DNA from: an uncultured Acidobacteriota bacterium
GTDB lineage: Bacteria > Acidobacteriota > Blastocatellia > Pyrinomonadales > Pyrinomonadaceae
Direction of reading: 5' to 3'
Assembly: GCA_963734445.1 (NCBI GenBank)
Contig: CAVTGZ010000003.1
Coordinates: forward strand, 337,341 to 401,340
DNA: 64,000 nucleotides
Part shown: positions 1 through 64,000 of the stretch, one piece after another
Layout of the letters: the number at the start of each line of letters is the position of its first letter
How positions within the stretch are numbered: position 1 is the first letter of the stretch
Program-made: the position numbers and the translations under genes
The notes under the pieces: model-generated
Database searches by the model: none
What the model saw: the letters and a program-made list of their open reading frames with translations, nothing else
Told to the model about the DNA's origin: nothing

Positions 1-2
1 AA

Positions 3-278
3 GTGATCGGCACGCCGACGATGGGCGCGGTGATCGGTACGGGCAGTTATTCGCTGATTGACGGCTCGACCGTGCGCACGCCGGGTGTCGGTGTTTACCT
101 TGCGGATGCCAAACGCACGAACATGGAAAACTATGGCGTGCAGCCGGACATTCGCGTCGACAACGCGCCGGAAGACAATCTGGCCGGGCGCGATCGCCAA
201 CTGGAAACTGCCGTCGACGAATTGATGAAACAGATTGGCAGTCAGAAGCGAAACATCGCCAGCAAGGAACAGCAGTAA
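3..278 (+). CDS. C-terminal fragment of an S41/tricorn-type peptidase (5-prime end outside window)
   Basis: The ORF is open to the left edge. The tail NMENYGVQPDIRVDNAPEDNLAGRDRQLETAVDEL resembles the C-terminal S41 domain of tricorn-like proteases (recognised by eye). Confidence 0.5.
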   Translation: MIGTPTMGAVIGTGSYSLIDGSTVRTPGVGVYLADAKRTNMENYGVQPDIRVDNAPEDNLAGRDRQLETAVDELMKQIGSQKRNIASKEQQ

Positions 279-297
279 GCAAAAACAGGAAATTGAC

Positions 298-319
298 GGC
301 GTTAGAGTAATCTAACACC
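298..319. repeat. Short hairpin GGCGTTAGA-GTAA-TCTAACACC (core of repeat family C), 20 nt after the peptidase stop
   Basis: Inverted arms match 8 of 9. The same GGCGTTAGA/TCTAACGCC ends bound the longer elements at 39527..39601 and 60606..60681. Confidence 0.5.
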
Positions 320-393
320 CGTAACGAACGAATCTCTTCACGGCACACGGCAAAGGTGCTAATCTCCCGCGCTTGTACGCCATGGAGGTGAAA

Positions 394-759
394 ATGGATC
401 GCGACGCGAAGACAACTCAGCGGCTCCAGAGCTTGATCGCGAAACTGCAATCACAGACCGAAAATGGCCACTTGCACTGGGAGAGGCAGGCCGGCTCAGC
501 CCACCGCTACGCACGTTGGAACAATAATCTGATAATTCTCGGGCCCGCTACGCCGCTGACCGACCGTCATGTCCCGCGCTATCTTTTCATAACGCCTTTC
601 GATTCGCCGGATTGTATCGAGGTAAATTCAGACGACGCCGAGCTGGGGGCGGCCGTGATGAACCTGGTGAAGCTGGTTGAAGAAGCCAGCGTCAAAGAAC
701 CGGCGGTAGATCCGTTTGCGATCACCGACCAATTACTGGAACGGCTCGAGAGTATGTAG
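394..759 (+). CDS. hypothetical protein
   Basis: GGAGGTG lies 3 nt upstream of ATG 394, in frame with ORF 373..759. No family recognised. Confidence 0.45.
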   Translation: MDRDAKTTQRLQSLIAKLQSQTENGHLHWERQAGSAHRYARWNNNLIILGPATPLTDRHVPRYLFITPFDSPDCIEVNSDDAELGAAVMNLVKLVEEASVKEPAVDPFAITDQLLERLESM

Positions 760-793
760 CCATTGCAAGCTAATTCTTACGAGGACCCTAATC

Positions 794-1703
794 ATGTCAG
801 CACAGTTCAACAACTTGAGTGAAGAAGCGCAGAGCCTGGCTCGCGTTCCCTTGTTCAAACGACTTGAGCCTCATGAGCTGGAACATCTGGCGGAAGAGAT
901 CGATCAGGTCAACTACAAAGCTGACGAGACGATCTTTAACGAACATGATCGCGGCGATGCGCTCTATATTCTGGAAGAAGGCCGGGTGCGCATCTGGGTG
1001 TACGACGAAGACGTCAAACCAGGTGACCCTGGCGGAACTAAAGCCGGGCGACTTTTTCGGCGAGCTGGCGGTCTTGGATCAGGGAGAACGTTCCAGTAGC
1101 GCTACGGCCATTACTGACATACATCTTCACCGTCTGAGCAGCGACGACTTTCAGAAGTTTCTGCTCGAACATCCGGACGCTGCGATTGATGTGATCTGCG
1201 AAATCGCCGCGCGTATGCGGCAAACCAACTTACTCGTCACCCAGCGGGCGTCACGCAACATTAACGTCGAAATGGCAGAGCGTGCGACCATCGGCCAACG
1301 AGTTGCCGACAAAGTCGCTTCGTTCGGCGGCTCGTGGACCTTCATCATTATCTACGTCAGTTTCCTGGTGGCTTGGATGGGCTTTAATACGTTCGTGCTC
1401 GTGCACTATGGCCGGGGCGAGAACGGCGCGGAATTCGATCCATATCCTTACATTCTGTTGAATCTGATGCTCTCGATGACTGCGGCTTTACAGGCGCCGA
1501 TCATCATGATGTCGCAGAACCGCGCAGCAGAAAAAGACCGGCTGGCGGCGGAGCAGGATTTCAAAGTGAATCTCAAGAGCGAGCTGATGCTGGAAGAATT
1601 AAGCCGCAAACAACGTCAGCGCGACGTGCAAATGGATCAATTGAATGCAGCACTGAAAACCCTGCGAGCCACGCTGGAAGATCATCGCTCACCAGAAAGC
1701 TGA
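794..1703 (+). pseudogene. cyclic-nucleotide-binding domain / DUF1003 membrane protein, frameshifted in this sequence
   Basis: From ATG 794, frame 2 gives LFKRLEPHELEHLAEEIDQVNYKADETIFNEHDRGDALYILEEGRVRIWVYDEDVKP. Frame 3 continues VTLAELKPGDFFGELAVLDQGERSSSATA, then the DUF1003-like FGGSWTFIIIYVSFLVAWMGFN...LLNLMLSMTAALQAPIIMMSQNR. The junction is at CCA-GG-TG 1019..1025. Confidence 0.8.
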
Positions 1704-1739
1704 ACCGTGCAAAAGCTTTCCCCTTTTAAGTGAGGCTAG

Positions 1740-2573
1740 ATGCGATCCCTTTTCGGCAGACTCGCTCGCACCGGACCCGCCTGCCTGACCGTTATCGTCT
1801 CAATCTCGATTATTTTTATTTACTGCCGGCCGGCGCAGTCGCAACAGCCATTCATTACGGACGACGCCGACGTGACGCCGCGGCACAAGTTTCATTTTGA
1901 GTTCAGCAACGAATTCGATGTACTCCAACGCGCGGCGTTCCCCAATCGGAAACAGAACACCGCGGATTTCGAATTGGACTACGGCCTGTTCGAGCACGTT
2001 GAAATCGGAATTGAAGCGCCCATCCTGACAATCATCAACGACCACTCGACGATCCCCTCGCGAGTGACTGGCGTAGGCGACCTGAACCTATCGCTCAAGT
2101 ACAACTTTATCCGGGAGCAGGAAGGCCGGCGCCGGCCAGCAATGGCCCTAGCGGTGAACTTCGAACTGCCAACCGGCGATACGACGCGGCAGCTGGGGTC
2201 CGGGCTCGCCGATTTTTACGTCAACAGCATCGCGCAAAAATCGCTCACGAAAAACACGAAGTTGCGCGCCAACGCCGGGATATTGTTTTCCGGCAACGAC
2301 ACCACTGGCGTTCTCGGGGTGAAAAGTCGCGGACTGGTTCTGACCACCGGAGCCTCGCTGGTAAAGCAATTCAATTCGAAACTGGATTTGGGATTCGAGA
2401 TTGCGTCGGCCTTCGCGCGCAACGCGGGCCTGGGAAAGAGTCAGTTACAGTTCATGGTGGGCGGAAACTACCTGCTCAATTCGAAAACCTCATTAGATTT
2501 CGGATTGGTCGGGGGCCGGCATGCAGCGAGTCCTCGCGTGGGAGTGCAAGTCGGACTCTCTATCGATTTCTGA
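1740..2573 (+). CDS. outer-membrane beta-barrel transporter (MetA-pathway/phenol-degradation-like, PF13557-like)
   Basis: Signal peptide, then QQPFITDDADVTPRHKFHFEFSNEF, alternating beta-strand pattern and a terminal F. Confidence 0.5.
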   Translation: MRSLFGRLARTGPACLTVIVSISIIFIYCRPAQSQQPFITDDADVTPRHKFHFEFSNEFDVLQRAAFPNRKQNTADFELDYGLFEHVEIGIEAPILTIINDHSTIPSRVTGVGDLNLSLKYNFIREQEGRRRPAMALAVNFELPTGDTTRQLGSGLADFYVNSIAQKSLTKNTKLRANAGILFSGNDTTGVLGVKSRGLVLTTGASLVKQFNSKLDLGFEIASAFARNAGLGKSQLQFMVGGNYLLNSKTSLDFGLVGGRHAASPRVGVQVGLSIDF

Positions 2574-2589
2574 CACCCGACAGAAGAGG

Positions 2590-3831
2590 TTAAGGACGGC
2601 GCGGCGAATTGCTCGGTTGCGGTGTGCTCTTGGTCGCCGGCTTGGCCGCCGTTGACGACGTCGTGGCAGTTCGTCCCGAACGCGTCAACGCAATCCGCTT
2701 TTCGCTTCCCGTCGGTTGCGCCACACTCACCTTAATCGAGCGGTAAGAACCATCATGTGCTTTGTTCGTCGGATCGTAGCTGATGACGTATTGCGTCCGC
2801 AGGTCGCGAACAATCTCGTTAGCGATCTGTGGCAGCTCAGAGATTGATTGCGGAAAGAAAGCACGGCCGCCGGTTTCAGTCGCCAGCTTGTTAATGAGAG
2901 TGATCGCTTTGTCCTTTGAACTCTTTCTGATTAGCCCTCTGTCGGCTTCCAATTCATTCACGAATCCGATCACGAAGATCTGCACATCTTCTTCGCGCAA
3001 TCTTCGGAACAATTCGGTTTCCGGATAATAACTGGCGCGATCTTCACCGTCCGTAACCACGATCAATGCGCGGCGGCGGCGGTCGTCATCGTTGTTCTTG
3101 TGATATTCAGCCACGTGCTCAGCGGCGAGATACACGCCATCGATCACGGCGGTTTGTCCACCTTCGATATAGAGCGTGTCCAAGCCATCGAGCAACGTGT
3201 CCTTGTTCGAGCTGAAGTCCTGCACGGTTTCGATCTTGTCGCTGCTAATAAAACGTTCGATAAAAGTTTCGTCGTCCTTCTTGTTGCTGTTGATGATCGT
3301 CTTGGCGGCGTCGATCACCTGATTGAATTGCGGCCGCAGCGAACCGGAAGTGTCGACCGCCAGGCCGTAGATCACCGGCACTTCTTCTTCAGTGAAAGAA
3401 AAAATCGGCTGGGGGACGCCGTCTTCTAACACCCTGAATTCGTCCTTGTTGATGCGATTAATCGGGCGGTTGTTGCGATCGATAACGCGCACGTGCAGCG
3501 TCACCAACTCAGTATTGATGGTGATCCGCTCGCCTTCACCAATTTCCGCAGTGGTTGGGTCCGGGGTCGGCGTCGGCTTCGGTTTCAAAACCGGCGCAGG
3601 CGGCGGCGCGCCAAGTTGCGGCGCGATGCGGCGGCCGGGGCCGGTTTGTTGAACCGGGGTCGTAGTCGGCTGGGGCGTCGGCGTAGCGGTCGCCCCGGTT
3701 TGCCGGGGCCGCGAATCGGGCTGTTGGGCACTGGTAACGCCGGCAATCAAAAGCGACGCGGCAAACAGAAAAGCGGCGAATACCGCGACCGTATTTCGCG
3801 GTGCCTTAATAAGTTGAGTGAAAAATCTCAT
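2590..3831 (-). CDS. VWA domain protein (VWFA-related acidobacterial type, TIGR03436-like)
   Basis: Signal peptide and a Pro/Thr-rich linker. Then INTELVTLHVRVIDRNNRPINRINKDEFRVLEDGVPQPI and the MIDAS-like motif AVDTSGS. Confidence 0.8.
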   Translation of the reverse strand: MRFFTQLIKAPRNTVAVFAAFLFAASLLIAGVTSAQQPDSRPRQTGATATPTPQPTTTPVQQTGPGRRIAPQLGAPPPAPVLKPKPTPTPDPTTAEIGEGERITINTELVTLHVRVIDRNNRPINRINKDEFRVLEDGVPQPIFSFTEEEVPVIYGLAVDTSGSLRPQFNQVIDAAKTIINSNKKDDETFIERFISSDKIETVQDFSSNKDTLLDGLDTLYIEGGQTAVIDGVYLAAEHVAEYHKNNDDDRRRRALIVVTDGEDRASYYPETELFRRLREEDVQIFVIGFVNELEADRGLIRKSSKDKAITLINKLATETGGRAFFPQSISELPQIANEIVRDLRTQYVISYDPTNKAHDGSYRSIKVSVAQPTGSEKRIALTRSGRTATTSSTAAKPATKSTPQPSNSPRRP

Positions 3832-3973
3832 TACTGCTAAACCTTCTCTGAATAAAAGCCCAATGTCAAACCATTTTCGGTGTCAGGAGAGTTTTTGCGG
3901 CCGGGATAAAGATGCGCGAAAGGTGCACTAAAGTTGCCGTGCCGTTTCGCAGTGAGGCTGCTCAAAAAGGGCG

Positions 3974-5107
3974 TCAGAAGCCCTCGCTCACGCTCTGGCT
4001 TCTGACACAAACTACTTCAGGATTGGCGATCGCGAAGTATCCTTCTTTACTGCGGACAAAGAGTCGCGGCAGTCCCCGCGGCGGACTAACCTTGACCTTA
4101 ATCTTGTGCCACTTTCCGTTGCTGATAAAGTTAACCGGGCGATAACCGATCGAATATTGATGGCGCAGCTCTAAAGCGATCTGCTCAAAGATGTCATCCA
4201 TTTCGGCTCCACTCCGAGGGTAAAAAGCTTTGCCCCCCGATACGCCCGCCAGTTCGTCCAGGATTCCCTGGCCTTCCATACCGAGCGCGCTGCCCATGTC
4301 TGTGCCGCCCAGAATCCCAATCGCGTACAGCACGACATCCGATTCTTTCAGCACCCGGCGCAACTCGTTAAAAGTGTAGCGCGAGTTGTTATCCTGGCCA
4401 TCACTAATCAACAACAGCGCGCGCTTGGGATGGGTTCCCCGCTGAACCCGCTCGACGCCGAGATAGCACGCGTCGTACAGCGCCGTGTTGTTTTTGGTCT
4501 GCACAAAGGTGAGCTTATCGAGCACGGCATTGCCGTCGCGCGTTCGATCCATCAACAATTGCGCGCGCGAGTTGAAGCCGATCAGGAAATATTCGTCGCG
4601 GTCGTGGCTGGTTTGAATGAAGTGAGCCAGGGCGTCGCGCGCGCGGTGCACTTTGTCACCGCTCATTGAGCCGGAAACATCGAACAGAATGCCGACCGAA
4701 ACCGGCGCATCTTCATCGCTGAAGAAGGTAATATTCTGCTCCGCTTTGTCGTCAAAGATAGTGAATGCGTTCTGGCCCAGACCGGAAACAAAGCGGCCGT
4801 AAATGTCAGTAACGGTAACCGTGAAAGTGATGAGATCGGTATTGGTGATGACCGGGTTCTTGTCATCAACCTCGCCTTCAGGCAGTTGAATCTTGGTTGA
4901 GGGCTTTTGCGGAGTCTTCTTATTTCCATTGTCCGGCGGCGTGGCCACCGGGGCCGGCTCGACCTTTAATAGTTCCTTCTTTTCTGTCGGCGGCGGTTGT
5001 TTCTCTTCCGGTTTCTGCTGCGCATTTGAAGTTCGGATGGTGAACAACGCGGCGAGAACTGTGGCGGAAATCAACACCAGGCACGCTTTACGTCGAGGCG
5101 ATCTCAT
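3974..5107 (-). CDS. VWA domain protein, paralog of the preceding gene
   Basis: GGGGGAG lies 5 nt upstream of ATG 5107 (MRSPRRKACLV... signal peptide). Contains LITFTVTVTDIYGRFVSGLGQNAFTIFDD, ILFDVSGSM and LLISDGQDN. Confidence 0.8.
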   Translation of the reverse strand: MRSPRRKACLVLISATVLAALFTIRTSNAQQKPEEKQPPPTEKKELLKVEPAPVATPPDNGNKKTPQKPSTKIQLPEGEVDDKNPVITNTDLITFTVTVTDIYGRFVSGLGQNAFTIFDDKAEQNITFFSDEDAPVSVGILFDVSGSMSGDKVHRARDALAHFIQTSHDRDEYFLIGFNSRAQLLMDRTRDGNAVLDKLTFVQTKNNTALYDACYLGVERVQRGTHPKRALLLISDGQDNNSRYTFNELRRVLKESDVVLYAIGILGGTDMGSALGMEGQGILDELAGVSGGKAFYPRSGAEMDDIFEQIALELRHQYSIGYRPVNFISNGKWHKIKVKVSPPRGLPRLFVRSKEGYFAIANPEVVCVRSQSVSEGF

Positions 5108-5406
5108 TTTTCTCCCCCCTGTCGGTGACGAAACGATTCCCTTCGTCTGCGCGCGGGTCATCACTTGTTCGCGTTTCGGCCAAAGCGCGTGCGAACGACA
5201 GATGAATCGCAGACCAAAAAGGTTTCGCCTTCACTGATCCACTCTTGCTGCGCCTGGCTTAGAACAAAGCCGGCGCAGGTTAATTCCAAACCGATCGTTA
5301 AAGGGAGACGCTGCGAGCGCCTGAATGCAGTGTCGAACTGACTGGGGCATTGTAGGCCAAGCCTGAGCGCGGGTGCAAGATAACCGCGCCCGGCAAGCCT
5401 CGACCG

Positions 5407-5868
5407 CTATGACTTGCGGGACAGGGCCGCGCGAATTCGCTCGGCGCTCTTCGGGCCGATGCCGTCCACCATCTCAAGTCCGCCGCCCGCGGCGAACTTC
5501 CGCAAATCCTCGAGCGAAGCAATCTTAAACTTCTGATGAAACGTCGCAGCGGTCCTGGGCCCTACACCGGGAAGCTCTAACAAATCCAAAACCGTTTCCG
5601 GCGTTTCCGCAGTCAAGCGTTCCCAGGCGTCGAAGGTCCCCTTCCCGAGCAACTCGATTATCTTTGCGGCGATTGCTTTGCCGACACCGGGGATTTCCTG
5701 CAAGCCGGCAGCGCCTTCCTGGTTGGCGATCTCCTTCATAGAGGTGGGCCAGGTCTCGATGGCCTCAGCCGCCATGCGGTACGATCGCAGGCGGAACGGA
5801 TCCTCGCCACGCACCTCCATCAGCGAAGCCATGCGATTAAACCGGCGGGCGATTTCCTCGTTGTCCAT
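5407..5868 (-). CDS. helix-hairpin-helix protein resembling only the N-terminal 8-kDa/fingers part of family X DNA polymerase
   Basis: MDNEEIARRFNRMASLMEVRGEDPFRLRSYRMAAEAIE..., plus two HhH motifs (IPGVGKAIAAKI, LPGVGPRTAA). No palm or PHP domain follows. Confidence 0.6.
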   Translation of the reverse strand: MDNEEIARRFNRMASLMEVRGEDPFRLRSYRMAAEAIETWPTSMKEIANQEGAAGLQEIPGVGKAIAAKIIELLGKGTFDAWERLTAETPETVLDLLELPGVGPRTAATFHQKFKIASLEDLRKFAAGGGLEMVDGIGPKSAERIRAALSRKS

Positions 5869-5870
5869 GG

Positions 5871-6149
5871 GTGCGTAAATCGTAAAGGGTGAATCGTAAA
5901 TAGTAAATGGTCGGAGTTGGGGCGGTGCGGGCGATGTCCAAATCTCTGCGCCACCTCTGCGCGCTCAGCGTCTCGGCGGTGAGCATTTCTTCGTCTATTC
6001 ACCGCGGAGCCGCAGAGATCGCCGAGGCTGACTGTCAGAACCGGCCTGCGGTAGCGGGCAGTTGATCCCAATGGAAAGAAACTGAGCTCAGGACGCTACG
6101 GACCACCCCCGCCGCCTTTTCTATTCCGGAGTTACGATTTACTATTGCC
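5871..6149. repeat. Composite repeat block: heptad-type arms (family B) flanking a family-A hairpin
   Basis: 5871..5914 GTGCGTAAATCGTAAAGGGTGAATCGTAAATAGTAAATGG and 6126..6149 CCGGAGTTACGATTTACTATTGCC use the same GTAAATC/GTGAATC vocabulary in opposite orientation. Element A1 lies between them. Confidence 0.5.
5943..6027. repeat. Family A hairpin repeat (CTCTGCG ... GGTGA / TCACC ... CGCAGAG), copy A1
   Basis: GCGTCTCGGCGGTGA (5968..5982) pairs with TCACCGCGGAGCCGC (5999..6013). Flanking CTCTGCG and GCAGAG units. Confidence 0.7.
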
Positions 6150-6223
6150 AGTTATCGGGCATCTAAAATGGAGATGAAAGTTTCTAATAAGTTCTCCTCT
6201 TACACCAACTAATCGAGGTCATC

Positions 6224-8312
6224 ATGAAATTTAGAAGATTCTTGTGTGCGCTGGTCCTGGCGCTCTTCAGTTTACAGACACTGCAGTTTACCGCGCGCGC
6301 GGACGAGGGCATGTGGCCCTTCAACAATATTCCCCGCGCCGAAATCAAAAAGAAATACGGCTTTGACGTCACCGACGAATGGCTGAACAAGGTACAACTG
6401 GCTTCGGTGCGATTCAATAACGGCGGATCCGGCTCGTTCGTGTCGCCCAACGGCCTGGTGCTGACGAACTATCACATCGTCGAAGACATCGTAAACGAAG
6501 TCAGCACGCCGGAAAAAGACTTGGCCAAGGAAGGCTTTGTCGCGCGCAGTCGGGCTGACGAAATCAAAGCGCCGAGCCTCGAGCTGAACGTGCTGATGAG
6601 CATCGAGGACGTCACCAAACGCGTGAACGACGCCGTCAAACCCGGCACGACCGACGCCCAGGCGTTCGCCGCGCGGCGCGCCGAGATCGCCGCAATCGAA
6701 GGTGAATCAACCAAGGCAACGGGCTTACGCTCGGACGTGGTCACACTCTATCAGGGCGGCCAATACAATCTTTATCGCTACAAGAAGTACACCGACGTGC
6801 GGCTGGTGTTCGTGCCTGAGTTTCAGGCGGCGTTCTTTGGCGGCGATCCCGACAACTTCAATTTCCCGCGCTTCAATATCGACATGGCTCTGGTGCGCGT
6901 CTATGAAAACGATCAGCCGGTGCATCCCGAAAGCTATTTCAAGTGGTCAACCGCCGGAGCGAAAGAAGGCGACCTCGCGTTTGTGACCGGCAATCCCGGC
7001 TCGACCTCGCGGCTCGACACGGTGGCGCATTTACAGGAGCTGCGCGACACGAGTATCCCGATCATTCTGCGTTTGCTCGAGCGGCGTGAAGCGATGCTTA
7101 AGAAGTACATGGCTGAAGGAGAAGAGCAAACACGGCGCGCCCAAAACGAACTGAACAGCATTCAAAACAGCATCAAGGTTTATCGCGGCCGGATCGCCGG
7201 CTTGAAAGACAAGTCTTTGCTGGACCGCAAGACGCGTGAAGAAAACGCGCTACGGAAATCCATCGCCGGCGAATCCCGAACGGCAGAAAATGTACGGCGA
7301 TGCCTGGGACGCGATCGCCAAGGCCCATCAGGCGCTGGCCTCGTACGCAGCCGAACGACGAGTGTTCGATCAGGCCAGCGGATTCAATACGACCTATTTT
7401 GGCATCGCACGAGCCCTGGTTCGCCTGGCGGCTGAGAACCAGAAAACGAATGCCGAGCGTTTACCTGAATTCACTGATGCGCGCCGCGCTTCGCTCGAGT
7501 TGGCGCTCTATTCGCCCGCGCCCATCCATGACGAGTTCGAAAAGTTGAAGCTGGCGGATTCGCTTGCCTACATGGTGGAAATGCTCGGCGCGAAAAATGC
7601 GTTGGTGCAGCAGGTGCTGAATGGCAAGACGCCCGAAGCGCGCGCGGCTGAGTTGATCGCCGGGACGAAACTTAAGGACGTAGCTTACCGGAAAGAATTG
7701 GCCGCCGGTGGCGCGAAGGCGATCGAAACTTCGACCGATCCGATGATCGTTCTGGCGCGCACGGTCGATCCCAAAGCGCGCGAACTCCGCACGCGCTTTG
7801 AGAACGAAGTGACCGGCGTCGAGCGAACCAACTATGCGAAGATCGCCCGCGCGCTGTTTGAGACGGAAGGCACCAAGCTTTATCCCGATGCGACCTTCAC
7901 GCTGCGCCTTTCGTACGGAACCGTGAAAGGCTATATGGAAAACGGTAAGCGGGTCGCTCCGTTCACCACGCTCGGTGGTTTGTATGAACGATCGGCGCAA
8001 TTCAAGACCGCGTTTCCTTACAACCTGCCGCCGCGCTGGATGGAGAAAAAATCGGCGGTGAATCCCGGCACGCCGTTCAACTTTGTCACCACCAACGACA
8101 TTATCGGCGGTAACTCCGGCTCGCCGACGATCAATAAGAACGGCGAACTAATCGGTCTGATTTTCGACGGCAACATTCAATCGCTGGTGGGTGATTACAT
8201 CTACGACGAATCGATTAACCGCGCCATCTCGGTGGATGTGCGCGCCATGACTGAAGTGCTGCGCAAGGTCTTTGGCGCAGACGCGATCGCCGATGAGCTG
8301 ACCAAAGGATAG
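6224..8312 (+). pseudogene. S46 family dipeptidyl-peptidase, frameshifted in this sequence
   Basis: ORFs 6224..7435 and 7236..8312 overlap in different frames. Signal peptide plus ADEGMWPFNN at the N-terminus, and TTNDIIGGNSGSPTINKNGELIGLIFDGN near the C-terminus. The junction ...ENALRKSIA|ANPERQKMYGDAWDAI is at GCC-GG-CG 7265..7271. Confidence 0.85.
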
Positions 8313-8330
8313 CGCACGATCGTCATACCT

Positions 8331-8420
8331 GAGGTCGGTACCATTCGCGTAAGTGGATGGGTTAATGAATTCGAACTTTGATTTCTTAACCCGCCCGCTG
8401 ACGCCGGTGGTACCGACCTC
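8331..8420. repeat. Long imperfect hairpin (35-nt arms), family I
   Basis: GAGGTCGGTACCATTCGCGTAAGTGGATGGGTTAA (8331..8365) against TTAACCCGCCCGCTGACGCCGGTGGTACCGACCTC (8386..8420). Starts 19 nt after the S46 stop. Confidence 0.7.
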
Positions 8421-8549
8421 GCCCCTTGCCCCGACTCACCTGTCGGTATAAGCTACCAACATATCAATCTTCCCTTTAAGCGCTCTCCCTCCCGAGTGAA
8501 ACAGCTATTGAGTTCACGGCGTTGGTTTTCAATTGAAAGGACAGAAACG

Positions 8550-9638
8550 ATGAGAAAATTTCTACTTGCGCTGGTGATGGTAATGGCCGCCGCGAGCTTT
8601 GCTTTCGGTGACACCATTTATTTACGAGATGGGCGAACAATTCAGGGGACATTGCTCGGATTCATAAACGGGCAATTTGTAGTGCGGGTCGAGCCTCGTT
8701 ATTCCGCGAGCGAGACAGATGTGGCCCGCCGCCGCCGCGGCCAGGACATTCAGTATTTTCGGCCCGAGGAAGTCGACCATATCGAAATTGAGGGCCGGTC
8801 ACTCGAGGACGCGCGGTTTGAGTCTCGCAACGTGCAGGTAATGCTGGATTCAAATTGGACCGACAGTGGCGTCTTTGTGCGGCGTGGTCAACGAGTGCAA
8901 GTTAGCGCTACGGGAGTTATCACCGTCGGCCGCACCCGAATTACTCCCGACGGGCTGCGCTCCACGGATCCAACGGCGCCGCTCCCGAATGTTGCGGAGG
9001 GCAAACTAATCGGCGCGATCGGAGACGATGCTCGGGCGCCAATTATCGAGCTTGGTTCGTCCAGAGAATTCACCGCCGATCGCAATGGCCGGCTTTATCT
9101 CACCGCCAACCGCGGTTCGTTTGCCGACGCGCGGGGTAACTTTGACGTTCAGATCCGCCGCGAGCGCGACACTAGCGTCGCCGACACGCGTGAGGATGTG
9201 CCGGGCCGCGGACGCTCAAGAGACCGTGGCACCGGGGATGGTTATCGCGATCGGACGCGTACGCCGCAGGATAGGACTGTCGTGGTGGCCGGCACTTCAC
9301 GCGGCACCGATAGCGGCATCGATGTGCGGGCCGGAGATCAGATCACTATTACCGCCACCGGGACCATCGTCGCGGGCCGTCGCATTGGCGAAGTTACTGC
9401 CGACGGCGGTCGCAGCACGGGCTTTGGTTCGGTAGTCAATGCGCGACCTGTTCCCACGGCGGGGGTGGGCGCGCTGATTGGTTACATCCGTGGCGTGACT
9501 GGTCAACCGGGTACAGCCTTCCTGATCGGCAGTAACCAGACGATCACTGCCGCCATGGACGGCCGCTTGTTCCTGGCTGTCAACGACGACAATTACAGCG
9601 ACAACAGCGGCAGCTTCACGGTGCGGATTAGGTATTAG
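8550..9638 (+). CDS. secreted protein with two PA-IL (LecA)-like lectin domains
   Basis: AAAGGA lies upstream of ATG 8550, followed by a signal peptide. Two copies of a domain ending in RLYLTANRGSFADARGNFDVQI and RLFLAVNDDNYSDNSGSFTVRI (compare the LecA tail [21 protein letters not shown], from memory). Confidence 0.65.
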   Translation: MRKFLLALVMVMAAASFAFGDTIYLRDGRTIQGTLLGFINGQFVVRVEPRYSASETDVARRRRGQDIQYFRPEEVDHIEIEGRSLEDARFESRNVQVMLDSNWTDSGVFVRRGQRVQVSATGVITVGRTRITPDGLRSTDPTAPLPNVAEGKLIGAIGDDARAPIIELGSSREFTADRNGRLYLTANRGSFADARGNFDVQIRRERDTSVADTREDVPGRGRSRDRGTGDGYRDRTRTPQDRTVVVAGTSRGTDSGIDVRAGDQITITATGTIVAGRRIGEVTADGGRSTGFGSVVNARPVPTAGVGALIGYIRGVTGQPGTAFLIGSNQTITAAMDGRLFLAVNDDNYSDNSGSFTVRIRY

Positions 9639-9646
9639 ATGTTGTT

Positions 9647-9741
9647 CCTCTGCGACACCTCGGTTTCTACCTCTGCGGTAAAATGGTTAACTTAGAATTA
9701 ACCGCAGAGAATCACAGAGGGTGTCGCAGAGTCCGCTGAGG
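9647..9741. repeat. Family A hairpin repeat, copy A2
   Basis: CCTCTGCGACACC...CTCTGCGGT...TTAAC / GTTAA...ACCGCAGAG...GGTGTCGCAGAG, immediately after the lectin gene stop. Confidence 0.7.
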
Positions 9742-9857
9742 AAATCGATACAGTCTCTCGAGAGTATTCTTAAAGGACGCCGCTCGTGTAATGCGAGCGG
9801 CGTTTTCCTTTGGCTCTCGACCAGTCCCGAACGCAATGCTAATCTTCCCGGCTACTG

Positions 9858-11423
9858 ATGAATCTGCTCCGCTCGCCATGCGATGAAGGCGTTATCACTT
9901 CTCGCAAATCGTCCACGTCATGCGCCAAGGCGCGCCGTCGCTGGACGCTGGCGGCGACGATCCTCGGCTCGAGCATGGTCTTCATCGATGGCACGGTGGT
10001 CAACGTCGCGCTGCCTGCTCTCCAACAAAATCTCAACGCAACCGTCACCGATGTGCAGTGGGTGGTCGAGGCTTACACCCTGTTTCTCGCCGCATTGTTA
10101 CTGCTGGGCGGCTCGTTGGGCGATGAGTTTGGGCGCAAGAAAATCTACGCGATCGGCGTGCTGCTGTTTGCGGCGGCCTCAGTCTGGTGCGGGCTGGCCC
10201 CGAATATTCATCAATTGATAATTGCACGCGCGACCCAGGGCGTCGGCGGCGCACTGCTCGTGCCGGGAAGTCTGGCGATCATCAGCGCCACTTTTCCTGA
10301 AGCCGAGCGCGGCCATGCGATCGGCACATGGTCCGGGGCCACGGCCATCACAACTGCCTTGGGACCATTGCTGGGTGGTTGGCTGATCCAGCACGTCTCG
10401 TGGCGAGCGGTGTTCTTTCTGAATGTCCCGATTGCTTTGATCGTACTGGTGCTGGTTGTTTTCTTTGTGGCCGAAAGCCGGGATGAAGAAGACGCGATGC
10501 AGCTTGATCTGGCAGGAGCCGCACTCGCCACGCTGAGCCTGGGTGGAATCGTCTTCGGACTAATCGAATCATCGCGTCTCGGCTTCCGCAGCGTCATAGT
10601 TTGGGCCACGTTTTCTTCGGGACTAATCCTGGGCGCCGTCTTTGTATTCGTCGAAGCGCGAATTAAGCATCCGATGATGCCGCTGGGACTTTTTCGCTCG
10701 CGAAATTTCGTCGGCGCTAATTTGCTGACGCTCTTTTTGTACGCGGCGCTGGCGGGAACGCTTTTTTTTCTGCCTTTGAATTTGATCCAGGTGCAAGGCT
10801 ATTCGCCCACGGCCGCCGGCGCAGCATCTCTACCTTTCATCCTGATCATGTTTGGGCTATCGCGCTGGTCGGGCGGATTGGTCAAGCGTTATGGGTCGCG
10901 CCTGCCGCTGGTAGTTGGGCCCATCATCGCGGCGATTGGCTTCGCCCTCTTTGTCCGGCCGAGCCTGGGCGGCGGTTATTGGACTGCTTTTTTCCCCGCC
11001 TTCGTCGTACTCGGGTTAGGCATGGCCATCAGTGTCGCGCCGCTCACAACGACGGTGATGAATTCAGTCCGGCAGAATCGCGCCGGAATCGCTTCCGGCA
11101 TCAACAATGCCGTGTCGCGCACGGCCGGACTTCTGGCGATTGCCGTGCTGGGTCTCATCATGTTCCAGGCGTTTGACCAGTGTCTGGCAGCGCGGCTGGA
11201 TCAAATGCCGCTCCCCACGGAAGTCCGGCAAGCGCTCGATAACCAGCGCATCAATCTCGCTGCCGTCGAAATCCCGAAGAGCGTTGACGCGTCGACCGCC
11301 GCCAACATCAGGCGGACCATCGACGAGTGTTTCGTGTCCGGCTTTCGCCGCGTCATGCTCCTGGGCGCGGCGCTCGCCGCTGCAAGTTCAGTAATTTCGT
11401 GGCTTTTGATGAAGGCACGCTGA
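9858..11423 (+). CDS. MFS transporter, DHA2 (EmrB/QacA-like, about 14 TM)
   Basis: FIDGTVVNVALPALQ, LGGSLGDEFGRKKIY, ARATQGVGGALLVPGSLAII, and many hydrophobic segments. Confidence 0.85.
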   Translation: MNLLRSPCDEGVITSRKSSTSCAKARRRWTLAATILGSSMVFIDGTVVNVALPALQQNLNATVTDVQWVVEAYTLFLAALLLLGGSLGDEFGRKKIYAIGVLLFAAASVWCGLAPNIHQLIIARATQGVGGALLVPGSLAIISATFPEAERGHAIGTWSGATAITTALGPLLGGWLIQHVSWRAVFFLNVPIALIVLVLVVFFVAESRDEEDAMQLDLAGAALATLSLGGIVFGLIESSRLGFRSVIVWATFSSGLILGAVFVFVEARIKHPMMPLGLFRSRNFVGANLLTLFLYAALAGTLFFLPLNLIQVQGYSPTAAGAASLPFILIMFGLSRWSGGLVKRYGSRLPLVVGPIIAAIGFALFVRPSLGGGYWTAFFPAFVVLGLGMAISVAPLTTTVMNSVRQNRAGIASGINNAVSRTAGLLAIAVLGLIMFQAFDQCLAARLDQMPLPTEVRQALDNQRINLAAVEIPKSVDASTAANIRRTIDECFVSGFRRVMLLGAALAAASSVISWLLMKAR

Positions 11424-11584
11424 ATCCTTTGGGCCCGACACCGATACGCAATCAAAGCGCAAATTAAAGACCACGCCAACGCCATCCGGCCCTCGCTGGA
11501 CTCTCATACTGTTACTACTGTCCGCATCTGAGCAGATCATCTGATCAGATCTCATGCGGACAGACGGATCGGAGGAGAACTGGT

Positions 11585-12007
11585 ATGGTCAATGCACCTT
11601 CAACCATCCTTGTCGTGGATGACTATTCCGATAATCGCACCCTGCTCGCGGCCTGGCTGCGCGCCAAGGGTTTCAAAGTAATCGAAGCCGCGAACGGCAA
11701 AGAGGGCTTGCGTCAGGCGAATCGATCGCAGCCTGATCTAATCCTGATGGACCTGGCGATGCCTGAGCTCGATGGGATCGAAGCCACCCGCCAAATACGC
11801 GAACGTCGCGTACTTGCGGGGACGCCGATTTTCGCCATTAGTGCTTATGCGACTCACGATGTGAAAGAGGATGCGTTGGCCGCTGGATGCAACGAAGTCT
11901 TTGCCAAGCCTCTCGATCTCGGGTCCCTGCTCAGCAAAATTAACTCCACGCTGGGATCACCGAATTCGCACCAGTCGACTTACTACGCCGCCGCCGGCCA
12001 ACGATAG
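11585..12007 (+). CDS. stand-alone response regulator receiver (CheY-like)
   Basis: GGAGGA RBS. ILVVDDYSDNR, DLILMDLAMPELDG, and FAISAY...KPL. Confidence 0.85.
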   Translation: MVNAPSTILVVDDYSDNRTLLAAWLRAKGFKVIEAANGKEGLRQANRSQPDLILMDLAMPELDGIEATRQIRERRVLAGTPIFAISAYATHDVKEDALAAGCNEVFAKPLDLGSLLSKINSTLGSPNSHQSTYYAAAGQR

Positions 12008-12456
12008 CCGGACCCCGGACGGCGCCATATTTCCTCAGCACCTCGTGCTATTTCGCGGTTGGGTTTTGCGATACAATTCGCGCGCAATGAATCTGTGTGG
12101 CCTCTTCTCCCAATTCCAAACAGCGCGTGGCAATCATGTCTCACAGTGATTCTGGTGTGCCTGCCAAATTTTGTCGCGGGACAAGCCATCAATAAATTAG
12201 ACGTTTGCAGTTGGCGCCCTGTGAAGTGCCACACGTCAAAGAGAAAGTTCGCTGTGGCACATATGAAGTTTTCGAAGATCGCGCGGCGCGCAAAGGCCGG
12301 AGGATCGCACCCGCTTAACTGTGATTTCTTCAATCCCACTCTGTGAAGACCCTGGATACTTCGTGCCTGACGAGGCATTAAGCGGAATGGTTTTCTCGTC
12401 ACGTCTTTCGAACGCCTTTGACGCTTTTCAAATCACTAACCCTCTCTTAAGTCTTT

Positions 12457-12465
12457 TGATACAAT
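12457..12465 (+). promoter_or_regulatory. possible extended -10 promoter (TGATACAAT) 9 nt upstream of the kinase ATG
   Basis: TGnTACAAT at 12457..12465, with the ATG at 12475. This would give a leaderless or near-leaderless mRNA. No clear -35. Confidence 0.25.
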
Positions 12466-12474
12466 CCGCCGCCA

Positions 12475-15189
12475 ATGAACTGCCCCAGTTGCAAACGCGA
12501 GCTTCCCACTAACGCAACTGCGTGTCCTTCGTGCGCGACTTCCCTTTCTGATTCTCATTCACCGACGCGCCTGCTGGACAAGGACGCAGCGCCAAAGGTC
12601 CCTCGGAGCCGCGATCAGAATCTGAAGAATTCGCGTTCTTACTCCTCATTTGAATCCATTGACGACGCGCGGTTTATTCCCGGCGAGATTCTCGCCGAAC
12701 GCTACCGGATTGTCGGCTTGCTCGGCAAAGGCGGGATGGGCGAGGTCTATCGCGCCGACGATTTGAAGCTTGGCCAACCCGTAGCGCTCAAGTTTCTTCC
12801 CGATCATTTGCTGACTGACGGCGCGGCGCTGGCCCGCTTCCATCGCGAAGTGCGTGTGGCGCGACAAGTCAGCCACCGGAACGTCTGTCGCGTGTACGAC
12901 ATCGGCGAGGTCGATGGCCGCCATTTCCTTTCGATGGAATTCATCAAAGGTGAAGAGCTTTCGTCCTTGCTGCGCCGCATCGGTCGTTTGCCACAGGACA
13001 AGGCCGTCCAGATTGCGCGCCAGATTTGTGCGGGGCTGGCCGCTGCGCACGACATTGGCTTTCTCCATCGCGATCTCAAGCCGGCGAACATCATGATCGA
13101 CGGTGACGGCAATGCCCGGGTCCTGGATTTTGGCCTGGGCGGCCTGGCTGGAGAATTTGGTGAAGAGGAAGTCCGCGCCGGCACGCCCGCGTACATGTCG
13201 CCGGAACAGATCGAAGGTAAGGAGCAGACAGTTCAAAGCGACATCTATTCGCTGGGCCTGGTGCTGTACGAGCTGTTCACCGGCAAGCGCGCTTTCGAGG
13301 CTGCTTCGCTCCACGATCTAATCAAGCTGCGGCGCAGCGACACGACTCCGACTACGCCAACTTCGATTGTGAAAGATCTCGATCCACTGATCGAGAAAAT
13401 TATCGATCGATGTTTGCAAAAAGATCTGGAAAAGCGGCCTGCGTCGGCACTGCAAGTTGCGGCCGCCTTGCCGGGTGCCGATCCCCTGGCAGCGGCGCTC
13501 GCCGCCGGCGAGACACCTTCGCCGGAAATGGTCGCGGCGGCGCCGACTGAAGGCGGACTGAAACCCGCGGTGGCGATGGCCCTACTCGCGGCTTTCGTGG
13601 TGACGATGGCAATTGTTTTGTGGCTGACGAAATACACTGCCGTCTATCGCTACACGTCCCTGGATCAACCGCCGGAAGTCCTGCGTACGCGAGCGAAAGA
13701 AATAGCCAAAGCGTTCGGATACAGCGCCAAGCCGGCCGATACCGCCGACGGTTTTGTGCTCAAGAAGGACTACCTCAACTACATAAAATCAATCGATCAA
13801 TCGCCATCTCGCTGGAATCGGCTGCGCACCGAAGGCGTGGGAGCGTATCGCTACTGGTACCGGCAGAGCCCACGCTATTTCGACACGTTTGACGAAATCC
13901 AGGTTGACCGGCCAGCGCTCGACGTTTCCGGCATGGCCAGCATGTACCTTGATACCGAGGGCAGACTGCACTGGTTTGTAGGCGTGCCACCGCAACGTGA
14001 ACCCGCCAATCCGAACGCACCGCCGGCCGACTGGTCCATACCATTTCGCCAGGCCGGACTTGATATTGCGAATTTTAAAGAAGTGCCGTCACAGTTTGTG
14101 CCGCTGCATGCTTATGACGCGCGCCTGGCGTGGGACGGAGCTGATCCTCAACATCCGGAATTGAAAACCCACGTTGAGGCCGCCGCTTTTCGCGGCCAGT
14201 TGGTCTACTTCGAAACCATCTATCCCTGGGACCATCCCCTGCGCCAGGAATTGCCGCCTGAGAGTGGCAGTGATCGAATCTTCAGCATCATGATCATCTC
14301 GGTTTACCTGATCGTTCTGGTGGCCAGTGTGCTCATTGCCCGCCGTCACCTGCGACAGGGCGCGGGCGACCGTCGCGGCGCGGCCCGCGTGGCCCTCTTT
14401 TATTTTACGGTGAAGATGTTGGTCTGGTTATTCAGCGAGCACCATAACGGCTCGCTGGAATACGAGTTCAAGCTTTTCTTTTTCTCTTTCTCAAGTGCCG
14501 TATTCACCTCGGGGTTTTTGTGGGTCCTTTACATTGCGATCGAACCCTATATCCGTAAGCGTTGGCCGCGGCGGATTATCTCGTGGAGCCGCCTGTTGGC
14601 GGGCAGTTTCCGCGATCCGATGATCGGCCGGGACATCCTTTTGGGAGCTGTGTTTGGCGCGACCATGATTTTGGGCACCGCGTTGGGCTTTGCCGGATTG
14701 AGACTTTACGGCAGACCCACCGAGCTGGCGCTTAATCCTGGCAGCGAATTGATCGGGTCCCATCTGTTCGTGCTGAAATTCGCGGATCAAATAACCGCGT
14801 CGTTGTATCTCGCCTTTTTCGCGTTTTTCATTCTGCTATTGCTGGTGATCTTCCTGCGGCGCGAACGGCTGGCGCTACTGGCGCTGTGGGTGCTGGTTGC
14901 CACCCTCATCATGCTCGTAACGCAAACCGACGTTCGCATGACCCCGGTAGTGGCCATCTACGGCTTTCTGTTTGTTTTTGTGCTTTACAGATACGGACTG
15001 CTGGCCCTGGCCTTCGCCATGTTCCTGGGCCACTTGTGGGTGTTCTTTCCGATTACCAGCGAATTCACAGCCTGGTACGCGACCGACTTTGTGATCTCCC
15101 TCGTCATTTGCGTCGCGTTAACGTTATATGGCTTTTACACCAGCCTGGCAGGACAGAGTTTACTTGGCGGGAAGTTGCTCGATGAGTAG
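12475..15189 (+). CDS. Ser/Thr protein kinase with N-terminal zinc ribbon and large polytopic C-terminal region
   Basis: CPSCKRELPTNATACPSCA. Kinase motifs GKGGMGEVY, VALKF, HRDLKPANIM, DFGL and GTPAYMSPE. One TM, then a roughly 230-aa loop, then about 9 hydrophobic segments. Confidence 0.9.
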   Translation: MNCPSCKRELPTNATACPSCATSLSDSHSPTRLLDKDAAPKVPRSRDQNLKNSRSYSSFESIDDARFIPGEILAERYRIVGLLGKGGMGEVYRADDLKLGQPVALKFLPDHLLTDGAALARFHREVRVARQVSHRNVCRVYDIGEVDGRHFLSMEFIKGEELSSLLRRIGRLPQDKAVQIARQICAGLAAAHDIGFLHRDLKPANIMIDGDGNARVLDFGLGGLAGEFGEEEVRAGTPAYMSPEQIEGKEQTVQSDIYSLGLVLYELFTGKRAFEAASLHDLIKLRRSDTTPTTPTSIVKDLDPLIEKIIDRCLQKDLEKRPASALQVAAALPGADPLAAALAAGETPSPEMVAAAPTEGGLKPAVAMALLAAFVVTMAIVLWLTKYTAVYRYTSLDQPPEVLRTRAKEIAKAFGYSAKPADTADGFVLKKDYLNYIKSIDQSPSRWNRLRTEGVGAYRYWYRQSPRYFDTFDEIQVDRPALDVSGMASMYLDTEGRLHWFVGVPPQREPANPNAPPADWSIPFRQAGLDIANFKEVPSQFVPLHAYDARLAWDGADPQHPELKTHVEAAAFRGQLVYFETIYPWDHPLRQELPPESGSDRIFSIMIISVYLIVLVASVLIARRHLRQGAGDRRGAARVALFYFTVKMLVWLFSEHHNGSLEYEFKLFFFSFSSAVFTSGFLWVLYIAIEPYIRKRWPRRIISWSRLLAGSFRDPMIGRDILLGAVFGATMILGTALGFAGLRLYGRPTELALNPGSELIGSHLFVLKFADQITASLYLAFFAFFILLLLVIFLRRERLALLALWVLVATLIMLVTQTDVRMTPVVAIYGFLFVFVLYRYGLLALAFAMFLGHLWVFFPITSEFTAWYATDFVISLVICVALTLYGFYTSLAGQSLLGGKLLDE

Positions 15190-15311
15190 TAAACAACGCA
15201 GCCCCAAAGCTGAGGCCGCAGGGCCGAGACAGTCGCGAATCACCTCTTCAGAAAAGCCGGCGCCAACATACTTTGACTCTATTAACGGTTCCCGAAGATC
15301 CGCTACTGCGT

Positions 15312-15459
15312 TATGGCTCGGCCACTCCGATGCGCGGCAAGTCTATGACTTGCCGGCACCAGACCCTCTTCATCTTCGGGTCTCAGACCCGAACAACTTT
15401 TAGAAAGATCCGGTCCGGCAAGTCTTAGACTTGCCGCGCATCAGAGTGGCAAAGCCATT
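15312..15459. repeat. MITE-like element, family D, copy D1 (about 45-nt terminal inverted arms)
   Basis: TATGGCTCGGCCACTCCGATGCGCGGCAAGTCTATGACTTGCCGG ... CCGGCAAGTCTTAGACTTGCCGCGCATCAGAGTGGCAAAGCCATT. Confidence 0.8.
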
Positions 15460-15541
15460 GGAAAAGAATTAGATCGCGTGGGCTAAAGCGTTCTTACCAT
15501 GTCCTTGCGTGAGTCAAGTATGTTATTGCCGAAACCCGCCG

Positions 15542-16516
15542 TTAACGGTGTCCGATCGCTGCGGTCACGCTTTCCGAGCCACTCCGGCGGCTAACGATCT
15601 TTCGCTTGGAAATTTCTTTTTTCGCTCTGGGACCGTGCTTCAACGGCCGCGCCACCAGCACCGGACAGGGCGCTTGCCGCAACACGCGATCGACGTTCGA
15701 GCCGAACAGCGTCAGAATCCCAAAACCCGCACCGTGTGCGCCGATGCAGACCAAATCAATCTCGTTTCGTTCGGCGTAATGCAGAATTTCACGATAGGGC
15801 TGACCCTCGCTGATGACGTTTTTGATGTCGCACCACAAGTGCGCTTCGTCAGGAACAGCTTTTTGTAAACGGCGCGCAGCCTTGTGATAGACGCCTTCTT
15901 TCCCCAGCGGATACCAGGAGATTTCACTCTCGTTCAAAGTAAAGGGGGGCAGGACGTGCAGCAGGTGCAACTCGGCCTGATATTCCTGAGCAATCAACAA
16001 ACCGAGGCGGAGCGCCAGCTCTGAGTGATCGGAAAAATCGTAGGCCACCAGGATGCGCTTCAGTCCGATTTGACGATCCTCCGGATTAACCCAATCTCGC
16101 TCATCCGTGTGAATCACGAGCACCGGACACGGAGCGGTACGGGACACTGATTCAGCGACCGATCCCAGCAGTGCCGCACGATGCGGCCGCCGTCGCGAAC
16201 GCATGATAATCAAATCGGCGGCGCATTTGGCCGCCTCTCTCGTAATGCAGTCCCCGGGATCGTCACAGTTCACTACGGCCGCCTGGCAGCTCAACGCTTC
16301 GAGCTCAGCCGGAGTCGCCGACTTCATTAACGCCGTGCCCATGATCTCATTCGGACTTCCGGTCACGATGGGTTGGCCCGCCTCGCTCGGACCCGGCTGG
16401 CAATACATCTGAATTAATTCTGCTTCGTACGCGCGCGCCAGGGCCAGGCCATAACGCAGCGCCGCTTCAGAATCCGGCGTCAAATCAGTTGGACAAAGAA
16501 TGCGTTCGATTCTCAT
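15542..16516 (-). CDS. tandem universal stress protein (two UspA domains)
   Basis: From ATG 16516: MRIERILCPTDLTPDSEAAL...; DLIIMRSRRRPHRAALLGSVAESVSRTAPCPVLV and DLVCIGAHGAGFGILTLFGSNVDRVLRQAPCPVLV. The longer ORF up to 16831 runs into repeat D2. Confidence 0.8.
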   Translation of the reverse strand: MRIERILCPTDLTPDSEAALRYGLALARAYEAELIQMYCQPGPSEAGQPIVTGSPNEIMGTALMKSATPAELEALSCQAAVVNCDDPGDCITREAAKCAADLIIMRSRRRPHRAALLGSVAESVSRTAPCPVLVIHTDERDWVNPEDRQIGLKRILVAYDFSDHSELALRLGLLIAQEYQAELHLLHVLPPFTLNESEISWYPLGKEGVYHKAARRLQKAVPDEAHLWCDIKNVISEGQPYREILHYAERNEIDLVCIGAHGAGFGILTLFGSNVDRVLRQAPCPVLVARPLKHGPRAKKEISKRKIVSRRSGSESVTAAIGHR

Positions 16517-16713
16517 AAGCTCCAAACAGGGATTCCAGAATCTCTGCACCTCGCTACCACAACTTGAGCAATGACTGTGCCGGGTCATTCGCGTCCGAAT
16601 CACGCGAAACTGAGCGAGCCCGCACACTGCACTTTTTATTTCTGTGGTCTTTTGCTCAGCGTGTGGGAAAGTTTGCTCACGACGCGTCAGGGTCGGGTCT
16701 TGACGCAGCTCAT

Positions 16714-16869
16714 AATGGCTTTGCCACTCCGATGCGCGGCGAGTCTTCGACTTGCCGTTAGTGGCCATGTAGATGACGGTCTGGGACCGTTGGGGTCGGA
16801 GACCGTATCCAGAGGGGTTCGCTGCCGGCAAGTCATAGACTTGCCGCGCATCAGAGTGGCAAAGCCATT
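16714..16869. repeat. MITE-like element, family D, copy D2
   Basis: AATGGCTTTGCCACTCCGATGCGCGGCGAGTCTTCGACTTGCCG ... CCGGCAAGTCATAGACTTGCCGCGCATCAGAGTGGCAAAGCCATT. Confidence 0.8.
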
Positions 16870-16965
16870 AGACTGGATGAGCCAAGTATTTTATTGCCTT
16901 CTTAGGCAACGACGTATCGGTTCTGACAACCGAGCCAAGTAAATGCGGAACTCCAAACCAAATTT

Positions 16966-18658
16966 TCAGTAATCAAGCTGCCACATCTTCGCGGCGATCG
17001 CTTGCTCGAGTTCTTCGATCGTGGTGATTGGAGCCAGGCTTGATTTCTGCGCCTCGAGTCCCACCGCCAAAGCGACGCTCTTGGAAATTTCACGAACGCG
17101 TTCGAGCGGCGGATAAAGCGAGCCCTGCGGATCCTTCAGCACCGGAGAAAATTCGCTGAGCACACGCGCCGCGGCGGCGAACATCGCGTCGGTGACCCGG
17201 CGCGCACCCGAGGCAATCACACCCAGACCAATTCCGGGAAAGATAAACGAGTTATTGCATTGGCCGATGCACACTTCGCGGCCGTTGCAGGCAACCGGCG
17301 TGAATGGGCTGCCGGTAGCAATCAACGCGCGACCATCAGTCCAATTGAGCAGGTCGGCCGGAGTGGCCTCGCTCTTTGACGTCGGATTCGAAAGCGGAAA
17401 GATCACCGGGCGCTCGACATGCGCGGCCATCTCGCGCACGATCTCTTCGGTGAAAGCGCCCGGTTGCGCCGACGTGCCAATTAGGATCGTCGGTCGGACA
17501 TTGCGCACGACATCGGCAAACGTGATCGTTGATGAATCATCGAGTTTCCACGCCGCCGCGCGAGCGAACTGCTGCGCGTATTTCTGCTTAAAGACGTCAA
17601 GCTTTCTCTGATCATGAACCAGGCCCTGACTATCGACCAGCCAGAGTGACTTCTTCGCTTGCTCGGCAGCGACACCTTCACCGCCCATGGCCGCCACAAT
17701 CTGATCGCAGATGCCGATGGCCGATGAGCCCGCGCCCAGAATCACAATACGATGGTCGCTCAATTTGGTCTTCGTTAGCCTGGCCGCGGCCAGCAGACCC
17801 GCGACCGTCACCGCGCCTGTTCCCTGGATGTCGTCGTTGAAAGTGCAGAGGCGATCGCGATAACGCTCGAGAATTCGCGGCGCGTTGTGTTTGGAAAAGT
17901 CTTCCCATTGCAGCAGCACGTGCGGAAACTTCTGCATTACGGCCTGGACAAAGGCTTCGATGAATTGATCGTATTCTTCACCCCGCACGCGCTCGTGGCG
18001 CCAGCCGAGGTACAGCGGATCGGTGAGCAACTCCTGATTGTCAGTCCCCACATCGAGAATGATCGGCAGGGTCGTCGCCGGATGAATTCCCGCGCAGAGC
18101 GTGTAGAGAGACAGCTTGCCCAACGGGAATTCCCATGCCGCCCACGCCCAGATCACCCAGCCCGAGGATTCTCTCGCCGTCAGTCACCACGATCACTTCG
18201 ACGCTTCTGGCCGGCGCGTTGTCGAGCAGCGCTGGAATCTCATCGCGATAAGGATAGGAGATGTAAAGGCCGCGCGGCCGGCGAAACACATGACTGTAGC
18301 GGCGACAGCCTTCGCCGACTACGGGCGTGTAGATGATCGGCATCATCTCAGTGATGTGCTCGCCCAGCAAACGATAGAACAGAGTTTCGTTGCGGTCCTG
18401 AAGTGCGTTGAGAAAGATGTAGCGTTCGAGGTCGCTGTCCTTACGCTTGTAGTTTTCGTAGACGCGCGCCAGTTGTTCATCGACGGTCGAGCAGTGATAA
18501 GGCAGTAACCCGAGCAAGCCGAGTCGGCGCCGATCATCTTCGGGAAAGGCGCTGCCTTCGTTCAGCAGCGGATGGTCGAGCAGGAGGGGGCCGGCAAACC
18601 CGGCCTCGTCGTTGAACTTGTCGGGCGGGGTCTTAACTGCAAATTGTGGTGAACTCAT
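16966..18658 (-). pseudogene. maeA: NAD(P)-dependent malic enzyme, frameshifted in this sequence
   Basis: ORFs 18041..18658 and 16966..18156 lie on the same strand in different frames. ...[23 protein letters not shown] | [13 protein letters not shown]...[17 protein letters not shown]. The junction is at coding-strand GTT-GGG-CAA (plus CCC 18119..18121). Confidence 0.85.
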
Positions 18659-18667
18659 TTTCTGTCC

Positions 18668-19982
18668 TTACGCTTTGGCGAATACGCTTTTGCCGTTACG
18701 CGCCGCCATCGGCACATACGCTCGCGCGCGCTCGCCGAGATAGACCTGGCGCGGTCGCGCAATCTTCTGATCGGTGTCGTCCAGCATTTCGGCCCATTGC
18801 GCCAGCCAGCCCGAAGTCCGCGGAATCGCAAACAACACCGGGAACATGTCGACCGGGAAACGCATGGCCTGATAGATGATGCCCGGAATAGAAATCGACG
18901 TTCGGATAGAGCTTACGCTTGACGAAGTACTCGTCCTCGAGCGCGATTCGTTCGAGTTCGAGCGCGATGTCCAGCAGCGGATCTTTTCCGGTAACTTCAA
19001 AAACATCGTAGGCGACCTTCTTGATTATCTGGGCCCTCGGATCGTAGTTCTTGTAAACGCGATGGCCAAAACCCATCAGCCGAAACTCGCCGGCCTTGAC
19101 CCGTTTGATGTATTCGGGAACTTTCTTGATCGATCCAATCTCATTGAGCATCCGCAAAACCATTTCGTTGGCGCCGCCGTGAAGCGGACCATACAGAGCC
19201 GCCGCCGCTCCGGCCATTGACGAAAAAGGATCTGTCTGGGCGCTGGCAATGCTGCGCATCGCGTTGGTGCCGCAATTCTGTTCGTGATCGGCGTGCAGGA
19301 TGAACAGCACGCTCAGCGCGCGCTCGAGCACCGGATCCGGCTTGTACTTCAGCTCCGTCGTCTTGAACATCATGTTGAGGAAATTGCCTTCGAAGCTCAG
19401 GTCGTTGTCCGGATATGCATACTGCATTCCGATCCGGTGCCGATAGGCAAAGGCCGCAATCGTCGGCACCTTGGCGATTAGCCGGTAGATCTGTTTCCAG
19501 CGATTCTCTTCGTTGAAAATGTCTTTCGCATCCGGATAGAAGGTCCCCAGCGCACCTAACATCGAGATGAACATGCCCATCGGATGCGCGTTGTAATGAA
19601 AGCCGTCCATGACCTGCTTGATGTTTTCGTTGATGAAAGTGTGATGCGTGATGTTCCACGTCCAGTCTTTCAGTTCCACTTCGGTCGGCAGCTTGCCGTG
19701 CAGCAGCAGGTAAGCAACTTCGAGATAGGTGCTCTTTTCGGCCAACTCATCAATCGGAATTCCGCGATACTCGAGAATGCCCTTGTCGCCATCGATAAAC
19801 GTAATGCGGCTCTTGCACGACGCTGTGTTCATAAATGCAGGGTCGTAAGTCATCAGCCCAAAATCGTCATCGTTGATCTTGATTTTGCGGAGGTCGAGCG
19901 CTTTGATGGTGTCGTTCTCGACCGGTACTTCGTATTGTTTACCGGAACGGTTGTCGGTGATGGTCAACGTATTGCTGCTCAT
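18668..19982 (-). pseudogene. gltA: citrate synthase, frameshifted in this sequence
   Basis: ORF 18696..19982 carries ...LHADHEQNCGTNAMR...GPLHGGANE...GFGHRVYKNYDPRA...[14 protein letters not shown] 18668..19006 (+1) continues [33 protein letters not shown]. The junction is at coding-strand TCC-GGG-CAT (plus CCC 18882..18884). Confidence 0.9.
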
Positions 19983-20109
19983 ATTCGCATCTTGCCTTTC
20001 TGCACGGTTCGCATAAATGGCTTTGCGTCACGCAAACATTCGCGTGACCAAGCCAGGACTTTTCAGCGTTAACGCCTTGAACAAATCAAATTGTCTTTTC
20101 TTCGTGAAC

Positions 20110-20502
20110 CTAGCCCGCCGGAACGACATGTGCTTCGGTCTCGCCGGCGAACTGAAATTCCCGCAACTCAGCGAAATTAGCGATTTGCTCGGTCCGCACG
20201 GTAAAGCTTTTGACCTTCACGCGTTCGGCCGGGGTACAGCGGAACGAGGTCACCAGCTTGCTGGCAATTTCGGCGTTCCCTTTGTAGATGAACGTGCAGG
20301 CTTCACCGCGCATCATTGCTGCATCGTCGTGGACGAACAGGTATTCGCCCTTCAACACGACTCCGTGCACCCGCACCGGCTGAGAGAAATGCATCGTTGC
20401 TTTCTGTTTCTTCATTTCCTGCGGTCCCTTGCTGGCGACCGAGGCCGTACTGCCGACAGCTACTGCAAACAGCAGTGCCGCGAATAAAAACAAACTCTTC
20501 AT
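20110..20502 (-). CDS. secreted hypothetical protein
   Basis: MKSLFLFAALLFAVAVGSTASVAS signal peptide from ATG 20502. No family recognised. Confidence 0.5.
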   Translation of the reverse strand: MKSLFLFAALLFAVAVGSTASVASKGPQEMKKQKATMHFSQPVRVHGVVLKGEYLFVHDDAAMMRGEACTFIYKGNAEIASKLVTSFRCTPAERVKVKSFTVRTEQIANFAELREFQFAGETEAHVVPAG

Positions 20503-20757
20503 GATCTTCTCCTTCTTCAACACCCATTGGCCCCTTGAAGATATCTCGACAGGTGATGTGCAATGAATGTGCCGGGCTCACCCCCATTGATTCCCAAACA
20601 AAACGCGGTACCGGGCGGCAGTATTGCGCAAACTTTCGCATTCGCCGTGGGAAAGGTCGCAGCCCCACGGGGCGTACCCGTGACGCGCTCACCAATTACG
20701 CAGAGTCCCGGGCTGGAATACATCTTGCTCAGAACGCACCGCCAAGCTTGTGAATTG

Positions 20758-21180
20758 ATGAGCAAATCAGAGGTGGCAATTATGGATGGAATGTTACTTC
20801 AAACCGTCGAGGCGTTGGGTGATTCATCTGTCGTCGAGCCGGGCGGCGAAATGTGGGAACTGCTACAAGCGGAAAAGGAAGAGATCTCACGCGAGATTTT
20901 GGCTGAAGGGCCGCTAAGCCGCGACAGTATTCCGGTAAACGAAACTGAGCCTTCCGAAGACTTTGCCCAGTCTTTTGAGTGGCAGCATCGAAGCAAACTG
21001 GAAGAGCGCCTGCGCGCGCTCAACGACGCGCAGGATCGTCTCATCGACGGCGGTTATGGCATTTGCCTCGAGTGCGGCGAGCGCATCGGTTGCAAGCGTT
21101 TGATTGCCGATCCCGCCGTCTCGCTTTGTCTGGCTTGCCAGAAACTGGTTGAAGGCGAACTCTCAGAGCGCGTTCATTGA
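20758..21180 (+). CDS. DksA/TraR-type C4 zinc-finger protein
   Basis: C-terminal GICLECGERIGCKRLIADPAVSLCLACQ preceded by a coiled-coil-like acidic region. ATG 20758 chosen because the upstream part of the ORF is low quality. Confidence 0.7.
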   Translation: MSKSEVAIMDGMLLQTVEALGDSSVVEPGGEMWELLQAEKEEISREILAEGPLSRDSIPVNETEPSEDFAQSFEWQHRSKLEERLRALNDAQDRLIDGGYGICLECGERIGCKRLIADPAVSLCLACQKLVEGELSERVH

Positions 21181-21189
21181 GGGCTGTTC

Positions 21190-22299
21190 ATGACGGACCA
21201 ATTAATTACGATTCAGAAAATGAGTGCTCCGGGACTGGCCGCGCCGCCCACCGCGCTGCACGATGTGCCCGTTCGCTGCCGCGAGCTAAAGCATATGATC
21301 GGCAATACGCCGCTCCTGGCGATCCGCTTTGCTTACCGCGGCCGGCCGCGGGTCATCTATGCCAAAGCCGAGCACATCAACATGACCGGCAGCATTAAGG
21401 ACCGAATGGCTTTTCACATTCTGAAGAAAGCTTATCAGGAAGGACGCATTCAGCCCGGCGATACGATTGCGGAAGCCACCAGCGGCAATACCGGCATTTC
21501 GTTCGCCGCGATTGGCCGCGCTTTGGGCCATCAGGTCGTAATTTTCATGCCGGATTGGATGAGCCAGGAGCGCGTAGCTTTGATCAAAAGCCTGGGCGCG
21601 AAAATTGTTCACGTGCGACGGGATCAAGGCGGCTTCCTGGGATGCATCCGCATGACTGAAGAATTGGCTGAGCACGAGCCCCACATCTTTCTGCCCAAGC
21701 AGTTCACCAACGAGGCAGATGTCGAGGCTCACGAAGAAACCACGGGACCCGAAATTTGGTGGCAACTTTTTTATCATTCGATCAAGCCGGATGCGTTTGT
21801 CGCCGGTGTCGGCACCGGCGGCACGATCATGGGCGCCGGGAAATTCCTCCGTGCGCGCAACCCGAACATCAGACTGCATCCGCTGCAGCCGACTGAATCT
21901 CCGACTCTGACCGTTGGCCGAAAAGTTGGTCAGCACCGTATTCAGGGCCTGTCAGATGAATTCATCCCGTCGATTCTGCAACTCGAAAAGCTGGATTCAG
22001 TCGTCAGCGTTCACGATGGCGACGCCATCCTGATGGCGCAGAAACTGGCGGCGACACTCGGACTGGCCGTCGGAATCTCTTCGGGAGCTAATTTCATCGG
22101 CGCGCTGATGGTGCAGAACGAGCTGGGGGCTGAGGCAGTTGTGACTACCGTCTTTCCCGATGACAACAAAAAGTACCTCAGCACGGATCTTCTGCGCGAT
22201 GAAAAGCCGCAGCCGGATTACCTAACTCCTGACGTCGAGCTGTTGAGCTATCACGCCTTCAAGCGCGTCTGCTACACGTGCTTTGATGGTGAAGGGTGA
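21190..22299 (+). CDS. PLP-dependent cysteine synthase family protein
   Basis: [42 protein letters not shown] and GISSGANF. Start uncertain. Unusual C-terminal tail ending CYTCFDGEG. Confidence 0.85.
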
Positions 22300-22417
22300 T
22301 GTGTCAGAGGCCCGACCGTAAGAGGAGGGCTCCTCAATTCGCCGAGCGACCCTTGGCAATTGCCCGCCTGAATTCAATGTGATAAAAGCCTGTTGATGAT
22401 CTAAGCGCCTTACAAAC

Positions 22418-24418
22418 ATGGACTCCCATTCAAATGCAAAAAGCAGTAACGGAAGAGAGCCTTGGCTTCAAGGCATCGAGGGCGAAGCGCTACCGAAGCT
22501 CATAATGACTGATTCGCATGTGGTTCGCGTGGTTGCGGGACCCGGTTCTGGAAAGACGTTAGGTCTCAAGCGCCGAGCGCTGAGGCTTATTCAGGGTGAC
22601 AAGATCGAGGCGGACAAAATTTTTGTCGGCACCTTCACTCGCGCAATCGCCACCGAACTTGCAAACTCACTTGGGGTCTCAACTACGACTGAGGAAATCA
22701 GTGAAGCAGGCGGAAACATAAGGATCGAGGTTTCGACGCTTCACTCGCATGCGTTGCGGCTTATTCGATCTTATCCGACTGCATGCCCTGGTCGCTCACT
22801 TCGCTTCCTTCTCGGCTACGAACAAGATGTCATGCTTTACGACGTCGGAGAAGGGCTTACAGAACTTCCTAAACAAAGGCAGCGGCGACGAGAACTCAAG
22901 CGAGTTTGCGCCGCGTGGGCCGAAGGTACCGATCTCAAGCTTGCAGGTTTCCTTGGCGAAATGGATCGATGGCTGCGGCGCTACGACGGAATGTTGATCG
23001 ATGAAGTTGTAAATCTGGCACGAGTAGCGCTTGAGGCTGGAGACCTTCCTGTCGGGCAATTCGACCATGTGATTATTGACGAATACCAAGATCTTACGGC
23101 GGCAGAGCAACGTCTTGTTGAGAAGATCTGGTCGGGAAAAGGTTCTCTAATTGTTTTGGGAGACAATGACCAATCAATCTACTCATTTCGTTACAACCAT
23201 CCACGTGGTATCGAAGAGTTCAAAGATCGCTGGAGCAAGGATGAGTTCGAAGACATACCAATCCCGGATAACCGGAGATGTGGCAAAACCATAGTCGCAC
23301 TTGCGAATACCATGATGGCAGAGGCCGGAAGCAAAAAGGCTCCAATGTTGCCAAAGCGACCTGAAGATGGCGAGCTCGCGCTTGTGTACTGGCCATCAGT
23401 CGGAAAAGAGATCAGCGGGCTCTCGAAATATGTGCGCGAGCGTCCGGACACAAAGTTTCTTATCCTCGTATCACGACGATTCATTGGCTACAAGTTGAAG
23501 AAGGCCATTGGCGCAGAGGCGCTAACATCTTTCCATGAAGAAGCGCTCGAATTAGCTCTCTTGCAAGAGCGGTTCGCGCTGGCATCTTTTGTGGCAAATC
23601 CCAAGGATCGGATTGCGCTTCGAACATTGTTGGGATTTAGCGCCGATGGATGTGACTATGGACCAAAGAGGAATGCCAACGCGTATCGTAAAATCGCGGA
23701 CTCACAGCTTCAAGGAGCGGAACTTCTCGATGCCATTGCCTCGGGTCAACTAAAGATTTCTGGAACCGGGAGCAGCCATGTGAAAAGCCGAGCGAAAAAG
23801 GTTCTCGACTTTCTCGGAGCGAATTCCCGGAGTCAGACGGAGTTGTTGGGAGCACTATTTGATCCGAATTTGGCCGCCGCGCTTCAGGACGACGAGGTAA
23901 AGGAGAAAGCACGACGAGATCTCGATCATCTGCGCGATTCCGCAATTTCCATCGGCGCCGAAATGATCGGTAGTGATATAGGAAGAATTCTCGACCAGCT
24001 TCGCTATCGAATTGCGATGCGTATTCCGCTTTCTGAGCCGAAAGAAGCCCGCGTTCATATTATGACTTGCCACGGAGCAAAAGGGCTGGAAGCGGATGTT
24101 GTGATCATCGCTGGGGTGGCTGACCAAATTATCCCCGGTATTTCGTTTGGCGACCCCACTGAAGCGATGAAGCTGCGCGAAGAAGAACGGAGACTGCTGT
24201 ACGTGTCGGTCACCCGCGCGAAACGGGAGTTAGTACTATCGTGGCCACAGAACGTAAAGTATCAAGATGCGACGAGGAATCAAATACGTATTGATCGCGG
24301 ATCCGTCTGGAGACAAGGTGATACGAAATGGGTGAGATTGAGTCGAAGTAAACTCCTGCCAGATATATCGCAGCAGCCAGAGACCGGACAGAGTTGGCTA
24401 AAAAGAAGGCTGAATTAG
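22418..24418 (+). CDS. UvrD/Rep-type SF1 helicase (orphan)
   Basis: Motif I AGPGSGKT, Ia TFTRAIATEL, II VIIDEYQDL, III VLGDNDQSIYSFR, V-like TCHGAKGLEADVVII and VI LLYVSVTRAKRELVLSW. No nuclease domain recognised. Confidence 0.85.
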   Translation: MDSHSNAKSSNGREPWLQGIEGEALPKLIMTDSHVVRVVAGPGSGKTLGLKRRALRLIQGDKIEADKIFVGTFTRAIATELANSLGVSTTTEEISEAGGNIRIEVSTLHSHALRLIRSYPTACPGRSLRFLLGYEQDVMLYDVGEGLTELPKQRQRRRELKRVCAAWAEGTDLKLAGFLGEMDRWLRRYDGMLIDEVVNLARVALEAGDLPVGQFDHVIIDEYQDLTAAEQRLVEKIWSGKGSLIVLGDNDQSIYSFRYNHPRGIEEFKDRWSKDEFEDIPIPDNRRCGKTIVALANTMMAEAGSKKAPMLPKRPEDGELALVYWPSVGKEISGLSKYVRERPDTKFLILVSRRFIGYKLKKAIGAEALTSFHEEALELALLQERFALASFVANPKDRIALRTLLGFSADGCDYGPKRNANAYRKIADSQLQGAELLDAIASGQLKISGTGSSHVKSRAKKVLDFLGANSRSQTELLGALFDPNLAAALQDDEVKEKARRDLDHLRDSAISIGAEMIGSDIGRILDQLRYRIAMRIPLSEPKEARVHIMTCHGAKGLEADVVIIAGVADQIIPGISFGDPTEAMKLREEERRLLYVSVTRAKRELVLSWPQNVKYQDATRNQIRIDRGSVWRQGDTKWVRLSRSKLLPDISQQPETGQSWLKRRLN

Positions 24419-24569
24419 TTGGGAGAGCTCGCGTGTAGGTCTCGGGTCTCACCGATTGAATGCTCGGTCGGGCCACTGCGCCTTCGGACTAAAGTGCTGT
24501 GCTATTCTCACGCCGTCCGCTTTGCGGATTTCATTGCGACTCCAATCATCATTAGGTTAAACTTTGCAC

Positions 24570-24776
24570 ATGACCTCGTACGAAGAAATCCTGGAATCGG
24601 CCAGGCGGCTTTCTTCGGTAGAGCGGTTGCAGTTGGCGGATGCCTTGCTTGCCGAAGAGTTGGGATTTGGCATGTGGCGCGGGCGCGATGATGTTGCCGA
24701 CGCCGAAGGCTATGTGTCGGATCTGCGTGAGGCAGGGATGCGAACACCTGACGGGCTTCAGAAAGAATCAGCATGA
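24570..24776 (+). CDS. small addiction-module-component-like protein, first gene of the hicAB-like operon
   Basis: MTSYEEILESARRLSSVERLQLADALLAE... resembles the putative addiction module component family (TIGR02574-like). Its TGA overlaps the hicB ATG (ATGA at 24773..24776). Confidence 0.5.
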   Translation: MTSYEEILESARRLSSVERLQLADALLAEELGFGMWRGRDDVADAEGYVSDLREAGMRTPDGLQKESA

Positions 24777-24997
24777 AATTACCCAAGCTAACAGCCGTCA
24801 TCGAAAAGGAAGGAAAGTGGTACGTGGCCACTTGTCCCGAGTTAGGCGTCGCCAGTCAGGGCCGAACGAATGAAGAGGCCGAGGCAATGCTTCAGGAGGC
24901 CGTTGCGTTGTTGCTTGAGGAAGCTGATGAAGCGGAAATCAGGCGACGACTGAACCGAGGTGTCAAAGTAAAAAAGCTGGAACTCGCGCATGCCTAG
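24773..24997 (+). CDS. hicB: HicB-like antitoxin (UPF0150 fold only, no DNA-binding tail)
   Basis: KLTAVIEKEGKWYVATCPELGVASQGRTNEEAEAMLQEAVALLLE. Confidence 0.8.
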   Translation: MKLPKLTAVIEKEGKWYVATCPELGVASQGRTNEEAEAMLQEAVALLLEEADEAEIRRRLNRGVKVKKLELAHA

Positions 24998-25211
24998 GCT
25001 GCGTCCACTGTCAGCCCGCGAGGTTTGCAAGATTCTCGAAAGGCATGGCTTTAAGATCGTAAGACAAACCGGAAGTCACATCATTCTCCGTAAAGAACTT
25101 CCCTCGCGAGGGATCACCGTTCCGGTTCCGAATCATTCCGAGATTGCCAAAGGCACGCTGAAGAGCATCATCGATCAAAGCGAGATCCTCAAATCTGAAT
25201 TTCTGAAATAA
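24990..25211 (+). CDS. hicA: HicA mRNA-interferase toxin
   Basis: SAREVCKILERHGFKIVRQTGSHIILRK...VPVPNHSEIAKGTLKSII. Overlaps hicB by 8 nt. Confidence 0.85.
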   Translation: MPRLRPLSAREVCKILERHGFKIVRQTGSHIILRKELPSRGITVPVPNHSEIAKGTLKSIIDQSEILKSEFLK

Positions 25212-25228
25212 CATCGACCAAGAAAAAT

Positions 25229-25259
25229 AGCGCCGCCGAGATGCCTCTCGAGCGGCGCT
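25229..25259. terminator. bidirectional intrinsic terminator between convergent hicA and the Spy-like gene
   Basis: AGCGCCGCCGAG-ATGCCT-CTCGAGCGGCGCT, flanked by AAAAAT upstream and TTTCAAATT downstream. Confidence 0.6.
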
Positions 25260-25295
25260 TTCAAATTAATGCGCGTGGGATGGGGAAACGAATCC

Positions 25296-25799
25296 TCAAT
25301 CCAAAGGCTGGTTCCTTTGACCAAACCGGCCGCGATTGGCCTGCCGGGTCTTGATCAGCTCTTCCAACTTCGCGTTCTGTTCAGCGGTCAGTATGCCGCT
25401 CAACTGGGCCCTCACGTTCTTGCGGTTCTCGAGCATCTGCGCGCGCAGCTGTTTGGCCCGCGCCAAACCGTCGGCCGATAGGGTTCCCTGTCGCCACTGC
25501 TGCGTGAGCTGCCGCAATTCCTGTCGCTGCCCCTGCGTGCTTTGACCATTGGCTTGCATGATCGTGCGCGCCTGCCCCTTTTGCTGATCGCTCAGATTCA
25601 GTTGATGAAGCGCGCGTCCCATGCGGAACCCGGCGCGGGCGCGACGGCGCATGCCGCGGCGCCTCACTCCATCACGGCGCTGCTGCTGTACGGTTTTTGG
25701 CGCTGTGTTCGGTTGAGTCTGTTGCGCCAGAGCCTCGACGCCAAATGATGTCAATCCGAGAACGAGTCCCGTGATAATGGCTTTAGTGCGAAATAACAT
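25296..25799 (-). CDS. periplasmic Spy/CpxP-family (LTxxQ) protein
   Basis: Signal peptide. LNLSDQQKGQARTIM and LTAEQNAKLEELI repeats, and a basic, Q-rich composition. Confidence 0.6.
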   Translation of the reverse strand: MLFRTKAIITGLVLGLTSFGVEALAQQTQPNTAPKTVQQQRRDGVRRRGMRRRARAGFRMGRALHQLNLSDQQKGQARTIMQANGQSTQGQRQELRQLTQQWRQGTLSADGLARAKQLRAQMLENRKNVRAQLSGILTAEQNAKLEELIKTRQANRGRFGQRNQPLD

Positions 25800-25897
25800 T
25801 TCTTTACTCCTTCAATCTCACCGTCAGTCGCGTAGCCCCAAACACTTTTGTGGGCCGCGAACCGTTAGACGCGAGGAGAATGCGGATGGTCTGGAAT

Positions 25898-26110
25898 TTA
25901 CGACTGGTGAAGTTTGCGCGTGGGTTTGATGATCAGAGGATTATCACCCACTGACTTTGTGGACGAGCAGCCACATGATCCACCGCAGGAGGAAGCGCTC
26001 ATTTTCTTTTGCTGCTTAAACGAAGAAATCCGCTTCCAGCCTCGCCAACCAACGTAAGCGAGCGCGGAAGCGCAGACCACTACTGCCAAAATTGTTTGCC
26101 AATCAAGCAT
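25898..26110 (-). CDS. FeoB-associated Cys-rich membrane protein
   Basis: One TM (ILAVVVCASALAYVGW) followed by SSCGGSCGCSS. Lies directly downstream of feoB. Confidence 0.7.
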   Translation of the reverse strand: MLDWQTILAVVVCASALAYVGWRGWKRISSFKQQKKMSASSCGGSCGCSSTKSVGDNPLIIKPTRKLHQS

Positions 26111-26116
26111 TCAATA

Positions 26117-28102
26117 TCACGTAAAGCCAAGCAGGCGCCCGCCCTGAAAAGTGATCAGCGACGCCACGTATGCCAGCACTAACATGTAAGACACCATGAA
26201 AATGGGCCAGCGCCAGGAATTAGTTTCGCGGCGCACAATCGCGACGGTTGACATGCACTGGCAGGCCAGCAGGAAAAAGATCATCAAGGACAGGCCGGTC
26301 AGCGGCGTCCACACGAGCGAACCATCGGCGCGTTTCGCACCGCGCAGCGCGTCAACCAAAGACGAAGACTTGCCGTTGGGATCATCGCCGACGTTGTAGA
26401 CAATGCTCAGCGTTGAAATGATCGTCTCGCGAGCTGCGAATGAGGAAATCAGACCGATGCCAATCTTCCAATCGAATCCGAGCGGGCGGATTAACGGTTC
26501 AATGACACGGCCGGCGCGCCCCGCAAAACTGTTTTGGATTTGCGCGGCCGCTGCCTCAGCCGGCGTCAGCGATTGATTTGAGCCGCCACGCGGAAACGCT
26601 ACCAGCGCCCAAAGCAAAATCGAGATTGCCAGGATCACGGTCCCGGCGCGCTTGAGAAAAATCGAGCAGCGCGTGAACAGTGCATGGGCCACGTTGCCTA
26701 CGTCAGGAAGCCGGTACGGCGGCAACTCCATCACAAACGGCGGGGGCGGGGCGTTCAGAATTGTGTGCTTGAGAATCCAGGCCACGACAATCGCCACCGC
26801 GATGCCGAGTATGTACATCACCAGAATGATGACTGCGCCCAACGAAATTACGCCCAAGACCTTTTGCCCGGAAAAGAAGGCGGCGATGATCAGCGTGTAA
26901 ACCGGCAGTCGCGCCGAGCAACTCATGAATGGCGCAATCATGATCGTCGCGATGCGATCCTTGGGATTTTCGATCGTGCGCGTCGCCATGATTCCGGGGA
27001 CCGCACAGGCAAAACTGCTGAGGAGCGGAACAAAAGCGCGGCCGTGTAAACCCACTGCGCGCATGAGCCGATCCATCAAAAACGCGGCGCGGGCCATATA
27101 GCCGCTGTCTTCCAGAAGCGAGATAAAAAGAAACAGCAGCAGAATCTGCGGCAGGAATGCGAGCACGCCGCCCACGCCGGCAATTATTCCGTCGACGAGC
27201 AAATCGGTGAACACACCCGCGGGCAAGCTGGTGCGCACGAAATTTCCCAGCGCCGCAAAGACATTGGCGATCAAAGTCATCGGCAAACTGGCCCACGAAA
27301 AGATCGCCTGAAAGACGAGCAGCATCACCACTAAAAGGACCAACGGCCCCAGAAATCTGTGTGTGACTACGCTGTCGATGCGTTCGCTGAGGTTGTGTTT
27401 CTCTTCATCCGCGGGTTCGACAGCGTCAGACACGATCCGCTCGATAAAGGCGTAGCGTTTGATTAGATTGGACTGACGTTCCTGCGGCTCCGACTTCCAG
27501 GGGCGGCTTTCTCTCCCTGTCACAGTCGAGGGTAACGCTATCTTCATGACTGCCCGCGCCAACTCGTCGAGACCTCGCCGTTTCTTAGCAACCACCGGAA
27601 TCACCGGCACGCCCAACGCCTCGCTCAATTTCTTCACATCGATTTTGATGTGACTTCGTTCCGCCAGGTCATACATAGTGAGCGCGATGACGATTGGCTG
27701 TTTAGTTTCGATCAGTTGAGTCGCGAGATAAAGATTACGAACCAGGTTGGTAGCGTCGGCCACGATTACTATGGCGTCGGCCTGCTCGATCGAGGCTTGT
27801 CCCAGCAAAATATCGCGCGCAATCTCTTCGTCCAGCGAAGTAGCGTCAAGACTGTACAGCCCGGGCAAATCGATTAGGCGCGCCGGCGGCAGGTCGGGCT
27901 GCAAACTCCATTGCCCGATCTTGCTTTCGACGGTGACGCCTGGATAATTTGCGACTTTTTGTCTGAGGCCCGTCAGCGAATTGAACAGACTGGTTTTGCC
28001 GGCGTTCGGATTTCCAGCAATGGCGATCGTCAATGGCCTGGCCGCTTCGATTGCCGAAGCGTGCGACTCGTTGACCGCTGGCCTGTCCAGAACTGCACTC
28101 AT
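26117..28102 (-). CDS. feoB: ferrous iron transporter FeoB
   Basis: G-domain IAIAGNPNAGKTSLFNSLTG, DLPGLYSL. Polytopic C-terminal permease. Confidence 0.95.
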   Translation of the reverse strand: MSAVLDRPAVNESHASAIEAARPLTIAIAGNPNAGKTSLFNSLTGLRQKVANYPGVTVESKIGQWSLQPDLPPARLIDLPGLYSLDATSLDEEIARDILLGQASIEQADAIVIVADATNLVRNLYLATQLIETKQPIVIALTMYDLAERSHIKIDVKKLSEALGVPVIPVVAKKRRGLDELARAVMKIALPSTVTGRESRPWKSEPQERQSNLIKRYAFIERIVSDAVEPADEEKHNLSERIDSVVTHRFLGPLVLLVVMLLVFQAIFSWASLPMTLIANVFAALGNFVRTSLPAGVFTDLLVDGIIAGVGGVLAFLPQILLLFLFISLLEDSGYMARAAFLMDRLMRAVGLHGRAFVPLLSSFACAVPGIMATRTIENPKDRIATIMIAPFMSCSARLPVYTLIIAAFFSGQKVLGVISLGAVIILVMYILGIAVAIVVAWILKHTILNAPPPPFVMELPPYRLPDVGNVAHALFTRCSIFLKRAGTVILAISILLWALVAFPRGGSNQSLTPAEAAAAQIQNSFAGRAGRVIEPLIRPLGFDWKIGIGLISSFAARETIISTLSIVYNVGDDPNGKSSSLVDALRGAKRADGSLVWTPLTGLSLMIFFLLACQCMSTVAIVRRETNSWRWPIFMVSYMLVLAYVASLITFQGGRLLGFT

Positions 28103-28132
28103 TTGATTGGTGTGAGGAGAAACCGGGAGAAA

Positions 28133-28357
28133 CTAATCCAGGACGACGATAATCGATTTAGCTTCGGCGCGGCGCAACGCGAGATGATAGTTGCGAATGG
28201 AAACCTGGATCGGATCCCCGAGGGGTGCGCTCTTGATGACGCGAACGGAAGCACCCGGCACCAGGCCCATTTCCATCAACCGCAATCCATGGGCTCCGGA
28301 TGCTTCAACTGACGCCACGCGCGCCATAACGTTTCTGGGAATCATATCAAGTGTCAT
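28133..28357 (-). CDS. feoA: FeoA family protein
   Basis: 74 aa, SH3-like: GLRLMEMGLVPGASVRVIKSAPLGDPIQVSIRNYHLALRRAEA. Confidence 0.85.
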   Translation of the reverse strand: MTLDMIPRNVMARVASVEASGAHGLRLMEMGLVPGASVRVIKSAPLGDPIQVSIRNYHLALRRAEAKSIIVVLD

Positions 28358-28404
28358 TGCCTTGTCCTTCTCGGCTACCTGCCGCTGCTCTCTATTCTGC
28401 CAAA

Positions 28405-28423
28405 ATTGAAATTCATTTTCAAT
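28405..28423. promoter_or_regulatory. AT-rich palindrome ATTGAAA-TTCAT-TTTCAAT, candidate Fur-type operator in the feoA/PPO divergent region
   Basis: Perfect 7-nt inverted arms, 48 nt upstream of the feoA start codon. Loosely resembles the Fur box GATAATGATAATCATTATC. Confidence 0.4.
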
Positions 28424-28680
28424 ATCAGCCGAACGGAAAAGAGCAATTAGCAGGCCGCGCCCGCTAGTTCGAAATGCCTCGGGATGGGCGTTCCCGTCGT
28501 TGGCGCTTCGGCTGTCGGTGCGGATTTCTCCTCACGCTCACGACATATTCCCCAATATTTCAGCGATTTGCTCGCGGAAGTCCCTGTTCTCTGCTGGCAT
28601 GTACGTTGCTCCGGTCTGCCCCGATTCCGCGTATTGTCGGCTCTCCATCGTTGTGGTTACGCGACCCGCGGCAATTCAAA

Positions 28681-29949
28681 ATGATAGGTAACCTAGACCG
28701 AAGATATCGCGAAGTGACCGTGGTGGGCGCGGGCGTGGCGGGCATGCTGACGGCTTATGCGCTCGACCGTCGCGGCTATCAGGTCACTCTGATCGAAGAA
28801 AAAGAGCGCGCCGGGGGCTTAATTCGCACAACCAGAACTGAGCACGGCATATCCGAGAGCGCTGCGCATTCGCTGATTGCAACCAGCGCCGTGCGCGAGT
28901 TATGCCGCGACCTCAGCGTCGAATTGGTCGAGCCGCGTAAAGAGGCAAAAGCTAAATTCGTCGTGCGCGATGGCCAACTGCAGCGTTTTCCCCTGCACTT
29001 TAGCGAAGCGATCGATTTAGCAAGTCATTTCGTCTTCCATCGCTCTGAGAGTTCGCCGCAACAGGACGTTGAAACCTGGGCGCGGCTGCATCTCGGCGAT
29101 TCAGCTACCGACTACCTGCTTACGCCTTTCGTTCGCGGCATCTATGGCGTGCAGCCGGCCGAGCTGGGTCTGGCTACGGCTTTTCCTTTTCTCAATCTGC
29201 CACATGGCGCGACCTTATTGGGCGCGCTGCTGCGCCGGCATTTCAAACGTTCGGCAAAGAAAGAGAAGAAGGGCCGCGCCGCGCCCCGATTCGGCATGGG
29301 CGATCTGGTGGGGCGCCTGGAGCGCGATCTGGAAAAACGTTTAGGACTGCGCTTTCGCAAACTGGAAACGATTAGATGCCTGCCGGACGCGCCGAACGTA
29401 ATTCTGGCCACGCCCGCCTACGCAGCGGCGCCGTTGCTGGACTCAAGCGTGCCACAACTCGCGGAGGCACTACGCTCGGTTCGCTACACGCCGATCGTTT
29501 CCGTTACGACTTTCGTCGAGCGCGAGGCACTCGATCACCCTGTTCACGGAACCGGCGTATTGATGCCCGCGCGTGAAGACACAAAATCGCTGGGCATCCT
29601 CTTCAATTCAAGTTCGTTCGACTACCGGGTAACCGATAATTCCCGGTTTGCTTCGTTCACCGTAATGATGGGCGGCACCGCGCATCCGGAGTGGCTGGAC
29701 GCTTCCGACGCTGAGATTCAGCAGGCGATGAAGCTTGAGCTGGCGGCGATGCTGGGCATTCGTGAGCCGCGCCGAACAGTAATTCATCGCTGGCCGCGGG
29801 CGCTGCCCCAGTATTCAGTCGGTCTGCCGAGCGTCTGGCAGAAAGCCCGCGACACCTGGTGCATCATCCCGGGCCGAATCCTGTTCGGCAACTACACCGG
29901 TCAAATCAGCCTGCGCGGCATGATCGAAAGCGCCGCGGTTTTGAATTAG
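28681..29949 (+). CDS. protoporphyrinogen/coproporphyrinogen oxidase (HemY-type, FAD)
   Basis: From ATG 28681: REVTVVGAGVAGMLTAYALDRRGYQVTLIEEKERAGG. C-terminal GNYTGQISLRGMIESA. The upstream 69 codons of the ORF look non-coding. Confidence 0.8.
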   Translation: MIGNLDRRYREVTVVGAGVAGMLTAYALDRRGYQVTLIEEKERAGGLIRTTRTEHGISESAAHSLIATSAVRELCRDLSVELVEPRKEAKAKFVVRDGQLQRFPLHFSEAIDLASHFVFHRSESSPQQDVETWARLHLGDSATDYLLTPFVRGIYGVQPAELGLATAFPFLNLPHGATLLGALLRRHFKRSAKKEKKGRAAPRFGMGDLVGRLERDLEKRLGLRFRKLETIRCLPDAPNVILATPAYAAAPLLDSSVPQLAEALRSVRYTPIVSVTTFVEREALDHPVHGTGVLMPAREDTKSLGILFNSSSFDYRVTDNSRFASFTVMMGGTAHPEWLDASDAEIQQAMKLELAAMLGIREPRRTVIHRWPRALPQYSVGLPSVWQKARDTWCIIPGRILFGNYTGQISLRGMIESAAVLN

Positions 29950-29991
29950 ACATGCACGCGTCCCGCGTGCCCGGAAGGTTAGGAAGAAGTC

Positions 29992-30945
29992 ATGAAGAAA
30001 ATCCAAGCCATCGATTTCATGTATTACGTCGCCACGCGCGAGTTCATGGAGCAGTGGGACCGCGCCAAAGAGGGCGAACTGGTCTGCCGGATGGAAAAAG
30101 CGATCGGCGGTCTGCCGCGCTTCACTTCGATCGAAGAGATGCTGCGGCAGATGGACGAAGCCGGCGTCGAAAAAGTTTTCATCACGCAAACCAAGATGTG
30201 GTCGTACTGGCGCAAGTGGATGTACATGGACACGCAGCTCGAAGACGTCCTGCAGTACACCGAGAAGTATCCCGATCGCTTTGTCGGTCTCGCCGGCTAC
30301 AACCCGTTTCGAATCAAAGAGAGTCTGCAGGAGATCGAACTCGCAGTTACGAAGCACGGCTTCAAAGGCGTCTACGTTCACATCTACGGCTTCGACATCC
30401 CTCTGAACGACGCGAAGATGTATCCGCTGTTCGCCAAGTGCGTGGAGCTCGACGTGCCGGTGTCGATGCAGGTCGGTCACGTGCTCGAAGCGATGCCCAG
30501 CGACGGCGCGCGCCCGATGTTTCTCGATCGGATCGCCTGCGACTTTCCTGATTTGAAGATGATCGGCGCGCACACTGGCTGGCCCTGGGTCGATGAGCTG
30601 ATCTCGGTCTGCTACAAGTGGGAAAACATCTGGTTCGGCGTCGATGCGTGGCTGCCGAAATATCTCTCGCCGCAAATCATTCAATTCATCAACAGCCGTC
30701 TCGGCCGCGATCGCTGCCTCTGGGGCACGAACGGCCTGCCCTGGAAAGAAAGCTTGAAACAGCTTTGCGAACTGGGCCTGAAGGAAGACGTCGAACGAAA
30801 GCTTTTGCGTGAAAACGCGATTGAATTATTTAAGTTGCAGCCTGCCTCAACCACTTCGGCGAGCGATGAGGTGGTTTTTGCCGACCGTTATGTCGAGGGT
30901 CTCGCTCGATCAAACGCCGAGCGGACACAGGTTCAAACGTCATGA
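29992..30945 (+). CDS. amidohydrolase-2 (PF04909-like) family protein, divergent N-terminal motif
   Basis: C-terminal [12 protein letters not shown]...[14 protein letters not shown] is typical of the family. The N-terminus reads AIDFMYY where IDxHxH is usual. Confidence 0.7.
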
Positions 30946-31706
30946 ACTTCGAAGGAAAATCAGTAATTGTCACCGGCGGGGCGCGCGGCATTGGGCGGGC
31001 CATTGTGAACGCGTTCGCCGAAGCCGGCGCCGAGGTGGTTATTAGCGACTTGCGTTGCGAAGAAGCAAAGACCGCGGCTTTGAACACCAGCGAAACTTTT
31101 CAACGGCGCGTGATCGCGGTGCAGACCGACGTTACTAAACATGAAGACGTTGAGCGTTTGCGCGACGAAACCTTGCGCCAGTTCGGCAAAATTGACGTGC
31201 TGGTAAATTGTGCCGGCTGGGATCGCCTGCTGCCTTTCACGAAAACCACGCCTGACCTTTGGCACAAGATTCTGTCGATCAACTTCCTGGGAGTTGTTAA
31301 TACTTGTCACGTGATCGTCCCCGCCATGGTCGAGCACAAACAGGGTGCGATCGTGAACATCAGCTCTGACACCGGACGTGTTGGTTCTTTCGGTGAAGCC
31401 ATCTACGCCAGCTCAAAAGCCGCCATCATGGCTTTCTCGAAGACACTGGCCCGCGAGCATGCGCGCGACAATATTCGCGTCAATGTCGTCTCGCCCGGAC
31501 TGTGCGACACGCCCTTGATTGACGAGATGAAGCAGGATGAGTTCACGGCAAAGATTCTCAGCTCGATCGTCAACTTCATTCCGTTGAAGCGGCTGGGCCG
31601 GCCGGAAGAAATTGCGCCGCTGGTTCTGTTCCTGGCTTCGGATTCGGCCAGCTACATTACCGGTCAGGTCTATAGCGTCAACGGCGGGCTGAATATGGTT
31701 GGATAA
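30942..31706 (+). CDS. short-chain dehydrogenase/reductase (SDR)
   Basis: [16 protein letters not shown], and YASSKAA. ATGA overlap with the preceding gene. Confidence 0.9.
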
Positions 31707-31771
31707 ATTGTGTCATCTCCCTTCATGGGAAGACTTAGGTTGAATCAAGGGCAGTGTTCCTAGTTTGAAAT

Positions 31772-31869
31772 CCTCTGCGCCTCCTCTGCGTGCTCGGCGT
31801 CTCTGCGGTGAATGTTTTTGAGCGTTTGTTCACCGCTGAGGCGCGGAGGTCGCGGAGATTACGCAGAGA
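31772..31869. repeat. Family A hairpin repeat, copy A3 (between the SDR and the reductase subunit gene)
   Basis: CCTCTGCGCCTCCTCTGCGTGCTCGGCGTCTCTGCGGTGAA ... TTCACCGCTGAGGCGCGGAGGTCGCGGAGATTACGCAGAG. Confidence 0.7.
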
Positions 31870-31881
31870 AAAGCCGAATCG

Positions 31882-33048
31882 ATGACTGAACCAATTTTTC
31901 ACGAGTGGCAAAATAGATCGCTCGACGATGTGATCTACGAATGCCGCGAACTGTTTGAAGACACCGCGTTCCCCACTGTAAAGCGTTGGCGCGACCGCGG
32001 CGGAAAAATTGTGGGCCATTTCCAGGTAGCCTTTCCCGAAGAGATCGTTCACGCTGCCGGCCTCTTGCCATTTAAAGTTCGCGGCGCTCCGATCGAAGCT
32101 GTGCAGGCCGATTCGCGCTTTGGATCTTACCTGTGCTCGATTCTCAAGACTTCGCTTGAACTCGCCCTCAGTAACACTGTCCCGCTTGAGATGTTCGTAA
32201 CCCATCCGATTTGCGACGCGGCGCGAAATCTGGCGGCAGTTTGGGGACGCAATGTTTCATATCCCTGTCAGATTCTGTATCTGCCGCAAAATCCGAATTC
32301 GCCGCACTCAGTAATTTATTTGCGCGGAGAGTACGACAGATTGAAGCGATCCATAGAAGAGATTTCCGGCCGGCCGATCACCGACGATGCGCTGCGAAAC
32401 TCGATTGCTGTCTTCAACGAGAATCGTGCGTTGACGCGCCAACTTTACGAGATCAAGAAGAATACTCCGTGGCTCGTTTCAGCTGATGAAGCCTACGTGC
32501 TAGTGGCGTTGGCCGGACTGATTCCGCGCGAGGAACACAATGAACTGCTGCGCTCGCTGCTGCCACAGATTCGCGCCCGCGGGACCCGGACGCAGGACAA
32601 AGTGCGGGTAGTTTTCGAGGGTGGTTTTTGCGAACAGCCTCCGCTGGATCTGATTCGAGCCATCGCGCGTTCGTGCTACGTCGTTGATGACGATCTGCTG
32701 ATCGGTCTGCGCTGGTTACTGGAAGACGTTCCGCTCGAGGGTGATCCGCTGACCAATCTGGCTGAGGCCTATCTGGAAAAATCCTCGTATAGCCCGGTCC
32801 AACACGATCTGCGCAAGCCGAAAGAGAAGATGCTGCTGGCTCGCATGCGAAACGCGCGCGCCGACGCCGCCATCATCACGGCCGCCAAGATGTGCGAGCC
32901 GGGACTTGAAGAGCAGGTCGCGTACACACACGCGCTGGACGAAGCCGGCATTCCGTATTTCGTGGGCGAATTTGAAGAAAGTATGACCAGCTTTGACTCG
33001 ATGGAAATTCAGTTGGAAACGTTCGTCGAAAATATTTTGTTTAGCTGA
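31882..33048 (+). CDS. benzoyl-CoA reductase / 2-hydroxyacyl-CoA dehydratase family subunit (BcrC/BadD/HgdB-like)
   Basis: 388 aa. [24 protein letters not shown] and [10 protein letters not shown] are typical of the HgdB/BcrC family. Confidence 0.8.
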
Positions 33049-33114
33049 GCTTTGGAGTGCGGCGACTCGGTGCCGCTTTTTGAATCTTCGTTCAAATCGA
33101 GTTGAAGCAGCGCA

Positions 33115-34404
33115 ATGACTATGACCCAAACACACGACATCGTCGGGCGCGGCAATCGCGACGGAGCGGCTTTATTTCAAAGCTGGTTCACTGAACTGAA
33201 TCAGACGGCCGAAACTGATGGCCGGGCCGCGTATGTCTTCGTCATGGGCAGCATGGCTGAGTTGCTGCGCGTTTTCGATCTGCCCATCGTGATGCCGGAA
33301 ATTAATTCGCTGCAAACGGCAGTGCGGCGCGTAGCCCATGAATATCTGAACCAGGCAGAAGACTATGGCTATTCGCCCGACATCTGCGGGTACGTCAAAG
33401 CCGACGTCGCGTTACAGCTCAATCATGGCAAACATCCGATGGGCCGCATACCCAAACCTTCGCTCGCGGTGTTGACGAACGCGTGCAACACCTACATCAA
33501 GTGGGCGGAAATCTGGGAGCGTATGTATCACATCCCGATTTTCACTCTCGATATTCCCGGGACGCGTGCGTGCGGCGCGCAGACATGGCCCGGCCATCCT
33601 GACTTTGAAAATGATCGCCGATACGTACTGGCCCAGATTAAAGAACTAATTACTGTTTGCGAGAACCTTACCGGAAAGAAATTCGACATCGATCGGCTGC
33701 GCGAAGCTTTGCAGCATGCCAACGTCATGAGTCGCGGATGGCGGCGCGTGCTCGAACTGAACCAGAGCACGCCGTCGGTCTTTAACGCGCTCACCGACGG
33801 TACGATCTATCTCGGCGTGTCGAATGGTTTTCGCGGCACACCCGAGGGCGCGAAGTACTTCGAAGATCTGGTCGAGGAGATGGAGTTCAAGGCCGCGCAG
33901 GGCATCGGTACGATGACTGACGAGAAGTACCGGCTGCTGTTCGTTGGTGTTCCCTGCTATCCAATCTTTCGTCGCTTTAACGAACTCTTCAGCGAATGGG
34001 GCGGCACGTTCGTCAATTCTACTTATCTGTGGTTTGCCGCGGGCGGAGTAAACCAGGGTTATGAATACGATCTCAACCGACCGCTCGAAAGTTTTGCCGA
34101 AGGCGTTCTCATTTACGTACGCAATGCAATGGACAGCATGTTTTATCAGGAGCAGGCACTGGAGCACATGATCGATCCGTTTCAAGTCGACGGCGTGGTT
34201 TACCACCCGATCAAAAGTTGTCGCACGGTTTCGACCGGACTGGCCGACAATCGCCGCGCGTTAATGGCGAAGCGCGACATTGCCAGCCTGTTCATTGAGT
34301 CGGACATGATGGATCGCCGCGTGGTGTCGGAAGCGCAGTTGAAAAATCGCGCCGATGCTTTTTTTGAAGGCCTGGCGTCGCGGCGACTGGCCGCGGCCCG
34401 TTAA
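33115..34404 (+). CDS. benzoyl-CoA reductase / 2-hydroxyacyl-CoA dehydratase family subunit (BcrB/BadE/HgdA-like)
   Basis: 429 aa. YSPDICGYVKAD, NACNTYIKW and VVYHPIKSCRTVS. Confidence 0.8.
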   Translation: MTMTQTHDIVGRGNRDGAALFQSWFTELNQTAETDGRAAYVFVMGSMAELLRVFDLPIVMPEINSLQTAVRRVAHEYLNQAEDYGYSPDICGYVKADVALQLNHGKHPMGRIPKPSLAVLTNACNTYIKWAEIWERMYHIPIFTLDIPGTRACGAQTWPGHPDFENDRRYVLAQIKELITVCENLTGKKFDIDRLREALQHANVMSRGWRRVLELNQSTPSVFNALTDGTIYLGVSNGFRGTPEGAKYFEDLVEEMEFKAAQGIGTMTDEKYRLLFVGVPCYPIFRRFNELFSEWGGTFVNSTYLWFAAGGVNQGYEYDLNRPLESFAEGVLIYVRNAMDSMFYQEQALEHMIDPFQVDGVVYHPIKSCRTVSTGLADNRRALMAKRDIASLFIESDMMDRRVVSEAQLKNRADAFFEGLASRRLAAAR

Positions 34405-34420
34405 GCAGTCCGGGCATCTT

Positions 34421-34582
34421 CTCTCCCTTCTCCCACTGGGAGAAGGGTCGGGGATGAGGGTGTGAAGCTTAGCGCGAAAGTATTTTTTTGAGCACCGTCA
34501 TGGGTAACCACGACAACGCTAAATCAAGAATAGGTCCTCGCCAGGCCCTCACCCCAACCCTCTCCCAAAGGGAGAGGGAGAA
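34421..34582. repeat. Family E element E1: two inverted 36-40-nt units bounding an about 80-nt spacer
   Basis: CTCCCTTCTCCCACTGGGAGAAGGGTCGGGGATGAGGGTG (left) and GCCCTCACCCCAACCCTCTCCCAAAGGGAGAGGGAG (right) are reverse complements of each other. Confidence 0.8.
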
Positions 34583-34596
34583 AGACCAGGATTCTT

Positions 34597-35400
34597 ATGG
34601 CATACGCAGCCGGCGTTGACGTCGGATCAACTCAAACCAAAGCCGTCATCATCGACGAAGCCGGCGCGATCGTAGGGCGCGCGCTGATCGATACGGGCGC
34701 GAACGTTATCGCCGCCGCCGAAAACGCTTTCGCCGAAGCCCTCCTCTCTGACCATCTCGATGAACGCGAGGTCGAATACGTGATTGGCACCGGCTACGGC
34801 CGTTATCGCGTGACGTTCGGCAACGCCCAGGTAACCGAGATTAGCTGTCATGGGCGCGGCGCAGTCCACATGTTTCCAAACACCCGCACGGTGGTTGATA
34901 TGGGAGGGCAGGACACCAAAGCAATTCGCGTTAACGCGACCGGCGAGATCGTGGACTTCTGCATGAATGATAAGTGCGCCGCCGGCACGGGTCGGTTTCT
35001 GGGCGCCGCCTCAGCCGCGCTCGACATACCACTGGACGAGTTGGGCGAAGTGGCCCTGCGCGCCGAGCGAGCGGTCAAGATCAGCACCACCTGCACGGTC
35101 TTTGCCGAGTCTGAAGTTCTCTCCTGGCTGGGTAAGGGAAAGAAGATCGAAGACATTTTGCTTGGCGTGCATCAATCGATCGCGGCGCGCTCGATCGGTT
35201 TGTTACGGCGGGTCGGCATCGATCCGGAAGTTACTTTCACTGGAGGCGTCGCGAAAAACATCGGGATGATAGAGGCGCTTAATAAAGGAATGAATCTGAA
35301 AGTGAACGTAAGCGCTGACTCGCATTTTATGGGCGCGCTGGGCGCGGCGTTGTTTGCGATGGACCACATTCGAGCGAGCCGCGTTCCCGTGGCAGTTTGA
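34597..35400 (+). CDS. BcrAD/BadFG-type ATPase (reductase/activase subunit), copy 1
   Basis: [27 protein letters not shown] and CTVFAESEV (cluster-bridging Cys positions). Confidence 0.85.
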
Positions 35401-35402
35401 GT

Positions 35403-35500
35403 TCTCTGCGTTAACTCTGCGCTCTTTGCGTCTCAGCGGTGAATCCCGGATGCGAAGAGTTCACCGCAGAGACGCCGAGGTCGCAAAGACCGCGCTGAGA
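35403..35500. repeat. Family A hairpin repeat, copy A4 (between the two ATPase genes)
   Basis: CTCTGCGTTAACTCTGCGCTCTTTGCGTCTCAGCGGTGAA-TCCCGGATGCGAAGAG-TTCACCGCAGAGACGCCGAGGTCGCAAAG. Confidence 0.75.
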
Positions 35501-35522
35501 AAGCTGAAACAGGATACTTTTT

Positions 35523-36362
35523 ATGACTTACACCGTTGGCATCGACGTCGGCTCAACCTACACCAAGGCCTTAATTCTTTCAGACGACTTTCGCATCGTC
35601 GGCAAGGCTCTGGCCGCCACCGGTTTCAAACTCGCCGCAGTCTCGCGCAAGCTCTTCGACCAATCGCTTGAACAAGCCGGATTGAACGACTCGGATGTTG
35701 CTTATGTCGTCGCCACCGGTTTTGGCCGCCACATGGTTCCGTTCAGCAACGTGGCCGTGACGGATCTAACGGCGAGCGCACGCGGCACGGCCTTTTTGTT
35801 TCCCGGGACTCGCACGGTTCTCGATGTCGGTGGGCAAACGATGAAAGCAAGCCGTCTCGACGATACTGCGAAAGTGAGATCATTTCGGCTGAACGACAAA
35901 TGCGCGGCGGGCACCGGCGCCTTCATCGAGAAGACGGCGCGTTACATGGGCTACACCACTGAAGAGATTGGGCCGCTGGTGGCCACCTCGAAAACGGCTG
36001 TGCCGATCTCCGGGGTCTGTGCGGTGTTTGCTGAGTCCGAAGTGATCAATCAACTATCCATGGGCGCGCCGCCTGCGGACATCATGCATGGCGCGATCTC
36101 ATCGCTGGTCGATCGCTCGTTCCAACTAATGAGGCGCGTTCAGATGGAACCCGAATACACCCTGATCGGCGGCATCCTGCGCTTCGGCACAATGGCGCGC
36201 GTCGTGCGCGAGAAGCTGAACGCTCCGGTCAACGTTCCCGACGGCGATATGGTCCAGTACACGACGGCTCTGGGCGCGGCGATCCTCGGCCACCAGCGTC
36301 TGCGAAAGCTGACAGAAGCAGGAACTGAGATTTCGCGAGTTACAGAAGCAGTGGCGGTATGA
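35523..36362 (+). CDS. BcrAD/BadFG-type ATPase (reductase/activase subunit), copy 2
   Basis: [27 protein letters not shown] and CAVFAESEVI. Confidence 0.85.
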   Translation: MTYTVGIDVGSTYTKALILSDDFRIVGKALAATGFKLAAVSRKLFDQSLEQAGLNDSDVAYVVATGFGRHMVPFSNVAVTDLTASARGTAFLFPGTRTVLDVGGQTMKASRLDDTAKVRSFRLNDKCAAGTGAFIEKTARYMGYTTEEIGPLVATSKTAVPISGVCAVFAESEVINQLSMGAPPADIMHGAISSLVDRSFQLMRRVQMEPEYTLIGGILRFGTMARVVREKLNAPVNVPDGDMVQYTTALGAAILGHQRLRKLTEAGTEISRVTEAVAV

Positions 36363-36419
36363 ACTTAGCGTTTGGTCGAGGTTATCTCTACTTTCATTTT
36401 TCCTAAGGAGAAGACTTCA

Positions 36420-37418
36420 ATGAACCAACCCGGCCGAAGGATTGGTGTGCTCGCTCCGCCAGCCCGAAAGAGCCTTATCCCTGCGCTTGTGCTTCTCATG
36501 ATCGCCCTGCTCACACCGCTGACTGCCGGGCAGCGACGCTCTGCGCCTATTGCGCGAATCAACCCCACCTCGGACGCCCTGGTCTTTGGCGATCGCAATT
36601 TCGTTTACTACCTCGCGCCGAATTCAACTGCGCCGCGCCGGCTGGCCAAAGGAAATTTTCCCGCGCTGTCTGCCGACAGACGGCAGGTTGCGTATTGCAC
36701 TCCAATTGATGCAACCAAATCAGCACCTGAAACTGTAACCGTGATGGTGTTTGATCTCGCCTCAGGGAGAAGCACGGCCGTCCTGAAAGCCAATGCCTGG
36801 GCCAATCATCTGCGCTGGTCGCCCAATGGCGGGCGGTTGCTTTTGACGCTCGCCTACCTAAACGGCAAACGTGAATTGACCACGGTGGCGTCCGATGGTT
36901 CCGATAAACGAAAAGTTATCGGCGGCGGCGAGCAGGGCGCCAACGATATCTTCAGTCCGGTCTGGGCGCCTGACAGCCAAAGCATTTACTTCCACGACAT
37001 GAGCAATCTTTTTCAGGTGAGCACGGACGGTCGGCTGATCGCGAAGACTTCGCTGGGAACGATTGCGGAAGAGAAAGACTCAGTCACCAGCTCCGACTCG
37101 TTTGTGCCTTCGCCAAATGACCCCAATGTGATTGCTTACACCCGTTCGGTACAGGGATCGAAACTCTTCGAGAGGACCTTTGGCGAGCCCAACACCGCGC
37201 TCTTCATCTACAACGTGCAAACAAAGACCCACCGGCGAATCTCACCCGTTGATCTGCTGGCGCTCGATCCGGTGTGGTCGCGCGATGGGCGGTTTATTTA
37301 CTTCTCCGGTTATCGCGATCGCGAGGGCCGCGCCGCTTATCCTTTCAAAATCTATCGCATCAACGCGGATGGAACAGGATTGATTCAAATCGCGAGCGGC
37401 GAAAATCCGGGGGTTTAG
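36420..37418 (+). CDS. secreted PD40/TolB-like beta-propeller repeat protein
   Basis: AAGGAG lies upstream of ATG 36420, followed by a signal peptide. Repeated WSPNGGRLL, WAPDSQSIYF and WSRDGRFIYFSG motifs. Confidence 0.65.
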   Translation: MNQPGRRIGVLAPPARKSLIPALVLLMIALLTPLTAGQRRSAPIARINPTSDALVFGDRNFVYYLAPNSTAPRRLAKGNFPALSADRRQVAYCTPIDATKSAPETVTVMVFDLASGRSTAVLKANAWANHLRWSPNGGRLLLTLAYLNGKRELTTVASDGSDKRKVIGGGEQGANDIFSPVWAPDSQSIYFHDMSNLFQVSTDGRLIAKTSLGTIAEEKDSVTSSDSFVPSPNDPNVIAYTRSVQGSKLFERTFGEPNTALFIYNVQTKTHRRISPVDLLALDPVWSRDGRFIYFSGYRDREGRAAYPFKIYRINADGTGLIQIASGENPGV

Positions 37419-37527
37419 GATATCTCTCTGTGTCTCTTTGGGAGTCACCGCCCGAGTTCACTCGAGCATATCTTTGCGGCGACAGCATAAGGATTGAAGT
37501 TTGAGTTTTGGTGAGGCCGGTTTCGAT

Positions 37528-38031
37528 TCACCCTCTGAACGAGCGTGCGACGGTCGTAGTGATCGCGTCGAAAGTTCCTTTTTGGGTTTCGTCGTATTCG
37601 ATCCGGAACGTCTTGAATACGCCGTCCCGCAAAAAGGTCTTCTGATAGAACACTCGGCTATTTTCGGTTCCTGACACCACGAACCAATCCGGCTTTATCA
37701 CTTGATAGGTAACCTTCCGCTGGGGATGCGCAGCGCTGCTGATTTCTTCCTGGTAAACGTTTCGCAGAGTCTGATCCAACGCGTTGTTCGAGCCATACAC
37801 CAACATCTCAGCGCGCCCGTCCTTTGACAGAAACTTCTGTCCGTCACCATTAGCGGCTTCGCCTTGCGGAATCAAAACTCGTACAGGATAGGAAATCGAG
37901 TAACTAAACCGCGCGTTGTGATAAGTGACATACCCGGTCTGCGCTTGGGCCGGCCGCGACAGGGGAGCCAACGCGCCGACCAAAACTATCAGCGACAGCA
38001 ATCGCATAAACCGAGACTGATTTCTAAGCAT
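37528..38031 (-). CDS. secreted hypothetical protein
   Basis: From ATG 38031: MLRNQSRFMRLLSLIVLVGALAPLSRPAQA. No family recognised. Confidence 0.5.
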   Translation of the reverse strand: MLRNQSRFMRLLSLIVLVGALAPLSRPAQAQTGYVTYHNARFSYSISYPVRVLIPQGEAANGDGQKFLSKDGRAEMLVYGSNNALDQTLRNVYQEEISSAAHPQRKVTYQVIKPDWFVVSGTENSRVFYQKTFLRDGVFKTFRIEYDETQKGTFDAITTTVARSFRG

Positions 38032-38058
38032 AGTTTGCTCCTCAACAATTTGACTTTT

Positions 38059-38140
38059 GCCTCTGTGAATCCTCCGTGTTTCTGTGTGTAATCTGTTGTT
38101 AGACAATATTTACTACAAAGACACAAAGGCGCACAGAGGC
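38059..38140. repeat. Family A variant (CTCTGTG/CACAGAG), copy A5
   Basis: GCCTCTGTG...TTTCTGTGTGT ... ACACAAAGGCGCACAGAGGC. Confidence 0.65.
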
Positions 38141-38200
38141 AGAAAGCCACCCGAATGGTGAATCGGTAAGCAATGCTGTCCTCACGTATCCGATCGGTAA

Positions 38201-39346
38201 CTACTCTAGTACGTGAATGTTCTTTTCGCGGCAGATGTCCTTGAGAATCTTTGGCCAAACCGTGACGCTAACTTCGCCAAGGTGCGCTTTCTGCAAGAGC
38301 AACATCACCGTGCGCGATTGGCCGATGCCGCCGCCGATACTGAGCGGCAACTCGTTGTTAATGATCGCGCGGTGATACGGCAGCTTCAGAAAATCGGTCT
38401 GTCCGGTAATTTCAAGTTGTTGCTTGAGCGTGTCGGCGTTGACCCGAACGCCCATCGAGCTGAGCTCATGACGCCGGCGTGTGACCGGATTCCACACGAG
38501 GATGTCGCCGTTCAATCCGTGCATTGAGTTGCCGTTGTCGGGAACCGTCTCCGTGACCCAGTCGTCGTAATCGGCGGCGCGCATCTCGTGCGGATAACCG
38601 TCTTTTAGCACCCAGCCGATGCCGTAGATGAATACCGCCGGGAACTCCTGAAGGATCGCCGTCTCGCGCGCTTTGCGCGGCAGGTTCGGATAACGATCAA
38701 GAATTTCTTCCGCATGCAGGAATTTCAGCTCGTCCGGCAGCCGTGGATACTTGTCCGTCTTCAACTGCGGAAACAATCCGTGAATGTATACTTCAGCGCC
38801 CTTGATCACTTTCCAGATCGACTCGACGGTTTGGCGCAGGAACTTCAGGTTGCGCTGTTCGGCTGTGATCACTTTCTCCCAATCCCACTGATCGACATAA
38901 GCGCTGTGATCGTGATCGAGAAAATAGTCTTTGCGCACGGCCCGCATGTCGGTAATCAGGCCTTCGCCGACCCGCATGCCGAATTGTTTCAGCGCCACAC
39001 GTTTCCACTTGGTCGCCGCCTGCACGACCTGGGCGTCAACCGGATGCAGATTACGATCATTACTGATGTGAAACTGGATGGGTGTGCGCGAGCCGTCGCG
39101 ATCCAGGTAATCGTTCACTCCGCTCTCAACGTCGACGATCAAAGGTACCTCAACGCGCATCAGCTTTAGTTCGCGACAAAGGTTGTCTTCGATGTAACGC
39201 TTGACCAGGGTAATTGCTTCCTGGGTAAGTTTGGGATCAAGCAGTGCGGTGTAGTCGTCAGGCAGGACATTCCGCAACGCATCATAATTTCCAATTCCTG
39301 GACCCGCCAAATCAGCGGTCTTGTCCAGCGTCATCGTCGTGCTCAT
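38201..39346 (-). CDS. asnA: aspartate--ammonia ligase (asparagine synthetase A)
   Basis: QAATKWKRVAL, DHDHSAYVDQWDWEKVI and LSIGGGIGQSRTVMLLL. ATG 39346 (MSTTMTL). Confidence 0.9.
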   Translation of the reverse strand: MSTTMTLDKTADLAGPGIGNYDALRNVLPDDYTALLDPKLTQEAITLVKRYIEDNLCRELKLMRVEVPLIVDVESGVNDYLDRDGSRTPIQFHISNDRNLHPVDAQVVQAATKWKRVALKQFGMRVGEGLITDMRAVRKDYFLDHDHSAYVDQWDWEKVITAEQRNLKFLRQTVESIWKVIKGAEVYIHGLFPQLKTDKYPRLPDELKFLHAEEILDRYPNLPRKARETAILQEFPAVFIYGIGWVLKDGYPHEMRAADYDDWVTETVPDNGNSMHGLNGDILVWNPVTRRRHELSSMGVRVNADTLKQQLEITGQTDFLKLPYHRAIINNELPLSIGGGIGQSRTVMLLLQKAHLGEVSVTVWPKILKDICREKNIHVLE

Positions 39347-39526
39347 CTCGTTCACCTCAGAATTAAGATATGGATTTCGGGCAGACTTTCGTCGGGGATG
39401 CCGCAAGGAATATGCCGCGTCGAGGCTGGTTAATTTTGCTTAGTGAAAGAGAGAGAATGACGTTTGCGATGCGGAAAGTTGCGCCATCAAATGCGGGAAA
39501 CTGCGCATGAGCTTGGGAAGATCGAC

Positions 39527-39601
39527 GGCGTTAGAGCCGGCTTTAGCCGGGCATTAGTGGTAGGCACAAAAACCCAACTAAAGTTGGTGTTCTAACGCCG
39601 G
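39527..39601. repeat. Family C element C1 (GGCGTTAGAG ... TTCTAACGCC with internal CCGGCTTTAGCCGG and CCAACTAAAGTTGG hairpins)
   Basis: The ends are reverse complements. There are two internal 14-nt hairpins. Confidence 0.7.
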
Positions 39602-39623
39602 TGATACTCAGCGCCGCGATTTA

Positions 39624-42383
39624 TTAGCCGTTTTTCGGGGATCGCTTCGCTTGGTTGCTGGAAGCTTTCTTATCTTCGCTGCGCGCTATGACTGACTTGG
39701 CTTTGTGCAGCAGCGCCTGGGCCCACACAAACTCAGTCGCCAGAATAGCCAGGCCCAAAGGGATGACGATGAACGCAGGCCCCGGCAACACGATCATTGC
39801 GATGCCGATCAGCAACACCGTAAAGCCGGCGATCGCTACGAACACCCTGCGAATCAACTTAAGCCTAAAAGCTGTGCTCATCCTGGTCAAAATATTTCCG
39901 TCGGTTTCTGACTGCATGGCAACCAAACGGCTGTAGGTTTCGGCCGCGGCCCAGCTAACCAAAACTGCGCCCGCCAACCAAACAAACGCGGCGGCGGGCA
40001 GTGATTCGAGGCCCAGAAGCACGCGCAAACCCGGAACCAATACGGTCGCCAGTTGCAACGCGACACCCAACACTACGGATAGATGCAGCGCCAGGTTCAT
40101 TTGTAGTTTGCCGGAAATGCGCCGCGCCGGATAAGCGAACATAAGCTGCCCAATCGTCATGTAGAGAAAGAGCAAAGTCCGGCTGCTGGTTGGCCCATAA
40201 CCATACTTTGGCAGGCCCAGCAGTAGCGCGCCGCCGATCACCGCCTTGAAAGTTCCCGTGATCAGAATGAATCCAAGCGACTGCCGATCGAGCAGCGGCG
40301 ATCGCGGATCGCGCGGCGGCCGGTTCAGCGTATTTGCATCACGATCCAGCCCCAGCGCCAACGCCGGCGGCCCGTCCGTGACAACGTTCACCCAGAGCAG
40401 CTGTGCCGCAGTCAACGGCAGAAACAAACCACCCGATTCATCGTGCAGACCCATGAAGTAGGATCCGATCAAACCGCCCACGACAATCAGAGTTTCCGAA
40501 AGATTGGTCGAGAACAGGAAGCGAATGAACTTCTGAATATTCTCGTAGATGTTCCGGCCCTCTTTGATCGCGGCCACGATCGTGGCGAAGTTGTCGTCGA
40601 GCAGAACCAGATCCGCAACCTCGCGCGATACGTCGCTGCCGCGCTCGCCCATGGCGACGCCTACGTCAGATCGTTTCAGGGCCGGAGCATCGTTCACGCC
40701 GTCGCCGGTCACCGCCACGATCTCGCCGTTGGCTTTAAGAGCTTCCACCAGACGCAGTTTGTCCTGGGGCGCCACACGCGCGAACACGTTTGCTTCTTTA
40801 ACAGCGTGTTTCAGTTCTGCCGGCGAAAGCGTCTCGAGATCGACACCAGTCATCACGCGGCCCGGTTCGATCCCTACTTCATTGGCCACCGCCAGGGCCG
40901 TCGCGGGATGATCGCCCGTAACCATGACGACGCGAATGCCCGCGGCGCGCGCCTGGCGAATGGCTTCGGCGACTTCCGGCCGGGGTGGATCCCAGAGCAA
41001 AACGAGCCCCAGGAAATTCAAATCCACTTCGCCCTCACCGGCGCGCGTGGCCAGCGCAATCACGCGAAATCCTTCGACAGCGTATCCTTCGGCCTTCTCT
41101 TCCCAACTTCGCAGCTCGGCTGCTGGCAGTTGACTCCGTTCCAGCAGAACTTCCGGCGCGCCTTTGAGATAACTAACCAGTCGGCCATTCTCTTCAACCG
41201 TTGCGCGCATGAATCTATGCGTGCTTTCGAAAGGAAGAACGCTTTGCCGCGGATGAGCGCGAATCAGTTCGCGAACTTCGATGCCCTGCGTCTGAGCGTA
41301 GTCAAGCAAGGAGATTTCCAGCGGATCGCCGGCGCCGACTCCGGGTTCAGCATCGTTTGCGAAGATCATCGCTCGCAACGCAGCGTCGGTGTCCAGGCTA
41401 TCGACGTCCTTGACGCGCATACGGTTTTCGGTGAGGGTGCCCGTCTTGTCGGTTGCGATCACGGTCACTGAGCCGAGCCCTTCGACCGCACTCAAACGGC
41501 GCACGACGGCTTTCTGTTTCGCCATCCGTTCAACGCCCAGCGCCAAGGTCAGCGTGAGCACGGCCGGTAAGCCTTCGGGAACGGCAGCGACCGCCAGCGC
41601 CACCGCGAAGAGCAGCACATGGCCCATTCCCGACCATCCTTCGATGAAGAGGCCGCCGACTGCAATCGCGCCGGCGAGCAGGAGAATCCAACGCGCGACC
41701 TGCGTGCCGAAGGCTGTCAGCCGTCGCTCAAGCGGAGTCTGTTCCGCTTCGATTGCGCCGATCATTAGGGCGAGACTACCTGCTGTGCTGTTACGGCCGG
41801 TCCGCTCAACTTCCAGGTAACCCTTGCCACGCACCACCAGTGTCGCGCTCAGCAATTCATCCGCGACCGCTTTGTCGATCGGCAAAGACTCGCCCGTGAC
41901 CACCGATTCGTCGACCAGGACCCCGTGTGCCTCAACCAGATGACCGTCAGCAGTCACGCGGTCGCCGGCTTCGACGCGCACCAGATCGCCGGGCACAACT
42001 TCAGCCGAGGGCAAACGCACAATGTGGCCATCGCGCCTCACCCAGACTTGTGATTCGGCCAGAGCTCTTAGTCTTGCGAGCGCAGCTTCTGCTTTACTTT
42101 CCTGATAGACACCCAGGCCGGCGTTCAGAAGGAGGATCACTGCGATGGCAATTGATTCAAACGGCCAGCCAGAATGACCCGCGGCAAACCAGATGGTGAG
42201 ATCAACGGCCAGTGCGAACAGCAGAATGTAAATCAGCGGACTGCGAAATTGATTAGCGAAGCGACGCCACCATGAAAGCGGTGGCGTCTCAGGAAGGACA
42301 TTACGGCCGTGTTCCCGCAAACGTGCGGCGGCTTCGGTGGTAGAGAGACCTCGTTTAGTGAAATCAGAGTTGTTTGCCGCCAT
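39624..42383 (-). CDS. P-type cation-transporting ATPase (P2-like) with C-terminal PGPGW-type membrane extension
   Basis: [19 protein letters not shown] and [13 protein letters not shown]. The last roughly 100 aa carry [25 protein letters not shown] (PF09656-like). Confidence 0.9.
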
Positions 42384-42445
42384 GCGGATCTGTGGCCCTA
42401 TTCAACAGCGCTTGATCCGCTCGCTATCGCTCGCGGTACTGACAC

Positions 42446-43510
42446 TCAGGGCTTCACCGCAACCTTTAGCACGCCGTCGGCTCGGTCTCCAAACAGCTGG
42501 TAGCCTTCTGCGATTTCACTCAGCGAAAAAGTATGCGTCAACAGCGGCGTCAGATCGACCCGGCCGGTGCGCACTACTTCCATCAGCCGACGCATGCGCT
42601 CTTTGCCGCCGGGACACAGCGTCGTTACGATCCGATGATCGCCGATGCCCGCCGCGAAAGCGTCATAAGGAACTTGCAGCTTGCCGGAATAGACGCCCAG
42701 ACTGGACAAGGTGCCGCCGGGACGTAAACAGCGCAAAGCACTTTCAAAGGTTTGCTGCGTTCCGAGCGCTTCAATCGATACATCAGCCCCATCGCCCGTC
42801 AGCTTCTTTACTTCAGCGATTGGATCGCACTGGCGATAATCAAGCACGACGTCAGCGCCCATGCGTTTGGACATCGCCAGCCGGTTATCGTCGCCATCGA
42901 CTCCGATGACGAGCGCGGCACCCATCAACTTTGCTCCCGCGGTCGCGCACAAACCAATTGGACCTTGCGCGAAGACAACTACCGCGTCGCCAATCTTGAT
43001 CTGTCCGGACTCAGCACCACTGAATCCGGTCGAAGCGATGTCGGCGAGCAGCACCACCTGCTCGTCCGTCAGCTCGTCGGGAATCTTCGCCAGGTTCGCC
43101 TGCGCATGAGGGATCAGCAGATACTCGGCCTGCGCGCCATTGATCGTATTGCCGAATCGCCATCCACCGAGTGCTTCATAGCCCTCGCCGTGTCCGCACT
43201 GCGACAGATGGCCGGACAAACAGGCGCGGCACTGGCCGCAGGGAGTGATCGCGCCCACCAGTACGCGATCGCCGACTTTGTATCCGGTCACACCTTCACC
43301 CAGCTCATCGATCACGCCGACAGGCTCGTGGCCGATGACGAGGCCCGGCTTCACCGGATATTCGCCGCGGACGATGTGCAGGTCTGTGCCGCAAATCGTG
43401 GTGAGCGTCACGCGGATCACAGCTTCGCCAACTCCGGCGCGCGGTCGATCGACCTCTTCGACTCGAATATCGTCTTTACCGTGAAAGACAGTGGCTTTCA
43501 TTTTTGCCAT
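42446..43510 (-). CDS. zinc-dependent alcohol dehydrogenase (MDR family)
   Basis: ICGTDLH, GHEPVGVIDELGEGV, CGQCRACLSG and VFAQGPIGL. AGAGGA lies 8 nt upstream of ATG 43510. Confidence 0.85.
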   Translation of the reverse strand: MAKMKATVFHGKDDIRVEEVDRPRAGVGEAVIRVTLTTICGTDLHIVRGEYPVKPGLVIGHEPVGVIDELGEGVTGYKVGDRVLVGAITPCGQCRACLSGHLSQCGHGEGYEALGGWRFGNTINGAQAEYLLIPHAQANLAKIPDELTDEQVVLLADIASTGFSGAESGQIKIGDAVVVFAQGPIGLCATAGAKLMGAALVIGVDGDDNRLAMSKRMGADVVLDYRQCDPIAEVKKLTGDGADVSIEALGTQQTFESALRCLRPGGTLSSLGVYSGKLQVPYDAFAAGIGDHRIVTTLCPGGKERMRRLMEVVRTGRVDLTPLLTHTFSLSEIAEGYQLFGDRADGVLKVAVKP

Positions 43511-43540
43511 GAACAATTTCCTCTTTCGATCTTTGATTCA

Positions 43541-43697
43541 TTCCCTCTCCCCCTGGGAGAGGGTTAGGGTGAGGGCTTACCGCGACGTACCTCTATTTGC
43601 TTTTCACTATCGCGCGGCTGAGCCGCGCGCAGGAAATTCAAAACTTATTTTCTCCTCAAACCCTCACCCCGGCCCTCTCCCAAAGGGAGAGGGAGAC
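43541..43697. repeat. Family E element E2
   Basis: TTCCCTCTCCCCCTGGGAGAGGGTTAGGGTGAGGGC (left) and CCCTCACCCCGGCCCTCTCCCAAAGGGAGAGGGAGA (right) are inverted. Internal GC hairpin CGCGCGGC-TGA-GCCGCGCG at 43611..43629. Confidence 0.8.
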
Positions 43698-43947
43698 AAC
43701 CTGCATTTCGATAGGTGGTCAGCTCCAACCGAACCCATTGCGCACGAGTTGTGCCAGCAACCAAGCCCCAGTTTGTCTTTGCTCTGCGCCTGGCCCGCTG
43801 AATGTGGTGCGCAGTTTTAGCCTGCACCGCGAACTTTTCCGCAGAATCTGACGCCGCGCCCTCGAAAACGCGAACAATTGCGCCGCCGCGCAAGGGTACA
43901 AAGCTTGCCCCCTTTCATCCATAAAGAAATGTCGAGGAGGGACGATC

Positions 43948-44922
43948 ATGAAACTGCTCATTGCTTACGATGGTTCTGAGTGCGCCGACTCAGCTCTTGA
44001 CGATCTAACGCATGCCGGATTGCCGCCGCAGGGCGAGGCGCTGGTAATGAGCGTCGCTGAGGTCTGGCTGCCGCCACCGCCGCCTTCGTCTTACGAGATT
44101 GTCGAACTCGCCGCGACCGCCAAAGATCCGATGGCCCTCGAACGCAAGTACATGGAGGGTTCAAAGGCCGTGGAAGATTCCAACGCATTAGCCGCGAAAG
44201 CGGCCGCGCGCTTCCAGGCGAACTTTCCCGCCTGGAAAGTAAAGCACGAATCGGTTTGGGGCTCGCCTAACTGGGAACTGTTTTCCAAAGCTGAAGACTG
44301 GCAGGCAGATCTAATCGTCGTCGGCTCGCATGGACGAACTGCGCTGCGCCGTCTCTTCCTTGGCAGTATCTCGCAATGGCTTTTGAATGAAGCCCGTTGT
44401 TCGGTGCGCGTTGCACGCGGCAAACTTGATGAACCTGATTTTCCTGTGCGGCTGATGGTGGGCATCGATGGTTCGAAGAACGCAAATCTCGCCCTCGAAG
44501 AAGTGGCCGCACGCCGCTGGCCTGACAAGAGCGAGATTCGCGTCGTGGTGGTTGATCAACCGCTCGAGCCGACCGCAGTCGGTGAATTGATTCCCGGGGT
44601 AAGGCGTTCTCTCGCGGAAACTAACGCCGAGGAAAGTGAGCATTCACGCCGGCTCGCCGCAGCGGGCGCGAAGAAACTCAAAGCCAAAGGACTGCGCGCT
44701 GAGCCCTGGGTGTTGAGCGGCGATCCGAAACACGAGTTGGTCCGCGCCGCCGAAGAGTGGCGGGCTGACTGTATCTTTCTCGGGGCGACAGGCCTGACGA
44801 ATCGTGTACAAAGATTTCTGCTCGGCAGCACGGCCGGCGCTGTCGCGGCCCGCGCGCACTGCTCAATTGAAATTGTGCGCCGCCGAAGACGAAGGCGAAA
44901 GACCAACGGCAATGGAAAGTGA
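43948..44922 (+). CDS. tandem universal stress protein (two UspA domains)
   Basis: MKLLIAYDGSECADSAL, DLIVVGSHGRTALRRLFLGSISQWLLNEARCSVRV and DCIFLGATGLTNRVQRFLLGSTAGAVAARAHCSIEIV. Confidence 0.8.
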   Translation: MKLLIAYDGSECADSALDDLTHAGLPPQGEALVMSVAEVWLPPPPPSSYEIVELAATAKDPMALERKYMEGSKAVEDSNALAAKAAARFQANFPAWKVKHESVWGSPNWELFSKAEDWQADLIVVGSHGRTALRRLFLGSISQWLLNEARCSVRVARGKLDEPDFPVRLMVGIDGSKNANLALEEVAARRWPDKSEIRVVVVDQPLEPTAVGELIPGVRRSLAETNAEESEHSRRLAAAGAKKLKAKGLRAEPWVLSGDPKHELVRAAEEWRADCIFLGATGLTNRVQRFLLGSTAGAVAARAHCSIEIVRRRRRRRKTNGNGK

Positions 44923-44983
44923 TAAGGACTTTTTGAGCGGACCCTGTTGATGCCGGCTGGGGCGTGGGAAAAGGAGAATGATC

Positions 44984-45886
44984 ATGGCAACCGACAACTT
45001 GCTTTCTGATGTGCCACCGTTAGAGTTGCGTGACGTATCAGTGAGCTTCGACGACCAGCCTGTTCTTAGTCATATTAACCTGCGACTGGAGCGCGGCGAG
45101 ATGGTTTTCATCACCGGCGTTTCCGGCTCAGGCAAATCGGTCCTGATGCATCTGGCAATCGGATTACTTCTGCCGGATACTGGCCAAGTCCTGATTGAAG
45201 GTCGCGACCTGGCTCAACTGGACGAATCTGAACTTCTCGATCTGCGCAGCAGTCGGATGGGCATCGTATTCCAGGAAGACTCTTTGTTTACCGGAATCAG
45301 CGTGTACGAGAATGCGGCTTACCGGTTGGAAGAGCACCAGGTCGGCGCCGAAGAAACCGACAAGGCGGTTGAGGAAGTCCTGCGATTCGTAGGACTCGAG
45401 GAGGATGAGGAAAAGTATCCTTCTGAGTTATCGGGTGGAATGCGTCGTCGGCTGGAAATTGCGCGCGCGCTAATCGGCTGGCCACTGATCATGCTGTTCG
45501 ACGAACCCGCGGCGGGACTCGATCCGCTCACCGCGGACAAGGTCCTGGATTTGATAATTCGCGCGCGCGATATTCACGGCATCTCGTCGCTTTACGTTAC
45601 GAAGAAGCTCGATGAAATTCCCTATCTGGCAGAGCACCGAGCCCGAGAAACCGCCGACGGCATCATGATTGAGGATGTCGGATCAGCAGCTGACGCGCCG
45701 GCCACGCGCGTCATTGTGCTCGACGGCGGCCGCATTGTGTTTAGTGGCAGCGTCGCGGAATTTGAAAGCAGTTCGCTGCCCATGGTGACGCGTCTCACGA
45801 AACCCGAAAGCGGAACAGTCATCGCCGGCCTGGCGGTTGCGGATCCCTGGGACAAGAGCCGGCAACCCCTGGAAAAAATTCTTTAG
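44984..45886 (+). CDS. ABC transporter ATP-binding protein (MlaF-like)
   Basis: Walker A GVSGSGKS, signature LSGGMRRR and Walker B LIMLFDEP. AAGGAG lies 7 nt upstream of ATG 44984. Confidence 0.85.
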   Translation: MATDNLLSDVPPLELRDVSVSFDDQPVLSHINLRLERGEMVFITGVSGSGKSVLMHLAIGLLLPDTGQVLIEGRDLAQLDESELLDLRSSRMGIVFQEDSLFTGISVYENAAYRLEEHQVGAEETDKAVEEVLRFVGLEEDEEKYPSELSGGMRRRLEIARALIGWPLIMLFDEPAAGLDPLTADKVLDLIIRARDIHGISSLYVTKKLDEIPYLAEHRARETADGIMIEDVGSAADAPATRVIVLDGGRIVFSGSVAEFESSSLPMVTRLTKPESGTVIAGLAVADPWDKSRQPLEKIL

Positions 45887-46029
45887 GAGTTTTAGTGAGT
45901 TCATTCGTGGCCACTGTTGTGAGATGTGATCACGTCAAGTTGATCACGACCTCACACCGGCACGGAGGTAGTGGTCAGTTAGTGTGTTGCCGTTGTGCGT
46001 GATAACAGAATAGCTTGAGAAACGCTTCA

Positions 46030-46183
46030 GTCCCGTAGGGACGAAACATTTATAGTCCACTGGCCTTACTATGATTGAGTAAGCTCCGGAGGAGCGAAAT
46101 TATCGAGTCAGTCACATTTCGCTCCCTGGAGCCAGGGTTGTTGGAGCAGCTTTATTGCTATAAATATCCGGCTCCTGCGGAGC
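46030..46183. repeat. Family G nested palindromic block (four hairpin+ATTTATAG-type units, ++--)
   Basis: GTCCCGTAGGGACGAAACATTTATAG (46030..46055), GCTCCGGAGGAGCGAAATTATCG (46083..46105), ACATTTCGCTCCCTGGAGC (46114..46132) and CTATAAATATCCGGCTCCTGCGGAGC (46159..46183). Confidence 0.7.
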
Positions 46184-46308
46184 TAAACGACCGCGACGGA
46201 TGGTCGTTCCTTGAACATTGGCGACACTATTATCTCAGCAACACACCAACGGAGCGCTACGGGAATTCTGCTCGACATCCAACCTTTTTCTGATCAATAT
46301 ACCCGCGC

Positions 46309-47934
46309 ATGAATCTTCAATTTCTTAGTTCGCCTCTGGCTTTCATTGAAAACCTGATCGACGATGAGGCCGCCGCCGTTTTGAGCGACTACGAATCGTG
46401 GTGGCTCGCAGAGGGCATGTCGATCTCTGAATCGGTCGATCGCGCCGGGACGCCGCATCTGCGCATGTTCGATCAAATCGGCCATCGCGTTGATGAGCTT
46501 CTGTTCCAGCCTGAGTATTGGAAGATGCTGAGAAAGGGTTACGAGACGGGCTCGCTTTGGCGCGCGTTCGCCGGCAATTCGCTCAAGACGCATTACCTGA
46601 TCGATTACGTCACTTGCTTCTTCGATGCCGGCCTCGGCTGTCCTCACATTGTTTCGCTATCGACGACGGTGCCGCTGAAAAAGTACGGCACGCCGGAACT
46701 GCAAGAACGGTTTTTGCTGCCCCTGCTGCGCCGCGACGGAACGAACTGGCAGGGCGCGACGTGGATGACTGAAGTTAAAGGCGGTTCGGATCTGGGCGCG
46801 AACGTCGAGACGGTCGCGCGCCCAACGGGAGATCATTGGCTCCTCACGGGTGACAAGTATTTCGCCAGCAACGTCGGCGCGGAAGTAGCGATCGTGGCCG
46901 CGCGTCCCGAAGGCGCACCCACCGGACCTAAAGGTCTGGCCCTCTTTCTCGTGCCGCGCTATCGCTCAGATTTTCACGGCGTAGCCGTGACAGATAGTAG
47001 CCGGCGGCAAGCCGGGGTCCCCCAGCGGGGCATCCCCGCTGGGGTGGAAGTGCGAAGCACGCCGCCCCCGGAACCCCTCCCATTAATGATTCCCCAGCCC
47101 GATTTAGCGGGAGTCAACAAGGGATCAGATCTCAACTACTTCATTCGCCGCCTCAAGCCAAAGATAGGTACGCGTTCGGTGCCCACCGGTGAAGTCGAGC
47201 TACGTGACAGCGAAGCTTATCTCCTCGGCAAACCCGAGTGGGGCATCTATCTGATTCTTGAATCGCTGAATCTCTCGCGGGTCGGCAACATCGTCGGCAG
47301 CGTGGCCCTGGCCCAGCGAGCGCTCGCCGACGCACTCACCTTCGCCGAAACCCGCGTCGCGTTTGGCCGTCCCATCGTCGAGCATCCACTGCTCCGTCGT
47401 CAGTTCGCGGAACGGTTCGCGCAACTGAGTGACGCGCGCGCCCTGATGTGGGAAGCAATTCAGCTACTTGAAGAAGTCTGGCAAGAGACACCGCGGGACA
47501 AGTCGAACGAACATTCAGGTTATTCAGATCGCTATCACCTGTTTCGGCTGGTCACGCATCTGGCGAAGTACTGGACGGCCGAGCTGGCAGTCCAGTTCGC
47601 CAAGTGGAACATGGAAGTGCACGGCGGTATGGGCGTGCTCGCGGAGTACTCGGCCGAGCGTTGGCTGCGCGAAGCTATGATTCTGCCCATCTGGGAAGGC
47701 ACGCCGCATCGCCAGATGCTCGATGGCCTGGAAGTGATGGAACGCAAGCGCGCGCATGAGTTGCTCTTTGAGCATCTCGCGCCGCACGCGGATCCTTCGG
47801 AGCTTCAGAACATCTCTTCCCGAATCGAAAATCATTTGCGGCTGCCACCGGAAGAAAAGGAAGCGGGTATTGAATCTGTCTTCAACGAACTGGCGGCATT
47901 CACTGCGCGGACATTGGCGAGAAAGTATCCATGA
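46309..47934 (+). CDS. acyl-CoA dehydrogenase family protein (AidB-like) carrying an in-frame 53-codon insertion
   Basis: GATWMTEVKGGSDLG, GDKYFASNV, LFLVPR, RRLKPKIGTRSVPTGEVEL and EVHGGMGV. See the insertion at 46972..47124. Confidence 0.85.
   Translation: MNLQFLSSPLAFIENLIDDEAAAVLSDYESWWLAEGMSISESVDRAGTPHLRMFDQIGHRVDELLFQPEYWKMLRKGYETGSLWRAFAGNSLKTHYLIDYVTCFFDAGLGCPHIVSLSTTVPLKKYGTPELQERFLLPLLRRDGTNWQGATWMTEVKGGSDLGANVETVARPTGDHWLLTGDKYFASNVGAEVAIVAARPEGAPTGPKGLALFLVPRYRSDFHGVAVTDSSRRQAGVPQRGIPAGVEVRSTPPPEPLPLMIPQPDLAGVNKGSDLNYFIRRLKPKIGTRSVPTGEVELRDSEAYLLGKPEWGIYLILESLNLSRVGNIVGSVALAQRALADALTFAETRVAFGRPIVEHPLLRRQFAERFAQLSDARALMWEAIQLLEEVWQETPRDKSNEHSGYSDRYHLFRLVTHLAKYWTAELAVQFAKWNMEVHGGMGVLAEYSAERWLREAMILPIWEGTPHRQMLDGLEVMERKRAHELLFEHLAPHADPSELQNISSRIENHLRLPPEEKEAGIESVFNELAAFTARTLARKYP
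46972..47124 (-). mobile_element. Family F repeat inserted in frame in the ACAD gene, flanked by direct repeat TCAGAT (46966..46971 and 47125..47130)
   Basis: Collinear with the reverse complement of 51094..51199 (TCACGGCrTAGCCGTGACAGATAkTAGCCGG ... CCCCCGGA ... TTTAGCGGG). Perfect hairpin CCCCAGCGGGG-CAT-CCCCGCTGGGG at 47020..47044. The direct repeats are 159 nt apart. Confidence 0.7.
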
Positions 47935-47987
47935 CCCGTGCGGCCAGTGAACTAATTTGACCAATAATCTATCTGGCTCATCCAATC

Positions 47988-48024
47988 CAATGGCTCAGCC
48001 ACTCCGATGCGCGGCAAGTCCTGG
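47988..48024. repeat. Solo arm of family D (copy D3, partial)
   Basis: CCAATGGCTCAGCCACTCCGATGCGCGGCAAGTCCTGG. The matching second arm is absent. Confidence 0.6.
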
Positions 48025-48148
48025 TTCACTGAACTGAGCTTCAATCTGCGTGAGGCTTCTTGCGCAATGGCTCTGCCATTATGAAGGCGTAGGCTGTCGG
48101 CCGCTCTTCCCTCTTTACGTGAACCATTCTGCGCAGTCTTCGTAATCT

Positions 48149-48853
48149 GTGAATATGATTACCAAAGCTTCACCACGCACGCTCGCTCGAATGGCGGGTT
48201 TATTCTTTCTCCTCACCATTTTGGGAGGCATTTTCGCGCAGGGCTTCGTCAGCGAGCGACTAATCAACTTCGGCGACGCGGCGGCCACGGCTAACAACAT
48301 CCTGACGCACCGGGGTTTGTTTCAGTTGGGCTTCACCGTCTACCTGATCGAGATGGCGTGCCAGATTACGACTGCGACTCTCTTCTATCTTTTGCTCAGG
48401 CCGGTTAACAACAGCGTCGCGTTGGTGGCAGTTTTCCTTGAGCTCAGCGGCTGCATTATCAAGACGTTTGCTCGCGTCTTTTTCATAATGCCCTTGTTCG
48501 TGCTGGGCGGTGCGAGCGCTTTAAGTTCATTCACCACACCACAGTTGCAATCGATCGCGTTGCTCCTGCTGAAAGTAAATGATCAGGGCGCCGCGCTTGC
48601 GCTGGCATTTTTCGGCATCGCTACGCTGTTGAATGGCTCGCTAATTTTCCGATCACAATTTCTGCCTAAGTGGCTTGGCGTGTTGTCCATGCTTTCAGGT
48701 CTCGGTTGGCTGACGTTTCTCTATCCGCCACTCGGCTATCGCGCGTTTCCCTTCATCGCACTGGTGGGACTGGCCGGTGCAGCCGCGATGATCTTTTGGT
48801 TGCTGGTCTTTGGGGTCAACGAAGACAAGTGGAAAGCGCGGGCTGCCGCATAA
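48149..48853 (+). CDS. DUF4386-like integral membrane protein
   Basis: ASPRTLARMAGLFFLLTILGGIFAQGFV, with about 6 TM segments. Confidence 0.65.
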   Translation: MNMITKASPRTLARMAGLFFLLTILGGIFAQGFVSERLINFGDAAATANNILTHRGLFQLGFTVYLIEMACQITTATLFYLLLRPVNNSVALVAVFLELSGCIIKTFARVFFIMPLFVLGGASALSSFTTPQLQSIALLLLKVNDQGAALALAFFGIATLLNGSLIFRSQFLPKWLGVLSMLSGLGWLTFLYPPLGYRAFPFIALVGLAGAAAMIFWLLVFGVNEDKWKARAAA

Positions 48854-48971
48854 CGGGGATGCTTGGACCGCGGGCATTAAGCCCTCTATGGGAGCGCGGG
48901 CATCCTGCCCGCGGCGAGCGCGTAGTGCGAGCATTAAGCGCCTGAGCCGACATACTCGTGTCTTAGTTTGA

Positions 48972-49068
48972 CTTTGCGCGTCTTTGCGCCTTGGCGTCTT
49001 TGCGTGAAATCCTTTCTTGATTGTGGTTCTCACGCAAAGGCGCAGAGCCGCAAAGCAAAACCGCAAAG
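48972..49068. repeat. Family A variant (CTTTGCG/CGCAAAG), copy A6
   Basis: CTTTGCGCGTCTTTGCGCCTTGGCGTCTTTGCGTGAA ... TCACGCAAAGGCGCAGAGCCGCAAAGCAAAACCGCAAAG. Confidence 0.7.
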
Positions 49069-49202
49069 TAAGAGACTACCCCTAACTCGCCTAATTTTTC
49101 CTCCGCCGGCTCTACCAAAATTACGATTCACCACCCGCATTGGCGCATTCCCTTCAATCCATCTAATATCAAGTGTACATTTCGGCGGATGGTGAAAAGG
49201 AC

Positions 49203-49895
49203 ATGCACACGTACTTGCTTAAGCTTTCGGGCCTTCTTATTTTGTCATCTATGATTCCAGCAATGAGCGCTTGCAGCACAAACACAGTATCAGCCGGCGG
49301 TCCCGGCGGAGCCATCCCCAACCCCGTAGTCGACGCGCCGCTGGCGACCACCAAAAGCGAGCAAACCGCCGTTGTGGCCGGCGGCTGTTTCTGGGGTGTG
49401 GAAGCGGTTTTCGAACATGTCAAAGGAGTGACGCAGGTCGAATCCGGTTACGCCGGCGGCTCAGCGGACACTGCACAGTACGAGACGGTGAGCTCGGGCC
49501 GGACCGGTCATGCCGAGTCGGTGCAAATCACTTACGATCCATCTCAGATAACCTACGGCCAACTGCTGAAAGTCTTTTTCGCGGTGGCGCATGATCCGAC
49601 GGAATTGAATCGGCAGGGGCCGGACATCGGCACGCAGTATCGCTCGGCGATCTTCTGCACGAACGAAGAGCAAAAGCGCATCGCCGAAAAGTACATCGCG
49701 CAACTGAACGATGCGAAAGTCTTCCCCTCCAAGATCGTGACTCAGGTGGCCGCGTTGAAGTCGTTCTTTGCGGCGGAAGGCTATCACCAGGACTACCTGG
49801 CCAACCATCCGAACGAACCCTACATTGTTTATAACGACATGCCGAAGCTCGATAACCTGCGCAAACAACTTCCGGAGTTGTATCGAGAGAAGTAG
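49203..49895 (+). CDS. msrA: peptide-methionine (S)-S-oxide reductase MsrA, lipoprotein-type signal
   Basis: LSSMIPAMSAC lipobox-like sequence. GGCFWGVEAVF, and ESGYAGG. Confidence 0.9.
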   Translation: MHTYLLKLSGLLILSSMIPAMSACSTNTVSAGGPGGAIPNPVVDAPLATTKSEQTAVVAGGCFWGVEAVFEHVKGVTQVESGYAGGSADTAQYETVSSGRTGHAESVQITYDPSQITYGQLLKVFFAVAHDPTELNRQGPDIGTQYRSAIFCTNEEQKRIAEKYIAQLNDAKVFPSKIVTQVAALKSFFAAEGYHQDYLANHPNEPYIVYNDMPKLDNLRKQLPELYREK

Positions 49896-50038
49896 ATTCC
49901 GGAGCGCGAGCATCCTGCTCCCTCTCTCCCTCTGGGTGTATGAACCGGAACTTCGGTCTGAGATCGCCAAAACTAAGCGCGGGGTTGCGCCTCGTTCCCG
50001 ACACATCGCGGCTCTTCGGCTCGACTCCAAAAACAAAA

Positions 50039-50061
50039 TGCCGCGACCTCGCGTCGCGGCA
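50039..50061. terminator. intrinsic terminator hairpin between convergent msrA and the 183-aa gene
   Basis: TGCCGCGAC-CTCGC-GTCGCGGCA preceded by AAAAACAAAA, which gives a T-run for the minus-strand gene. Confidence 0.6.
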
Positions 50062-50093
50062 CTTCGTCTCATCCTCTAATTGTCTTAGCTGAT

Positions 50094-50645
50094 TCAGGGC
50101 CCAAAGATTCCGCCGAGAATGCTGCCGGTGCGACTGCGGTTGTTGCCATAGCCGCCGTTTCCGTAACCGCCGTACTGTCGATAACCCTGGGCATAACCCT
50201 GTTCGAAGCCACTGCGAAAGGCTTGCGAAGAAGCGTTCTTCCAGTAGTGCGATCGCTGCGGGCTATAGCTTTGACGACGTTGCGCGTCACTGGCGCCGGT
50301 GTTCAAGCCGTACTGGTAACCCTGGTTTACTTCCGCCTGATTGCCGTAGTTCCCGTAGCCGCCATAGTTACCATAGCCACCGTTGTTTCCGTAGCCGCGA
50401 TTATCGCGACGGTATTGATCTTCGCGACGCTGGCGTTCTTGTTGCTGTCGCTGCCAATCGCGATTCTGGCTCTGGTTGTTCGACCATTGATCGTTGCGAT
50501 CGCGTCTTCGCTCCGAGCGTCGCTCGTCACGGTCACGGTCACGTCGACCCTGCGCCTGCGCAGTCATCCCTGCCGCCGCTGATATGCCGAATATAAAAGC
50601 GAGCGTTAAGATAGCGCCGCCAATCTTCTTACTTAAATTTTTCAT
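50094..50645 (-). CDS. secreted low-complexity protein (Arg/Asp/Glu-rich then GGYGN-rich)
   Basis: Signal peptide MKNLSKKIGGAILTLAFIFGISAAAGMTAQA, then RRDRDRDERRSERRRDRNDQ..., GYGNNGGYGNYGGYGNYGN and GFEQGYAQGYRQYGGYGNGGYGNN. Confidence 0.6.
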   Translation of the reverse strand: MKNLSKKIGGAILTLAFIFGISAAAGMTAQAQGRRDRDRDERRSERRRDRNDQWSNNQSQNRDWQRQQQERQRREDQYRRDNRGYGNNGGYGNYGGYGNYGNQAEVNQGYQYGLNTGASDAQRRQSYSPQRSHYWKNASSQAFRSGFEQGYAQGYRQYGGYGNGGYGNNRSRTGSILGGIFGP

Positions 50646-50906
50646 CTGGTGTTCTCCCCTTCTAGAAAAGCAGCGGCAAGGCGCGTTCCTTCAATCGGCG
50701 AGATGAGGGGATGTTGATTTGCAGGAGTTACGGCTGAAGCCGCGAGCGCATCTTCCCCGTTTCGTATGGAGATCACGCCGAGTAGACGTTTCGGGGGATT
50801 TGGTGAGCGGTTTCATGAGCACAATAATCTTGACCGGTAGCGGAGGTTGAATCCAAAGTGCCATCGTTCCCGACACGTCGGAACGCTGCCAGTGCTTTCC
50901 AAATGT

Positions 50907-50996
50907 CGCCCGCTAAAGCGGGCTTGGGAAGTCTTTCTGGTCGCGATCCCCGGGCTTACGCCCGGTGCTATTACATGCCGCCGCTTCGCGGCTGGA
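50907..50996 (+). repeat. Family F repeat, short copy
   Basis: CGCCCGCTAAAGCGGGC ... GATCCCCGGGCTTACGCCCGGTGCTATTACATGCCGCCGCTTCGCGGCTGG. Confidence 0.65.
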
Positions 50997-51093
50997 CACG
51001 AAGTAAGCCGCAGATTCGCATACCACAAAAGAAGTGACGCACAAACGCCGTTGTTTCTAATCTGTGGAATCTGCGTAATCTGTGGATATGTTT

Positions 51094-51199
51094 CGCCCGC
51101 TAAAGTGGCTGTGAAAATGATTGGGATCGTGATCCGGGGGTGGCGTCCCGACAAATCGGGACTTACCCCCGGCTAATATCTGTCACGGCTATGCCGTGA
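51094..51199 (+). repeat. Family F repeat, intergenic reference copy
   Basis: CGCCCGCTAAAGTGG ... GATCCGGGGGTGGCGTCCCGACAAATCGGGACTTACCCCCGGCTAATATCTGTCACGGCTATGCCGTGA. Confidence 0.7.
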
Positions 51200-51241
51200 A
51201 GACAAATCTTTCCCAAACGGACTGGCCTCGACACTCTCAGC

Positions 51242-53174
51242 CTAGGGCTTCTTGCCTTTGCCTTTGCCGCCGCCCTTACCTCGGCCGCCCTCCTGGCCTG
51301 CTGGTTTCTGCTTGCGCTCCTGTTGTTTTGGCGCTGCTTGTGTCTGCGGCTTCGCCTCAGATCTTGCCGGCTTGCCTACCCGGACTCCCTGCGCTTGCGG
51401 CTGAGCTTTGCGTTGGGCTTTGTCCTGGCCGGGCGTCTGAATTCTCGGCTGGGCGCGAGCCGCCTTCTCCTGATCACGCGCTTCTTTTCTTTGCTGCTGC
51501 TCAAGCTGACGTGGCTGCTGCTCCGCGGCCTTATTCTCTTTTCTGGCTTCACCGGTCACGCGGCCCATGTCTGATTTGCCGGCCTTATCCAGTTCCGGTT
51601 TGCGCCCGGTGACTGCCTGCTGTTCTTGCTGGCGTTCGTCTCTGACTTTGAACTTTTGATTCCGGGCTGTGTCATTGACGCGTTCCACGCGCAGAGACTT
51701 TGCCCGGTCCTTGCGAAACTTCGACTCACCGACATTGCTGCTGACAAACACCGGCGTGTCATAGAGTTTCTTTGCGATGCCGGGCGGCAGATCGATCTTG
51801 CCGCGTCCCCAGGCTGAGTGAATTACTGCATTTCTCAGCGGAGTTAGTGTCAGAGGATCGAGCGTTGACCGCACCGAGGCCAGCCTCTGTTGATCAATCC
51901 TGCTGAACACTGCGCGGATTGATGGCGCGGCCCCAGGCATCCACTGGCACAACGGTCACTGCCCCAGGTACGCTGAAATTAATAAGTTGCGTCGGCACTA
52001 ATGCGGTGCGCGTCAGATAATGTGGCTGCCAGTTGTCGTCGTAATAACGGGGCGCATAAAGGTCGCCCGGACCCAGCGGCACCCAGCCGATCTGGTTCGC
52101 GTCCGTCGAAACGAAAGCCACGAGCGCCGGCGCATATGACGGCGTCGTGTTCACTGCGTCAGGAATCCAGTACCACTGGTTATTCACGTTGGCCCAACGT
52201 CCATAGTGATAAGGCGCATAGCCCCAGGGCTCGCTGGAAACCCAGGTTGGGCCATACGGATAAGTGCTAATCCACTGTCCCTGCTGATAGGGAACCCAGC
52301 CGGCATCTACCCGCGGCCGCCAGGCATAGCCATAGTTGCCAACGTTCTGCCAGTCACCATAGGAATCGAGGTCGTAGAGGCCCGGAATGTTCGAGCTCGC
52401 ATACTTATAACTGACGCTGCGCTGGTAGGGATCGTAATAGTAAGGGTCGCTGAGATAAGCGTCATAGTTACTGTAACGACCGTCGTAAGAATCGGGATAT
52501 TGGTAGCGGTAGTAATCATCCACCTGATACCCGGCGTCCTGGCGATTCAATTTCGAGAGAGCTAACTCAGCCGCTGTTTGGCCCAGCAGCGTAAGCATCT
52601 CGCCTTTATTAATTTCGCCTGAACCCGTTTGCCCAACCACCCGCGCCAGTCCGCTCAGGACTGAAACGAGCACGCCGCCATTCCGATCAAAACCGACGTT
52701 GTAAAGCCCCGGTTGAGCAAAGTCGATCGCGCCGTTGGGCGTAGCGACTTCAAATAATTCATCTGGCTGTAAGTACCCGACGTCGAACATGGCCGAGCCG
52801 TCGCGCATCGCGAGCTGTGTGCGGCGGTCCCCGAACGACACTATGTCGAGCGAAGTGTTTGGATCGAGCCGCGCAAAATTGCGTCCGCTAAAAGCAATTG
52901 AAGCGCGCGACTTGTCCCGTGTGTAGATTCGATCTCCTTCTGAGAAAGGTTGATTCGCCGTCGCGGTGGTCCACCGGGCATTGGCATCAGTGTTCGCGCG
53001 GTCATCACAAAAGGCGACTTCGCCATCGACGCGCTGTATGCGCGCCGCGTAAGGCAGCGCCTCAGCCGCCACCGTCTGTTCATGTTTTGTGTAGAACCAC
53101 ACGCCCAGACCCGCGATGAGTGCAACCACCACTGCGATTATCGTCGCGTGCGGCCATAATTTAATCCTGCTCAT
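51242..53174 (-). pseudogene. FecR-domain / Tyr-Trp-rich (DUF6600-like) membrane-anchored protein with Lys/Gln-rich tail, frameshifted in this sequence
   Basis: ORF 51894..53174 (TM anchor, FecR-like ARIQRVDGEVAF...ASIAFSGRNFARL, then WGYAPYHYGRW-type repeats) ends ...VPVDAWGRAINPRSVQQD*. The +1 frame ORF 51242..51952 continues ...FSRIDQQRLASVRSTLDPL... The junction lies somewhere in 51897..51920. Confidence 0.6.
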
Positions 53175-53770
53175 AAAACTCTCCTTCTGTGAATTCCAAT
53201 CAATTGTTTTCGGTTGATCCTCTGGTTTTGCTCGAGCTCTCGACGAAGAGGCGTGTCGCGCCGTACTGAAGTAAAAAAAGCATCTCTGACGGTGCGAGTA
53301 GCTAAAGCCTTATATCCGATCGCCTCGTCAGACGTCTGTGGGTTGGCACACATAGCGCCCCCTCGCTAGCCCTCACACCTCGAACTTCAGAACTGTGTCG
53401 ATTCAATACTCAGAACTCTTTCTTGAGGAATTGCCGCAAGGACCATGCCCGCAAGCGATGGATTGATTGCCGGAACCCAAGGAGGAAGCGATTCGGAGAG
53501 CAAAGAGTGGTAGTAATGCTGTTGAGGCGGCGGGGCCGCCATGTCTTACGCACACTCTTACAACGAGATTAGTAAAGAAGAAGCCGCGAGCGAAGAGAGT
53601 CTTGTCATGTCCGGACGTCGCATTTGGTCATTGCTTAGGCCATATACGAGATCATGCAACGTCAATTTTGGAGATTGCTCCGGTCATGGACGTTAGAACT
53701 TTAGCCTTCCCCTTTGCGTATCCTCTTCAAGCTTTCCAGATATCAACACCGGGGATCGTCAGGGAAATTG

Positions 53771-54754
53771 ATGAAAGCAATTATCTATCAAGACTACGGT
53801 TCGGCCGATGTGCTGAAGTATGAAGACGTTCCCAAGCCGGTGCCAAAAGACGATGAAGTCTTAATCAGAGTGCGCGCGGCGGCAGCGAACCCGCTCGACT
53901 GGCGCTTCATCAAAGGCGAGCCGCGCATGCTGCGCTTCGTAGGCCGGCTAATGAAAATGGCCGGACGGCCCGGAGTTGATGTTGCCGGAGAAGTTGAAGC
54001 CGTCGGCAAGAATGTTACGCAGTTCAAACCGGGCGACAAGGTCTTCGGCGGCTGTCGCGGAGCGTTCGCCGAATATGCCTGCACCAAAGAGTCGGGCCTG
54101 ACGGCAAAGCCCGACAACGTCACCTTTGCACAAGCGGCGTCGGTAAATGTTGCTGGACTGACGGCATTGCAGGGAGTGCGCGACAAGCTAAAGATTCAAG
54201 CAGGCCACACCGTTCTGATCAACGGCGCGTCCGGCGGCGTCGGTACTTTCGCGGTACAGGTCGCCAAAGTATTTGGCGCGCAGGTGACCGGCGTGTGCAG
54301 CACCCGAAATTTGGAACTGGTGAAGTCGATCGGCGCGGATGAAGCGATCGATTACACTCAGACCGATTTCACCAAAGGCCCCAGGCGTTACGATCGGATA
54401 TTCGATTCGATTGGCAACAGGTCTCTTTCGGATTGTTGCCGGGTGCTCGACCCAAAGGGCCGAGGCGTGTTCGTCGGCGCACCACACGACATTGCGATAC
54501 TGGAGATACTGACCACGCAGATCCAGGCAGTCGCCAAGTCAGCGTTCTCCAGCCAAAAACTTATTAGCTTTGTCGCAAAGTCGTCCCAAAGCGACCTCGC
54601 GTTTATTGGCGAGCTTATGAAGACAGGGAAGTTGACGCCCGTAATCGATCGCAGTTACCCGCTGGCTGAAGCGGCCGAAGCGATCCGATACCTGGAAGCC
54701 GGTCACGCGCGTGGCAAGGTCATAGTCGATGTCGATCACGCCGATGAGAGCTGA
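53771..54754 (+). CDS. NAD(P)-dependent MDR oxidoreductase (quinone oxidoreductase-like)
   Basis: MKAIIYQDYGSADVLKYEDVPKPVPKDDEVLIRVRAAAANPLDW, and INGASGGVGTFAVQVAK. Confidence 0.85.
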   Translation: MKAIIYQDYGSADVLKYEDVPKPVPKDDEVLIRVRAAAANPLDWRFIKGEPRMLRFVGRLMKMAGRPGVDVAGEVEAVGKNVTQFKPGDKVFGGCRGAFAEYACTKESGLTAKPDNVTFAQAASVNVAGLTALQGVRDKLKIQAGHTVLINGASGGVGTFAVQVAKVFGAQVTGVCSTRNLELVKSIGADEAIDYTQTDFTKGPRRYDRIFDSIGNRSLSDCCRVLDPKGRGVFVGAPHDIAILEILTTQIQAVAKSAFSSQKLISFVAKSSQSDLAFIGELMKTGKLTPVIDRSYPLAEAAEAIRYLEAGHARGKVIVDVDHADES

Positions 54755-54859
54755 AGAAATTTGATCGAGGTTGGGAAGTGGTTCAGAGTTCCGCCTTCAG
54801 GCGGCCTTTCCTTGAGTCCCGTAACCATGCCGCCCAAAAGACGGCACTCCAGACAAAAA

Positions 54860-54888
54860 AGCGGCGGGCGCTGATGGCGCTCGCCGCT
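54860..54888. terminator. bidirectional intrinsic terminator between convergent oxidoreductase and TonB-dependent receptor genes
   Basis: AAAAAA-AGCGGCGGGCGC-TGATG-GCGCTCGCCGCT-GGTATTTT. Confidence 0.65.
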
Positions 54889-54930
54889 GGTATTTTGAAA
54901 TGCGGGCGAGGGCGCCCGCGCTCCCTGCTT

Positions 54931-57900
54931 CTAGAAGTTCAGCTTCAATCCAAACTGAAACTGTCGGGGATCGTAGGCTGCCGTTGGACGGCTGTAGTAA
55001 CGGCCGTTACTCGATCGCTGCGCAAAAGTATTGACATCGCTGAAAAGTGGCGACGCGGCGGCTTCATTAAACCGATTGAAGAGGTTGAAACCTTCGGCGA
55101 TCACGTCCAGTCGTAAACGTTCCCCGATTCGAACAGTGCGCATCAAGCGCAGATCGAGAGAGGCGAACCCGTGCGTGATGCCCATATTGCGGCCGAGACT
55201 TCCCGGCGTAAATGCCGTCGTCGGGATAAAGAGCGTGCCGTCGGCGGCAATGCTGGGACGATCGTTCGAGCTTTGCAAGTCACCATTCGAGTCGGAACCG
55301 GTCAGAATATTAAACGGACGTCCCGAAGATATCTCGAGAATCGGGGCCAGAGTGAAATCCGCAAAGAACCTGCGGACTCCAGGTTCACTTCGCCAGGCAA
55401 CCGGTGAAGTCAGCGCCCCGCTAAAGACGAAACGATGGCGCTGGTCGAACAGCGAATCGGCACGCTCTGCGCGGAAGTTCCGATTGTCCTGCGGCTTGAG
55501 CAGCGTCTGAAGATCCGATGAATCGTCGATTGAATGCGACCAGGTATAAGAGGCAAGGAACGTGAAGTTATTAGCAAATCGTCTCTTCAACTCCAGATTC
55601 AATGCGTTGTAGTTCGAGTTGGCGTCTGACAACTGAGCGTCAACTTCGCCAAAGGGGGAGATGAGACCCGGGGTTCGCAGCGTGTGGGCCGCGGCCAAAG
55701 CTGCGTCCAGGACCGCCTTAGTCACTGCCCCGCCGGATGCCGACGCAGCGAAGAAATAATTCGGCCCATTAGGACGGAAGTAATTCGCAACCACGGGGCT
55801 GATTACTCCCTGCCCGAGGGCGTTGATCCCGACCATTCCCGGAATTATGACAACAAAGCCCGGCGGGCAGCCGGCTCCCGGACAAGCCGTCGGTAAAGAA
55901 AAGAACTCAGCCGCGCTGCTGCTCGGCGGTGGGGCGCCGGCAAAGCGCCGGAAGTTTTCAATCAAGAAATCAGTTCGTGGCGCATTGATGTCTTGTGGAT
56001 GCGGCAGATGGTGGGCGCCGACAAAAATGTAGCTGCCCGAGATGGACATGTTCGTGGTCAGCTGGCGTTCGATTGTGAAGTTTGCCTGATTGGCATAGGC
56101 ATACTCAAAATCTTTGGCGACCGCCAGCGTAAACGGAAACAGCGGCCCAAAGCCCACGAAAGTCTGATCGTTGAAGCGGACCCTGCCGGGAAGATATTGG
56201 GCCGTGGTGGCGACGCCGGGCGTCGTCAGACCAGCCGGACAAAGCGCGTTTTGGGTCGCGGTTGAACAGACGGTTCCCTGAAAAATTTGCAGCAGATTGA
56301 TAGTTTGATTCGGCGCCGGGCTACCGGGCAGGACATTGAAATATTGTTGTTGTTGCGCGGCGTCGGCGATGTCGGAATTGAAGGCCACGGCCAGCAACGG
56401 ATGGTCATAAAAGATGCCGTAAGCTCCGCGAATCACGGTTTTACCGTTGCCCTGAATGTCCCAGGCAAAGCCGACGCGGGGAGCAAAGTTATTCGTGTCT
56501 CGCGGAAAGCCCTGCTGCACTCGCACGGCTTCCTGGGCGGCCAGCAGGTCCGCGGGGCTCAGGTTAATGCGCGTCAACGGATCCGTGAAACCGATGGGTG
56601 CGATCGTGTCGGTAAGCTCGACGTCATAACGCACGCCATAGTTGAAAGTGAAGTTCGGCCGAACTTTCCAACTGTCCTGGGCGAAAAATGCGAGGGGCCG
56701 ATTCTTGATCGAGCTGTTCGGGTCACCGAAGCCTTGAATATAGGCACTCGGAAATCCCAAGCCATATGACTGCACCGGGGTAATCGCTGGAGCCGTTAAC
56801 GGCAAGCCGGTTATGAAATTCGCCAGGGTGCTCGCCGCCACGCCGCCAAAGTTGAACAGGCCGGGGAAGTTCAACTCAAAGCGCGCGCCCACGTCGATAA
56901 AGTTGACATCGCCCCCGAACTTGAAGGTGTGGTTTCCGCGCAGATAGTTAAGGCTATCGGTAAATTGATAGCGCTTCTCGGTTCGATTAACCGGAGAAAA
57001 AGGATTGGAGCCCATGAAGGCCGCGCCGATCACTTGAATCGCAGCGCCAGGAATCTGCGAATCGAAGGTCGCCTTTCGCCGTCCAAAGTTAAAACGGGCT
57101 TCGTTTACCAGGTGATTTGAAAGCGTGCTGGCCAGCGAACCCACAAAAGAAAGATCGCGCAATGTTTGGATGCCGGTGCGCGAGAAATCATTTTGTCCCA
57201 CCGTTTGATTTTGCGATTCGTCCTGAATGCCCGACAGGTCGCTGGGATTGTAGCCAACGCGTAAAGTCAGATTGTTCTTCCGATTTATCTGATGATCGAC
57301 GCGAGTTGAAAAATAACTCGTGCTCTCGGAAATCGGAAAGATCCGCGACAAGCTGGCCAGCGGTCGAAACGCAATCGGCTGCCCTGCTGCGTTAACTGTT
57401 ACGAAGTTCGGTAGAATGAGATTGTTTGCCAGCGAAGGAATTGGCGCACCGGAAATGAAGAAACGCCCGCCGATTATCTGACCCGCCGGGATCGCACCGC
57501 CGGGACTGCGCAAAGCGCTAACGCCGCTAAGTGCGATTTGTCCGCCTGAAGAAGCGAATGTCGCATAGGAGATCGCGCGCGCAATGCGGGCAGGATCACC
57601 GCTGGCGAGCTCGCCAGTAATAAAAGTTGCCTGCGCGGCGGTCAGGTTGTTGTAAACATTTGTAAATGGCAGAAACGGAGCACCGATAGTAACGCTGCTG
57701 GTTAAACCCGCGCCCACGTCGCTGGTAAAGAATCCAGATTCCTGGCGCCGGCGCTGCTCAAAGCTGGCAAAGAAGAATGTCCTGTCTTTCACGATCGGGC
57801 CGCCAATTGTGCCGCCGTATTGCCCGCGCGTGAACCCTGGTTTTTTGCCCGGGTCGTTATCAATCAGCGGAGCAAAAGCGTTGCGCGCCTGGATCGACTT

Positions 57901-58713
57901 GTGCCGCAGAAAACCAAAAATGTTACCTCGAAAATCGTTGGTGCCGCTTTTGGTGACGACGTTGACAATTCCACCTGTAGCTCGGCCAAACTCTGGAGCG
58001 TACGAGTTGGTGGCGACCTGGTATTCCTGCACAGCTTCCTGACTCACCGTTGAGCGAGACGCGTTGATCGAATTGTCGGTATAGTCGGCTCCATCAACCT
58101 GTACCAGCGTCGAGCGTCCGCGCTGACCACCGATGTTCAAACCCGACGTGGGTGCGGGTCCAATCGGACGGCCGTTGTCGCGGCCAACGGTCGAAAGAGT
58201 TAAGGCAAAGCCAGTGGCACTTCGCTCGTTGATTGGCAAACTATTGACCCGCTGTTGGTCTATGGTTGAAGAGACTGCCGTGCTTGATGATTCGATCAGA
58301 TTGGTCGAGCCGCCGCTAACCGTAACCGTTGCGGTTACATCACCGACTTCCAAGGGAATGTCCTGGGTCGCGGTCTGTCCAACCGTGAGCGTCAAGCTGT
58401 GTATCACCGCCGTCTTGTAATTAGAAGCCTTGACCGTAATCTCATATTCTCCCGGCGGCAGGCTCACGATCTTGAAGTAGCCGTCCTCGTTGGTCGTCGC
58501 TTCGCGCGAAAGGTTGGTGCCGAGATTGCGCGCAGTGACGTTCGCGTTGACGACCGCGGCGCCATTCGGATCATGAATCGTACCCTGCAAGTCAGCAGCG
58601 TTCGACTGGGCCTGTGCCATAACCGCGCTTACGCATACAAGCACTGCCAGGCAAGCGAACAGACCTCGCGTCAATGTCTTAAACCAAGGGCTGAGGGACC
58701 GAAACATCTTCAT
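54931..58713 (-). CDS. TonB-dependent receptor with N-terminal carboxypeptidase-regulatory-like domain
   Basis: Signal peptide. GTIHDPNGAAVVNANVTARNLGTNLSREATTNEDGYFKIVSLPPGEYEITV, a plug-like NIGGQRGRSTLVQVDGADYTDN, and C-terminal ...FQFGLKLNF. Confidence 0.9.
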   Translation of the reverse strand: MKMFRSLSPWFKTLTRGLFACLAVLVCVSAVMAQAQSNAADLQGTIHDPNGAAVVNANVTARNLGTNLSREATTNEDGYFKIVSLPPGEYEITVKASNYKTAVIHSLTLTVGQTATQDIPLEVGDVTATVTVSGGSTNLIESSSTAVSSTIDQQRVNSLPINERSATGFALTLSTVGRDNGRPIGPAPTSGLNIGGQRGRSTLVQVDGADYTDNSINASRSTVSQEAVQEYQVATNSYAPEFGRATGGIVNVVTKSGTNDFRGNIFGFLRHKSIQARNAFAPLIDNDPGKKPGFTRGQYGGTIGGPIVKDRTFFFASFEQRRRQESGFFTSDVGAGLTSSVTIGAPFLPFTNVYNNLTAAQATFITGELASGDPARIARAISYATFASSGGQIALSGVSALRSPGGAIPAGQIIGGRFFISGAPIPSLANNLILPNFVTVNAAGQPIAFRPLASLSRIFPISESTSYFSTRVDHQINRKNNLTLRVGYNPSDLSGIQDESQNQTVGQNDFSRTGIQTLRDLSFVGSLASTLSNHLVNEARFNFGRRKATFDSQIPGAAIQVIGAAFMGSNPFSPVNRTEKRYQFTDSLNYLRGNHTFKFGGDVNFIDVGARFELNFPGLFNFGGVAASTLANFITGLPLTAPAITPVQSYGLGFPSAYIQGFGDPNSSIKNRPLAFFAQDSWKVRPNFTFNYGVRYDVELTDTIAPIGFTDPLTRINLSPADLLAAQEAVRVQQGFPRDTNNFAPRVGFAWDIQGNGKTVIRGAYGIFYDHPLLAVAFNSDIADAAQQQQYFNVLPGSPAPNQTINLLQIFQGTVCSTATQNALCPAGLTTPGVATTAQYLPGRVRFNDQTFVGFGPLFPFTLAVAKDFEYAYANQANFTIERQLTTNMSISGSYIFVGAHHLPHPQDINAPRTDFLIENFRRFAGAPPPSSSAAEFFSLPTACPGAGCPPGFVVIIPGMVGINALGQGVISPVVANYFRPNGPNYFFAASASGGAVTKAVLDAALAAAHTLRTPGLISPFGEVDAQLSDANSNYNALNLELKRRFANNFTFLASYTWSHSIDDSSDLQTLLKPQDNRNFRAERADSLFDQRHRFVFSGALTSPVAWRSEPGVRRFFADFTLAPILEISSGRPFNILTGSDSNGDLQSSNDRPSIAADGTLFIPTTAFTPGSLGRNMGITHGFASLDLRLMRTVRIGERLRLDVIAEGFNLFNRFNEAAASPLFSDVNTFAQRSSNGRYYSRPTAAYDPRQFQFGLKLNF

Positions 58714-59034
58714 TTCTCCTTTTTTTGATTACTTATAAACCGCGCAGCGAACTCTCCGACTCAAACACAAAATTGTACGTGAGCACGATTAAAGTTGCCG
58801 GCTGATACCGATCGTGAGGTGCCAACCAAAAACCGCGAACGATTACCTGGTCGGCGTTTCGTTATGAACCGTGTCCTGGCTACCAACTTACCTTGAGACG
58901 CACGCAGTTTGTACCCTAAATCCAGTCGTGAGGCAAGAAGTATTGACTATAAGTACTGGTTCGGTTTGATGTAACACAAGCTTTAGCTTGTCAATGTTGA
59001 GAAGAAACAAACTTCAAGTCTGCGATAACTTACC

Positions 59035-59283
59035 AGCTGCGAAGCAGCGGCCAAAAGCTAAGCCCAAGGCGGGGCTTTGTGAGCCTTGGGTGAAGGTAGC
59101 AGAATCTGTCAGAGCCGCGGAGCGGCGACCGGCCTGCTAACGGACTGTTCGTAATCGGCTCAAAGGTTCGATGAATTGACGTTCTCTGGCGCCGCTCCGC
59201 GGGCTCTGAATAATTGTTGGGCGCGTGACCCCAGGGCTCGCCAAGCCTCACCCTGAGCTTAGCTCTGGCGCTGCTTCGCAGCT
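59035..59283. repeat. 249-nt imperfect palindrome (family J), potential long hairpin/MITE
   Basis: Outer arms AGCTGCGAAGCAGCGGCCAAAAGCTAAGC / GCTTAGCTCTGGCGCTGCTTCGCAGCT. Inner arms TCAGAGCCGCGGAGCGGCG (59109..59127) / CGCCGCTCCGCGGGCTCTGA (59190..59209). Confidence 0.75.
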
Positions 59284-59341
59284 AGTTGAAGGCTCAGATC
59301 CTTCTCGCCTTGGGGCGATTGCCGAGCTGGTTACGGTCACG

Positions 59342-60598
59342 TCAGCTGCTTTCTAGTTCTGCCGGCGTCGTTCCAGATCGAGGCGACACAGTCAATTCAC
59401 CAGGTGAAGTTGTGGTACTGGCCGCTCCACGCGTCGCCCGCGCCAGCCGGCGCCGCGAACTCTCACTCAATGCGAAAAGTGAAATCGCGATTTCCGCCAG
59501 GCCCGGAATAAAAGCGGCTCGCCGCATCAGTGAGCAAACTCTTAAGCGCGCATCGAAGGCGCTTCTGTATGCGGAAAGATAATTGGTTTTTAAGTCTGCC
59601 AACGTCCTGAAATTTCCCTGCGGCTCCAAATATTCTGAGATTACCTCGCCTGCCAATTCGCCGCTCTGCAAAGCCATCAACATGCCACTGCCGGTGAAGG
59701 GATCGATGAAAGAAGCTGCGTCACCAATGGCTATGATCCCTTTTGCGGGCGCGACGTCATGACGGCCAAAACCTTCCAGCGAAACGGCGAGCCACGGCGA
59801 CTGAGTGCGGGCCGGTTGAAGCGTTTCGCGGGCGCGGCTATTCTGCCAAACGATTTGACGTACGACGCGATCGGCATCGGCGCCGCACGCACGCACGTCG
59901 CGCGCGGAAGCGATGAAGCAGAGATTGCTGAGCCCGTCTTCGATGCTGCTCAAGCCGCCGTACCCGCCCCGATAGAAATAGATCTCGCATGCGCCCGGTG
60001 CGACCTTTGTGTTTTGCAGGTGCGCCTTGAAGGCGACCATCGGCGCCCGCTGGGACCGCTTCGTTTTCGCGTTTGGCTCAGCGTGACGCGCGAGCGTTCG
60101 CGACCGGCCCGTGGCGTCCACGACAATTGGCGCACGATAAGTAGCGTGACCTCTCTGCGTCTTAATGTTCACGCCGCAGACGACTTTGTTTTCAAACAGC
60201 AGTTCATTGACGTGCGCCTCTTCAATGACGTCGGCGCCGGCCGCAGCCGCGCGGCGCAACAACCGCTCGTCCATCTCTGCTCGGCTCAGCCCCAAAGCCA
60301 GGCCTGAAGATCCAAACCACGAACTGGGCACGCTGACGCGACGCCCTCGACGGGAATAAAAAACGGTTTCGGTCAATTCTGCTGGATGCGCAGCGAACAT
60401 CTGATCGGCAATCTTCAGTCGTTCGAAGAGCGACGCACACTCGGGAGATATGAACTCGCCACAAAGCTTCGGGCGGGGAAATTTCTTCTGCTCAGCCAAC
60501 AGGACACGCGCCCCTCGCGTCGCCAGACGAATTGCGGCGCTGGCTCCGGCGGGTCCGCCACCGGCGATGATGACGTCGTAGTTGAAAGAGACAGACAT
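59342..60598 (-). CDS. FAD-dependent oxidoreductase, geranylgeranyl-reductase family
   Basis: YDVIIAGGGPAGASAAIRLATRGARVLLAEQKKFPRPKLCGEFISPE, and GDAASFIDPFTGSGM. Confidence 0.8.
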   Translation of the reverse strand: MSVSFNYDVIIAGGGPAGASAAIRLATRGARVLLAEQKKFPRPKLCGEFISPECASLFERLKIADQMFAAHPAELTETVFYSRRGRRVSVPSSWFGSSGLALGLSRAEMDERLLRRAAAAGADVIEEAHVNELLFENKVVCGVNIKTQRGHATYRAPIVVDATGRSRTLARHAEPNAKTKRSQRAPMVAFKAHLQNTKVAPGACEIYFYRGGYGGLSSIEDGLSNLCFIASARDVRACGADADRVVRQIVWQNSRARETLQPARTQSPWLAVSLEGFGRHDVAPAKGIIAIGDAASFIDPFTGSGMLMALQSGELAGEVISEYLEPQGNFRTLADLKTNYLSAYRSAFDARLRVCSLMRRAAFIPGLAEIAISLFALSESSRRRLARATRGAASTTTSPGELTVSPRSGTTPAELESS

Positions 60599-60605
60599 CG
60601 ATAAC

Positions 60606-60681
60606 AGGCGTTAGAGTACCAACTTCAGTTGGGCTCGGCGTTTAGGAAAAGACCCGTCTAAAGTTCGGTACTAACACCGCC
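60606..60681. repeat. Family C element C2
   Basis: AGGCGTTAGAGTACCAACTTCAGTTGGGC ... GACCCGTCTAAAGTTCGGTACTAACACCGCC (inverted units). Confidence 0.65.
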
Positions 60682-60774
60682 ATTCTCGCGATCTAAAAAT
60701 TTCAAGAAGCCCTTCCAAGCTGAATCAACGCGAAGGGCTGTTTTAAGTCGGGCTACTGCCCGACCCGAGCGCCC

Positions 60775-61497
60775 CTAAACCTTGCTATTACTATTCCCAC
60801 TCAAGATCAAGCGCGCCGGAAAATGTTTTTCGACTTTCAGCTTAGCCAGGCCGGCCTGGCGGCCGAGTGCTTCCAGTTCTCCCGGAGTCCAGCTCTTCAA
60901 AATCGATAAGGCTCCGTCCTCACGAAGCAAACGATTGTGCAAGAACAGGCGTCCGATCGTCGTGTAGAAGTAATAGGCGACGGGACTCCGCTCGAGGTCG
61001 ATAACGAAAATCCCTCGGGCCGCGACGCGCGCCATCTCGCGCAGAATGGAGGTCGCTCCGTCGTTATCAAAATGATGCAGGGTGAGCGATTGAATCGCAT
61101 AGTCGAAGCAGTTGTCGGCGAAGGGCAGCCGAAACCCGTCGCCCTGCACTGACGCAATCTCAGGAGAGTCGCCGGATTCATCAATGATCGCCCGCGCCGA
61201 TCTCTTGTTGAGCTCCAGGCCCACGAACCGTGCGCTGCGATTCCTTTCGCGGGCCCACTTGGCGGCCACTCGTAATAACTCGCCGGAACCGGCTCCCACG
61301 TCGAGCACTGAAAATGATTGCAGCTCCGCACGCTCAATCTCTTTCAACAGTGAATCGCGCAACGCATCGGCGTCACCCAACCATTCGTTAACGCGGCGCA
61401 GCTCGACCAGACAACCTTCGTACTCTTCGGCTGTGTAAGTCCCCTTGTCTAGATTCTCAGGTTCAAGACTGCGCTGGCGAAATTTGGCGAGCATCAC
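60775..61497 (-). CDS. class I SAM-dependent methyltransferase
   Basis: VLDVGAGSGELLRVAAKWA motif I and FVGLELN. About 240 aa. Confidence 0.8.
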   Translation of the reverse strand: MMLAKFRQRSLEPENLDKGTYTAEEYEGCLVELRRVNEWLGDADALRDSLLKEIERAELQSFSVLDVGAGSGELLRVAAKWARERNRSARFVGLELNKRSARAIIDESGDSPEIASVQGDGFRLPFADNCFDYAIQSLTLHHFDNDGATSILREMARVAARGIFVIDLERSPVAYYFYTTIGRLFLHNRLLREDGALSILKSWTPGELEALGRQAGLAKLKVEKHFPARLILSGNSNSKV

Positions 61498-61500
61498 AGA

Positions 61501-61575
61501 GTGAATCGTGAATCGTAAATCGTAAATCGTGAATAGACGAGGTTGTCTATTTACTGTTTACGATTCACCATTTAC
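61501..61575. repeat. Family B hairpin built from tandem heptads (GTGAATC GTGAATC GTAAATC GTAAATC GTGAATA / TATTTAC TGTTTAC GATTCAC CATTTAC)
   Basis: Five direct heptads, a 12-nt loop, then four complementary heptads. It fills the KAS-methyltransferase intergenic gap and overlaps the KAS stop codon. Confidence 0.8.
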
Positions 61576-62840
61576 GGCTTTCTAATCACCAACGCGCTGT
61601 TCTTCGATCCAAAGCCAATGCAATTGCAGAGCGCCGTGCGCACTTCGGCTTCACGCGATTCGAGGGGCACATAGTCGAGGTCGCAATCGGGATCGGGTTC
61701 GTCAAGATTGATCGTCGCGGGGATCACGCCAGTCGTCATGGCGCACAAGGCGGCCCCCAAACCCGCCGCCCCGCTGGCGCCCTGCGGATGTCCGATCTGC
61801 GATTTCGTTGCGGACATCGGAATCCGGTCGGAGCTGCAGTTAAGCGCCAGCTTGAGCGCGTTGGTTTCGATGCGATCATTTAGGAGGGTGGACGTTCCGT
61901 GCAGGTTTACGTAATCGATATCGGCCGGCGTCACACCCGCATCGGCCATCGCCAGGCCCATCGCGCGCGCCGGTTCGTCGCCGCCTTCCTGCAAACGCAC
62001 GCGATGATAGGCGTCGCAGGTAGAGCCGTAGCCAATGATCTCCGCGTAGATGTTCGCGCCGCGTTTACTGGCACGCTCGAACTCTTCCAGCACGTACATC
62101 CAGGCCCCCTCGCCCAGCACCATACCGGAACGATTGCGCGTGAACGGCCGCGAGGCGTGCTCAGGATCATCATTCCAATCGGTGGTTAGGACGGTCAGCA
62201 GATTGAAGCCGGCGAGAATCCCTGGCGCGAGCGGCGCATCAACCCCTCCGGCCAGCATCACTTCCTGACGCCCCAGGGCCACATGCTGCGCGGCATAAGC
62301 AATCGCATCGGTTGAGCTGGTGCATCCCGTCGAAATCACATGCGAAAGGCCGCGTAGTCCAAAGGCCATCGAAAGCTCGCTCGACAATGTGCCATGCGTG
62401 GCGGCCGGAATAATGTAGACGCTGGCTTTCGCGTGCGAGCCGCCGTTGTACCAGATAGCGTAGTGATCTTCGACGAAAGGTAAGCCGCCGCCGCCGGTCC
62501 CCAACTCGACGCCGATCTGCTGCCGCTCTTCCAACGAAAGATTGTCGGTAGCAATGCCGGCATCTGCGAACGCCTCGCGCGCGGCGCCCAGGGCCAACGG
62601 CACCGTGCGGGGAACGTGTTTGCGGTCCTTGGCGTTCAGTTGTGATTGCCAGTCAAAATCGCGCACTTCAGCCGCAATCTTGACCGGCGAAGCGGTGACG
62701 TCGAACGACTCGATTCGACGGACGCCGCTCTCACCGTGTTGCAGCGCTGACCAGAAAGCCGCGCGCGTATTGCCAATCGGGGTTACGCAGCCCATCCCGG
62801 TGATGACAACGCGTCGAGGAGTCTTGAAGCTATTCAGCAT
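61572..62840 (-). CDS. beta-ketoacyl-ACP synthase (KAS I/II, FabF-like)
   Basis: RRVVITGMGCVTPIG, active-site ISTGCTSSTDA, CDAYH, and NLHGTSTLLND. Confidence 0.9.
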   Translation of the reverse strand: MLNSFKTPRRVVITGMGCVTPIGNTRAAFWSALQHGESGVRRIESFDVTASPVKIAAEVRDFDWQSQLNAKDRKHVPRTVPLALGAAREAFADAGIATDNLSLEERQQIGVELGTGGGGLPFVEDHYAIWYNGGSHAKASVYIIPAATHGTLSSELSMAFGLRGLSHVISTGCTSSTDAIAYAAQHVALGRQEVMLAGGVDAPLAPGILAGFNLLTVLTTDWNDDPEHASRPFTRNRSGMVLGEGAWMYVLEEFERASKRGANIYAEIIGYGSTCDAYHRVRLQEGGDEPARAMGLAMADAGVTPADIDYVNLHGTSTLLNDRIETNALKLALNCSSDRIPMSATKSQIGHPQGASGAAGLGAALCAMTTGVIPATINLDEPDPDCDLDYVPLESREAEVRTALCNCIGFGSKNSALVIRKP

Positions 62841-62943
62841 CAAACGGATTCCCAACTCGTCTTAAATCAACAGAAGGATAACACCCGCTTTTGGGCGTGA
62901 CTATTGTCAGCTCCGATCCCAGATCGGGCCAGAGAGTCGTCTA

Positions 62944-63384
62944 TCATTCTGCTTCCAGGTTCTCGACGTCCGCCAAATCCTGAAGGCGCGCCGCCGTTTT
63001 CTTATTGCGGATCAGGTGGTGACGAGAAATGACGAAAGCGGGAATACCACCAAAGCCGGCGGAGAACCGGTCTGGCCATGCCTCGTCAAAATCTACGCCA
63101 TCGATGTGCGTAATGACATCGATCCTCAGGGGGGGAACACCAATTTGGAAAATGGTTCCGGGTTTGGTCAGGTCATCGACAGTCAGATCAGCGAGAGGTG
63201 CGCCAAAATCCGTAAGCGCAGAGATGACTCGGCGCGCATTATCCTCGCGGGGCCTGACCCAAATATCTAGATCTTTGGTCGCGCGCACATGGCCATAGGC
63301 AGCCAACGCGTGTGCGCCTACCACCAGGTACTCAACCTTGTGCGCGTTGAAGGCGCGTAACAGTTCTTTGAAGTCTGGGTTCAC
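62944..63384 (-). CDS. nucleotidyltransferase-fold protein (MNT/AbiEii-like, putative toxin)
   Basis: GTG start. FKELLRAFNAHKVEYLVVGAHALAAYGHVRATKDLDIWV. Confidence 0.55.
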   Translation of the reverse strand: MNPDFKELLRAFNAHKVEYLVVGAHALAAYGHVRATKDLDIWVRPREDNARRVISALTDFGAPLADLTVDDLTKPGTIFQIGVPPLRIDVITHIDGVDFDEAWPDRFSAGFGGIPAFVISRHHLIRNKKTAARLQDLADVENLEAE

Positions 63385-63574
63385 CAGTCAGATGATCTTT
63401 CCATGCAAGACAAAGCTCAGTCAGCGTCCAGACGCCTTCGATACGCGCTTCCGGGGAAGCAACCGACCAGTCTTTTTCAGCCGGCTCGGAATGCGCTGCG
63501 CGAACGACTCTTACGCTGATTTCTTTAGGATCTCGGCTATCGACCATTGATGGAATTATAACATGCGAGCTCAT
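63332..63574 (-). CDS. small partner protein of the nucleotidyltransferase (putative antitoxin)
   Basis: From ATG 63574 (MSSHVIIP...). Its 3-prime end overlaps the next gene by 53 nt. No family recognised. Confidence 0.4.
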   Translation of the reverse strand: MSSHVIIPSMVDSRDPKEISVRVVRAAHSEPAEKDWSVASPEARIEGVWTLTELCLAWKDHLTGEPRLQRTVTRLQRAQG

Positions 63575-63654
63575 GGACACTTCGTAGTCCAAAGAAAAGA
63601 CCGGACCTATTTCAGCATCCGGCCTCTGCGGAAATCGAAAACGCGCGTCCGCGC

Positions 63655-64000
63655 TTATTCCATCTTGGTTCCGCACTCGTTACAGAACTTAGCTCCCGGC
63701 GGCAACTCAGCCTGGCATTTAGAACACTTCGTCGGCACTTGCGACGTTCCGCAATCACTACAGAATTTTGCGCCGGCCTGCAGAGACGTGCCGCACTTAA
63801 TGCACTTTTGGGTTGACGGCGCTGCCGCCGGTTCAGTGGTTCCACCCGGCCGCATGGCGTTACTCATCGCTCCGGCCATCGCATTGCCTACGGCGAATCC
63901 CGCGCCCAGTCCGGCTCCCAAACCCGCGCCGCCTGAAGGATTTTGGGCGGCGTCACGCATTGCCTGCGCGGCTTCGAACTGGGTGTACTTACCCATGTCG
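63655..64000 (-). CDS. C-terminal part of an SPFH/virion-core-like protein with Gly-rich linker and double zinc ribbon (probably continues beyond the window)
   Basis: KCIKCGTSLQAGAKFCSDCG and KCSKCQAELPPGAKFCNECG. The frame stays open to the right edge. Confidence 0.55.
   Translation of the reverse strand, partial: DMGKYTQFEAAQAMRDAAQNPSGGAGLGAGLGAGFAVGNAMAGAMSNAMRPGGTTEPAAAPSTQKCIKCGTSLQAGAKFCSDCGTSQVPTKCSKCQAELPPGAKFCNECGTKME

Follow-up and report, generated by a model that had tools for sequence, protein, structure and literature searches.

The Rickettsia palindromic elements (RPEs), associated with the work of Ogata et al. in 2000 and 2002, reportedly occur both between genes and, in frame, within coding genes. 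The stems of these elements carry a CGTC tag, according to a source (Di Nocera et al. 2013, PMC3733652) which also presents the REP/BIME repeats and the GTAG-tagged palindromic repeats, including intragenic REPs. Bacterial MITEs may also be inserted in ORFs, as in the Coxiella MITEs presented in PMC5896051 (review PMC10969869). A further family, the Acido-Lenti-1 motif (Rfam RF01687), was reported as a multi-copy motif of the Acidobacteria that has no known function (Weinberg et al. 2010, PMC2864571).

The locus considered here lies in a window of 64 kb, which is the whole stretch of DNA that was analyzed, where a gene for an AidB-like acyl-CoA dehydrogenase (ACAD) contains a dispersed three-hairpin repeat in frame (Table 1). 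The case is an RPE-like or intragenic-REP insertion, and the comparison with the RPEs made in the first-pass annotation is apt. Both are palindromic repeats of approximately 100-150 nt found between genes and in frame in coding sequences, which leave the host genes intact and add a peptide where the fold tolerates it. The two are nevertheless unrelated in sequence and phylum, and the RPEs decorate many different genes, whereas the present repeat was found in one ACAD family only, within the 64 kb of the source genome, the related contigs, and the cluster representatives.

The repeat copy inside the acyl-CoA dehydrogenase gene

The host ORF runs uninterrupted through the inserted segment in the ORF list, and the earlier reading of an AidB-type ACAD gene that stays open at this point is borne out. 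The protein contains the Pfam domains AidB_N (PF18158), Acyl-CoA_dh_M (PF02770), and Acyl-CoA_dh_1 (PF00441), with the complete ACAD architecture of N-terminal, middle beta, and C-terminal helical domains, and it matches the PDB sequences 6sd8, 5ez3, 4y9j, and 3djl. The AlphaFold2 model (pTM 0.85) has TM-scores of 0.76-0.83 in Foldseek against 6sd8 and AidB 3djl, and the nearest named homologs of the enzyme are from Pyrinomonadaceae MAGs.

Compared with the solved ACAD structures, the host protein has approximately 53 extra residues. The sequences of 6sd8, 5ez3, and AidB 3djl cover residues 1-217 and resume at around residue 270, skipping residues 218-272, and the segment thus has no counterpart in these structures, in agreement with the expectation of the first-pass annotation. 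The site of the insert is the turn of a beta-hairpin in the ACAD middle domain, between the strands LFLVPR and LNYFIRRLK. In the AlphaFold2 model, the pLDDT of residues 224-269 is below 50, with flanking strands at 211-216 and 278-282, and the model predicts a disordered loop on the beta-hairpin turn, so that the insert probably encodes a floppy surface loop of the enzyme. The ribosome would read through the repeat, adding around 50 disordered, solvent-exposed residues while leaving the fold of the enzyme intact, the basis for this translation being the conservation of the ORF. The predicted tryptic peptides of the insert include GIPAGVEVR and STPPPEPLPLMIPQPDLAGVNK.

The covariance model R1, trained on 19 intergenic copies only, gives the insert a score of 63.1 bits (E 8e-12) and aligns with it along the whole model (positions 1-105 of 105), which shows that the segment is a full-length copy of a dispersed repeat of approximately 105 nt with three hairpins. 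The first-pass annotation had delimited a 153-nt element bounded by TCAGAT; this must be redrawn as a three-hairpin unit of approximately 108 nt, enlarged here by a nested hairpin of 39 nt and followed by a junction of 6-12 nt. It is hardly credible that chance explains the resemblance to intergenic DNA in an otherwise ordinary variable loop of the lineage, or that the locus is a pseudogene or an assembly chimera. Loop length does vary across the orthologs, as the first of these readings would have it, but the full-length match to R1 stands against it, while the intact ORF, a protein that is approximately 82% identical to its orthologs outside the insert, and a confidently predicted fold outside the loop argue against a pseudogene. 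The insert is not an assembly artefact, because it is present in four independent assemblies. The R1 match and the AlphaFold2 model had, in fact, already refuted this group of readings.

Table 1. Coordinates of the host gene, the parts of the inserted repeat, and the other copies of the family in the window.
Feature	Position	Strand	Evidence
AidB-like ACAD gene, 541 aa, host of the insert	46309..47934	+	ORF list, Pfam, PDB sequence matches, AlphaFold2
5' junction TCAGAT (S D)	46966..46971	+	Ortholog comparison
Full-length three-hairpin repeat copy (extended Acido-Lenti-1 family), in frame, residues 222-270	46972..47118	+	Model R1
Hairpin A, T-CACGGC GTA GCCGTG-A, intact in the window copy	46974..46990	+	Sequence reading; helix 1 covariation
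Conserved single-stranded linker CAGATAGTAG, its GTAG adjoining the foot of hairpin B	46991..47000	+	Near-invariant columns, alignments A1 and A3
Hairpin B, outer stem CCGGCGGC paired with GCCCCCGG	47001..47071	+	Helices 2 and 3 covary
Codon CAA (Gln); TAA in most intergenic copies	47008..47010	+	Copy alignment, per-frame stop counts
Nested 39-nt hairpin module, 13 codons, AGVPQRGIPAGVE	47012..47050	+	Copy alignment
Hairpin C, GCCCGA TTTA GCGGGA, partly decayed, 4/6 pairs left	47097..47112	+	Helix 4 covariation
Junction AAGGGATCAGAT (K G S D), outside the conserved repeat	47119..47130	+	End of R1 match
Intergenic copy, short hairpin B	50902..50996	-	R1 55.7 bits
Intergenic copy, long hairpin B, in tandem with the copy at 50902..50996	51089..51201	-	R1 89.7 bits, E 9e-18
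Fourth, more divergent intergenic copy, between two minus-strand genes	59185..59286	-	R1 33.4 bits, E 3e-5

Hairpin B of the window copy has one C/C mismatch (47005/47067) and encloses a nested hairpin plus a GTGC-GAA-GCAC tip, having acquired a second hairpin module of 39 nt. The perfect 11-bp stem CCCCAGCGGGG-CAT-CCCCGCTGGGG at 47020-47044, which had been noted from the first reading and is present in the sequence as described, lies inside this module. The module is missing from the gene copies of the orthologous loci L001 and L002. It is also found inside the L021 copy of the repeat, and at L025 2403 an unrelated repeat encloses a version of the module whose stem covaries. At the 3' end, GTCAAC (47113-47118) aligns with the family terminus GACAGA. 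The insertion-free orthologs read xYR-[DE]-[DN]-G-x-LNY at the loop, and the GGA of the 3' junction may be the host loop glycine.

Selection would have kept the reading frame of the copy, given that the gene copies have CAA in place of the TAA of the free copies and that the other arm of the hairpin B stem has changed from A to G in compensation (at 47064 in the window), and a nested module of exactly 13 codons would fit the maintenance of this frame. The frame is kept in four insert-bearing orthologs, and the differences in length among the orthologs are all multiples of three.

The dispersed family and its relation to Acido-Lenti-1

The repeat unit, of approximately 105-108 nt, is composed of hairpin A, the linker CAGATAGTAG, hairpin B, a variable spacer, and hairpin C, followed by GACAGA. 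Model R1 recovers four copies in the window, the insert included, and, from other contigs of Blastocatellia, around 40; the related contigs that were fetched span 179 kb and hold 46 copies. The insert had been described as collinear with the reverse complement of the copy at 51.1 kb and related to that at 50.9 kb, and both relationships hold under R1. The nucleotide similarity is significant, with 39 nt at 90% identity between the insert and the reverse complement of the 51.1-kb copy (E 1e-9 within the window), in addition to the R1 match of the insert itself. Among all the copies found, a long ORF surrounds the repeat only in the ACAD copies.

Across the 46 copies, standard pairs occupy 95.8% of the stem cells and compensatory changes affect 20 of the 25 pairs, including six of the seven pairs of helix 1 and all six of helix 4. 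The exact pattern GCCGTGACAGATANTAGCCGG has three matches in 185,579 species genomes, a set which does not include the source genome, and 18 in metagenomes; given that the stems covary, exact words undercount the family, and a covariance model is therefore needed. The 55-aa insert peptide recovered one spurious repeat protein only from 1.84 billion cluster representatives in HMMER. With 41 aa of the insert as the query, a word-indexed search recovered nothing, missing even P0003, which indicates a tool unsuited to short queries.

Like the REP/BIME repeats, the members of the family are hairpin repeats found for the most part outside genes, with co-directional genes on either side (14 copies in the same sense and eight in the opposite sense) or convergent genes (eight copies), with no copy between divergent genes. 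Tandem and tail-to-tail (inverted) pairs are found, recalling the doublets of the REP/BIME repeats. A (G/A)TAG adjoins the stem of hairpin B, preceding it as GTAG in the long-stem subfamily, while the short-stem subfamilies have ATAG or AAAG, and it may correspond to the GTAG tag at the foot of the REP palindromes. Occasional in-gene copies are likewise documented for the REPs. The differences are that the present repeat combines three distinct hairpins, joined by conserved single-stranded linkers, instead of being one palindrome of 20-40 nt, and that the fetched loci revealed no RAYT gene associated with it.

The MITEs are likewise small, non-autonomous repeats able to add peptide segments to proteins, but they have terminal inverted repeats and target duplications, and the present family has neither. 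The element is bounded by hairpin A on one side and by hairpin C plus GACAGA on the other, both in direct orientation, with no terminal inverted repeats. Repeats of at least 6 nt in the 14-nt flanks were found in two of 42 copies, in comparison with 1.8% in controls with mismatched flanks, and the longest shared flank word had a mean of 3.55 nt in the 42 copies versus 3.34 nt in the controls, which represents no signal of duplication. The family would thus behave like repeats of the REP/BIME type. The intergenic placement, the paired copies, and the lack of terminal inverted repeats and target duplications would point to mobilization through a single strand by an activity that recognizes hairpins and acts in trans, which might be, for example, a putative Y1/HUH enzyme. 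No transposase was linked to the family in the fetched loci, where the only Y1_Tnp gene (L001 16251-16637) lies between copies of another inverted repeat, and a tblastn search with this gene found no second copy in the fetched loci or the window.

On the strand opposite the ACAD gene, hairpin B, the linker, and hairpin A correspond to the Acido-Lenti-1 motif, which is thus antisense to the gene. In the window, RF01687 scores 47.2 bits at 50948-50993(+), above the gathering threshold of 37, and this score is also passed in L015, L017, L021, and L024. The gene copy at 46975-47015(-) reaches 22.5 bits (E 0.055), below the threshold, and the L026 gene copy reaches 34.3 bits, which is also sub-threshold; the subfamily with the extended hairpin B scores below the Rfam threshold. 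The cmscan alignment of the gene copy nevertheless shows the linker GCUA..U.UG.C and both stems, and helices 1 and 2 covary across the 46 copies. Spanning 46 nt only, the Rfam model treats the motif as a small RNA gene, while the repeat of approximately 105 nt adds a third hairpin and a GACAGA tail, the third hairpin being likewise present in the flanks of Weinberg's seed alignment. The dispersed-repeat behavior and the in-gene copies are not described for Acido-Lenti-1.

Elsewhere in the window, a match to the Rfam family MIR4239 at 48968-49071 is spurious (25.7 bits, against a threshold of 100). This region forms another long hairpin.

Orthologs and the history of the loop

The word TCAGAT does occur at 46966-46971 and 47125-47130, exactly 159 nt apart, as first observed, and exactly flanks the segment, which places this copy among the only two of 42 with a flank repeat of at least 6 nt. 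A recent insertion of a classical cut-and-paste MITE, with TCAGAT as its 6-bp target-site duplication, is nevertheless very improbable. The family lacks both terminal inverted repeats and systematic duplication, so that the direct repeat is no better than chance as a target-site duplication, and its 3' occurrence lies 6 nt past the conserved terminus. The orthologous inserts have no such duplication, although the 5' junction is conserved, reading TCCGAT in L001, TCGACT in L002, and TCAGGT in L026. Nor would excision restore an ancestral loop, as had been proposed, given that five residues (RYRSD) would be left, while the loop has seven in 84 of the 120 orthologs and is shorter in none. In addition, orthologs with saturated third codon positions (approximately 52% identity) have the insert in common, and the insert, judged by this divergence, would not be recent.

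The element is found at the same site in three other orthologs, where R1 scores 95.7 bits in L002 (963-1070), 80.8 bits in L001 (10673-10780), and 31.8 bits in L026 (10753-10849), this last copy belonging to a different subfamily. The insertion would, then, be old, or would have recurred at the same site, with at least three deeply diverged orthologs sharing the codon position. Given this, the original proposal of a non-autonomous repeat that had landed in frame in a coding sequence is upheld for the repeat, its frame, and the unbroken gene, but not for a simple landing in this genome. The same segment is also present in the close homologs P0002 and P0003, an occurrence that the first-pass annotation had named, for repeat-free genomes, as evidence against a repeat origin. 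It does not refute this origin, because the segment is the same repeat and the genomes of both homologs also hold intergenic copies. The reading of an in-frame, full-length dispersed repeat of a REP-like family, old or recurrent in the ACAD gene and translated as a loop, is likely to be correct.

One form of recurrence deserves serious consideration, although the odds are somewhat against it. The loop may be an intragenic landing pad, hit repeatedly because a resident hairpin attracts other hairpins or because the DNA is a preferred target, with the copies being precisely removed, that is, a turnover rather than a single inheritance. Inserts occur in this loop in 33 of the 120 orthologs, in at least four peptide classes, and at least two unrelated repeat families occupy it in other orthologs: 34 nt of the L027 insert recur with 100% identity in an unrelated intergenic repeat (L006 4695-4728), and the L028 insert has exact 18-mers in common with another (in L015 and L018). 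In P0012, two repeat families lie side by side in the loop. The L026 5' junction matches that of the window at 15 of 18 nt (by eye) and is then followed by the copy of the different subfamily, while insertion into hairpin loops is visible in the nested modules of the window copy, L021, and L025. The conservation of the core far beyond the neutral sites of the gene also favors turnover, as do the approximately 25 changes in the presence or absence of the insert on the neighbor-joining tree, although this tree is star-like and unsupported, which makes any count of gains and losses soft; the insert-bearing orthologs are not recovered as monophyletic in the neighbor-joining trees or in 20 bootstrap replicates. 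Against turnover, no pair of near-identical genomes with an empty and a filled site was found, and the common 5' junction and the CAA and GGAACC variants are equally predicted by simple inheritance. A serine follows xYR in 14 of the 33 insertion-bearing orthologs, and in none of the 87 insertion-free orthologs.

The 53-nt core is 96-98% identical among the three gene copies, in comparison with the approximately 52% of the third positions elsewhere in the gene. In the part corresponding to the Rfam motif, 16-17 of the 17 third codon positions are identical, which has P ~3e-4 if they evolve as the third positions elsewhere in the gene do. Passive translation alone, in a very old insert, does not account for this identity. 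The embedded copy might instead be retained as a working nucleic-acid element, either an antisense gene for an Acido-Lenti-1 small RNA or an mRNA or DNA structure with an effect on ACAD expression, with the peptide as a by-product. While the conserved motif, the decay of the spacer and hairpin C (53-65% identity between gene copies), and a T-A to C-G change that preserves a stem pair are all in line with this idea, it is an unlikely one. In the gene copies of L001 and L002, mutations in hairpin A are left uncompensated, the window copy has the mismatch in hairpin B, and gene conversion from the free copies would yield equal conservation. The balance of G-U versus A-C mismatches across the copies (22 versus 13) does not reveal the transcribed strand, and Acido-Lenti-1 itself is without known function.

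The likeness of the spacers had been considered as evidence for the orthology of the gene copies, and it is persuasive by eye, but it is unsupported on measurement, given that the identity in the spacer and hairpin C is 53-65% between gene copies and 60-70% between gene and free copies. The trees and the spacer identities do not distinguish a single ancient insertion from repeated insertion at this specific site.

A broader scenario would join several of these threads, and is best taken as conjecture, with the balance of probability well against it. The Acido-Lenti-1 "small RNA" would be the core of a hairpin-guided repeat, mobilized as a single strand without target duplication and precisely excised in the manner of the elements derived from IS200/IS605. 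The ACAD turn would have served as a landing pad through the radiation of the Pyrinomonadaceae, with unrelated families inserting, nesting, and leaving under selection on the frame.

Significance for the repeat family and its host protein

The in-frame colonization of genes by palindromic repeats, which is classic in Rickettsia and sporadic for the REPs, is extended here to soil Acidobacteriota. The findings also suggest that the curated Rfam family Acido-Lenti-1 belongs to a longer, REP-like repeat of approximately 105 nt and is not a small RNA gene standing by itself.

A practical consequence concerns annotation, in which the strings AVTDSSRGQVRSTPPPEP, PGAVATGS, and NPTVREG in the proteins of the Acidobacteria represent translated repeats, and not conserved protein motifs. 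In different lineages, this one loop of the enzyme has taken in at least three unrelated repeat families, one with a nested hairpin module, and it provides a natural series for the tolerance, and perhaps the recruitment, of repeat-derived disordered segments by proteins.

An in-frame repeat in an AidB-like acyl-CoA dehydrogenase

The AidB-like acyl-CoA dehydrogenase gene (ACAD, 46309-47934 on the forward strand) encodes 541 amino acids in a frame that is uninterrupted across the insert segment, as claimed in the first-pass annotation, and its assignment to the AidB type agrees with the Pfam domains (AidB_N, Acyl-CoA_dh_M, and Acyl-CoA_dh_1). The alignment of the protein to solved structures (6sd8, which is Bd2924, 5ez3, 4y9j, and the E. 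coli AidB 3djl) is broken in two at the insert, where query residues 217-272 (approximately 56) lie opposite approximately five residues of 6sd8 in the sequence alignment. In a set of 120 orthologs, most of which come from Pyrinomonadaceae MAGs, the stretch between LVP and LNY is exactly seven residues long in 84 (RYRDDGQ, for example) and shorter in none. An AlphaFold2 model, based on an input alignment of 62 sequences, has a pTM of 0.85 and superposes with 6sd8 and AidB at TM 0.76-0.83. Its sole long low-confidence stretch is formed by residues 224-269, flanked by strands 211-216 and 278-282 in the middle beta domain, and this position, together with the fold match, points to a predicted disordered excursion of the insert out of a beta-hairpin turn.

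Within the window, positions 46973-47011 are 90% identical to the reverse complement of 51162-51200 (E 1e-9), and the 3' part of the insert matches 50909-50930, which bears out its proposed kinship with the repeats near 51.1 and 50.9 kb. The ortholog DNA of two loci from other contigs, L001 and L002, has the element at the identical codon position, without the 39-nt internal hairpin. An exact 21-mer of the conserved core recovered three copies in representative genomes (Chloracidobacterium and Pyrinomonadaceae MAGs) and 18 in metagenomes, all of them intergenic, save for a chance match in L011. The covariance model R1, which was trained on 19 intergenic copies, with every gene copy left out, found a total of 46 copies at E < 1e-3 in 179 kb.

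Copies of the three-hairpin repeat in the window and in two orthologous genes, as scored by R1
Copy	Position	Strand	R1 bits	E	Model positions
Window insert	46972-47118	+	63.1	8e-12	1-105 of 105
L002 gene copy	963-1070		95.7		
L001 gene copy	10673-10780		80.8		
Window intergenic copy	51089-51201	-	89.7		
Window intergenic copy	50902-50996	-	55.7		
Window intergenic copy	59185-59286	-	33.4		

Typical free (intergenic) copies, when read in the ACAD frame, contain one stop codon (GGG TAA G), in place of which the three long-stem gene copies all carry CAA, with the partner base on the opposite stem arm changed from A to G. The nested hairpin, at 39 nt, spans 13 codons, and orthologs differ in length at the 3' junction by multiples of three. 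Such features argue for selection to keep the frame unbroken, and hence for a probable translation of the insert. A long open frame surrounds only the ACAD copies among the 46 checked. The ACAD finding is genuine, and its principal interpretation is upheld: the insert derives from a repeat, is in frame and tolerated, and belongs to the Rickettsia palindromic element (RPE) or intragenic-REP kind, in line with the likeness to RPEs drawn previously. Intragenic REPs are documented in a study that also recalls the in-frame RPEs of Rickettsia (PMC3733652).

The sequence TCAGAT does occur at 46966 and 47125, 159 nt apart, as had been stated. Its reading as a direct repeat made by the insertion is not sustained, given that the 3' copy lies 6 nt past the end of the conserved unit, that no such repeat is found at the orthologous inserts or, systematically, in the family, and that the proposed excision would leave a loop shorter than any observed among the 120 orthologs. 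The alternative removal of 46972-47121 gives RYR-SDG-SD, an eight-residue loop that keeps the canonical D-G, and two other orthologs also have eight-residue loops (RYRDDGAT and RYREADGE). Under this parse, both copies of TCAGAT would be host sequence; alternatively, the pair may be a small local duplication.

Anatomy of the unit and its identity as an extended Acido-Lenti-1 unit

The unit consists, in order, of hairpin A (CACGGC-GTA-GCCGTG), the linker ACAGATAGTAG, hairpin B (outer stem CCGGGGGT/ACCCCCGG, topped by an apical stem-loop that varies), GGATC, a variable spacer of approximately 25 nt, hairpin C (GCCCGC-GAA-GCGGGC), and the tail GACAGA. In the alignment of the 46 copies fitted to the model, standard pairs occupy 95.8% of the stem cells, and 20 of the 25 pairs have changes on both sides, far exceeding the shuffled and slid controls; the MAFFT alignment A1 agrees (97.8% paired, seven covarying pairs). 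Several free copies (L006, L014, L022, L005, and L015) have in common an upstream extension, GA(T/G)TCCGC(G/A)CG(T/C)GA, immediately 5' of TTTCACGG and 14-25 nt upstream of hairpin A, and some subfamilies may have a fourth conserved module there, which is missing from the gene copies.

The Rfam motif RF01687 (Acido-Lenti-1) matches 50948-50993 on the forward strand (47.2 bits; gathering score 37) and has sub-threshold matches inside the ACAD insert (46975-47015, reverse strand, 22.5 bits) and at 51148-51198. In L015, L017, L021, and L024, the copies whose hairpin B is short exceed the threshold. From the positions of these matches, the Rfam motif corresponds to hairpins B and A, joined by the linker, as read on the strand antisense to ACAD. 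Acido-Lenti-1 has 89 representatives in the Acidobacteria and Lentisphaerae, no known function, and is sometimes found near group II introns (Weinberg et al. 2010, PMC2864571). The flanks in the alignment of that study contain an extra hairpin approximately 25 nt upstream in Koribacter and Lentisphaera, and the larger three-hairpin unit is therefore general. The repeat in ACAD is an extended Acido-Lenti-1 unit, an identity that is a new point.

The perfect 11-bp hairpin reported previously is present at 47020-47044. A module of approximately 39 nt, CGGGGTCCCC-stem-loop-GGGGTGG, is nested inside hairpin B's apical loop in the window copy (47012-47050) and in that of L021 (~2330-2370), and an unrelated PGAVATGS-type repeat at L025 2403 (~2390-2440) encloses a version whose stem covaries (GGCGCGG-CAG-CCGCGCT). 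Hairpins therefore nest inside hairpins, and the module appears to be an independent small hairpin element, with loops of other hairpin repeats as its targets. The nested second hairpin in the window copy is also new.

Age of the insertion and distribution of the family

The ACAD genes of the window, L001, L002, and the empty-site locus L003 share approximately 75% DNA identity, and their third codon positions are saturated (~52%). The 53-nt element core is 96-98% identical across the three gene copies, with 16-17 of 17 third positions identical (P ~3e-4 if they evolved at the rate seen elsewhere in the gene). Hairpin A's 5' arm, the spacer, and hairpin C have drifted, and the gene copies are no closer to each other there than to the free copies. 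Neighbour-joining trees did not recover a clustering of the insert-bearing orthologs, the tree being star-like. In a fourth ortholog (L026/P0065), the same loop holds a short-stem copy whose orientation and frame are also the same (R1 31.8 bits, RF01687 34.3 bits), with a 5' junction identical to that of the window at 15 of 18 nt. A Ser codon immediately follows xYR in 14 of 33 insertion-bearing orthologs vs. 0 of 87 insertion-free ones. We conclude that the ACAD loop site has long been occupied. The conserved core may reflect inheritance under constraint at the nucleotide level, gene conversion by free copies, or repeated re-insertion. The presence of the element in several deeply diverged orthologs is a further new point.

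Free copies between co-directional genes follow the gene sense in 14 cases and the opposite sense in eight, and a further eight lie between convergent genes, with none between divergent genes. Tandem arrays occur at 50.9/51.1 kb in the window and at L002 3304-3993 (five copies), and tail-to-tail inverted pairs in L012, L015, and L017; neither terminal inverted repeats nor systematic target duplication were found in the family. In all these respects, the family is similar to the REP/BIME repeats (PMC3733652).

The order ACAD, small membrane protein, msrA, cluster of three-hairpin repeats is common to L002 and the window, where the two copies (50902-51201) have the opposite orientation and lie beyond a minus-strand gene (50094-50645) that comes after msrA; the position of the cluster near msrA may be conserved. 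The fetched DNA contains only one Y1 transposase gene, and the repeat that flanks it is a different one. This gene (L001 16251-16637, reverse strand, 128 aa, IS200/RAYT-like) has inverted copies of the palindromic repeat TCTCACCYGGCTKMAGCCRGGTGAACA on both sides (within 15950-16900), an arrangement that resembles a REPtron of another repeat family; the ACAD insert is present in this genome as well.

Hairpin repeats of several unrelated families abound across the window. One family forms inverted pairs with arms of approximately 45 nt (ATGGCTnnGCCACTCCGATGCGCGGCAAGTC...) at 15313-15462, 16713-16896, and 47962-48032, all apparently intergenic, with one copy 28 nt past the ACAD stop codon. Further long inverted-repeat or hairpin sequences (TTCACCGCAGAGACGCCGAGG...) lie at 31773-31870, 35402-35499, and 48968-49071, the last with a spurious match to a plant microRNA family in Rfam (25.7 bits vs. 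a threshold of 100).

Other repeats in the ACAD loop

Inserts of at least four peptide classes occupy the ACAD loop in 33 of the 120 orthologs, and a DNA source was identified for two further classes. The PGAVATGS insert (L027) agrees with an intergenic repeat of L006 at 100% identity over 34 nt and also has matches to repeats at five other loci, and the NPTVREG insert (L028) has exact 18-mers in common with intergenic sites of L015 and L018. A second loop (AARPEGAP...GLALF), approximately 15 residues upstream, bears an in-frame GTGVSPVNHAQDARAT(S)TPH insert in ~35 of the 120 orthologs (among P0052-P0120), absent from the window protein. This insert resembles a translated GC-rich hairpin repeat of one more family.

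That one enzyme loop has been used repeatedly by unrelated repeat families is a new point. Copies of a CCCTCACCCC...CCCTCTCCCAAAGGGAGAGGGA repeat lie in the window at 34537-34581, 43542-43576, and 43652-43696, and the insert PPPMGEGRGGGLARPKPSPLSPLPAGEGN of ortholog P0020 looks like its putative translation; if this reading is true, CCCTCACCCC...CCCTCTCCCAAAGGGAGAGGGA would be a further repeat family in the same ACAD loop.
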